From Candidatus Komeilibacteria bacterium CG_4_10_14_0_2_um_filter_37_10 (GTDB lineage Bacteria > Patescibacteriota > Patescibacteriia > UBA1558), in contig PFPO01000049.1 in NCBI GenBank assembly GCA_002793075.1, positions 1 to 20,261 on the forward strand: 20,261 nt of DNA, written 5' to 3'. How positions within the stretch are numbered: the first letter of the stretch is position 1; each line of letters begins with the position of its first letter. This document shows, one piece after another, positions 1 through 20,261 of the stretch. The translations under genes and the position numbers were made by a program. Below the pieces are notes generated by a model. That model was not told where the DNA came from. It saw only the letters and a program-made list of their open reading frames with translations, and searched no databases.

Positions 1-95
1 GCTGCTTGGCAGCCTTAGAAGGAATTCTCGTGCGGGGTTTCCTGAGCAATTAAAAAAGAAGGTTATCCATTATGGACAACCTTCTTGTTAGATGA

Positions 96-629
96 TTAAT
101 TAACTTGATACTCTTCAAAAATCACATGTCCGTTTTCTTTTTTTGCCATGAATAAACGGATTTTCTTTTTAATGGAGTTTAGATTCAACAATGTTTTGGC
201 TACTTGTTGTAAATCCATCAATTGTGACTTAGTGAGCACTTCTATCAGTGATTGTAAAATGCCACTGGCTTTTTTCTTAATCGCGCGATAGCCAGAGCAA
301 TCCTCATGGTTGATCAATACCAATGTTTCAATGGTATTAAATCTTTCCAGGAGATACTCAATTTGCTCTTTCGTGATCTTGAAATGCTTGGGCAAAGCTG
401 TAACTTCGGATAACGAAGCAATGGAACCAGGGATTACTATAGTAACATATTCACCGGGTGCATAACCGAGGCAACCCTGTTCACAAGAACCTTCAATAAA
501 CATTTGAAAGGCTTTTTGAAAACGCGGATCACTACAATGAATGCAAATGGCTCGCGGTGAAGCTGTTAAATCCAAAGGAAATACTATCTGATCTTTTTGA
601 TCTTTCAGCTCACTTTGAATCTCACTCAT
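96..629 (-). CDS. hypothetical protein carrying beta-class carbonic-anhydrase-like zinc-ligand motifs (C-S-D-P-R ... H-E-D-C-S-G); likely last gene of the nfeD-flotillin transcription unit
   Basis: 177-aa ORF; its start overlaps the flotillin stop by 4 nt (626-629), which suggests translational coupling. Cys32-x-Asp34-x-Arg36 and His108-x2-Cys111-x-Gly resemble the CxDxR / HxxCG signature of beta-carbonic anhydrases, but spacing and total length are atypical. Confidence 0.45.
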   Translation of the reverse strand: MSEIQSELKDQKDQIVFPLDLTASPRAICIHCSDPRFQKAFQMFIEGSCEQGCLGYAPGEYVTIVIPGSIASLSEVTALPKHFKITKEQIEYLLERFNTIETLVLINHEDCSGYRAIKKKASGILQSLIEVLTKSQLMDLQQVAKTLLNLNSIKKKIRLFMAKKENGHVIFEEYQVN

Positions 630-2263
630 GACTTCTCCGCTGGTTGATCGTCGGGCACAGATGTCTTACCAATTAATTTACTGGTAGCTTCTGCATCCAA
701 TCCGATTTTGCTTAACAATGTTGAAAAATCAAGACCCATGGATTTTGCCACGGTGATAAATTTCAACAACATCCCGGGAACTAAATTGGTTAATTGATCA
801 ACTCCCTTACCATTACCGCCAACATCGACGATATTGAGGGAGTCAATATTACCCAGAGGAGCTGCGATAGCCGATAGTGCTTCTTTCATTATTTTAGCTA
901 TGGCATCACCACCGGTTTCAAATAAATGCGGGGCGCGATCCAGTATCATCATTAACTGCGACTTATCGTCCAGCGCTTTCAATGCCTCGGCTAATTTCTG
1001 AGTTGCTTCAGCGTCGGCTTTTTTACCCTCGGCTGCGGCAAGAAGTCTAGCTTTCTCACCTTCGGCTTCAGCTAATAATTTAGCTTTCTCACCTGCGGCT
1101 TGAGCGGTTAGGGTAGCTAGCTTGCGCGAGGCTTCACCTTCACCGATGTTTATTTCTGATTCGCGCTTAGCTAACGCGTCGATTTTTAGAGCTTGCGCTG
1201 CGCCTTCGGCTTCAATCGTTCTCTTGGCTTTCTCACCTTCGGCAACAATTGATACTCGTTGTTTTTCAGCTTCGGCTTCTTTAATAACAGTTGCACCCAG
1301 CTGCTTTTCCATACGAATCGCCTCTTTCTCCTGAACATGTATCTGTGCTTCTTTTTCTGCAGCATCACGTTCAGCTTGTTTAACGCGGAGTGTTTTTTCC
1401 TGCTCAGCGCTAGCGATACCAAAAGCATTTTCTGCCTTTGCTCTTTCAGTATCGGATTGGACTTTGTATTGAGCTTTTTTGATCTCTTTATTGGCGTCAG
1501 CTTCCGCTATCATAGCAGCGTTTTGCGACTGAACAATAGAAGCTTCCTTCTGGGCATCACTTACTTTAATCTGCTGATCACGAGTAGCTTCCGCTACTTT
1601 GATCTCAGCGTCTCTCTTAGCTTCGGCAACCGCCTGTTTACCCAGGGCATCGATGTAACCCTCGTCGTCCTTAACATCTTGAACAACCAAAGTAAGAATC
1701 TGAATACCCAACCGTTTTAATTCTTCCGATGATTCCGCTACCGTTTTTTTGTTGAATTCATCACGTTTACGCAATAATTCATCAATAGAAGAATTACCGA
1801 CAATAGAACGGAGATGTCCCATCATGATATTTTTAACAACAGCTGCGACTTCTGCTGCTGATTTATTGAGAAAATTGGAAGCAGCATTGATCAGATCTTC
1901 TTCGGCAGTAGAGATTTTACAGGTGGCAACGCCACGAATAGTCATCTTAACGTTATCCTTGTTGGGGATAGCGTTCTCTTCAATATTTATCTGAAATACC
2001 GAAGTAGGAAATTCTTTGTAGCTTTCTACGAAGGGAATCAGTACTTTCCCACCGGATAATAATACTTTGAAACCGCGATGCTGTATTTGACCATCAGCAC
2101 CCTTATATGGATAGCTACGACCATAGAAAATACCAGCAAAATCTGGTGGAATTTTCTTGTACCTTGAAGCTATGACACGGAGTGTGGCTAAAAAAGCCAC
2201 AACAATTAAAAGTATTAAAACCGGAACAATCCAATTAGCAAGAGCACCTGATATAGCGTTCAT
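626..2263 (-). CDS. floT: flotillin-like SPFH/band-7 membrane-microdomain protein (FloT/YuaG-like)
   Basis: 545-aa ORF with an N-terminal TM segment and an SPFH-like region. It continues into a long Ala/Glu/Lys-rich coiled-coil with EA-type repeats (AEAEGEKAKLLAEAEGEKARLLAAAEGKKA), as in bacterial flotillins. It lies immediately downstream of an NfeD-like gene, the classic yuaF-floT arrangement. Confidence 0.85.
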   Translation of the reverse strand: MNAISGALANWIVPVLILLIVVAFLATLRVIASRYKKIPPDFAGIFYGRSYPYKGADGQIQHRGFKVLLSGGKVLIPFVESYKEFPTSVFQINIEENAIPNKDNVKMTIRGVATCKISTAEEDLINAASNFLNKSAAEVAAVVKNIMMGHLRSIVGNSSIDELLRKRDEFNKKTVAESSEELKRLGIQILTLVVQDVKDDEGYIDALGKQAVAEAKRDAEIKVAEATRDQQIKVSDAQKEASIVQSQNAAMIAEADANKEIKKAQYKVQSDTERAKAENAFGIASAEQEKTLRVKQAERDAAEKEAQIHVQEKEAIRMEKQLGATVIKEAEAEKQRVSIVAEGEKAKRTIEAEGAAQALKIDALAKRESEINIGEGEASRKLATLTAQAAGEKAKLLAEAEGEKARLLAAAEGKKADAEATQKLAEALKALDDKSQLMMILDRAPHLFETGGDAIAKIMKEALSAIAAPLGNIDSLNIVDVGGNGKGVDQLTNLVPGMLLKFITVAKSMGLDFSTLLSKIGLDAEATSKLIGKTSVPDDQPAEKS

Positions 2264-2297
2264 AAACAGATCCTTTTTTTGATGAGTGAAATATTAT

Positions 2298-2831
2298 TTA
2301 TTGAACAAAAACTGACGAACCAGAGGTTGATACTATTTTAACCTCAGAGCCTTTGGCAATTGGCTTATTATTAATGGACCTGGCAATATAATTCATATAA
2401 CCATTGTCCATATCTACACCGACTTCACCGGGTGCATTAGTATCTATTCCAATTGTAACTATAGCCGTACGGCCAATAGCTGTTGATGTTTTAATATTAC
2501 TGGAAGCTTGTTGCTTATAAATTAATACTAGCAAGCCCCACATAATCAAACCAACAAGAATTCCGGAACCAACACCCCCAAGAGCGCATACTGGATAGCT
2601 ATAATCATAAAATCTGAAAGTGCCGCCGGCACCGCCAAAAACCATGATAAAAGTAGCAATAACTTTACCGGAAAAAATCGATACCGTTGCTTCGTTACCG
2701 GAATGATCATCACCATCGTGATCGTGATCTTGATCAAATGAATGATCATCACCATCGTGATCGTGTCCAAAAATAAATGCGGCCATTAGGTAAAGAAAGC
2801 CTGCCAGCCCTAAAGAAAAAAAGATGTACAT
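2298..2831 (-). CDS. nfeD: NfeD-like (YuaF-like) membrane protein, flotillin partner, with a duplicated His/Asp-rich insert
   Basis: 177-aa ORF with a hydrophobic N-terminus, two further TM segments, and a soluble beta-rich C-terminal domain typical of the NfeD OB-fold. Size matches B. subtilis YuaF. Its position directly upstream of the flotillin gene on the same strand fits an operon. RBS GGAG sits 7 nt before the ATG. Confidence 0.75.
   Translation of the reverse strand: MYIFFSLGLAGFLYLMAAFIFGHDHDGDDHSFDQDHDHDGDDHSGNEATVSIFSGKVIATFIMVFGGAGGTFRFYDYSYPVCALGGVGSGILVGLIMWGLLVLIYKQQASSNIKTSTAIGRTAIVTIGIDTNAPGEVGVDMDNGYMNYIARSINNKPIAKGSEVKIVSTSGSSVFVQ
2702..2765 (-). repeat. 25-bp perfect direct repeat (aatgatcatcaccatcgtgatcgtg) x2 separated by 14 bp inside nfeD, encoding a duplicated HDHDGDDHS motif
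   Basis: Copies at 2702-2726 and 2741-2765 are identical in sequence. Their translation in the NfeD frame gives GHDHDGDDHSFDQDHDHDGDDHS. Confidence 0.85.
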
Positions 2832-2996
2832 TTGAGCTCCTATGATTTGTTATTGTAAGTTGTCAATTAACGTTAGTGTATATAATACACAACGTAGTAG
2901 CTTAGCAAGAAAACTTAAATTTGTCAAATATTTTCAAATAAATTAATAAAAAACAGCCCTTTTAGCTGCTTTTCTAATAGTATCAACAAATAAACT

Positions 2997-3605
2997 CTAC
3001 TTTTTTCGAAAAACTCTGCTGATATGCCAAGCAATACCAATAATAATCAAAACTATTATCCCGACGTTGAATTTATCCCACCAGGGCCCGAGTTGATTCC
3101 AATTATTTCCCAAAACCACTCCTAAAAAAACCAAAATATAGCACCAAATTAATGAGCCAATAAATCCAGAGATAGTAAACTTCCAAAAATGACCACGGGA
3201 AATACCCACAACAATAGATATATAAGTACGCACAACTGGTAACATCCGTGAGACAAAATAAATTGCATTACCGTGTTTTTCTAATAAATGATCTACCAAC
3301 TCAATATCACGATTAGATATTAATAGCCACTTACCATGCTTCATGAGAAATGGTCGACCTAATATATAGCCAAGATAATAAGAAATGATACCGCCAATAA
3401 CACAGCCAAAGGCACCAACTATCGCGGCTAGATGATAGTTCATTTGCCCGTGACTAGCTAAGAAACCAGCATAGGGCAATATTACTTCCGATGGAATGGG
3501 AATATTAGCGGACTCTAAAGTCATCAAAAACAACACGCCGAAATAATGCCAACTATTAATAATATCGGTAACAATGCTTGTAACAAAATGAATGATTTCC
3601 GTCAT
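2997..3605 (-). CDS. DedA/TVP38/SNARE-associated family membrane protein
   Basis: 202-aa polytopic membrane ORF with DedA signatures: ESANIPIPSEVILPYAGFL (E..P.P.E...G) and RMLPVVRTYISIVVG (R..P..R....G). Confidence 0.8.
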   Translation of the reverse strand: MTEIIHFVTSIVTDIINSWHYFGVLFLMTLESANIPIPSEVILPYAGFLASHGQMNYHLAAIVGAFGCVIGGIISYYLGYILGRPFLMKHGKWLLISNRDIELVDHLLEKHGNAIYFVSRMLPVVRTYISIVVGISRGHFWKFTISGFIGSLIWCYILVFLGVVLGNNWNQLGPWWDKFNVGIIVLIIIGIAWHISRVFRKK

Positions 3606-3716
3606 AACTACTTACTATTGTAATACATATTCCATATTTAATAAAACTCGCTCGTTTTATCAGCTCGTGCTACCCATGTTGTTTTCAACTGAAGATGGGT
3701 TTGCATAAGTTCACTT

Positions 3717-4815
3717 ACATATTGGAATCATTAAGAGATCCAAATGTATGCAAATAGGGATTAAGTATTATAATTGCTCTGGATTTGGTAGATTATATGA
3801 ATATGCTCATAAGCAAATTCATATGATTACTAAAGAAGCTAAACAACGACTTAAAATTATCCTTTTCTGGCAGAACTGTGGTCTTAGGGCAACTATATCT
3901 GCCTTTGGGGCCAAACAGTCCATTCTCTACAAATGGCGTAAAGTATATAGAGATTCTGGTTGTCAGTTAGCAAGCCTTAATCCTGGCAGTCAGGTCAGAA
4001 AAACAACCAACAAACGAGAAGTTAACCTAGATATTCTCGGCGAGATGAAACGATTAAGATTAGCAGTATGTCCTAATATGGGTAAGGCTAAGATCAAGAA
4101 GTTTCTCGACCCATTCTGTTGTTTAAATAACCTACCCATCTATTCAGAGTCCAAGATAGGTAGAATAATTAAGGAAAAGAAGATTTATCATCATCGACAG
4201 AGGGTCTATCATAATGGAACAATTAAAATCATTAAGAAACAAAAGAAACTAAGAAAACCAAAGGAATTAGTGGTTAATAGCCCAGGTGATTTAATAGAGA
4301 TAGATACTGTTGTTAGGTTTGTCTCTGGTCTAAAAAGATATATTATTACAGCAGTGGATACCTTTGGTCGCCCAGCCTTTGCCTATACTTACAATCGAGC
4401 AGGTGGTGCCAACGCTCGAGACTTCTTCAAAAAGCTAGAAGAAGTGATGCCCTTTAAGATTAAATCAGTGCAAACAGACAATGGTAGTGAGTTCCATCTT
4501 TATTTTAGAAAGTATTTGCAGGAACGAAATATTACTCATTACTATAACTATCCTGACCGATCATATCGTAACGGACACATAGAAAGGTTTAACCGAACAA
4601 TTCAAGAAGAGTTTGTTGATCAGAGTGAATTTCTACTGATCGACCTAAATGTATTTAACTCAAGATTAATAGACTATTTACTATGGTACAATACTAAAAG
4701 ACCACATTGGAGTCTTAATCTAGAATCACCTGTGGATTATTTAATTAAAAATAACTTTATTTCCAATATGTGCTGGACTAATACAGGTTTATCTTTTAAC
4801 TACCTTAAGATATAA
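3717..4815 (+). mobile_element. putative IS element (IS481-like, single DDE transposase ORF); ends uncertain
   Basis: It contains a single HTH + rve-integrase-core transposase ORF. An 11-bp inverted match, ACATATTGGAA at 3717-3727 and its reverse complement TTCCAATATGT at 4761-4771, is a candidate terminal inverted repeat. No clear target-site duplication was seen. Confidence 0.4.
3748..4815 (+). CDS. DDE transposase (rve / retroviral-integrase-core type, IS481-family-like); true start may be the internal Met at 3823
   Basis: 355-aa ORF. The N-terminal basic HTH-like region reads KQRLKIILFWQNCGLRATISAFGAKQSILYKWRKVY. The catalytic core carries D (IEIDTV), D (QTDNGSEF) and E (NGHIERFNRTIQEEF), the DD(35)E pattern with the conserved TDNGSEF and ERFNRT blocks. 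Confidence 0.8.
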   Translation: MQIGIKYYNCSGFGRLYEYAHKQIHMITKEAKQRLKIILFWQNCGLRATISAFGAKQSILYKWRKVYRDSGCQLASLNPGSQVRKTTNKREVNLDILGEMKRLRLAVCPNMGKAKIKKFLDPFCCLNNLPIYSESKIGRIIKEKKIYHHRQRVYHNGTIKIIKKQKKLRKPKELVVNSPGDLIEIDTVVRFVSGLKRYIITAVDTFGRPAFAYTYNRAGGANARDFFKKLEEVMPFKIKSVQTDNGSEFHLYFRKYLQERNITHYYNYPDRSYRNGHIERFNRTIQEEFVDQSEFLLIDLNVFNSRLIDYLLWYNTKRPHWSLNLESPVDYLIKNNFISNMCWTNTGLSFNYLKI

Positions 4816-4839
4816 TATAGTAGTTATTAATTATATCTC

Positions 4840-6035
4840 ATGAACAAAAAGAACCAATTAAAAAAAATAGTAATCTTTATTCTACTGTCTTGTGCACTTA
4901 AATTCTTTTTTACCGATCAAATCATCGAGCAAGAGTACAATTCTTTGGTCAAGCTCGGGGCCATCATTATAGTATTTGTTATTGGTATTGGTTTTGTCTT
5001 CCAAAATACCACACATATTATTGAAGAGACGACTGATGTCTTAAAAGACCGAACAAAGTTGGCTGGGGGCTTTCTCCAAGCCTTTGGCACTGCCTTTCCT
5101 GATATGGTACTGGGTATTGTCGCGGCTTTCCTAAGTTTACAGCTTCGTGATCATGATTATTTACGCGCCATTAACCTGGCTATTATCGCTGCCTCCACTA
5201 CTTTTGGCTCTAATATTTATAATATAATTCATGCCACTTGGTGTGTTTATCGTCAAAATGTTGCCGATAAAAAAATCAGATCATTGCTATGTTTCCCGGC
5301 TTGCCGTTTGGTGGCAATTTAACACCCGTCAAGAAACATTCTGTGAAACCAAGCCCCCGAGAACTTGGTCGGGCCATTGATATTTTGACGGTCCTTACTG
5401 TTCTGACAGCAGCTGTGGCCCTGAGCATGGTACTTTTTGGTAGTGTTAGTAATAGACCAGAGATGATCCAGGGCGACCTGTATCAATTGATTAGACCGAT
5501 TGGTATTATTCTCTTTATCTTATGTATCGCCATCCTCTATATTTATCGTCGCGGCGAAAAAGCCGAATCACCAGTAAAAGAAATAGCCGAAGAAGAAAGA
5601 TATTACGCCACCCGATCTAACTTTCGCATCTGGCTGGACCTGGGTTTGGCTGGTATAGCTATTCTCTTTACTGCTGAAAGTATGGTTACCTCAATGGAAG
5701 TATTTTCTGAAATTACTGGCCTTCCTTTTGTCTTAACTGGTATCGCCGCCGGTCTCATTGGCTGTTTTGGCGAAATGATGGTAGTGCACAATTTCACGGT
5801 TCATCCCAAGGGAAGAATTGGTGATGCTATCATGGGTGTGGCCATGGATAATATTGTCACCACGTTAGGCGCTGCTATCGTCGCTATTATGGGTGGTATA
5901 TTTTTGGGAGGTAACTCTTTAATTTTAATCTTTATTATTATTTTGGCAGCTAATACTATTTTGATTCAGCAAATATCTAAGTTCAAAAACAACTTACTAG
6001 CTACCAAGGTAGCTAGTAAAAAAATTGCTGCTTAG
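4840..6035 (+). pseudogene. CaCA-like (Na+/Ca2+ exchanger superfamily-like) polytopic membrane transporter split into two overlapping ORFs (4840-5322 frame 1; 5289-6035 frame 3) by a frameshift at an A7 homopolymer
   Basis: Both ORFs are highly hydrophobic and each carries one alpha-repeat-like motif (GTAFPDMVLGIVAAF; GLIGCFGEMMVV). Frame 3 opens exactly at the TAA embedded in the A7 run at 5269-5275, so a +1 A there would fuse both parts into one ~400-aa protein. This could be a real pseudogene, a phase-variable tract or a homopolymer sequencing error. Confidence 0.45.
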
Positions 6036-6060
6036 TTTCTATTTATTCTCCTACTATTTA

Positions 6061-6087
6061 AAAACTCCTGAACCAGGAGTTTTTTTA
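6061..6087. terminator. bidirectional rho-independent terminator between convergent genes
   Basis: Perfect 10-bp stem aaaactcctg / caggagtttt (6061-6070 and 6074-6083), 3-nt loop aac, followed by a T-run on plus with a matching A-run on the other side. It lies between the CaCA-like stop (6035) and the flavodoxin stop (6088). Confidence 0.7.
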
Positions 6088-6579
6088 TTATTCCGATAAT
6101 TTATTTACTAACATCGTCGCCCACTGTGCTGCTCTTTTCTTCTCTGCTATCAAATCATGCTTTTGGGGTTCCAAAAAATCAATTTTACCAACAATGATAT
6201 TGTCTTTCAGCTGCTCCTTCATTTTATCTAGGGTATTTCTTTTGCCACCGCCATGACAACAAAATACTGCCACCTTCTTATTTTGTAATTTAACAAGCGA
6301 AAAAAATGTACTGAGCGGTGGGGCGAAAGTATAGGCCCAAACAGGTGTGCCAATAATAATAAAATCATAATCGCGGGGATCTATCAGCCAGTCTCGAAGC
6401 TCTGGCTTCACTCCCATCACCACTTGTCTACCACCCCAAAAATATTTCATCAAACCAGTAGCCTTTATTTCCTCCTGAGGTTTCAAAACTAAAATATCAG
6501 CGCCAATAGCATCGGCCATCGCCTCAGCCATTGCTTGAACATTGCCGGACAAAGAATAATAAACAATTAATTTTTTCAT
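6088..6579 (-). CDS. flavodoxin-like fold protein (flavodoxin / NAD(P)H-dependent FMN reductase family)
   Basis: 163-aa ORF starting MKKLIVYYSLSGNVQAMAEAMADAIGADI, the typical flavodoxin FMN-phosphate-binding loop (S/T-x-S/T-G-N). The central IIIGTPVWAYTFAPP and the CCHGGG segment are consistent with flavodoxin_2/WrbA-like proteins. Confidence 0.65.
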   Translation of the reverse strand: MKKLIVYYSLSGNVQAMAEAMADAIGADILVLKPQEEIKATGLMKYFWGGRQVVMGVKPELRDWLIDPRDYDFIIIGTPVWAYTFAPPLSTFFSLVKLQNKKVAVFCCHGGGKRNTLDKMKEQLKDNIIVGKIDFLEPQKHDLIAEKKRAAQWATMLVNKLSE

Positions 6580-6686
6580 GATGTTATTATAGCAACAGTG
6601 AGGGTAAAAGTTAAGATTATTATTCTTTACTGCGTCTTTTATCTAATTAGTATATAATATCAATTAGTTTTAATAGCAATAAATCC

Positions 6687-7985
6687 ATGTCTTTAATCAA
6701 TGAAATAATTAATTTACCAGCTCCCCTCTTAAGTCATTGGGGGTACTTAGTTATTCTCTTTGCCGCTCTACTGGAAACAGCACCACTCTTTGGCCTGCTG
6801 ATACCCGGACAGTTAATAGTCATTCTGGGTGGATTATTAGTGAAATTAAAAATTTTAGAAATTGGTGATGTGATCTTTATTTCCGCATTCGGCGCTATTG
6901 CGGGCGACTATTTTGGCTATCTAATAGGCAAAAAATATGGTTACGCCTTTATTACTAAATTTGGTAAATATTTTTTCCTCAAAGAAGAGCGGTTTAAAAA
7001 AATTCAGCCCTTAGTTAATCAAAATCTTGGTCAAGCTTTAATTATTGGCCGTTTCAATTCTCTGACTAGAGCTTTTGCTCCTTTTGTGGCCGGTGCTAGT
7101 AAAATACCCTTAATTAAATTTCTAATCTACAATATCGTTGGTGGACTTAGTTGGTCAATCGTTTTCGTAATGATCGGCTATCTATTTGGTGCAAGTTATG
7201 AAGTCCTGGCACCGCATCTTGGTCGCTATATATTTTTGGCCACACTTATCAGTGCTGTATTGATCTATCTTTATAAATATATCAACCGTAAAAAAAGTAT
7301 TTTTTATCGCTATCACCTATACGCCCTACTGACTAGCATTGGTTCTCTTTATCTTTTTGCAAAATTGATCGAGGATGTCATTGATCAAGAATTAGTTACT
7401 CATTGGGACGTTTGGATTAATCAAAACGTTATTCATCTTTGGCAACCGACATTAAATAAAATAATGATTTTCATTACTAACATTAGTAGTCCCACCGTTA
7501 TGATCATTCTCGCCGCAGGCTTACTGCTATCCCTACTGTATAGAAAAAGGATTTACTACTCGTTACTTTTACTCTTTGGTATGGCTGGTGGTCTAGTACT
7601 AGAAATACTCACCAAGCTTATCGTTCAAAGGGCTAGACCGATTAATGGTTTATTGACAATTTCTTCCTACAGCTTTCCTAGTGGCCACGCTACCATGGCT
7701 CTGCTTTTCTTTTCTTTGGTAATTTATATTTTTCATAACGATTTTAACAATAAAATAATAAAAAACTTATTCATTGGTGTTAATGTTTTGTTAATCTTAC
7801 TAATTGGTTTTAGTAGAATTTATCTTAATGTCCACTGGCTTAGTGATGTTTTGGCGGGATTAGCTCTGGGGCTCTTTTGGCTGACTGTTTTAATATTAAT
7901 ATTCCGAGTCCTGATGTCACTAGCCAACACAACGCTGGAAACAATAAAGCATCTCCTTAAAAAAGCTAACCATTTGCCATCCTGA
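6687..7985 (+). CDS. DedA-family domain fused to a PAP2 (type-2 phosphatidic-acid/undecaprenyl-pyrophosphate phosphatase) domain
   Basis: 432-aa membrane ORF. The N-terminal half carries DedA motifs: ETAPLFGLLIPGQLIVILGG and GRFNSLTRAFAPFVAG. The C-terminal half carries the three PAP2 catalytic motifs: KLIVQRARP (KxxxxxxRP), SFPSGHAT (PSGH) and SRIYLNVHWLSDV (SRxxxxxHxxxD). Confidence 0.8.
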   Translation: MSLINEIINLPAPLLSHWGYLVILFAALLETAPLFGLLIPGQLIVILGGLLVKLKILEIGDVIFISAFGAIAGDYFGYLIGKKYGYAFITKFGKYFFLKEERFKKIQPLVNQNLGQALIIGRFNSLTRAFAPFVAGASKIPLIKFLIYNIVGGLSWSIVFVMIGYLFGASYEVLAPHLGRYIFLATLISAVLIYLYKYINRKKSIFYRYHLYALLTSIGSLYLFAKLIEDVIDQELVTHWDVWINQNVIHLWQPTLNKIMIFITNISSPTVMIILAAGLLLSLLYRKRIYYSLLLLFGMAGGLVLEILTKLIVQRARPINGLLTISSYSFPSGHATMALLFFSLVIYIFHNDFNNKIIKNLFIGVNVLLILLIGFSRIYLNVHWLSDVLAGLALGLFWLTVLILIFRVLMSLANTTLETIKHLLKKANHLPS

Positions 7986-8002
7986 TAATTCATCTATATA
8001 AT
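7974..8002 (+). promoter_or_regulatory. sigma70-type promoter for the valS leader (-35 TTGCCA, 17-bp spacer, -10 TATAAT)
   Basis: TTGCCA at 7974-7979 and TATAAT at 7997-8002 with exactly 17 bp between them. It overlaps the 3' end of the upstream DedA-PAP2 gene. Predicted TSS is near 8009. Confidence 0.55.
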
Positions 8003-8008
8003 ACTCTT

Positions 8009-8193
8009 ACACGTTAATGAGCTGGGAGTCATGTCGCCCAGCCAGTGTCTGGAAGAAGGTTCGTCTGACGGACTGTGTAAAGCCAGCGGTTGGCACCGTT
8101 ATAGCTGAAAATTAAGCGCCTATCCATGTCTTTGGCTAGGAATTAAGGTGGTACCGCCTCACTTGAGGTCCTTATAAATAAGGACTTTTTTTA
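8009..8193 (+). promoter_or_regulatory. T-box riboswitch-like leader RNA upstream of valS
   Basis: This ~185-nt untranslated leader is notably GC-richer than its surroundings. It contains aattaaggtggtaccgcc (8141-8158), matching the conserved T-box sequence AAUUAGGGUGGNACCGCG (the UGGU would pair with the tRNA NCCA end). A terminator hairpin plus U-run (8168-8193) follows immediately, then the valS start at 8242. T-box control of valS is common. Confidence 0.6.
8168..8193 (+). terminator. intrinsic terminator of the T-box leader (attenuator)
   Basis: Stem gtcctta (8168-8174) / taaggac (8179-8185), loop taaa, followed by tttttttt (8186-8193). Confidence 0.6.
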
Positions 8194-8241
8194 TTTAGAC
8201 AACTTAATTAAATACCAATTATAAGTTATCATTATAATACT

Positions 8242-11200
8242 ATGGAAATGCCAAAAAATTATTCAGCTGGTGACTACGAACAATCGATCTATCAACAATG
8301 GGAAGAGTCCGGTTTTTTCAATCCCGATAATCTAACTTGGGCCAAGAAACCCTTCTCGATTGTCTTGCCGCCGCCAAATGCTACCGGCATACTACACCTG
8401 GGACACGCTTCGATGTTAGCCTACCAAGATGTACTAATTCGTTATCATCGCTTACTGGGCGAGAAAACATTGTGGCTACCAGGAACTGATCACGCCGCTA
8501 TTGCCACCCAAAATGTGGTAGAGAAAAAAATTGCTCAGGAAGAAAATCTAACCAAGGAACAGCTGAGACGTAACGCTTTCTTAGCACGAGTTCGTAACTA
8601 CGTAGCCAATTCGCAAAACACTATTCATAAACAGTTGCGAGCCATGGGATCTTCTTTAGATTGGAGTCGTGAACGCTATACGCTAGACGATGGTTTATCG
8701 CGGGTGGTAACTACTGCCTTTAAAAAAATGTACGACGATGGTTTAATCTGTCGTGGTTATCGTATTGTGAATTGGTGCCCGCGCTGCCAATCAACACTTG
8801 CTGACGATGAAGTGGAGTATAAGATACAAAAAACACACTTATATTACTTACAATACGGCCCGGTGGTAATAGCTACAACTCGTCCAGAAACCAAAATCGG
8901 TGATACGGGACTGGCGGTTAATCCGCACGATCAGCGGTACCAGCACCTAATCGGCCAAACATTAAAATTTTCTCTTGGTGATATAGAGCTATCAGTCAAA
9001 TGCTTTGCCGATGAATCGGTTGATCCGGAATTTGGTACCGGTGCTATAGGTGTCACGCCAGCACATAGTACTATTGACTATGACTGGGCTCAGAAATACG
9101 ATTTAGCGATTGTTAAAATTATTGACGAGCGCGGTAATATGACTAAAGAAGCTGGGGCGTATGCTGATCTATTAGTTACTGAGGCTCGCAAAAAATTCCT
9201 TCTAGCAATTGAACAAGCCGGACAGTTAATAAAAATTGAAAATTATGAAAATAATTTGTCTGTTTGTTATCGTTGTGGCACCGCGATTGAGCCACTGCCT
9301 TCCGAACAATGGTTTGTGGATGTCAATAAAAAAATACCAAAACTCAAAAAATCTTTAAAAGAACTATCGTTAGCAGTGGTGGAGAAAGGGTTGGCTGATG
9401 ACCCTAATAAAAAAATTGTGATTATACCGGAAAATTTTACCAAAGTTTATCTGCATTGGATGACAAACCTACACGACTGGTGTATTTCTCGTCAAATCTG
9501 GTGGGGTCACCGTATCCCCATTTGGTATTGTTTACAATGTGGCAAAATTTCTGCAGATAATGAGCCTCGGAGCAAGTGGTTTCTTGTTCGTCATGGCGAA
9601 ACCGATATGAACAAAGAGAATAGACTGTATTACCAAGATAACGATATTGATATGCCTTTAAATGAACAAGGAATAATGCAAGCGGAGGAATGTGCACAAG
9701 AACTAAAAAAACAAAAAATTGACCTTATTATTACCTCTCATTACTTACGCGCTCAACAAACAGCACAAGTTATTGCCCGGGTAACAGGAGCAAAAATTAT
9801 TCTTGAGGAAAACTTTCGTGAACGTAATACTGGCAATGCTCAGGGCATGACTTCTGCGGAAGTAAAAACAAAATTTCCCAACTTCTATGAATATGCTGAT
9901 AAATCAGCCAATCAGGAAAATTATCAAGAAATGGAAGAAAGAATGTGGGAATCTTTTTCTCAACATTATGCCCAACACAAAGATAAAAACGTGGTTATTG
10001 TCGGTCATGGCGGTGCCTTTCGTTCGCTGATACGAAAAATAAAAAACATTGACCCTGTAGATATCAGAACAAAAATTAACCTGCTATCCAATTCTCAACC
10101 TTTTCAGTTAGACATTCTTCAGCCGTGTTCTGGGTGTCATAGTCATTTTTTTGAACAAGATCCAGATACGCTAGATACTTGGTTTTCCTCAGCTCTTTGG
10201 AGTTTTTCTACTTTAATGAACGGTGAATATCATGGTAGTTGGCAAGAGTGGCTAAAAAATAGTCCTGATTTGCAAAAATATCATCCTCTTAATGTTATGG
10301 AAACAGGCTATGATATTTTATTCTTTTGGGTAGCCCGTATGATTCTGATGACTACTTATCTGATTAATGACATACCATTTCAAACAGTTTATTTACATGG
10401 ATTAATTCGCGACAAACAAGGTCGGAAGATGAGTAAGTCGTTGGGTAACGGCGTAGATCCTATTGTCATGATTGAAAAATATGGCGCTGACGCCTTACGT
10501 TTAGCTATATTAGTAGGCGCTACGCCAGGCAATGACACTAGGCTTTACGATGAAAAAATTGAAGGCTATCGTAATTTTATCAATAAGCTATGGAATATTT
10601 CCCGCTACATTTTTAACAATACAAAATCAATAAATATTATTAAGCAACAACCAAAACCAAAAACTGCGGCCGATCATTGGATTATTAATGAATTAAATTT
10701 GTTAATCACCGCAGTTAGCGACGATCTTAATAGTTATCGCTTTTCTTTAGCTATTGAAAAGCTCTACGAATTTACCTGGTCAAAATTTGCTGATTGGTAT
10801 TTAGAAATTAGTAAAATAGAAAAAAACAAAGAAGATATCTTGCTTTATATTTTACAAACTCTGCTAAAATTATGGCATCCATTCGCGCCTTTTGTTACTG
10901 AAGTATTGTGGCAAAAAATGAGTTCCGAATTAATTATGGTTGAAAAATGGCCAGTTGTTTCGGCACTAACAAAAATTGATCAGAGCTTTCAACAACTACA
11001 AGAAATAATCAATAAAATTCGATCAGCTAAAGCAGAAAATAAAATTGACCAAGTCAAAATTATTGACCTATACTTAGCAGAGCAATTAGACACTACTTCT
11101 TTGCAAATTATCAGCCAATTAGGCAGAGTTAATATTGTGCAACAGGCACTAGATAATTGGTTAACACTACCACTAAGTAATAATCTAATCAAAATTGCCA

Positions 11201-11382
11201 TTGATCGTGATGAGGCTGAACAAATCCACCGATCTAACATCAATCAACTACAAAACAACATTAGTTCGCAACGGGCAAAGCTAGCGAATGAACAATTTAT
11301 TAATAACGCACCATTGGAAATCATCGAGGAAGAAAGAAAAAAATTGACTGAAGCAGAAAAAAAACTAGCTCAGATTTCTTAA
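8242..11382 (+). CDS. valS: valyl-tRNA synthetase with an inserted histidine-phosphatase (PGAM-family) domain
   Basis: 1046-aa ORF with class-I HIGH (PPPNATGILHLGHA) and KMSKS (KMSKSLGN) motifs. It also carries the conserved WCISRQIWWGHRIP and DTLDTWFSS blocks and a C-terminal coiled-coil, all typical of ValRS. About 190 aa inserted between the zinc-knuckle Cys pairs (CLQCG ... CSGCH) carry the histidine-phosphatase motifs LVRHGETDMN, SHYLRAQQTA, ERNTGNAQG and VIVGHGGAFRSL. Confidence 0.95.
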   Translation: MEMPKNYSAGDYEQSIYQQWEESGFFNPDNLTWAKKPFSIVLPPPNATGILHLGHASMLAYQDVLIRYHRLLGEKTLWLPGTDHAAIATQNVVEKKIAQEENLTKEQLRRNAFLARVRNYVANSQNTIHKQLRAMGSSLDWSRERYTLDDGLSRVVTTAFKKMYDDGLICRGYRIVNWCPRCQSTLADDEVEYKIQKTHLYYLQYGPVVIATTRPETKIGDTGLAVNPHDQRYQHLIGQTLKFSLGDIELSVKCFADESVDPEFGTGAIGVTPAHSTIDYDWAQKYDLAIVKIIDERGNMTKEAGAYADLLVTEARKKFLLAIEQAGQLIKIENYENNLSVCYRCGTAIEPLPSEQWFVDVNKKIPKLKKSLKELSLAVVEKGLADDPNKKIVIIPENFTKVYLHWMTNLHDWCISRQIWWGHRIPIWYCLQCGKISADNEPRSKWFLVRHGETDMNKENRLYYQDNDIDMPLNEQGIMQAEECAQELKKQKIDLIITSHYLRAQQTAQVIARVTGAKIILEENFRERNTGNAQGMTSAEVKTKFPNFYEYADKSANQENYQEMEERMWESFSQHYAQHKDKNVVIVGHGGAFRSLIRKIKNIDPVDIRTKINLLSNSQPFQLDILQPCSGCHSHFFEQDPDTLDTWFSSALWSFSTLMNGEYHGSWQEWLKNSPDLQKYHPLNVMETGYDILFFWVARMILMTTYLINDIPFQTVYLHGLIRDKQGRKMSKSLGNGVDPIVMIEKYGADALRLAILVGATPGNDTRLYDEKIEGYRNFINKLWNISRYIFNNTKSINIIKQQPKPKTAADHWIINELNLLITAVSDDLNSYRFSLAIEKLYEFTWSKFADWYLEISKIEKNKEDILLYILQTLLKLWHPFAPFVTEVLWQKMSSELIMVEKWPVVSALTKIDQSFQQLQEIINKIRSAKAENKIDQVKIIDLYLAEQLDTTSLQIISQLGRVNIVQQALDNWLTLPLSNNLIKIAIDRDEAEQIHRSNINQLQNNISSQRAKLANEQFINNAPLEIIEEERKKLTEAEKKLAQIS

Positions 11383-11403
11383 TAATCTCCTGTACAATTA
11401 AAA

Positions 11404-11431
11404 ACCCCGTACCATATGGTGCGGGGTTAAC
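11404..11431. terminator. rho-independent terminator after valS (potentially bidirectional)
   Basis: aaaa ccccgtacc atat ggtgcgggg tt forms a GC-rich 9-10-bp stem with one G-U pair, flanked by an A-run upstream and a T-rich stretch downstream. Confidence 0.75.
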
Positions 11432-11436
11432 CAAAA

Positions 11437-11499
11437 TTATTTCTTGTTCTTTTTTGGTTTCTTAACGTTCTTCTTTTGAGCGTTATTGCCTTTGGCCAT
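11437..11499 (-). CDS. tiny Lys-rich ORF (MAKGNNAQKKNVKKPKKNKK, 20 aa); coding status uncertain
   Basis: An ATG-initiated ORF in otherwise non-coding space between the valS terminator and the glycosyltransferase gene. It is extremely basic, has no obvious SD, and was not validated. Confidence 0.2.
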   Translation of the reverse strand: MAKGNNAQKKNVKKPKKNKK

Positions 11500-11600
11500 A
11501 AAATTTTATGATTACTTGAATTAACTTCTTAAGTATAGCAAAGTTTTTAAAAAAAAGAAAAAAGGAAAACTAACTTATTATTAATATGCTAAATGATTAC

Positions 11601-12950
11601 TTATTCAGCCAGCAATCTTTTTTTATTCTTTTGACAACTTTCTATTTCTGTAATTACCGGATGATTAGCAACCACCCTTTCAATATTATAGGTACCTAGT
11701 TGCCGACCATTAATATAAGCGGAGGCGGCAACTTCCGCCAAAATACCAGAATTAATCCATTCCATAAACCACTGATGAACATAACTGATTGGTTCTTGAT
11801 CAATGCCTCGTGATTTAGCTAATAACCAACGACGATTATATTTTTCCTGCGATCCAATGCACTGTGCCATAATTATCGGGAGACCAAGTGCGGAATAAAA
11901 GCTCAGTTCACTGGGCTTACTCCACAGCGCGTCGGTATCTCTTAAAGACTTGGTAAATAGTTCAAAATATTTTGTCTTCTCTGGTGCATAAATTATTCTA
12001 ATGCCATTATCTATTAAATTTTCCATCTTTAATTCACGAATAATACGATTAAAATACTGAAAAACATCTTTTCTGCTACCAGCTATTAAATTAATAATTA
12101 GTCTTTTTTCATAAAGCTCAGCTTTTAGGCTGGTTAAAATTTTATACGCCATATACTTTTGCGCTCCAGCACCCCCCACCGCAAAAGCAATCGTCAGTGG
12201 CCGATGGCTGATTACTCGCTGACCGCAATGTCGTAAAAATTGATAAACTCGACTCTTGTCTCTAGCTTGATATTTTTTCTGCGGATCTAGGTTGGCAATA
12301 CGAATACTGAGATCATGTTTTACGAGATCCATTTTTTCACCACCAATGATCTCTTTGGGTAAAGGAAAACCGGTTAGATAAATATTTTCTTTTTTCACAC
12401 CATAAAGCAAAAGGCGTTCTTGCACACGATGACAGGGCACTAAATATTTGATTCTGCTTTTACCCGGCTGCAAAGCAGCCCAGGCACGACTAACGTCAGT
12501 ATCACAAAGCACTAAATATATTTCGTTATTAAAACCATTTTCCTCGGCAATATAAGCAACGGTGAAAAAGGTAGTAACTAAAGGCAACTGCTGTTTATTC
12601 AAATACTCAACTAAATGTTTACCCCAACCCAGAGCAATAGAACGATACACTGTTTTTAATTGTAGGGTTGGTTTTGATAAATCACGACGAGGATAAAAAT
12701 TTGGTATTTTTTGAAAATAATCAAAAGCGGCAAATAAATATGTTCCGATCAGGGGAATATTATTCAAACGGGAAACATATTCATAAAACTTGCTGGAACC
12801 ATTCCATAATTGCAAATCAGCCGCTGGTATACCGGGATAATTGTTGGCCAAAATAATCTGACCATCAGGACTTAAATGTCGTAAGGGATAAGCGGCTCGC
12901 AAATGACCATAGCCCATGTCTACCGCTACCACTGAAGCTCGTTTCCACAT
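11601..12950 (-). CDS. glycosyltransferase of the MGDG-synthase / GT28 family (diacylglycerol glycosyltransferase-like, UgtP-like)
   Basis: 449-aa ORF. N-terminal VVAVDMGYGHLRAAYPL matches the MGDG_synth N-terminal G-x-G-H-x-R-A-A signature. A GT-B C-terminal half follows, with Gly-rich AVGGAGAQ. No TM segments. Confidence 0.6.
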   Translation of the reverse strand: MWKRASVVAVDMGYGHLRAAYPLRHLSPDGQIILANNYPGIPAADLQLWNGSSKFYEYVSRLNNIPLIGTYLFAAFDYFQKIPNFYPRRDLSKPTLQLKTVYRSIALGWGKHLVEYLNKQQLPLVTTFFTVAYIAEENGFNNEIYLVLCDTDVSRAWAALQPGKSRIKYLVPCHRVQERLLLYGVKKENIYLTGFPLPKEIIGGEKMDLVKHDLSIRIANLDPQKKYQARDKSRVYQFLRHCGQRVISHRPLTIAFAVGGAGAQKYMAYKILTSLKAELYEKRLIINLIAGSRKDVFQYFNRIIRELKMENLIDNGIRIIYAPEKTKYFELFTKSLRDTDALWSKPSELSFYSALGLPIIMAQCIGSQEKYNRRWLLAKSRGIDQEPISYVHQWFMEWINSGILAEVAASAYINGRQLGTYNIERVVANHPVITEIESCQKNKKRLLAE

Positions 12951-13034
12951 AAATTATTTTCATCATTATTATATCTGATATTTGCTAAATAATGAAATTA
13001 TTGAATACTGAGTTAAGATCATCTCTGGCTTTAT

Positions 13035-13063
13035 TTGACAAAAAAATCATTCCTGCTAATATT
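13035..13063 (+). promoter_or_regulatory. candidate sigma70 promoter for the 13100 gene
   Basis: TTGACA at 13035-13040, 16-17 bp spacer, TAATAT at 13057-13062. SD GAGGAAA sits 5 nt upstream of the ATG at 13100. Confidence 0.45.
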
Positions 13064-13099
13064 AACTTAATTATTCTTTAATAATCCAATGAGGAAAGC

Positions 13100-13501
13100 A
13101 TGGAAATGGAAATAACAATGCGAGCCGTTCTCTCGACGCGTTACTTTGAGGCTAAGCAGGAATTTAATATCACGCGATTAATCGAGGGCGTTTTCGATCA
13201 ACTGGCTCAAAATCTGGTTTATCGTGGCCAAGATCTGACTTCTGTCACTCAGCTATACTATCGTATCGACTCGGAACCCAGCGATTGCTATGAAAGTGGT
13301 TATAATATTCTCGCAGTTTTTGATTATGGACTGGTGATTAATCTCCATAATAACTTATTCTGGCTAACTATTTGCTGTGCTGATTGTAACTATGTCCGTT
13401 GTACCACTGAGGAAAAGATATCTTATGGACTATCCTTAGTCGTTTTACCGTTAAATATTCGAGCGAGCAATATTAATCAGAAAAAGTCCGCGACAAATTA
13501 A
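13100..13501 (+). CDS. hypothetical protein (133 aa), no recognisable domain
   Basis: ORF with a good promoter and SD upstream. Cys-containing segment LTICCADCNYVRC. No motif I can assign. Confidence 0.5.
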   Translation: MEMEITMRAVLSTRYFEAKQEFNITRLIEGVFDQLAQNLVYRGQDLTSVTQLYYRIDSEPSDCYESGYNILAVFDYGLVINLHNNLFWLTICCADCNYVRCTTEEKISYGLSLVVLPLNIRASNINQKKSATN

Positions 13502-13518
13502 GTCAGCTTTTTACGGTC

Positions 13519-13713
13519 TTGGAAAATTCCCGGAAAATTCCCCGACAATATGCACCGATCGTCATCACAGAAAAGAGTCTGGAAGATTTCTTAATCAACC
13601 ACCAACAGACTATTCTTCAAGGTCACGGTATGCACTATTGGCTCTGCTCACCAGAAAAATTAGTAACACGCATTACTAATTACTGTTTACAAAAAATGCG
13701 TAAAAAACTCTAA
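13519..13713 (+). CDS. hypothetical small protein (64 aa)
   Basis: Short ORF 17 bp downstream of the previous gene on the same strand, followed by a terminator. No assignable motif. Confidence 0.35.
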   Translation: MENSRKIPRQYAPIVITEKSLEDFLINHQQTILQGHGMHYWLCSPEKLVTRITNYCLQKMRKKL

Positions 13714-13720
13714 CAAGACA

Positions 13721-13752
13721 AAACTGCCAGCAACGCGCTGACAGTTTTTTTT
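13721..13752. terminator. rho-independent terminator between convergent genes (hypothetical pair and copA)
   Basis: aaa ctgccagc aacgc gctgacag ttttttttt forms an imperfect 8-bp stem with one mismatch plus a T8 run on plus. A shorter A-run on the other side may serve copA. Confidence 0.55.
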
Positions 13753-13778
13753 ATATTCTAATAATGTCTAAAGGGCAA

Positions 13779-16700
13779 TTATTTTAACGGTGTAAAAAAA
13801 CCTTGATCCACAAAATGAAATTGATCAAGTACCGTATTCGTCGCTGGTAGAATGCCAGCAATAATTACTCTCTGACCAAAAAAATTATCAATCGTATCGC
13901 CTGGCTTGCTAATTAATTTGGCATCAATCATCATCTGCGCTTCCAACGATCCGATATAAACAGGCCAATACGAATTACCACCCAACTGAACCTGACTAAA
14001 ACTGGCAATGGATGATTTTAATTGATCTGGTATATTAGTATTTGTTAATAAGTAAAAATTCTTAATAATTTCTTTTTCAGCAATTGATCTATTTAATGCC
14101 GTAGTGGTCAACTTGTTCCAGGTATTACTATTAACCAGATGATAATTATCAATAGCCGTGCCTGTTGTTTCCATAATACCAACTACTTTAACCCTGGCTA
14201 ATCCAAAAAAATTATCTAAAGAATCGCCAGCGCCTTGAATTAGTTTTTCTTTTTTCATCATCGCAGCTTCGCTAGCGCCAATGATCATTTCATCATCACC
14301 CAATGTCAGTGTACCTTCCGCTACTTTAAGCGAGTCAGGTAATTTCTCAACAGCCAGAAATAGCTTCGGATTGCCCTCGGCAAAGTTCATTTTTGCTTGT
14401 CCCTTAGCAATTAAATTATTCAACGACGATGCTGTTTCCCAAGAAACTGCGAGCGCCATACCTTTATTCTCCATGCCAGAACTAAACCGAGCAAATTCCA
14501 AGAATATACCCGTAAAAAGCAAAACCATAACCAATGGCGCGATCAGTGATACGTAGTTACGTTTACCCGGACGGAATAACTTCAACAACAGAGAATTAGA
14601 TACCACTGAGATAGATGATAGGGCCATGGTAAGTCCAGCAAGTTCTGGTTTGAGAATTAATCCAAAAGCTACAAACACTCGAGCTGCTACTGGTATGCCA
14701 ATAACATTATAAAACAAAGCAAAGAACATATTTTGTTTTATCTTGCTCATGGTTTCCCGAGACAACTCAAACGCCGTCACTACGTCATTAAGATCGTCTT
14801 TCATGATCACTACACCGCCAGTTTCCATCGCTACATCAGTACCAGATCCCATAGCAATACCCAAATCGGCTTGCGCTAAAGCCGGCGCATCATTAATGCC
14901 ATCGCCAACCATAGCAACTTTTTTACCAGTTGCTTGTATCTTCTTTACTTCCTTAGCCTTATCTTCTGGTAAAACCTCCGCCAAGACATTAGTAATACCC
15001 ACCTGAGTAGCAATCGCCTGCGCAGTTCTTTCGTTGTCGCCGGTGATCATATAAACTTCAATTCCTAATTTTTGTAACTTAGCCACAGCTTCCCGCGAGG
15101 TATTTTTAACTGTATCGGCAACAGCTACCGCACCAATAATACTTTCACGACTAGCGATAATCATTGCTGTTTTTCCTTGCTCTTCTAGTCTCTCTAATTT
15201 ACGATTGATTTTATCCAACGATAATCCCAAAACGCTAACCATCAAACGCCGATTACCAATATAGTATTTAACCCCCCTGATATCACCTTCTACGCCATGT
15301 CCGGGAATAGCTTTAAAATTTTCTACTTCCTCTAGATCAATATTTTCTTCCTTGGCATAAGCACAAATAGCCTCAGCTAATGGATGCTCGGATAATTTTT
15401 CTAAACTAGCAGCGACGCTGACAATTTCATCTTGATCTGATTGACCAAAATTAAGTACCTCGGTTACCTCTGGTTTGCCTTTGGTGAGCGTACCGGTTTT
15501 ATCAAAGACAACAGCCTTTATCTTACACGCTGCCTCTAGTGGCTCACCACCCTTAATCAAAATACCATATTCCGCTCCCTTGCCAGTGCCCACCATTAAG
15601 GATGTTGGCGTCGCCAAACCAAGAGCACAAGGACAAGCAATCACGATAACAGCCGTGAAGGCCATTAAGGCAAAAGCTAAACTAGCGCCAAGAAAAAAGT
15701 ACCAAACAATAAAAGTAACAATAGCAACTACGATAACGGTTGGTACAAACCAAGCTGAAATCTTATCAGCGAAGCCTTGAATTGGCGCTTTGGATCCCTG
15801 GGCCTCTTCAATTAGACGAATGATTTGTGCTAATGATGTCTCGCTACCTACACGCGTTGCTGTAAATTCAAAACTACCAACCTTATTAACGGTACCAGCA
15901 GCAACCATGTCACCAATATTTTTTTCTACTGGCAATGACTCACCAGTCAACATTGATTCGTCTACTGCTGATGAGCCCTTAACTATTTTACCATCCACTG
16001 GAATTTTTTCTCCTGGCCGAACAACTACAATATCACCATGAACAACCTCATCAATAAGGATATCTGAAACAATACCATTTCGTATCACGCGCGCGGTCTT
16101 TGCCTGTAAGCCCATTAATTTTTTTATGGCTTCAGAAGTTCTACCTTTAGTGCGAATCTCTAGCCACTTACCCAAAACAACGAAGGTGATCAAGAAAGCC
16201 GCCGTCTCAAAATAAAGTTCGGGAATTTTACCGCCCAATCCAATCAATGATCCGGTCTGCACAACATACAAAATATAATTAACGGTACTGTAAAAAAATG
16301 CCGTGGAAGTACCAATGGCAATCAAGGAATCCATATTAAACGTTCTCATCTTCAGTGCTGACCACAGACCGCGATAAAATCCAGCGCCAATAATAAACTG
16401 CACGGGAATAGTAAATAAGAAGGAAATAATGCCAAAATAAGGCGCCAATAATGTAGCGCCTGGTAACCACTGAAAGAAATCTAGCAACATAAAATAAAGC
16501 ATTGGTAAACTAAAAGCCAAACTCCACCAAAACTTCTTTTGATAACCACGTATTTCCGTTTCCCGTTTCCGACTATCATGCTCAGTATCTTTAACATCCA
16601 CTAATTCCGCGCTATAACCAGCTTTTTTGATGGTTTGCACCAAGTCACTGACCTTGGTAGTTGCTTCATTGAAAACTACCAATGCTTTTTCGGCAGCAAA

Positions 16701-17126
16701 ATTAACATTAGCTTGCTGGACGCTAGGCATTTTTTTTAAAGCTCGCTCTATTAATCCTGCGCAAGAGGAGCAATGCATACCAGAGATAGATAAATTAACC
16801 CGTCCATTAGCTTCAGTGGTCGTCTCTAATTTTATTTTCAACGGCTCGCTTGCAGCAGTTTCTTTAACTACTACATCCTCTGACGATGTTGACTGATCAA
16901 CACCAGTCGTTTCATTAATTACAGTGGCTTCATAACCAGCTTTTTTTATAGCTGCGATTACTTGACTATTATTAACTAAGGATTCGTCAATACCTAGACT
17001 ACCACTACCTTCTTGGAAGTTAATTTTAATATTACCTATGCTGGGCAATTCTAAAAGTTCAGCCGTAATGATCTGCTCGCAGGACGAGCAGTGCATGCCA
17101 CCAATTTTTAACTGTAACGTCTTCAT
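13779..17126 (-). CDS. copA: copper-translocating P1B-type ATPase (CopA-like) with two N-terminal HMA domains and an unusual ~270-aa C-terminal extension after an extra TM helix
   Basis: 1115-aa ORF with two MxCxxC HMA domains (GMHCSSCEQ; GMHCSSCAG). The TM helix carries CPC ([12 protein letters not shown]), and the phosphorylation motif DKTGTLT, the hinge GDGINDAP and the TGES-type actuator (LTGESLP) are present. After the normal final helix ([18 protein letters not shown]) comes an extra hydrophobic helix ([24 protein letters not shown]). A soluble C-terminal region then carries two copies of a GD(S/T)(L/I)DNFFG...(Y/F)H(L/F)V(N/D) repeat. Confidence 0.9.
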
Positions 17127-17130
17127 ATAT

Positions 17131-17337
17131 TTATGCTTTAATTACTAAATAATTAGTTCCCCCTAAAATTTGTTTTATTTCTAGCAGATCAATTTCACGC
17201 TCCGCCGTTACGGTTGTTTGGCCACTGGCTAAATAAATCTTTATTTCCTGGACTCCCATTAACTTATTTAATTTAAGCGTGATGAGCTTAACGCAAGCCT
17301 CGCAGGTCATTCCTTGAATAATAAATTTATTAATCAT
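17131..17337 (-). CDS. copZ: CopZ-like heavy-metal-associated (HMA) copper chaperone
   Basis: 68-aa ORF with GMTCEACV (MxCxxC) in a ferredoxin-like HMA fold. It ends 4 bp upstream of copA. Confidence 0.8.
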
Positions 17338-17353
17338 ATGTTTATTTAGTTAC

Positions 17354-19177
17354 TTATTCAACGTTGATTACACCTCGGGGAACGCCCATGGCACAAGTTA
17401 TGGAATATTGACCTTTCTTGGTGGGCGTAAAATCAAGTTCCAAGATGTTACCACTCTGTAAATACTCGGGATTATTATATAAGCCCGGTATCATAATCGT
17501 GCTCATACACCCCTGACCGTCATCCTTAACGTCAATCAAGAATTTAACTGGCATACCAGCTGTGACAGAAAAATTGTTTGGCTGGATATCCTTATTTAAA
17601 GTATAAACGGCTTTGATGATCTGTGCTGGTGTATTAGCTACTGCGTTATTATTCACACTGCCATAATCCGGCTTGGTACTATTGGCGTTAATCGGTGGGC
17701 GAGCTCCACCGCCGCAACCACCACAACCGCCACCACCAAGACCGCAGGACGATCCTTTGGTGGCTGCTTTATTATTGGTAGATGAATTGCTCGCTCCAGA
17801 AATAGGGCCGTCTGTACTTACTACATTAAATGCCCCCCGATACATACCCATACTACAAGAGAAAGGAATTTTACCTTCTTCTTGAGGAGTAAATTCAAAA
17901 ATATTTTCACCGGCAACTAAATTTTCTCTAATACCCAACTTCGGCGCGCTGATACTAGCAGCACAGGAATATGGTTCCGTAACATTAATGATCCACTTAA
18001 CTGGCATATCTTTTCTGATAGTAAAATTGTTTGGTGAATAGCCTGTGTAGCTCTCAGTCATTTTGACTATCTGTACACCATCTTGGATTATCACATTGGG
18101 ATCTTGTGAATTTGTTACTGCGGAATTTTTGTCACCCCCCCAACTAATGCCGACTAAAGCCAGGCCATTAGATATATTGAATAGCGCAAACAAAATTACT
18201 ACTACACCAGCCACCTTAAAAAATTTCCGCGCCGCAGATCCTTTCACTGCCGAAGTTATACCACCGATAGAAAGAAGTCCTGGTGCGGTACCTATGGCAA
18301 ATAATCCCATAATCATCGCCCCCTGGACAAAACTACCGGTGGAGATGGCATATATTTGCATCGCTTGAGTAAATCCACAAGGCAAGAAAAAAGTGAGCGC
18401 GCCAACCATCAGGGAATTCCGATGATTGTATTCGGCGTGATGCCGATCAGTACCAAATAATTTAGCGATACCCTTGGGTAACGTCAATTTCCAAGAATTA
18501 AATTTCGGAAAAATTTCTATCAGTTGCAGACCGACAAATAACATTAAGGCACTGACAATAAAAGTTAAAAAACTTGTTATCGTTGTCGAGAGCTGAAAAA
18601 TTGATCCCAGGGCTCCCAGTAAACCACCGAGAATAACATAACCGCTAATGCGGCCTAAATTAAAAAATAAATGCGGCCTAAATTTTTGACTAGTTGTAGC
18701 TTCGGGATGCTTTTCCACGTGCTTAGCGGAAAGACCAAGTACTAAACCGCCAATCAAAGCCATACAGGAAGAGAAACCAGCTACCAATCCAATCAGCACT
18801 ACCGTACCAAGACTTGAAGGACTACCGCTGGTAGCAAAACCAATGTTAGTTAAGCCAAATAATTTTAAAAAACCATAAGTAATAATAACAATTACTACTG
18901 CGGTAAATAATTCTTTATAATCCTTGGGGTTACGACTAAAAAAACGTGGTTTTTCAGCAACGCCAACTTGATAGCCAGCCGCAACTACTGCTTGTTCTAA
19001 ATCCTGTGCTGCTGGCTTTTGCTGGGTGTAGTATATTTCTGCCACGCCTTTATGATGCGTTACCTCGCTTTTAGTAACGTGTTTGATATGCGAAAATTGT
19101 TCCTCCAACAAAAGTTCACAGGAACGACAATGCATGCCCTTAATTGGTAAGATTATTTTTTGTAATTTATGAGTCAT
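17354..19177 (-). CDS. multidomain membrane protein: N-terminal HMA + DsbD/CcdA-like (DsbD_2-type) 7-TM domain + cupredoxin-like domain + Gly/Cys-rich linker + second cupredoxin-like domain
   Basis: 607-aa ORF with an N-terminal HMA (GMHCRSCE). About 7 predicted TM helices carry conserved Cys in GFSSCMALIGG and FFLPCGFTQ, resembling the two-Cys CcdA/DsbD_2 transmembrane family. Two ~95-aa beta-rich modules with shared motifs (PNNF(T/S)(I/V)..(D/G)MPVK(W/F)(I/L)I(N/D)V ... F(E/D)FTP...G..(P/S)(F/I)(S/T)C(S/A)MG..RG..NV) look cupredoxin-like. Between them lies SSCGLGGGGCGGCGGGARPP. Confidence 0.8.
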   Translation of the reverse strand: MTHKLQKIILPIKGMHCRSCELLLEEQFSHIKHVTKSEVTHHKGVAEIYYTQQKPAAQDLEQAVVAAGYQVGVAEKPRFFSRNPKDYKELFTAVVIVIITYGFLKLFGLTNIGFATSGSPSSLGTVVLIGLVAGFSSCMALIGGLVLGLSAKHVEKHPEATTSQKFRPHLFFNLGRISGYVILGGLLGALGSIFQLSTTITSFLTFIVSALMLFVGLQLIEIFPKFNSWKLTLPKGIAKLFGTDRHHAEYNHRNSLMVGALTFFLPCGFTQAMQIYAISTGSFVQGAMIMGLFAIGTAPGLLSIGGITSAVKGSAARKFFKVAGVVVILFALFNISNGLALVGISWGGDKNSAVTNSQDPNVIIQDGVQIVKMTESYTGYSPNNFTIRKDMPVKWIINVTEPYSCAASISAPKLGIRENLVAGENIFEFTPQEEGKIPFSCSMGMYRGAFNVVSTDGPISGASNSSTNNKAATKGSSCGLGGGGCGGCGGGARPPINANSTKPDYGSVNNNAVANTPAQIIKAVYTLNKDIQPNNFSVTAGMPVKFLIDVKDDGQGCMSTIMIPGLYNNPEYLQSGNILELDFTPTKKGQYSITCAMGVPRGVINVE

Positions 19178-19265
19178 ATTAAGATTATTTATTTAACTAA
19201 AAGATAATTAAACTGTTATCTAACAAAAATACCAAAAAGCAATGGGCTATTGGCTCTTAATATAC

Positions 19266-19718
19266 TCATTCGCGTTTCGCGATCGTCTCTAAATGGTCAA
19301 TAATTAATAACGGTGGATCATTAATTGATAACAACGAAATTGGTTTAAAAAATTGATCTTTCTCGGTAACTGTCGATAAAAACATAACAACTACTCTTTC
19401 GCCAACTCTTAATTCTTGGGGATTGGTTTGACTTGGTTCATTTTTTTGATAACAACACGGTAATAGATTGTTATTATTTTGCTGCTGCCGAGTAACCGGT
19501 ACTGGCGCTGGAATACTATCGTGTGTCTGATTTGATTCTTGGCAATTATCCATACTGTTATTTGTCGTAACTACATCGTTGGCGGGTTCAGGTAGCGCTT
19601 GGGCTGCTAAAGCAATGCCGGGCAAGACAGCTAGGTGACAAAAAAATATACTCCCACTAAACAAGACTAACAAAGTCGCTAGGGCAATTATTCTTTTGTT
19701 GTTGTATTTCCGGTACAT
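19266..19718 (-). CDS. hypothetical membrane-anchored protein (signal-anchor/TM, Q/N-rich, CC motif) inside the copper operon
   Basis: 150-aa ORF with an N-terminal hydrophobic segment (IIALATLLVLFSGSIFFCHLAVLPGIALAA), then a polar region with QQQNNNNLLPCCYQKNEPSQ. It lies between csoR and the fusion gene on the same strand. Confidence 0.5.
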   Translation of the reverse strand: MYRKYNNKRIIALATLLVLFSGSIFFCHLAVLPGIALAAQALPEPANDVVTTNNSMDNCQESNQTHDSIPAPVPVTRQQQNNNNLLPCCYQKNEPSQTNPQELRVGERVVVMFLSTVTEKDQFFKPISLLSINDPPLLIIDHLETIAKRE

Positions 19719-19765
19719 GTATATTTTAACAAGTATTAATTAATAATATGTTAGGATGGCTCTTT

Positions 19766-20038
19766 TTATTTACTGGCTAAAGAGGTAACTTTAAGAATTT
19801 CTTCCGTCATTTTATTTTTTATCTTACTGTCTTTGGTGGCTATAGCATTGGCAAAGCAACCATGTAAATGATCTTCCATTAACATAGAATGCGCAGACCT
19901 TAACAAACCAATTACCGCCAAATTCTGCTGCATAATATCAATGCAATACTTGCCATCCTCTTTCATAGAAATAATTTTACTCAACAAAGAGTTGGCTTTT
20001 TTAAAATTAATAAGGATCTTTTCACTATTGTTAGCCAT
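19766..20038 (-). CDS. csoR: CsoR-family copper-sensing transcriptional repressor (CsoR/RcnR, DUF156)
   Basis: 90-aa ORF with the CsoR Cu(I) ligand signature: Cys in YCIDIMQQ, then H-x3-C in EDHLHGCF (the C-H-C pattern of the CsoR W-X-Y-Z fingerprint). It is the first gene of the minus-strand copper cluster. Confidence 0.8.
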   Translation of the reverse strand: MANNSEKILINFKKANSLLSKIISMKEDGKYCIDIMQQNLAVIGLLRSAHSMLMEDHLHGCFANAIATKDSKIKNKMTEEILKVTSLASK

Positions 20039-20056
20039 AAATATTACTTAATGTTT

Positions 20057-20081
20057 ATACCCACACCTGGGGTAGGGGTAT
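20057..20081. promoter_or_regulatory. candidate CsoR operator: GC-tract pseudo-palindrome ATACCCACACCTGGGGTAGGGGTAT between the divergent csoR genes
   Basis: TACCC ... GGGGTA inverted arms plus a tandem GGGGTA GGGGTA, the only GC-rich palindrome in the AT-rich 82-bp divergent intergenic region. It resembles known CsoR operators, which are G/C tracts flanked by TA and form pseudo-palindromes. A -10-like TATAAT at 20089-20094 would serve the plus-strand gene. Confidence 0.6.
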
Positions 20082-20120
20082 GAAGATATATAATCTCTAT
20101 CATTAGCCAAAAAATATTTT

Positions 20121-20261
20121 ATGACTATCCACAGGGAAAAAGCTTTAATCAGTTTTAAAAAGGCCCATAGCCTGCTCGGTAAGATCGTGATGATGGTTGA
20201 AGATAACCACTATTGCATTAACGTGATGCAGCAAAATTTAGCGGCGATTGGCTTGCTCCGC
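20121..20261 (+). CDS. second CsoR-family repressor paralog (5' part; runs off window end)
   Basis: Translation from the ATG at 20121 gives MTIHREKALISFKKAHSLLGKIVMMVEDNHYCINVMQQNLAAIGLL, about 60% identical to the N-terminus of the minus-strand CsoR, including the YC(I)(D/N)(I/V)MQQNLA(V/A)IGLL block. Confidence 0.65.
   Translation, partial: MTIHREKALISFKKAHSLLGKIVMMVEDNHYCINVMQQNLAAIGLLR

Follow-up and report, generated by a model that had tools for sequence, protein, structure and literature searches.

Few known enzymes are as conserved as the aminoacyl-tRNA synthetases, and we know of no synthetase core that hosts a second, unrelated hydrolytic enzyme. The valyl-tRNA synthetase (ValRS) of Thermus thermophilus (1GAX/1IVS) is alike in family and domain order to the protein described here (phmmer E value 1.3e-170), both proceeding from the Rossmann fold through the CP1 editing domain, CP2, the four-cysteine CP3 knuckle and the anticodon-binding domain to a C-terminal coiled coil. 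In the Thermus enzyme ~17 residues separate the two Cys pairs of the knuckle, whereas ~195 residues, apparently forming a second enzyme, separate them in the ValRS of Candidatus Komeilibacteria bacterium CG_4_10_14_0_2_um_filter_37_10. The topology of CP3 varies among class Ia enzymes, in which zinc binding is optional (PMC7191050).

The nearest described arrangements each share part of this architecture. The NF040702 family (ileS_w_GNAT) likewise comprises a class Ia synthetase with an extra catalytic domain, although this is a GNAT domain there and a histidine phosphatase here; the protein matches this model partially, via its synthetase part (163.8 against a cut-off of 1999), and is not a member. 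Histidine phosphatase (His_Phos) domains are fused end-to-end to unrelated hosts, rather than nested, in the mycobacterial RNase H/acid phosphatase (NF005567, Rv2228c type) and in MutT1, which combines Nudix and His_Phos domains (9CXX, 3FJY), and scores against both fall far below cut-off. PhoE (YhfR) of Geobacillus stearothermophilus (1H2E/1EBB), PspA (4IJ5) and GpgP (6S2Q) are free-standing proteins of ~205-215 amino acids with a C-terminal extension, whereas the chain described here passes through the first C-terminal strand and then rejoins the knuckle of ValRS.

A phosphatase domain at the tip of the zinc knuckle

The window, meaning the whole stretch of 20,261 nucleotides that was analysed (contig PFPO01000049.1), contains valS as a single ORF encoding 1046 amino acids (8242..11382, stop included; this and all features given with coordinates below lie on the + strand). 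The whole protein scores 924.7 bits against NCBIfam NF004349 (cut-off 704) and 865.9 bits against TIGR00422 (cut-off 612.1), each model matching in two stretches, and by these curated cut-offs it is identified as a valine-tRNA ligase. The motifs read in the translation include the HIGH signature of the class I catalytic site, here HLGH (aa 52-55, 8395..8406), and the DTLDTWFSS block at which the second half of the Rossmann fold restarts (aa 642-650, 10165..10191). Among 68 aligned CPR ValRS, H52, G54 and H55, the KMSKS loop (aa 729-733, 10426..10440) and the CP1 editing residues T212, R214, E216, T217 and D279 are invariant, and D642-S650 is invariant or almost so. Pfam recognises Anticodon_1 (113 bits) and the C-terminal tRNA-binding arm, Val_tRNA-synt_C (32.2 bits; cut-off 25.9), and the AF2 model, which is confident, matches 1gax_A (Foldseek E value 3.9e-64, TM 0.84 per target length). 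With a clean reading frame and intact HIGH, KMSKS, CP1, anticodon-binding and C-terminal arm signatures, this is, as judged from the sequence, the housekeeping valS of a Komeilibacteria (Patescibacteria/CPR) genome.

Upstream of the gene lies a T-box-like leader (8015..8176), recognised through Rfam RF00230 and reading of the sequence. It has a very short stem I with GUC, a valine codon, in the loop, and a T-box sequence, AGGUGGUACCGC, followed by a hairpin and U-run. The leader with its GUC lends indirect support to the predicted valylation of tRNA(Val). When 401 nt were searched, the model matched over its whole length (1-219), at 50 bits and an E value of 3.6e-10, below the gathering score of 93, such that an Rfam scan at that threshold returned no match for the leader. 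The neighbours of valS in the window, a VTT-PAP2 protein upstream and an opposite-strand DUF6938 gene downstream, are unrelated and offer no operon clue.

The preliminary description of this DNA had placed an in-frame histidine phosphatase domain at 9570-10130, between the Cys pairs of the knuckle, and comparison with Thermus bears this out. The first pair, C430 and C433 (CLQC, aa 430-433, 9529..9540), aligns to YCEDC, and the second, C629 and C632 (CSGC, aa 629-632, 10126..10137), aligns to SCEACG. Residues 1-445 correspond to 1-429 of 1GAX and residues 628-1038 to 437-847; therefore, with the alignment breaking at 445/628, the extra segment comprises approximately aa 434-628 (9541..10125), at the tip of the CP3 knuckle hairpin. 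It is flanked by the highly conserved blocks WGHRIPVWY and QDxDTLDTWFSS, and CPR ValRS without the insert have 7-27 residues at this position. The nesting site is not unique, as profile break points occur near positions 198, 257-274, 285 and 319.

The inserted PhoE-like domain (PF00300; aa 445-626, 9574..10119) has the alpha/beta fold of the histidine phosphatase superfamily. The match to His_Phos_1 covers aa 447-609 and reaches 142.5 bits (cut-off 21.7; E value 1.6e-41), ending at position 167 of the 194 in the profile, and together with the NF004349 score this places the phosphatase-within-synthetase architecture far beyond chance. Each motif quoted in the preliminary description was recovered (RHGET, LRAQQTA, RERNTG, VGHGG, CLQC, CSGC and DTLDTWFSS), and its view that the catalytic residues are intact was upheld. 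The RHG motif supplies R450 and H451, the latter the predicted phospho-acceptor (RHGET, aa 450-454; 9589..9594); R503, the second phosphate-binding Arg, lies in S-x-x-x-R-A-x-x-T-A (LRAQQTA, aa 502-508; 9748..9750); E527, the predicted proton donor, lies in R-E-R-x-x-G (RERNTG, aa 526-531; 9820..9822); and H589 is the second catalytic His, in VGHGG (aa 587-591; 10006..10008). H451, R503, E527 and H589 are invariant in a 29-row cassette alignment, and the RHG His was present by eye in 47 of 47 aligned cassettes, among which the RHG Arg is missing only from two with VHG (P0090 and P0117). The full catalytic set of R450, H451, N457, R503, E527 and H589 is thus kept at the sequence level, and the domain is apparently a complete and active phosphatase of the PhoE/PspA type.

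A specific metabolic identity was rejected, as no curated His_Phos subfamily cut-off is reached: the scores are 99.9 against 162.9 for CobC, 89.7 against 225 for dPGM_arch, 70.9 against 350 for PspA, 66.6 against 261 for GpmB and 41.5 against 74.5 for SixA. The domain retains the entire cap region seen in small-molecule enzymes, and resembles PhoE far more closely than SixA or PGAM5. With a median pI of 6.4 the cassettes are not basic, and their charge is uninformative on RNA binding.

Distribution, exchange and selection

A survey of relatives, which gave roughly 4,800 strong hits in all, revealed a large family of Patescibacteria ValRS and isoleucyl-tRNA synthetases (IleRS) with nested His_Phos domains, rather than a singleton. 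The domain occupies the same insertion site in 47 of the 120 best homologues, and in relatives the gene with the insert lies at the syntenic valS position. One or two copies are nested in related IleRS, and two to four in some ValRS. Among the best 150 representatives, all those with a ValRS or IleRS body (30, plus two cluster members) have between one and four His_Phos domains, in a ranking biased toward synthetase hosts by a profile made from ValRS inserts. All 16 of the Pfam-scanned proteins longer than 890 amino acids are class Ia synthetases, and no nested host other than ValRS and IleRS was seen.

Other modules occur in the same loops, namely an ASCH-like one (ASCH or an "RNA-binding protein" PHROG) and a kinase-like P-loop one from the AAA_18/AAA_33/Zeta clan; one IleRS (P0237) contains His_Phos and a PNK-clan P-loop domain together. 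Tandem His_Phos copies are common in free as well as nested proteins. One valS is preceded, at a distance of 3 bp, by a stand-alone "knuckle + phosphatase" gene (P0200), the gene of one free relative overlaps and is co-operonic with that of a Clp1-type polynucleotide kinase (Clp1_P), and a QueC-His_Phos fusion was found. The contexts of the free relatives are heterogeneous, with Clp1_P, a nearby LigT, a tRNA methyltransferase and a pseudouridine synthase each seen once. The ValRS cassette types are ~40% identical to free proteins and 22-28% identical to one another, which suggests repeated independent capture at one site. Recent transfer between IleRS and ValRS is unsupported, cross-host cassette identity being at most 41%.

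Closely related loci differ in whether, and which, cassettes are present. The tsaD-tsaE-valS-T2SSE synteny is shared by one locus with cassettes (L001) and another without (L003), at ~85% DNA identity, and the sole differences between their valS genes are in-frame indels of 531 and 318 bp. The ValRS bodies of P0018 and P0078 are 94/93% identical, making the cassette dispensable among 94%-identical orthologues. Within one cluster of ValRS bodies (79-86% identical) there are three cassette types, only 21-34% identical to each other (Spearman correlation 0.25). Conversely, the window's ValRS (P0001) and P0022 have bodies that are only 50% identical, and inserts that are 68% identical on the same alignment, or 71% by BLASTP over the domain. 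By such sequence comparisons the cassette is accessory and horizontally exchanged, with different cassette lineages replacing each other at one site.

The window gene itself is mosaic. Sliding-window identity delimits an approximate tract of differing history covering the knuckle and phosphatase (aa 421-640, 9502..10161), within which identity to P0022 is 60-80%, against 22-70% elsewhere; P0002 and P0005 display the reverse pattern. Relative to L094, pS is 0.60 and pN 0.16 inside the tract, compared with 0.75-0.82 and 0.33-0.35 outside. The window's cassette and knuckle were apparently acquired together, through recombination with a valS of distant relationship. No variation is seen in the catalytic residues even though cassettes are 19-46% identical to that of the window (excepting the close P0022 cassette, at 71%), and dN/dS is ~0.15 for the cassette, signs that the phosphatase is under purifying selection.

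Several mobile origins were considered and rejected. An intein or intron does not fit an in-frame, confidently folded segment with no Hint domain and no splice residues: Pfam detected no Hint, intein or endonuclease domain in the window protein, and intein junction residues are absent both there (CLQCG/KISAD and DILQP/CSGCH) and in L001 (VWY/KKSD and LDK/KSEEIYVG). A transposon-like element is unsupported, as the insert has no terminal direct or inverted repeats; the two catalytic-His motifs make up the sole repeat of 18 nt, and the insert's GC content is unremarkable. A defence or phage origin lacks PADLOC support, the insert's sole match in PADLOC-DB being AbiI at a noise-level E value of 0.0053; PHROG 12933 is a phage His_Phos family of unassigned function, and tblastn against phage genomes gave identities of at most 34%, mainly to unannotated contigs.

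Possible roles of the nested phosphatase

We tentatively favour the view that this nested, exchangeable and intact cassette works as a phosphomonoesterase tethered to the synthetase, with a nucleotide-type ligand of that enzyme, preferably the tRNA acceptor end, as its substrate. During catalysis His451 would be transiently phosphorylated and E527 would serve as acid/base. The preliminary description had likewise suggested a phosphorylated tRNA end or nucleotide. Because the domain is physically tethered beside the catalytic core, its substrate would most likely be a nucleotide-type synthetase ligand; the preferred candidate would be a 2'/3'-phosphorylated or pyrophosphorylated acceptor end, "end-healed" ahead of charging, with a free nucleotide as the alternative. 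Toxins that specifically pyrophosphorylate the tRNA 3' end exist (PMC11559606; bioRxiv 10.1101/2021.04.30.441581). The host range, the ASCH-like and P-loop modules, P0200, the Clp1 overlap and the QueC fusion may together indicate a link to class Ia synthetases and RNA, and are counted in favour. On the other side of the balance, two to four tandem copies fit poorly with precise positioning, and the dispensability in 94%-identical orthologues, the non-basic cassettes and the heterogeneous contexts of free relatives also weigh against this explanation. We know of no histidine phosphatase that acts on RNA ends, and none emerged from a literature search on RNA repair together with Clp1 and phosphoglycerate mutase. 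A more specific version, which we consider distinctly unlikely, is that the ValRS and IleRS cassettes (His_Phos with or without the ASCH-like domain and PNK-clan kinase) would form an on-enzyme tRNA repair or counter-toxin device, stripping the 2'/3'-phosphate or pyrophosphate left by ribotoxins or toxSAS before the same synthetase recharges the tRNA; alleles would be traded under conflict-driven selection, and the stand-alone copies beside valS would be donors or act in trans.

The main rival, possible if on balance doubtful, is that a small-molecule phosphatase of the PhoE/PspA/GpmB type is hitch-hiking in the permissive, variable CP3 loop of an essential, well-expressed gene, working independently of ValRS and gaining only co-expression and protection from loss. 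The variability of CP3 in topology and zinc among class Ia enzymes (PMC7191050), the close orthologues that do without the cassette, the unrelated modules in the same loops, the stand-alone versions and the tandem copies common to free and nested proteins would all be expected of such a passenger, but the restriction of the nested hosts seen to ValRS and IleRS would not; repeated capture at one site is also hard to explain without selection for the combination, and all the curated metabolic subfamily models fall below cut-off. There is a slim chance that the insertion is instead largely selfish or neutral, persisting like a non-splicing intein because imprecise deletion is lethal, and spreading by transformation and homologous recombination through its conserved flanks, with its chemistry irrelevant to the host. 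The presence/absence polymorphism, cassette replacement, mosaic tract, tandem copies and position between highly conserved blocks are consistent with this, but the invariance of catalytic residues across very divergent cassettes and the dN/dS of ~0.15 argue otherwise, as do the absence of an endonuclease, Hint domain or terminal repeats and the non-unique site.

The patchy, exchangeable distribution is also typical of conflict-driven modules, such as a protein phosphatase guarding the synthetase by removing an inhibitory phosphate set by HipA-like toxin kinases, which are known to target aminoacyl-tRNA synthetases, on a partner or on ValRS itself, perhaps close to the KMSKS loop. HipA-family kinases phosphorylate GltX, TrpS and LysS, but we know of no kinase toxin for ValRS or IleRS; the domain has the full small-molecule cap region and is far nearer to PhoE than to either SixA or PGAM5, and the insert has no defence-family match in PADLOC, leaving this an outside prospect. 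Least credible of all is an assembly chimera, an artefact that the preliminary description had raised, or a non-functional valS paralogue. The window does come from a metagenome-assembled genome, but dozens of independent assemblies and sources show the same architecture, synteny at the valS locus extends to relatives with and without cassettes, and the clean frame, confident AF2 model, conserved catalytic motifs and T-box-like leader all oppose it; chimerism was consequently rejected.

The preliminary description knew of no ValRS with such an insertion, and a literature search, from which most subscription journals were absent, likewise returned no description of a phosphatase nested in ValRS or IleRS, nor of the gain, loss or swapping of such modules. 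A whole lineage of ultra-small bacteria repeatedly nests an apparently active phosphatase in variable ValRS and IleRS loops, at times alongside modules of RNA-binding or kinase-like type, with allele-like exchange. If the phosphatase acts on tRNA ends or synthetase ligands, translation quality control or toxin resistance would gain a new layer; if not, this would be a striking case of accessory enzymes finding "safe harbours" in the essential genes of reduced genomes.

Relation to end-healing enzymes and inteins

The RNA end-healing enzymes, such as T4 and Clostridium Pnkp and Clp1, share with the tethered phosphomonoesterase that we favour the idea of a phosphatase, sometimes accompanied by a P-loop kinase, that restores RNA ends. 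However, no kinase domain occurs in the window protein, and the phosphatase there is of another superfamily, placing the protein outside that group; to our knowledge, the end-healing phosphatases known so far are HAD enzymes or metallophosphoesterases, and none are histidine phosphatases. With inteins the analogy is one of distribution only, both being in-frame, domain-sized segments that lie between conserved blocks of an essential gene, occur patchily and move from allele to allele. Unlike inteins, which carry a Hint domain, splicing residues or a homing endonuclease, the cassette has none of these, and is predicted to remain in the mature protein.

A histidine phosphatase domain within the ValRS zinc knuckle

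The valS gene of the window (8242-11382, forward strand) is a single long open reading frame encoding 1046 aa (P0001), which scores 924.7 bits against the NCBIfam valyl-tRNA synthetase model NF004349 (cut-off 704), and 865.9 bits against TIGR00422 (cut-off 612). Both matches fall in two stretches, stopping at residue 444 and resuming after residue 620. Pfam recognises Anticodon_1, Val_tRNA-synt_C and the two halves of tRNA-synt_1, between which lies His_Phos_1 at aa 447-609 (E 1.6e-41; 142.5 bits, cut-off 21.7), bearing out the preliminary description of an in-frame histidine phosphatase domain. The motifs it quoted were all found: RHGET (aa 450-454), LRAQQTA (aa 502-508), RERNTG (aa 526-531) and VGHGG (aa 587-591), flanked by the knuckle Cys pairs CLQC (aa 430-433) and CSGC (aa 629-632), and followed by DTLDTWFSS (aa 642-650), each on the forward strand. 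The proposed position between these Cys pairs is confirmed by alignment with Thermus ValRS (1GAX), in which window residues 1-445 correspond to 1-429, and 628-1038 to 437-847: the pairs are separated by 195 residues in the window ValRS, but by ~17 in that of Thermus. This insertion point lies in CP3, the topology and zinc binding of which vary across class Ia synthetases (PMC7191050). An 18-nt direct repeat, 83% identical, links window positions 9581-9598 and 9995-10012, corresponding to the (L)VRHG(E) and (I)VGHG(G) motifs; it is probably coding-sequence convergence of the two catalytic-His motifs, rather than a mobile-element feature.

Both the nested phosphatase and its host synthetase look intact, the former in line with the preliminary description's reading of its catalytic residues. 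The nucleophilic His, second Arg, Glu and second His are invariant across cassettes. The first Arg is missing only in the cassettes of the relatives P0090 and P0117 (VHG for RHG), which keep the other catalytic residues, and may be altered-specificity or weakened enzymes. Across 68 CPR (Patescibacteriota) ValRS, with and without the insert, HIGH (HLGH, 52-55), KMSKS (729-733), the editing block T212, R214, E216 and T217, and the editing Asp D279 are all invariant. The AF2 model of the whole protein has a mean pLDDT of 92.1 and a pTM of 0.85, with no segment below 50, and Foldseek matches it to 1GAX with an E of 3.9e-64 and a TM of 0.84 per target length. None of the curated CobC, dPGM, PspA, GpmB or SixA models reached its cut-off for the window phosphatase, hence the domain is classed as PhoE-like, with its specificity unassigned.

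Upstream of valS, a T-box-like leader (8015-8176, forward strand) scores 50 bits against RF00230 (E 3.6e-10, 401 nt searched), and is missed by a default Rfam scan because this falls below the gathering score of 93. Its stem I is drastically short, with 8 nt in place of 74 model positions, and GUC (Val) lies within the stem-I loop AGUCAUGUCG; the 3' part has the T-box sequence AGGUGGUACCGC, then a terminator-like hairpin and U-run. From its sequence, such a leader is as would be expected for a working valS. Directly upstream is a fusion of a VTT (DedA-like) domain to a PAP2 lipid phosphatase (6687-7985, forward), and farther upstream are a stand-alone VTT protein (2997-3605, reverse) and a 355-aa reading frame with an integrase core (rve, rve_3; 3748-4815, forward), probably an IS-element transposase, with a local low GC of 0.30 at 4501-5000. 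A copper/heavy-metal cluster (13779-19177, reverse) contains a P-type ATPase with HMA domains (1115 aa), adjoined by a DsbD_2-cupredoxin-HMA membrane protein (607 aa).

An accessory cassette exchanged between alleles

The window protein's exact database record is a 'hypothetical protein' from a Candidatus Komeilibacteria MAG. Relatives proved to carry the insertion recurrently, the preliminary description having proposed such a survey: 47 of the 120 best homologues have His_Phos at exactly the window's site (45-53% overall identity, 899-1117 aa). These come from NCBI, JGI, ENA and Logan, on contigs of up to 953 kb, with named hosts being Komeili-, Moran- or Parcubacteria, or 'Patescibacteria group'; a singleton or an assembly artefact is therefore ruled out. 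Among 593 ValRS loci listed from GTDB species genomes, ten gave long matches, all with the domain, labelled as Patescibacteria or other candidate-phyla MAGs (eight), 'bacterium' (one) and 'uncultured Gammaproteobacteria' (one); the non-CPR ValRS among the loci listed all have the ~190-bp knuckle only. The His_Phos-bearing ValRS contig labelled 'uncultured Gammaproteobacteria' (L020; CAZNIO010000018.1) probably comes from CPR and was mis-binned or mislabelled.

The history of the cassette is distinct from that of the ValRS body. Insert-bearing and insert-less proteins are interleaved in a neighbour-joining tree of the body, and body and insert identities correlate only weakly over 1081 pairs (Spearman 0.25). 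P0018, which has His_Phos and ASCH domains, and P0078, which has no insert and hence no cassette to compare, have bodies 94%/93% identical. Their loci (L001 and L003) share the order tsaD-tsaE-valS-T2SSE at ~85% DNA identity, and the valS genes differ solely by two clean indels, of 531 bp and 318 bp, both in frame; this synteny and the clean indels rule out paralogy, and the two are orthologues polymorphic for cassettes. P0002, P0003, P0004 and P0005 have bodies 79-86% identical and cassettes of three types, 21-34% identical. P0001 shares 56-65% of its body and 22-28% of its cassette with P0002 and P0005; with P0022, it shares 50% of its body and 68% of its cassette across the full alignment (71% in a BLASTP comparison of the domain). 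In a sliding window, the discordant tract of P0001 spans ~aa 421-640, including the zinc knuckle, the cysteines of which are absent from its closest body relatives.

Between the window and the P0022 locus (L094), the insert has a pN of 0.16 and a pS of 0.60 (dN/dS ~0.15), and the flanking body a pN of 0.33-0.35 and a saturated pS of 0.75-0.82. The lower values in the insert indicate that, for these two loci, the cassette is more recent than its host gene. Hence the cassette is under purifying selection, and it is accessory and exchanged between alleles, most simply by recombination through the highly conserved WGHRIPVWY and QDxDTLDTWFSS blocks on either side. The insert is bounded by no repeats, and neither an endonuclease nor a Hint domain was found in it.

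Other hosts, free relatives and co-nested modules

A profile of 29 cassettes gave 4,811 matches below 1e-30 among 1.84 billion representative proteins, with the ranking skewed toward synthetase hosts by the profile's source in ValRS inserts. In the top 150 of these, all proteins with a ValRS or IleRS body (30, plus two cluster members) have one to four His_Phos domains, and all 16 proteins longer than 890 aa scanned with Pfam are class Ia synthetases. The 32 comprise 18 ValRS, each carrying one, two or four copies, and 14 proteins identified as IleRS by a DUF5915 C-terminus, with two copies in 13 and one in P0237. Break points lie mostly in CP3, at Pfam profile positions 257-274 (262 in the window), with others near 198, 285 and 319. 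Multiple or tandem domains occur in the ValRS P0139 (a partial protein with up to four), P0277, P0288 and P0194, and in the IleRS P0142-P0150, P0169 and P0191 (usually two); P0288 has an additional ~300-aa insert with a weak match to LPD13, a polyvalent-protein domain (E 1e-4).

IleRS cassettes are nearest to IleRS cassettes, and ValRS to ValRS, with cross-host identity of at most 41%. The ValRS cassette types are ~40% identical to free proteins, but 22-28% to each other, suggesting repeated capture. The free proteins P0200 (L092:5001-5708) and P0217 (L093:574-1218) constitute the whole knuckle and phosphatase module with ValRS-like flanks (M..YCxxCG, His_Phos, PCxxCG..LYE). A gap of 3 bp separates P0200 from a downstream valS with its own nested cassette, at a locus syntenic with that of P0022, which lacks the extra gene. 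Fusions also occur: P0249 joins His_Phos to GDPD, and in P0241 (579 aa) a C-terminal His_Phos follows QueC (queuosine precursor biosynthesis), this His_Phos being one of the closest free relatives for some nested cassettes. A free His_Phos gene, whose product P0132 shares 33% identity with the insert, overlaps the terminal part of a Clp1 P-loop gene of the polynucleotide kinase type (PF16575; L005:4922-6630, L006:4751-6471), and the pair could be a kinase-phosphatase operon.

A second CPR ValRS insertion site lies between the WFSS...STLGWP block and FHPTxVMETGYD. An ASCH domain follows the WFSS block in P0018 (L001:9935-10253) and P0060 (aa 479-578), the former being the clean indel of 318 bp that sets P0018 apart from its L003 orthologue (94% identical). 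At CP3, an ASCH-like module (~130-150 aa) directly precedes the phosphatase in P0256 (aa ~448-590) and P0267 (aa ~455-580), and occurs alone in P0110; it matches phrog_19935 'RNA-binding protein' (4.9e-8), but reaches only E 0.79 against Pfam ASCH. The IleRS P0237 (1395 aa) has His_Phos at CP3 and, after the WFESG block (aa ~730-905), a P-loop kinase-like domain exceeding the cut-offs of AAA_18 (32.8 bits), AAA_33 (27.7) and Zeta_toxin (25.6), with weak PDB matches to APS kinase, shikimate kinase and Pnkp1. These would make a putative kinase and phosphatase pair on one synthetase.

Function and comparison with known systems

From superfamily chemistry, the domain would hydrolyse phosphomonoesters via phospho-His451, with R450, R503 and H589 holding the phosphate, and E527 serving as acid/base. 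The substrate is, tentatively, one linked to the synthetase, either a phosphorylated tRNA acceptor end or a nucleotide. This is favoured because all nested hosts seen are ValRS or IleRS, one site has been used for capture repeatedly, the modules nested alongside are related to RNA, valS shares an operon with a stand-alone cassette, and the gene of one free relative overlaps that of a Clp1-type polynucleotide kinase. Against it, the closest structures are all metabolite phosphatases, close relatives can dispense with the cassette, its occurrence in tandem speaks against a need for precise positioning, and the search profile was biased to synthetase hosts. The main rival, which appears somewhat less likely, is an autonomous metabolic phosphatase carried in a permissive loop. 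Two others rank lower: a protein phosphatase that would reverse phosphorylation of the synthetase by toxin kinases, and an insertion that is essentially selfish. A synthetase-linked substrate is the leading, if provisional, reading.

The window protein matches ValRS and Pfam His_Phos_1 by every computational criterion tested, and its phosphatase falls below the cut-offs of all named phosphatase subfamilies. It is neither an intein, as the Hint domain is absent, nor an enzyme of the Pnkp type. The preliminary description was aware of no such ValRS, and full-text literature searches likewise found no description of a phosphatase nested in a synthetase; the sequences are in public databases, where the annotation goes no further than 'class I tRNA ligase family protein' or 'valyl-tRNA synthetase'. 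The NCBIfam IleRS-with-GNAT has an extra catalytic domain on a synthetase, but not a core-nested phosphatase; the mycobacterial RNase H/acid phosphatase joins His_Phos to a partner enzyme, and MutT1 joins it to Nudix, but neither is nested in a synthetase catalytic core. The kind, a synthetase with an accessory domain, is already known; the evolutionary behaviour of the cassette is unusual, and merits experimental follow-up.

What the first reader, a model, noticed from the sequence alone, without database searches (positions are those of the whole stretch)
13779..14621. CopA carries an extra TM helix and a ~270-aa C-terminal domain with an internal duplicated GD(S/T)xDNFFG...xHxV(N/D) motif
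P1B-ATPases normally end shortly after TM helix 8 with a cytoplasmic C-terminus. Here a 9th hydrophobic helix follows, which would put the added domain on the extracytoplasmic side. Two repeats ([33 protein letters not shown]; [32 protein letters not shown]) are visible. They are also seen at DNA level (ccaaaaaaattatc...atcgcc at 14203-14228 and 13877-13902). An exported appendage on the Cu pump in the same operon as a protein with exported cupredoxin-like domains suggests a dedicated extracytoplasmic Cu hand-off or receiving module. That would be undescribed for CopA.
Basis: partly seen in the sequence, partly recalled or inferred. Interest (0 to 1): 0.65.

Follow-up and report, generated by a model that had tools for sequence, protein, structure and literature searches.

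The report
CopA with exported twin Sabre-like domain
This copper-export pump carries a ninth membrane helix and an outward-facing tail made of two copies of a small domain otherwise known only from MacB-type ABC transporters; the tail is fused to the pump in many candidate-phyla (CPR) bacteria and is a separate neighbouring gene in some archaea, so it looks like an undescribed outside-the-cell partner of copper pumps.

Summary
ORF 13779-17126(-) is a canonical P1B-1 Cu(I)-ATPase up to residue ~851. It then continues with a positive loop (RPGKRN), a ninth hydrophobic helix (858-881) and a 234-aa Cys-free domain.

- **Repeat:** the domain is a true tandem duplication (38% identity, E=5e-17).
- **Not an artefact:** 80 of 80 related genome loci carry the same in-frame fusion.
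- **Separate-gene form:** about 250-280-aa homologues with their own N-in/C-out anchor sit beside a normal 8-TM copA in all 7 cases checked, one of them labelled Woesearchaeota. This is a Rosetta-stone fusion.
- **Conserved residues:** each repeat keeps E-A-x-M-M and D-x-x-H. These two His are the only ones in the domain.

Best reading, function inferred only: a membrane-tethered extracytoplasmic partner of CopA that accepts or hands on Cu(I) at the exit. No Pfam or NCBIfam model and no paper was found for it.

The parts
13779..17126 (-). copA ORF, 1115 aa: 2 HMA domains + P1B-1 ATPase core + TM9 + twin Sabre-like ectodomain
16923..17117 (-). HMA domain 1 (res 4-68, GMHCSSC)
16614..16793 (-). 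HMA domain 2 (res 112-171, GMHCSSC)
14574..16544 (-). Canonical 8-TM ATPase core (res 195-851): TGE394, CPC498, DKTGT542, GDGIND741, YNVIGIP806, MALSS834
14556..14573 (-). Cytoplasmic loop RPGKRN between M6 and TM9 (res 852-857)
   Evidence: positive-inside bias
14484..14555 (-). Ninth transmembrane helix (res 858-881)
   Evidence: It is conserved in all fused homologues. It is also present in CopA variants that stop right after it
14397..14483 (-). Flexible linker (pLDDT ~57 around res 886-895) plus one helix (res 882-910)
14091..14396 (-). Sabre-like repeat 1 (res 911-1012)
13782..14072 (-). Sabre-like repeat 2 (res 1019-1115)
14256..14270 (-). Conserved E953-A-A-M956-M957 (repeat 1)
14139..14150 (-). 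Conserved D993-N-Y-H996 (repeat 1)
13929..13943 (-). Conserved E1062-A-Q-M1065-M1066 (repeat 2)
13815..13826 (-). Conserved D1101-Q-F-H1104 (repeat 2)
14203..14228 (.). DNA copy of the GD(S/T)xDNFFG repeat (pairs with 13876-13901, 85%)
13876..13901 (.). Second DNA copy of the repeat
13720..13748 (-). Terminator-like hairpin (13-bp stem) 30 nt after the copA stop
17354..19177 (-). Upstream operon gene: HMA, one TM, 6-TM DsbD_2, then 2 cupredoxin-like domains (CSMGM motif). The 7-TM count (6 by script, the seventh read by eye) would put the cupredoxins outside
   Evidence: Homologue present in 61/80 related loci
19766..20038 (-). CsoR-type copper-sensing repressor (Trns_repr_metal)
   Evidence: Homologue in 24/80 related loci
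19266..19718 (-). 150-aa ORF with an N-terminal hydrophobic anchor, no family match, between csoR and the DsbD_2 gene

Best explanation
The gene encodes a canonical Cu(I)-exporting P1B-1 ATPase. A single-pass membrane protein has been fused to its C-terminus. TM9 is that protein's N-in/C-out anchor. It carries two tandem copies of a small beta-rich domain to the outer face of the membrane, and each copy resembles the Sabre subdomain of MacB-type (type VII ABC) periplasmic domains. The same module is a separate gene next to an ordinary 8-TM copA in other lineages, including a Woesearchaeota MAG. It is therefore a dedicated partner of the pump.

Proposed mechanism (inferred): the ectodomain hangs on a flexible ~10-residue linker above the exit of CopA. 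It takes Cu(I) as it is released in the E2P state. The likely ligands are the conserved Met-Met/His (plus Asp/Glu) set in each repeat, analogous to the Met2His site of the beta-barrel chaperone CusF. It then passes the ion on or away, to bulk solvent or to the probably exported CupA-like cupredoxin domains of the neighbouring protein. This would prevent release of free Cu(I) at the membrane surface and its re-entry.

Shown here: the architecture, the duplication, the fold, the distribution and the gene linkage. Inferred: the outside location (strongly), physical contact with CopA, and Cu binding.
For: **The pump is a canonical CopA.** CxxC x2, TGE, CPC, DKTGT, YN(x4)P and MxxSS are present. 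TIGR01511 scores 627.8 bits against a cut-off of 397, and the CopA models end at residues 848-853.

**The tail faces outward.**
- RPGKRN precedes TM9.
- 54 of 61 free-standing homologues have an N-terminal hydrophobic anchor, and 50 of those 54 have more K/R before it than after.
- 68 of 70 ectodomains have no Cys.

**Partnership with CopA.**
- 80 of 80 GTDB loci show the in-frame fusion.
- 7 of 7 free-standing genes with readable context are adjacent to copA on the same strand.
- The archaeal-type CopA next to one of them ends right after M6.

**Candidate metal ligands.** E953 64/70, M956 53/69, M957 65/69, D993 69/70, H996 61/70. In repeat 2: E1062 67/70, M1065 45/70, M1066 65/70, D1101 70/70, H1104 60/70. 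These are the only two His in the 234-aa domain. Loss of His goes with loss of the first Met (Fisher p=2e-5 and 8e-6, counts). Repeat 2 of many free-standing forms reads D-M-M-H.

**Precedent.** CusF is a beta-barrel with a Met2His Cu(I) site that docks at the CopA exit (PMC9470648).
Against: - No coordinates were available, so I could not test whether the conserved Met, His and Asp of a repeat are close in space. One of the two Met may simply be the buried hydrophobic residue of the A-x-x-L helix typical of MacB_PCD sequences.
- The Met/His co-loss statistic is not corrected for phylogeny.
- Known Sabre subdomains act as protein-docking surfaces, not metal sites (PMC5985334).
- CopA variants with TM9 but no ectodomain exist in related genomes. 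The ectodomain is therefore dispensable for some pumps.
- A divergent high-GC member (P0180) has degenerate motifs.
- Sequence evidence for homology to MacB_PCD is below Pfam's threshold. Profile searches of PDB sequences found nothing.
Confidence: 0.5

Rival explanations
1. Docking platform. The twin Sabre-like domain binds no metal itself. Like the Sabre subdomains of LolC (LolA), MacB (MacA) or YbbP (TesA), it recruits an extracytoplasmic partner protein to the pump. The partner could be the exported cupredoxin domains of the neighbouring DsbD_2 protein or another Cu acceptor.
For: [quoted passage not shown] A DsbD_2-cupredoxin gene is present in 61 of 80 loci and in the free-standing operons.
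Against: TM9-only CopA keeps the cupredoxin gene (L092). Four fused loci with more than 5 kb of upstream sequence lack it. This reading does not explain why Met-Met and His are the conserved polar or soft-ligand positions.
Confidence: 0.2
2. Beta-subunit-like accessory. The single-pass partner mainly stabilises, inserts or gates CopA, as the Na,K-ATPase beta subunit, KdpC or CDC50 do for other P-type ATPases, or PacL for mycobacterial P1B pumps. It has no role in carrying Cu.
For: A type II single-pass protein encoded beside the ATPase, or fused to it. PacL proteins show that P1B-ATPases can depend on single-TM accessory proteins (PMC13460109). TM9 alone is retained in some CopAs, which suggests the helix itself matters.
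Against: PacL acts on the cytoplasmic side and is unrelated. Canonical CopAs need no such subunit. The conserved, co-lost Met/His positions are unexplained.
Confidence: 0.2
3. Mechanotransmission. As in MacB-type transporters, movements of the pump's helices during the E1/E2 cycle are passed through TM9 to the ectodomain. The ectodomain then does mechanical work outside, such as expelling Cu from an extracytoplasmic pocket or acting on the envelope.
For: The structural relatives are all mechanotransmission transporters. Full-length MacB-type targets align 136-161 residues against 97-122 for isolated domains, so TM9 may superpose on a stalk helix.
Against: There is no Porter subdomain, which is regarded as the intrinsic mechanotransmission element (PMC5985334). 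Only one helix connects the domain, and it does so through a low-confidence linker (pLDDT ~57). The module works as a separate protein in archaea.
Confidence: 0.05
4. Artefact or cytoplasmic domain. The extension is a misassembly or gene-fusion error, or TM9 does not span the membrane and the domain is a cytoplasmic regulator.
For: Some early CPR assemblies split the gene: P0008 is a frameshifted copA.
Against: 80 of 80 independent MAG loci carry the same in-frame fusion. A terminator-like hairpin follows the stop. The topology evidence is listed under the best explanation.
Confidence: 0.03

Closest known systems
Periplasmic core domain of MacB-type (type VII) ABC transporters: MacB, LolC/E, YknZ, YbbP, HrtB; Sabre subdomain
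   Different: Below Pfam's threshold. Two Sabre-like units in tandem, with no Porter subdomain evident. No second TM helix, no FtsX domain and no ABC ATPase. Attached to, or encoded beside, a P-type ATPase. Carries family-specific Met-Met and His.
CusF, the periplasmic Cu(I) chaperone that receives Cu(I) from E. coli CopA
   Same: A small beta-rich extracytoplasmic protein with a Met2His ligand set that works at the CopA exit (PMC9470648). Here each repeat conserves two Met and one His, and the module is genetically tied to CopA.
   Different: No sequence or fold relation was detected: CusF-type structures are not among the listed top 50-60 fold hits. The module here is membrane-tethered or fused rather than soluble. 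It is duplicated. Cu binding is untested.
PacL proteins (DUF1490) of Mycobacterium tuberculosis P1B-ATPases CtpC/G/V
   Same: A single-TM accessory protein encoded next to a P1B-ATPase, needed for pump stability and sometimes metal-binding (PMC13460109).
   Different: The PacL soluble part is cytoplasmic, disordered and EA-repeat-rich, and binds the N-terminal MBD. The present module is a folded extracytoplasmic domain of unrelated sequence.
Single-pass ectodomain subunits of other P-type ATPases (Na,K-ATPase beta, KdpC); own knowledge, not tested here
   Same: A type II membrane protein with an outward-facing domain that associates with the pump.
   Different: No homology. Such a subunit has not been described for P1B pumps. 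Here it is also found covalently fused.
Canonical CopA (E. coli, L. pneumophila, A. fulgidus)
   Same: All catalytic and transport motifs, the N-terminal HMA domains, and a csoR/copZ-type operon context.
   Different: Nine rather than eight TM helices, and an extracytoplasmic C-terminus with a 234-aa domain. A 2026 review gives 6-8 TM helices and only soluble cytosolic terminal MBDs for P1B-ATPases.

Membership tests
P1B-1 Cu(I)-ATPase (CopA) | DKTGT phosphorylation site, TGE, GDGxND | tested here: met
   DKTGT542, TGE394, GDGIND741; E1-E2_ATPase and Hydrolase domains
P1B-1 Cu(I)-ATPase (CopA) | Transmembrane Cu(I) site signature: CPC in M4, YN(x4)P in M5, MxxSS in M6 (signature from own knowledge) | tested here: met
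   CPC498, YNVIGIP806, MALSS834
P1B-1 Cu(I)-ATPase (CopA) | Curated family model above cut-off | tested here: met
   TIGR01511 627.8 bits vs 397; TIGR01525 665 vs 346
P1B-1 Cu(I)-ATPase (CopA) | Eight TM helices with a short cytoplasmic C-terminus | tested here: not met
   Ninth helix at 858-881 plus 234 further residues. Family models end at 848-853
MacB_PCD (PF12704) / type VII ABC periplasmic domain | Pfam gathering score | tested here: not met
   No hit for the window sequence. The one member whose bit score was printed (P0033) reaches 24.1 bits against a cut-off of 27; the best E-value among 70 members is 7e-6
MacB_PCD (PF12704) / type VII ABC periplasmic domain | Sabre-type fold | tested here: met
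MacB_PCD (PF12704) / type VII ABC periplasmic domain | Porter subdomain (two beta-alpha-beta motifs flanking the Sabre) | tested here: inconclusive
   The two repeats account for the whole domain. DSSP shows no beta-alpha-beta units outside them. Residue-level superpositions were not available
MacB_PCD (PF12704) / type VII ABC periplasmic domain | Inserted between TM1 and TM2 of a 4-TM FtsX-type permease that pairs with an ABC ATPase | tested here: not met
   The protein ends after repeat 2. No FtsX domain was found in it, nor in the 15 other window ORFs scanned
CusF-like periplasmic Cu(I) chaperone | Met2His(+aromatic) Cu(I) site on an exposed face of a small beta-barrel | tested here: inconclusive
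   Two Met and one His are conserved and co-lost in each repeat. Spatial clustering could not be tested because no coordinates were available
CusF-like periplasmic Cu(I) chaperone | Sequence or fold relation to CusF | tested here: not met
   No Pfam, NCBIfam or PDB-sequence hit, and no CusF-type structure among the listed fold matches
CusF-like periplasmic Cu(I) chaperone | Cu(I) binding and transfer from CopA | not testable with these tools
   Needs biochemistry
PacL / DUF1490 accessory proteins | Single TM followed by a cytoplasmic EA-repeat region | tested here: not met
   No DUF1490 hit. The topology is opposite

The most novel reading that the evidence does not exclude
P1B copper pumps of CPR bacteria and some DPANN archaea have a previously unrecognised, dedicated extracytoplasmic subunit. 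It is a single-pass protein whose twin Sabre-like domains were recruited from a MacB-type ABC permease. It captures Cu(I) at the pump's exit through one Met2His site per repeat. It would be a fused or tethered 'exit chaperone', functionally like CusF and topologically like a P-type ATPase beta subunit. If so, metal release from P1B-ATPases to an acceptor protein would be an ancient and general design, not a peculiarity of Gram-negative periplasms.
Probability: 0.35. Interest if true: 0.8.

Novelty: new variant of a known kind. Interest (0 to 1): 0.68.

Why it matters
How Cu(I) leaves a P1B-ATPase, and whether it is ever released as a free ion, is an open point in copper homeostasis. The only characterised acceptor is soluble CusF in E. 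coli.

A covalently attached, strongly conserved ectodomain gives a natural 1:1 pump-acceptor complex for structural and transfer studies. The split archaeal version gives a two-protein form of the same system.

The finding also:
- defines a protein family with no Pfam or NCBIfam model (195 cluster representatives at 50% identity; 133 matching loci among the GTDB species genomes scanned);
- extends the repertoire of the Sabre fold beyond ABC transporters;
- shows that a 9-TM P1B-ATPase architecture is common in the candidate phyla radiation;
- points to gene sharing between CPR bacteria and a Woesearchaeota-labelled (DPANN) archaeon.

Tried and rejected
- **Sequence searches that found nothing.** Profile searches of PDB sequences with 14- and 70-sequence alignments gave only spurious hits with E>0.5. 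NCBIfam has no model for the domain.
- **Library not available.** The AlphaFold-database fold search (afdb50) was not installed. I could not ask whether UniProt holds annotated relatives.
- **Literature.** Four searches for a 9-TM or extracytoplasmic-domain P1B-ATPase, or for CopA in Patescibacteria, returned nothing.
- **False lead.** A 229-aa 'free-standing' CPR homologue (P0008) turned out to be a frameshifted copA in an early assembly. It is not a separate gene.
- **Extra domain unidentified.** The further ~260-aa C-terminal extension in P0180/P0203 gave only a non-significant CopC hit, E=0.022.
- **Rejected hypothesis.** Strict co-variation with the cupredoxin protein is contradicted.
- **Not possible here.** I could not obtain model coordinates, so distances between the conserved Met, His and Asp were not measured.
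Full report
**1. Observation**

The window has a 1115-aa ORF at 13779-17126 on the minus strand. Pfam finds two HMA domains, E1-E2_ATPase and the HAD hydrolase domain, and nothing beyond residue ~775. NCBIfam models for CopA and P1B-ATPases match strongly (TIGR01511 627.8 bits, cut-off 397). All of them end at residues 848-853.

The motifs of a P1B-1 Cu(I) pump are all present: GMHCSSC twice, TGE394, CPC498, DKTGT542, GDGIND741, YNVIGIP806 and MALSS834.

After the last canonical helix comes the loop RPGKRN, then a strongly hydrophobic segment at 858-881 (Kyte-Doolittle 2.37). Then come 234 residues with no Cys and only two His.

The DNA copies are 13876-13901 and 14203-14228, 85% identical. 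Two units of about 85-100 aa align at 38% identity, BLASTP E=5e-17. The two half-alignments match with hhalign probability 99.65%. A terminator-like hairpin follows the stop codon.

**2. The fusion is real and widespread**

A word-indexed protein search with the tail found about 33 relatives covering the new domain. An exhaustive HMMER search with a 14-sequence profile found 195 cluster representatives at E<=1e-3, 104 of them at E<=1e-30.

A scan of one genome per GTDB species gave 133 loci. In the best 80, the CopA core, TM9 and the domain lie contiguously in one frame. Seventy are complete ORFs containing both DKTGT and CPC. The other ten are cut by contig ends.

Most record titles name Patescibacteria lineages: Falkowbacteria, Parcubacteria, Peregrinibacteria, Gracilibacteria, Saccharibacteria, Moranbacteria, Magasanikbacteria, Woesebacteria, Shapirobacteria, Collierbacteria, Doudnabacteria and Berkelbacteria. 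More than a third carry other labels, mostly Gammaproteobacteria or Pseudomonadales, which I did not verify. Their genes are 70-80% identical to the window's and have the same gene order, so I suspect the labels rather than the biology.

A homologue of the upstream HMA-DsbD_2-cupredoxin gene is present in 61 of the 80 loci. Of the 19 without one, 15 have little or no sequence upstream of copA. Four loci with more than 5 kb of upstream sequence lack it.

Misassembly is excluded.

**3. Free-standing form**

Many family members are 250-280-aa proteins in which the domain starts at about residue 40-60. Of 61 such sequences, 54 have an N-terminal hydrophobic segment. In 50 of those 54 the K/R bias is on the N-terminal side, which gives N-in/C-out.

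Every free-standing gene whose contig was long enough lies next to copA on the same strand:
- P0033 and P0092: domain, copZ-like HMA, copA.
- P0067 and P0078: domain, copA.
- P0072: HMA, HMA-DsbD_2, FtrD-like, HTH_5, domain, copA.
- P0075: HMA, HMA-DsbD_2, copA, domain.
- P0085: cupredoxin, HTH_5, HMA, copA, a small ORF, domain.

P0085 is annotated as Candidatus Woesearchaeota. The CopA beside P0075 is 724 aa and ends right after M6 (...MALSSVSVVTNSLTLRWVKLK*), so it is a canonical 8-TM pump.

This is a Rosetta-stone relationship. The module is a separate partner in some genomes and is fused through its own anchor helix in CPR bacteria.

Three further variants were seen:
- A 229-aa 'free' CPR protein (P0008) is only a frameshifted copA.
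- Several CPR CopAs keep TM9 but stop 3-6 residues after it, with an unrelated gene downstream. The ectodomain can therefore be lost while the ninth helix is kept. One such locus still has csoR and the DsbD_2-cupredoxin gene.
- A high-GC relative (P0203, 1377 aa) has the same operon and a further unidentified C-terminal extension.

**4. What the domain is**

AlphaFold2 with a 33-sequence alignment gives pLDDT 92.1 and pTM 0.80 for residues 850-1115. The model has a 29-residue helix (TM9), a low-confidence linker (block pLDDT 57), one helix, and two similar beta-rich units.

The MacB periplasmic domain consists of a contiguous ~110-residue Sabre subdomain inserted in a split Porter subdomain (PMC5985334). 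I therefore conclude that each repeat is a Sabre-like unit and that the tail is a tandem of two. That the matched part is the Sabre is an inference from its extent and contiguity, because residue-level superpositions were not available.

At sequence level the relation is faint but consistent. Pfam MacB_PCD is the commonest weak hit, in 13 of 70 members, with a best E-value of 7e-6; the one bit score printed (24.1) is below the cut-off of 27. Two members align with the GD motif at the same model position.

No Porter, FtsX domain or ABC ATPase is present in the protein or in the 15 other window ORFs scanned. It is a structural relative of MacB_PCD, not a member.

**5. Conserved residues**

Across 70 fused and free-standing sequences, the near-invariant positions in each repeat fall into two groups.
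- Structural Gly/Thr positions, and the GD...FFG...G-I-L motif shared with MacB-type domains.
- A family-specific set. In repeat 1: E953 (64/70), M956 (53/69), M957 (65/69), D993 (69/70), H996 (61/70). In repeat 2: E1062 (67/70), M1065 (45/70), M1066 (65/70), D1101 (70/70), H1104 (60/70).

H996 and H1104 are the only His in the window's domain. Sequences that lack the His usually also lack the first Met. In repeat 1 the counts are 52/9 against 1/8. In repeat 2 they are 45/15 against 0/10. Fisher p is 2e-5 and 8e-6, not corrected for phylogeny. Repeat 2 of many free-standing forms reads D-M-M-H, and 68 of 70 ectodomains have no Cys.

Met/His without Cys is the ligand chemistry of extracytoplasmic Cu(I) sites. 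CusF, a beta-barrel with an exposed Met2His site, docks at the exit of E. coli CopA and takes the ion directly (PMC9470648).

**6. Mechanism**

Shown:
- a canonical Cu(I) pump;
- a ninth helix;
- a folded twin Sabre-like domain;
- obligatory genetic linkage of this module with copA, both in bacteria and in at least one archaeal-labelled genome.

Strongly inferred: the domain is outside the cell membrane.

Inferred: it sits over the pump's exit on a flexible tether and accepts Cu(I) through one Met2His-type site per repeat. It then releases the ion outward, or passes it to the CupA-like cupredoxin domains of the neighbouring 7-TM protein. That protein has a CSMGM motif and probably an exported C-terminus.

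I put about 0.9 on the architecture and topology, and about 0.5 on the Cu-acceptor function.

The rivals are:
- a metal-free docking platform for a partner protein, which is the usual role of Sabre subdomains;
- a beta-subunit- or PacL-like stabilising accessory (PMC13460109);
- MacB-style mechanotransmission, which is unlikely because there is no Porter subdomain, only one connecting helix, and a floppy linker.

**7. Novelty**

No Pfam or NCBIfam model covers the domain. Four literature searches found no description. A 2026 review states that all P1B-ATPases have 6-8 TM helices with soluble N- or C-terminal metal-binding domains.

The pump is a known kind. The 9-TM architecture with an extracytoplasmic twin-Sabre partner is a new variant. 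The domain family itself appears undescribed.

Limits of this work:
- the function is untested;
- no coordinates were available to check the putative site;
- the AlphaFold-database fold library was unavailable;
- some taxon labels are unverified.

Noticed in passing
window 8242-11382 (+): The 1046-aa class I aminoacyl-tRNA synthetase (tRNA-synt_1, Anticodon_1, Val_tRNA-synt_C arm) has a complete histidine-phosphatase domain (His_Phos_1, E=1.6e-41) inserted at residues 447-609, inside the catalytic/editing region. This is an unusual insertion for a ValRS-type enzyme.
   Followed up: no
window 17354-19177 (-): The upstream operon protein has an HMA domain, one TM helix, a 6-TM DsbD_2 domain and two Cupredoxin_1 domains. 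One cupredoxin carries a CupA-like C-x-M-x-M motif (CSMGM at 441). A Gly/Cys-rich linker (SSCGLGGGGCGGCGGG) joins the two. The 7-TM count (6 by script, the seventh read by eye) would place the cupredoxins outside the cell. Homologues accompany copA in 61 of 80 related loci.
   Followed up: partly
L092 5001-5771; L093 22-1224; proteins P0034, P0038, P0048, P0051, P0055, P0058: CPR CopA variants that retain the ninth TM helix but terminate 3-6 residues after it (...FARFSSxMxx*), with unrelated genes downstream. The ectodomain has been lost or was never gained, while TM9 is kept.
   Followed up: partly
P0203 / L098 6001-10134; P0180 residues ~380-638: A high-GC relative (1377 aa) adds a further ~260-aa extension after the twin-Sabre domain, with H-x-H-P-like motifs. 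The only match is a non-significant CopC hit (E=0.022). Its Met/His motifs in the Sabre repeats are degenerate.
   Followed up: partly
window 19266-19718 (-): A 150-aa ORF between csoR and the DsbD_2 gene has an N-terminal hydrophobic anchor, a Q/N-rich stretch and a CC pair. It has no Pfam or NCBIfam match. In related operons an FtrD-like (PF10080) gene occupies a similar place.
   Followed up: no
window 3748-4815 (+): A 355-aa ORF with integrase-core (rve, rve_3, DDE) domains, apparently an IS element or transposase. It lies in a region of lower GC, 0.33-0.36 at 3001-5000.
   Followed up: no
L002, L003, L004, L008, L013 and other TPA_asm loci: Many loci whose CopA core is 70-80% identical to the window's, with the same operon order, come from MAG records titled 'uncultured Gammaproteobacteria', 'Pseudomonadales' or 'Bdellovibrionales'. 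These titles look inconsistent with the Patescibacteria labels of their closest relatives.
   Followed up: no

Follow-up and report, generated by a model that had tools for sequence, protein, structure and literature searches.

Copper efflux in bacteria that have no outer membrane is commonly attributed to CopZ and CopA alone, and CupA-type copper chaperones are commonly seen as a streptococcal and cytoplasmic peculiarity. The window analysed here, which is a whole stretch of 20,261 nucleotides of DNA from a Candidatus Komeilibacteria genome, contains a cop operon that encodes an additional membrane protein of 607 aa, made of domains that recall several different systems. What might such a fusion protein do next to a classical copper pump?

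On the (-) strand of the window, csoR, a gene encoding a small protein with a Cys-Cys motif (small CC protein), the fusion gene, copZ and copA follow each other with gaps of 47, 88, 16 and 4 bp (Table 1). The first-pass annotation had taken this cluster to be one CsoR-controlled copper operon, and this view is strengthened by the CsoR-type operator located upstream of csoR and by the terminator-like stem found after copA. The operator pattern gave a single match for 0.01 expected and, in related loci, 14 out of 19 TACCC-N-GGGTA sites fell within 11% of the sequence, corresponding to an enrichment upstream of the operon. The csoR product is predicted to be a Cu(I)-sensing repressor of the CsoR family from its PF02583 fold and its C-H-C fingerprint. 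Most of the chain of the small CC protein is predicted to be located outside of the cell; a Pfam scan of the family of this 150-aa partner matched no family, and homologues occur at the corresponding place of the operon in 15 or more related loci. As for CopA, it carries a ninth TM segment and a MacB/LolC-like extracytoplasmic C-terminal domain of ~235 aa (nt 13782..14561), an extension for which a Pfam scan also matched no family. Neither merA nor a cuproenzyme gene was found in the window, and no thioredoxin-fold domain was found in its operon or in the fusion protein.

Table 1. Positions of the features of the cop operon and of its fusion protein in the window
Feature	Position	Strand	Evidence or key residues
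CsoR-type operator	20057..20081	.	ATACCC-N13-GGGTAT, GC-rich inverted repeat, 19 bp upstream of csoR ATG
csoR (90 aa)	19766..20038	-	PF02583 E 7e-14; NCBIfam RicR; Cys32/His57/Cys61 fingerprint
Small CC protein (150 aa), N-terminal anchor or signal	19266..19718	-	Conserved Cys-Cys motif (LLPCC); C-terminal PP…(K/R)RE motif
Fusion gene (607 aa)	17354..19177	-	ORF; Pfam; homologues; AlphaFold2 model
Cytoplasmic HMA domain (aa 5-75)	18953..19165	-	GMHCRSC; Cys17 and Cys20 99% conserved
Extra N-terminal TM helix (aa 88-110)	18848..18916	-	Hydropathy, positive-inside count; model helix 84-106
Six-TM DsbD_2 core (aa 120-345)	18143..18820	-	PF13386 E 3e-36
CupA-like cupredoxin domain 1 (aa 360-455), predicted extracytoplasmic	17813..18100	-	Cys405…Cys441-x-Met443-x-Met445
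Disordered Gly/Cys-rich linker (aa 456-515)	17633..17812	-	pLDDT <50
CupA-like cupredoxin domain 2 (aa 516-607), predicted extracytoplasmic	17357..17632	-	Cys557…Cys595-x-Met597-x-Val599
CopZ-type Cu(I) chaperone (68 aa)	17131..17337	-	GMTCEAC; domain matches
CopA P1B-type Cu(I) ATPase (1115 aa), two HMA N-terminal domains	13779..17126	-	
Intrinsic-terminator-like 13-bp stem after copA, closing the operon	13720..13748	-	

From its N-terminus to its C-terminus, the fusion protein consists of an HMA domain, an extra TM helix, a six-TM DsbD_2 core, a first CupA-like cupredoxin domain, a linker and a second CupA-like cupredoxin domain, in agreement with the three modules (HMA, membrane and cupredoxin-like) that had initially been recognized. 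The AlphaFold2 model of this protein (mean pLDDT of 81.5) displays seven helices, with TM2 and TM5 broken at cysteines. Since the extra helix makes the number of TM segments odd, the six-TM core should begin and also finish on the outer side of the membrane. The distribution of charges predicts an N-in, 7-TM and C-out topology: the alternate loops contain 5, 4, 6 and 3 Lys or Arg residues when they are on the inner side (18 in total), compared to 0, 0, 0 and 1 on the outer side (1 in total). This count therefore bears out the odd number of TM segments and the placement of the C-terminal domains outside of the cell that were proposed beforehand, and the CupA-like domains are predicted to be extracytoplasmic, in contrast to CupA.

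The HMA domain of the window protein scored 24.1 bits against PF00403, for a gathering score of 24.8, and those of the orthologues P0023 and P0080 (57% and 53% identical, respectively) scored 50.7 and 36.1 bits. A phmmer comparison with the PDB matched it to ATP7B domains (E 5e-12), and the beta-alpha-beta-beta-alpha-beta fold with its GMxCxxC loop is present. This domain scored 88 and 71 against the two N-terminal domains of CopA (GMHCSSC), compared to 37 against CopZ: by sequence, it resembles the N-terminal metal-binding domain of a P1B-ATPase more than it resembles CopZ. Its top NCBIfam match was MerTP_fusion. In every characterised case that we know of (P1B-ATPases, MerA and MerT-MerP fusions), a fused HMA domain sits on a metal-handling module. 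The N-terminal HMA domains of P1B-ATPases play mainly regulatory roles.

The core of the protein matched PF13386 with 125.7 bits (gathering score of 24.9) over positions 2-198 of the 199 positions of the model, and DsbD_2 was the sole Pfam family that the TM region matched up to E = 10, which led us to reject an assignment to the TauE family. It appears homologous to the membrane domain of CcdA/DsbD. The two membrane-embedded cysteines that had been pointed out are confirmed: Cys138 (codon 18764..18766) in TM2, which is the first core helix, and Cys267 (codon 18377..18379) in TM5, which is the fourth core helix, are both invariant across 150 representatives, down to ~27% identity, and are located at the helix breaks of the model (136-137 and 265-267, respectively). 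We take the first and fourth core helices to be the positions of the cysteines of CcdA/DsbD as well. Met212, Met290, Gln271, Gln274 and Arg176 are also conserved in the core, together with four His residues in its cytoplasmic loops (His153, His157, His169 and His252). The window protein gave no match to PF02683 (DsbD_TM) up to E = 10, while P0023 and P0080 passed the gathering threshold of this model (30.5 and 32.6 bits vs 27.1). Searching the PDB with the TM profile of the family found no solved CcdA by sequence, and a BLAST comparison of TM2-4 with TM5-7 detected no similarity corresponding to the 3+3 inverted repeat that is expected for the DsbD/LysE superfamily.

At the other end of the protein, the ligands of the first CupA-like domain (C405…C441-S-M443-G-M445) align with those of CupA and are all invariant. 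The second domain is a paralogue of the first (37% identity, E 1e-15, aligned ligands) that matched CupA with E 0.0066 and that misses the final Met in its ligand set (C557…C595-A-M597-G-V599). In the linker between them, a C478-x6-C485-x2-C488 motif (nt 17714..17746) is 84-92% conserved in two-domain forms. Reading the sequences of the two cupredoxin domains revealed zero His residues, on which ground a blue-copper or "Cu-oxidising" reading was rejected. The cupredoxin-like nature that was first assigned to the C-terminal domains can thus be kept and narrowed down, as they appear to be CupA-type binuclear Cu(I) domains devoid of His ligands, whereas the Cu-oxidising alternative that came with it is disfavoured.

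More than 4000 homologues share this architecture, and the species genomes in which they are found number at least 587, most of them from Patescibacteria. The fusion had been described as unusual, and it is so in the sense that no characterised system is known to have this architecture, but it is not rare: it belongs to a large, mostly patescibacterial and uncharacterised family. Annotation pipelines name its members "sulfite exporter TauE/SafE family protein", "heavy metal transport/detoxification protein" or "urease accessory protein UreH domain-containing protein", and literature searches yielded no functional study on either PF13386 proteins or the HMA-DsbD_2-CupA architecture. A search with a distant 36%-identical representative, and a look-up of the clusters to which ten high-GC-looking representatives belong, brought out only metagenomic sequences and no member from a cultured organism. 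Among the best 150 family representatives, the HMA domain is kept in ~85%, with the TM core and a CupA-like domain almost always coming after it (94 HMA-TM-CUP and 17 HMA-TM-CUP-CUP proteins), and 101 out of 148 Cup domains display the CxMxM motif. The same operon context recurs across Patescibacteria. The homologues co-occur with copper genes: copA is located on the same strand within 1.5 kb downstream of the fusion gene in 55 out of 66 loci, usually with copZ in between. Genes encoding DsbA-like thioredoxin-fold proteins were also detected in or beside the operon (16/80 loci), being contiguous with it in 7 of the 76 loci with a parsed fusion ORF. The fusion gene is a conserved structural gene of the CsoR-repressed cop operon.

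Comparisons with the closest known systems then help to define what is distinctive in this protein. CupA, the membrane-anchored Cu(I) chaperone of Streptococcus pneumoniae (PDB 4f2e, 2mry), is a protein of ~120 aa with one N-terminal anchor helix and acts on the cytoplasmic side, while the CupA-like domain of the fusion is C-terminal to a 7-TM protein, predicted outside and duplicated. CupA is controlled by CopY and was reported from only a few streptococci, whereas the fusion is under CsoR and its hosts are Patescibacteria. The CopA of S. pneumoniae (4f2f), to which CupA delivers its copper, has a CupA-matching cupredoxin-like N-terminal domain; Pfam found no Cupredoxin_1 domain in the window CopA, which has two ordinary HMA domains instead. 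In the MerP/MerT system and in MerTP fusions, a thiophilic metal crosses the membrane through ligand exchange involving an HMA domain and pairs of membrane-embedded cysteines. The fusion would share this relay logic, although the membrane parts are not homologous, and the orientation differs: the HMA domain is outside and the flux goes inward to MerA in Mer systems, while the HMA domain is inside and the context is that of efflux or detoxification here. With CcdA, DsbD and ScsB, the fusion has in common an apparently homologous six-TM core, the N-out/C-out orientation of this core and one essential-looking Cys at a break in each of the first and fourth core helices, but it has no thioredoxin-fold or Ig-like redox domains, carrying instead two kinds of Cu(I)-binding modules, one per face. 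Copper tolerance has historically been linked to both ScsB and DsbD (PMC3322552, PMC4608589). The surface-exposed lipoprotein CopL of Staphylococcus aureus, which is required for high copper resistance (PMC11672702), likewise binds Cu(I) while tethered to the membrane outside of the cytoplasm, in a bacterium with no outer membrane, and its gene accompanies that of a copper exporter; its fold is unrelated, and it only has a lipoprotein anchor, without transmembrane Cys core or cytoplasmic domain. Finally, the COG2836 "heavy metal transport/detoxification" proteins of gut Firmicutes also join an HMA domain to DsbD_2 and are predicted to be under CsoR control, but their C-terminal module is DUF2318 rather than a CupA-like cupredoxin; their place in the CsoR meta-regulon is bioinformatic only, and the authors viewed them as possible chaperones (PMC4938975).

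The reading that we favour, while giving it slightly less than an even chance, is that of an outward relay by thiolate ligand exchange, in which Cu(I) would leave the HMA domain, go through the Cys pair in the membrane and reach the CupA-like sites outside of the cell. That the DsbD_2 core would then be a true Cu(I) translocase, and thus a third kind of bacterial copper exporter beside P1B-ATPases and RND/Cus systems, is a bolder and somewhat more doubtful proposal. Upon copper stress, the cop operon would be derepressed and Cu(I) carried by CopZ or by low-molecular-weight thiols would be loaded onto the CxxC of the HMA domain, from which it might reach the Cys138/Cys267 pair by thiolate ligand exchange, helped by Met212, Met290, Gln271 and Gln274. 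Alternating access of the CcdA type would open this pair to the outer face, where Cu(I) would be given to the membrane-proximal CupA-like domain and, in long forms, passed on via the flexible Cys/Gly linker to the second one, before being buffered, oxidised or released. A membrane machine that moves disulfides would in this way be re-used for two-coordinate Cu(I), and the fusion would act beside CopA, perhaps in physical contact with it; if the fusion is a translocase, the external MacB-like domain of CopA might serve as its docking site. The relay could conceivably be coupled to protons, through thiol protonation on the outer side, or else be tied to a thiol-disulfide cycle, both of which are purely speculative.

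An outward relay is consistent with the N-in/C-out topology and the Cu(I) ligand sets on both faces, with the near-constant association of the HMA domain with the TM core and a CupA-like domain, and with the closeness of this HMA domain to those of CopA rather than to CopZ. The conservation of soft-metal ligands (two Cys and two Met) and of cytoplasmic-loop His residues in the core also argues for it, as does the copper context, with the C-H-C fingerprint of CsoR, the operator and the frequent copA gene. Regulation by CsoR was moreover inferred in gut Firmicutes for relatives that combine HMA and DsbD_2 (COG2836; PMC4938975), and the LysE superfamily, which includes DsbD, is otherwise rich in heavy-metal exporters (PMC4608589). 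Against this reading, a passive thiol relay tends to go inward when external copper is high, so that efflux needs energy coupling or an external sink, neither of which is evident in the sequence. The near-obligatory copZ-copA synteny is at least as compatible with an action in series with CopA as with efflux by a parallel route, the recurrence of DsbA-like genes at the operon points to thiol-redox chemistry, and the HMA domain need not be on the transport path, considering that P1B-type N-terminal HMA domains are largely regulatory. In addition, the characterised proteins of the DsbD superfamily (DsbD, CcdA and ScsB) all carry electrons and not metals (PMC3322552).

The main rival builds on this last point: the fusion would represent a fourth class within the DsbD superfamily, a reductant conduit whose role is to maintain the Cu(I)-binding thiols outside of the cell in the reduced state. 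The two membrane cysteines would take electrons from thioredoxin in the cytoplasm, or else from the CxxC of the HMA domain, and hand them over to external cysteines in one or several of the CupA-like domains, the linker, the small CC protein and partners of the DsbA type, so that external thiols could catch the Cu(I) expelled by CopA and copper-catalysed mis-oxidation could be repaired, with the HMA domain acting as a Cu(I)-sensing regulatory domain. We consider it less probable than the relay, even if much speaks for it: the apparent homology of the core to CcdA/DsbD with one cysteine in its first helix and one in its fourth, the need of Cys-based Cu(I) sites for a reductant outside of the cell, the tight copA synteny suggesting an action in series, and a straightforward energy source in NADPH via thioredoxin. 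Known relatives are all electron transporters, and ScsB is tied to copper tolerance (PMC3322552). The DsbA-like genes in or near the operon weigh in the same direction, but the window operon has no thioredoxin-fold acceptor and such genes are rarely contiguous elsewhere. The conserved membrane Met and cytoplasmic-loop His residues would also be left unexplained, the window protein falls below PF02683 and no CcdA of the PDB is recovered by sequence with the TM profile. We also know of no HMA domain fused to a module that does not itself touch metal, which counts against a conduit. Sequence alone does not separate the outward Cu(I) relay from such a conduit, both of which had been put forward in the first-pass annotation.

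A relay working in the opposite direction, like MerP/MerT, is quite improbable. The CupA-like domains would then capture Cu(I) or another thiophilic metal and deliver it via the Cys pair to the HMA domain and CopZ, for a controlled hand-over to CopA or for the supply of cuproenzymes. A Cys-lined path that has metal-binding domains at either end does recall the mercury uptake relay, the HMA domain has MerTP_fusion as its top NCBIfam match, and passive thiol exchange goes downhill into the cell at high external copper; however, the gene belongs to a CsoR-repressed operon with an exporter, and copper import would be futile or harmful when this operon is switched on by excess copper, while merA and cuproenzyme genes are missing from the window. 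A shade more improbable still is a non-transporting scaffold or chaperone that tethers Cu(I) domains on both faces, buffers copper and docks CopZ and CopA, its membrane cysteines being structural or holding a static metal. CupA and CopL are membrane-tethered Cu(I) binders sufficient for resistance (PMC7558416; PMC11672702), and the external MacB-like domain of CopA could dock such a partner. Nevertheless, the invariance of two mid-membrane cysteines at helix breaks argues against a scaffold, and a conserved six-TM core appears excessive for an anchor when a single TM helix is enough, as in CupA. Least probable is a TauE/SafE sulfite or organosulfonate transporter, a UreH-like nickel transporter or a CstR-type persulfide response, with copper being incidental. 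It would fit the TauE/SafE and UreH names found in databases, and CstR and RcnR, which sense something other than copper, are also members of the CsoR family. Readings as a sulfite exporter or as a persulfide response were rejected on the basis of the DsbD_2-only match of the TM region, the Cu(I) C-H-C fingerprint of the regulator and its top match to RicR, and neighbours such as CopZ and a Cu(I)-type P1B-ATPase, together with the Cu(I) ligand sets of the fused domains, also speak against copper being incidental.

The fusion probably passes Cu(I), or the reducing power required for holding copper, across the membrane beside the classical pump. Almost every patescibacterial cop operon examined encodes this extra and strongly conserved membrane protein, and its retention in very small genomes argues for an important role. 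This finding also corrects the common mis-annotation of the family as "sulfite exporter TauE/SafE". If the core moves electrons, the family would form a fourth class in the DsbD superfamily, dedicated to maintaining an extracellular Cu(I) trap in its reduced state. If it moves Cu(I), it would be a new class of copper transporter, in which an electron-transfer scaffold was turned to metal transfer; as a true translocase, it would also show the CupA fold to be functional on either side of the membrane and reveal a dedicated extracytoplasmic Cu(I) hand-off system in Patescibacteria.

The gene for the 607-aa fusion protein stands in a run of five same-strand genes, csoR, a 150-aa open reading frame (ORF), the fusion gene, copZ and copA, with gaps of 47, 88, 16 and 4 bp. 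The csoR start codon is preceded, 19 bp upstream, by the GC-rich inverted repeat ATACCC-N13-GGGTAT, for which 0.01 chance matches were expected and one was found, and a terminator with a 13-bp stem lies 3' of copA. Cys32, His57 and Cys61, which make up the CsoR fingerprint for Cu(I), are present in the repressor, whose top NCBIfam match is RicR. Since the ORF, its Pfam domains, its neighbours and the regulatory evidence (operator, terminator and repressor fingerprint) all agree, the first-pass annotation had described the sequence correctly as an HMA, CcdA/DsbD-like and tandem cupredoxin fusion in a CsoR-controlled copper operon.

Genes of the copper operon and further genes of the window
Feature	Position	Strand	Remarks
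CsoR-family repressor	19766..20038	-	Pfam / NCBIfam and ligand residues
150-aa ORF	19266..19718	-	no Pfam match
Fusion gene	17354..19177	-	607 aa, ATG start
CopZ	17131..17337	-	Pfam / NCBIfam
P1B-ATPase, Cu(I)-type (CopA), 1115 aa	13779..17126	-	Pfam / NCBIfam
Valyl-tRNA synthetase	8242..11382	+	1046 aa
Exchanger-like ORF, first	4840..5322	+	weak Na_Ca_ex match, in this ORF only
Exchanger-like ORF, second	5289..6035	+	
DDE/rve-type integrase (transposase)	3748..4815	+	355 aa
Flotillin/SPFH protein (545 aa) with NfeD-like membrane protein	626..2831	-	

Elsewhere in the window, the catalytic domain of the valyl-tRNA synthetase is interrupted by a phosphoglycerate-mutase-like His_Phos_1 domain (motif RHGETD) flanked by two Cys-x-x-Cys knuckles, and precomputed Pfam matches for an identical gene likewise place PF00300 between two tRNA-synt_1 matches. 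The two exchanger-like ORFs overlap in different frames and jointly resemble one Na+/Ca2+-exchanger-type membrane protein; they may reflect a frameshift or a misassembly. The integrase gene indicates an insertion sequence. The flotillin has a long Ala/Glu/Lys-rich coiled region, and the N-terminus of its NfeD-like partner is a His/Asp-rich stretch, HDHDGDDHSFDQDHDHDGDDHSG, possibly a metal-binding tail.

HMM searches of the fusion against Pfam gave DsbD_2 (PF13386) at residues 126-332 (E 2e-35), Cupredoxin_1 (PF13473) in two stretches (E 3e-14) and HMA (PF00403) at residues 10-70, the last with 24.1 bits, just under its gathering score of 24.8. Hydropathy and an AlphaFold2 model (mean pLDDT 81.5, pTM 0.67) concurred on seven transmembrane (TM) helices (~90-110, 124-150, 170-195, 200-222, 255-278, 286-310 and 321-345), and on Cys138 and Cys267 as the exact break points of TM2 and TM5. 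Successive loops hold 5, 0, 4, 0, 6, 0, 3 and 1 Lys+Arg, which reads as an unambiguous positive-inside pattern and would thus place HMA in the cytoplasm and all parts beyond TM7 outside, as had been anticipated from an odd helix count. The DsbD_2 core corresponds to TM2-TM7, so that an N-out/C-out core would, through the extra first helix, become an N-in/C-out protein.

DsbD_2 was the sole Pfam match of the TM region, even at E ≤ 10. Because two orthologues, with 57% and 53% identity, score above the gathering threshold of the classical DsbD_TM family as well, over its full length, the core appears to be a distant homologue of the membrane domain of CcdA/DsbD. Of its two cysteines, one lies in core helix 1 and the other in core helix 4, where CcdA and DsbD carry theirs, in line with the suggested likeness to these two-cysteine proteins. 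A sequence-based search with the family TM profile matched no solved structure, and BLAST detected no internal 3+3 repeat in the core. The known classes of the superfamily, DsbD, CcdA and ScsB, are all electron transporters (PMC3322552), and heavy-metal exporters are otherwise common in the wider LysE superfamily (PMC4608589).

By their sequence, the C-terminal domains are of the CupA Cu(I) type. Domain 2, a paralogue of domain 1 (37% identity, E 1e-15), has the ligand set Cys557…Cys595-x-Met597-x-Val599. Neither domain contains a single His, which excludes type-1 and CuA-type redox centres as well as oxidase modules and speaks against the earlier suggestion of Cu-oxidising outer domains. The Gly-rich disordered linker between them carries Cys478-x6-Cys485-x2-Cys488, kept in 84-92% of two-domain homologues. 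Among the 119 nearest full-length homologues (50-69% identity), invariant or nearly invariant residues include Cys17 and Cys20 of HMA, Cys138 and Cys267 of the TM region, Cys405, Cys441, Met443 and Met445 of domain 1, Cys557, Cys595 and Met597 of domain 2, the membrane residues Met139, Met212, Met273 and Met290, and His153, His157, His169 and His252 of the cytoplasmic loops. When TM domains were chosen for divergence (down to 36% identity), Cys138, Cys267, Arg176, Thr270 and Gln274 were still invariant, and Met212, Met290 and Gln271 nearly so.

The fusion had been called unusual, and it is not so in the sense of rare: over 4000 homologues came up in a word-indexed search, and nearly all of the best 120 combine HMA, DsbD_2 and Cupredoxin_1, being named, where named at all, 'sulfite exporter TauE/SafE family protein' or 'heavy metal transport/detoxification protein'. 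With the TM region as the only query, an exhaustive HMMER search gave 4161 cluster representatives at E ≤ 1e-3, of which 370 reached E ≤ 1e-30. The best 150, some of them fragments, comprised 94 HMA-TM-Cup, 17 HMA-TM-Cup-Cup, 18 TM-Cup, 13 HMA-TM and 7 TM-only proteins (CxMxM in 101 of 148 Cup domains). By these counts the commonest form has one cupredoxin and about 450 aa, and the window protein is a two-domain variant. The window itself stems from an ENA metagenome assembly, and no member from a cultured organism was found among the homologues searched.

At least 587 stretches in GTDB (one genome per species) encode a relative; almost all of the best 80 are labelled Patescibacteria, and the few other phylum labels may be a binning or labelling effect. 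Copper genes recur around these 80: of the 66 loci with enough downstream sequence, 55 have a same-strand copA within 1.5 kb downstream, usually with copZ in between, and csoR lies 5' of the fusion gene in 28 of 70. A strict TACCC-N(4-20)-GGGTA search of 1 Mb of related loci gave 19 sites; 14 were upstream of the fusion gene, in 11% of the sequence scanned, and mostly 25-50 bp ahead of csoR.

In at least 15 related loci the same position, after csoR and before the fusion gene, is taken by relatives of the 150-aa ORF, which are very divergent (about 17% identity) and match no Pfam family. They share an N-terminal anchor or signal, a Cys-Cys (or CxxxC) and a C-terminal PPxxD(I/L)LxSVxK(K/R)E; the positive N-terminus suggests that the bulk of this CC protein is outside the cell, where it is probably a partner of the copper system. 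At six related loci (L039, L044, L063, L073, L078 and L079), a second, unrelated family of small membrane proteins replaces the CC protein in the slot directly upstream of the fusion gene; its members have some two TM helices, a CPF motif and GILHPK(I/V)Y at the C-terminus. CopA itself extends beyond its canonical last helix by a ninth TM helix and a roughly 235-aa domain of two repeats, kept whole in about 11 related CopAs and with one repeat in about 9 more, most others ending with the ninth helix alone. CopA and the fusion would thus both project domains outside the cell, which fits an extracytoplasmic Cu(I) hand-off that we infer may link them.

An inner Cu(I) site, a mid-membrane Cys pair and outer Cu(I) sites are predicted under both main readings of the fusion. 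We tentatively favour, at a little under an even chance, a relay in which Cu(I) would pass by ligand exchange from HMA through the membrane Cys pair to the outer sites; a CcdA-type movement could carry it, since, in chemical terms, handing Cu(I) from one Cys pair to another is a step of the same type as thiol-disulfide exchange. What speaks for the relay is that HMA is integral and conserved in the family, that it is closer to CopA N-terminal domains (scores of 88 and 71) than to CopZ (37), that characterised fused HMAs are known only on modules that themselves handle the metal, and that two Cys and two Met are conserved in the core as soft ligands, along with cytoplasmic-loop His. Against it, every characterised relative is an electron transporter, a passive relay would flow into the cell when external copper is high unless coupled to protons, a redox cycle or an external sink, and the tight copZ-copA synteny suits a protein that acts in series with CopA. 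Membrane-anchored DsbA-like thioredoxin-fold genes (CPFC or CPYC motif) also recur within 7 kb in 16 of 80 loci, contiguous with the operon in seven (L012, L057, L022, L017, L040, L023 and L052), hinting at a link to extracytoplasmic thiol-redox chemistry; the window has none.

These four points make a reductant conduit the main rival, possible if rather unlikely: the core would maintain the outer Cys-based Cu(I) sites, and perhaps also the CC protein and DsbA-like partners, in the reduced state as those sites capture Cu(I) expelled by CopA. Such a conduit would be akin to ScsB/ScsC and, in function, to CopL, a surface Cu(I) lipoprotein (PMC11672702). Mer-type inward transport is improbable, a pure scaffold marginally more so, and the annotated sulfite or nickel function very improbable.

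In its workings the fusion resembles a hybrid of known components, but its family membership is confined to HMA, DsbD_2 and the CupA-type cupredoxin fold. It differs from CupA, which has a single anchor, a cytoplasmic location and a cupredoxin-bearing CopA, and redox partner domains like those of DsbD and ScsB are absent from it. The literature searched contained no functional study of this architecture, in keeping with the first-pass statement that no characterised copper system was known to have it. The family is catalogued, mis-named and uncharacterised, and its combination of modules is without a characterised counterpart; should the core prove to move Cu(I), it would represent a new category of copper transporter.
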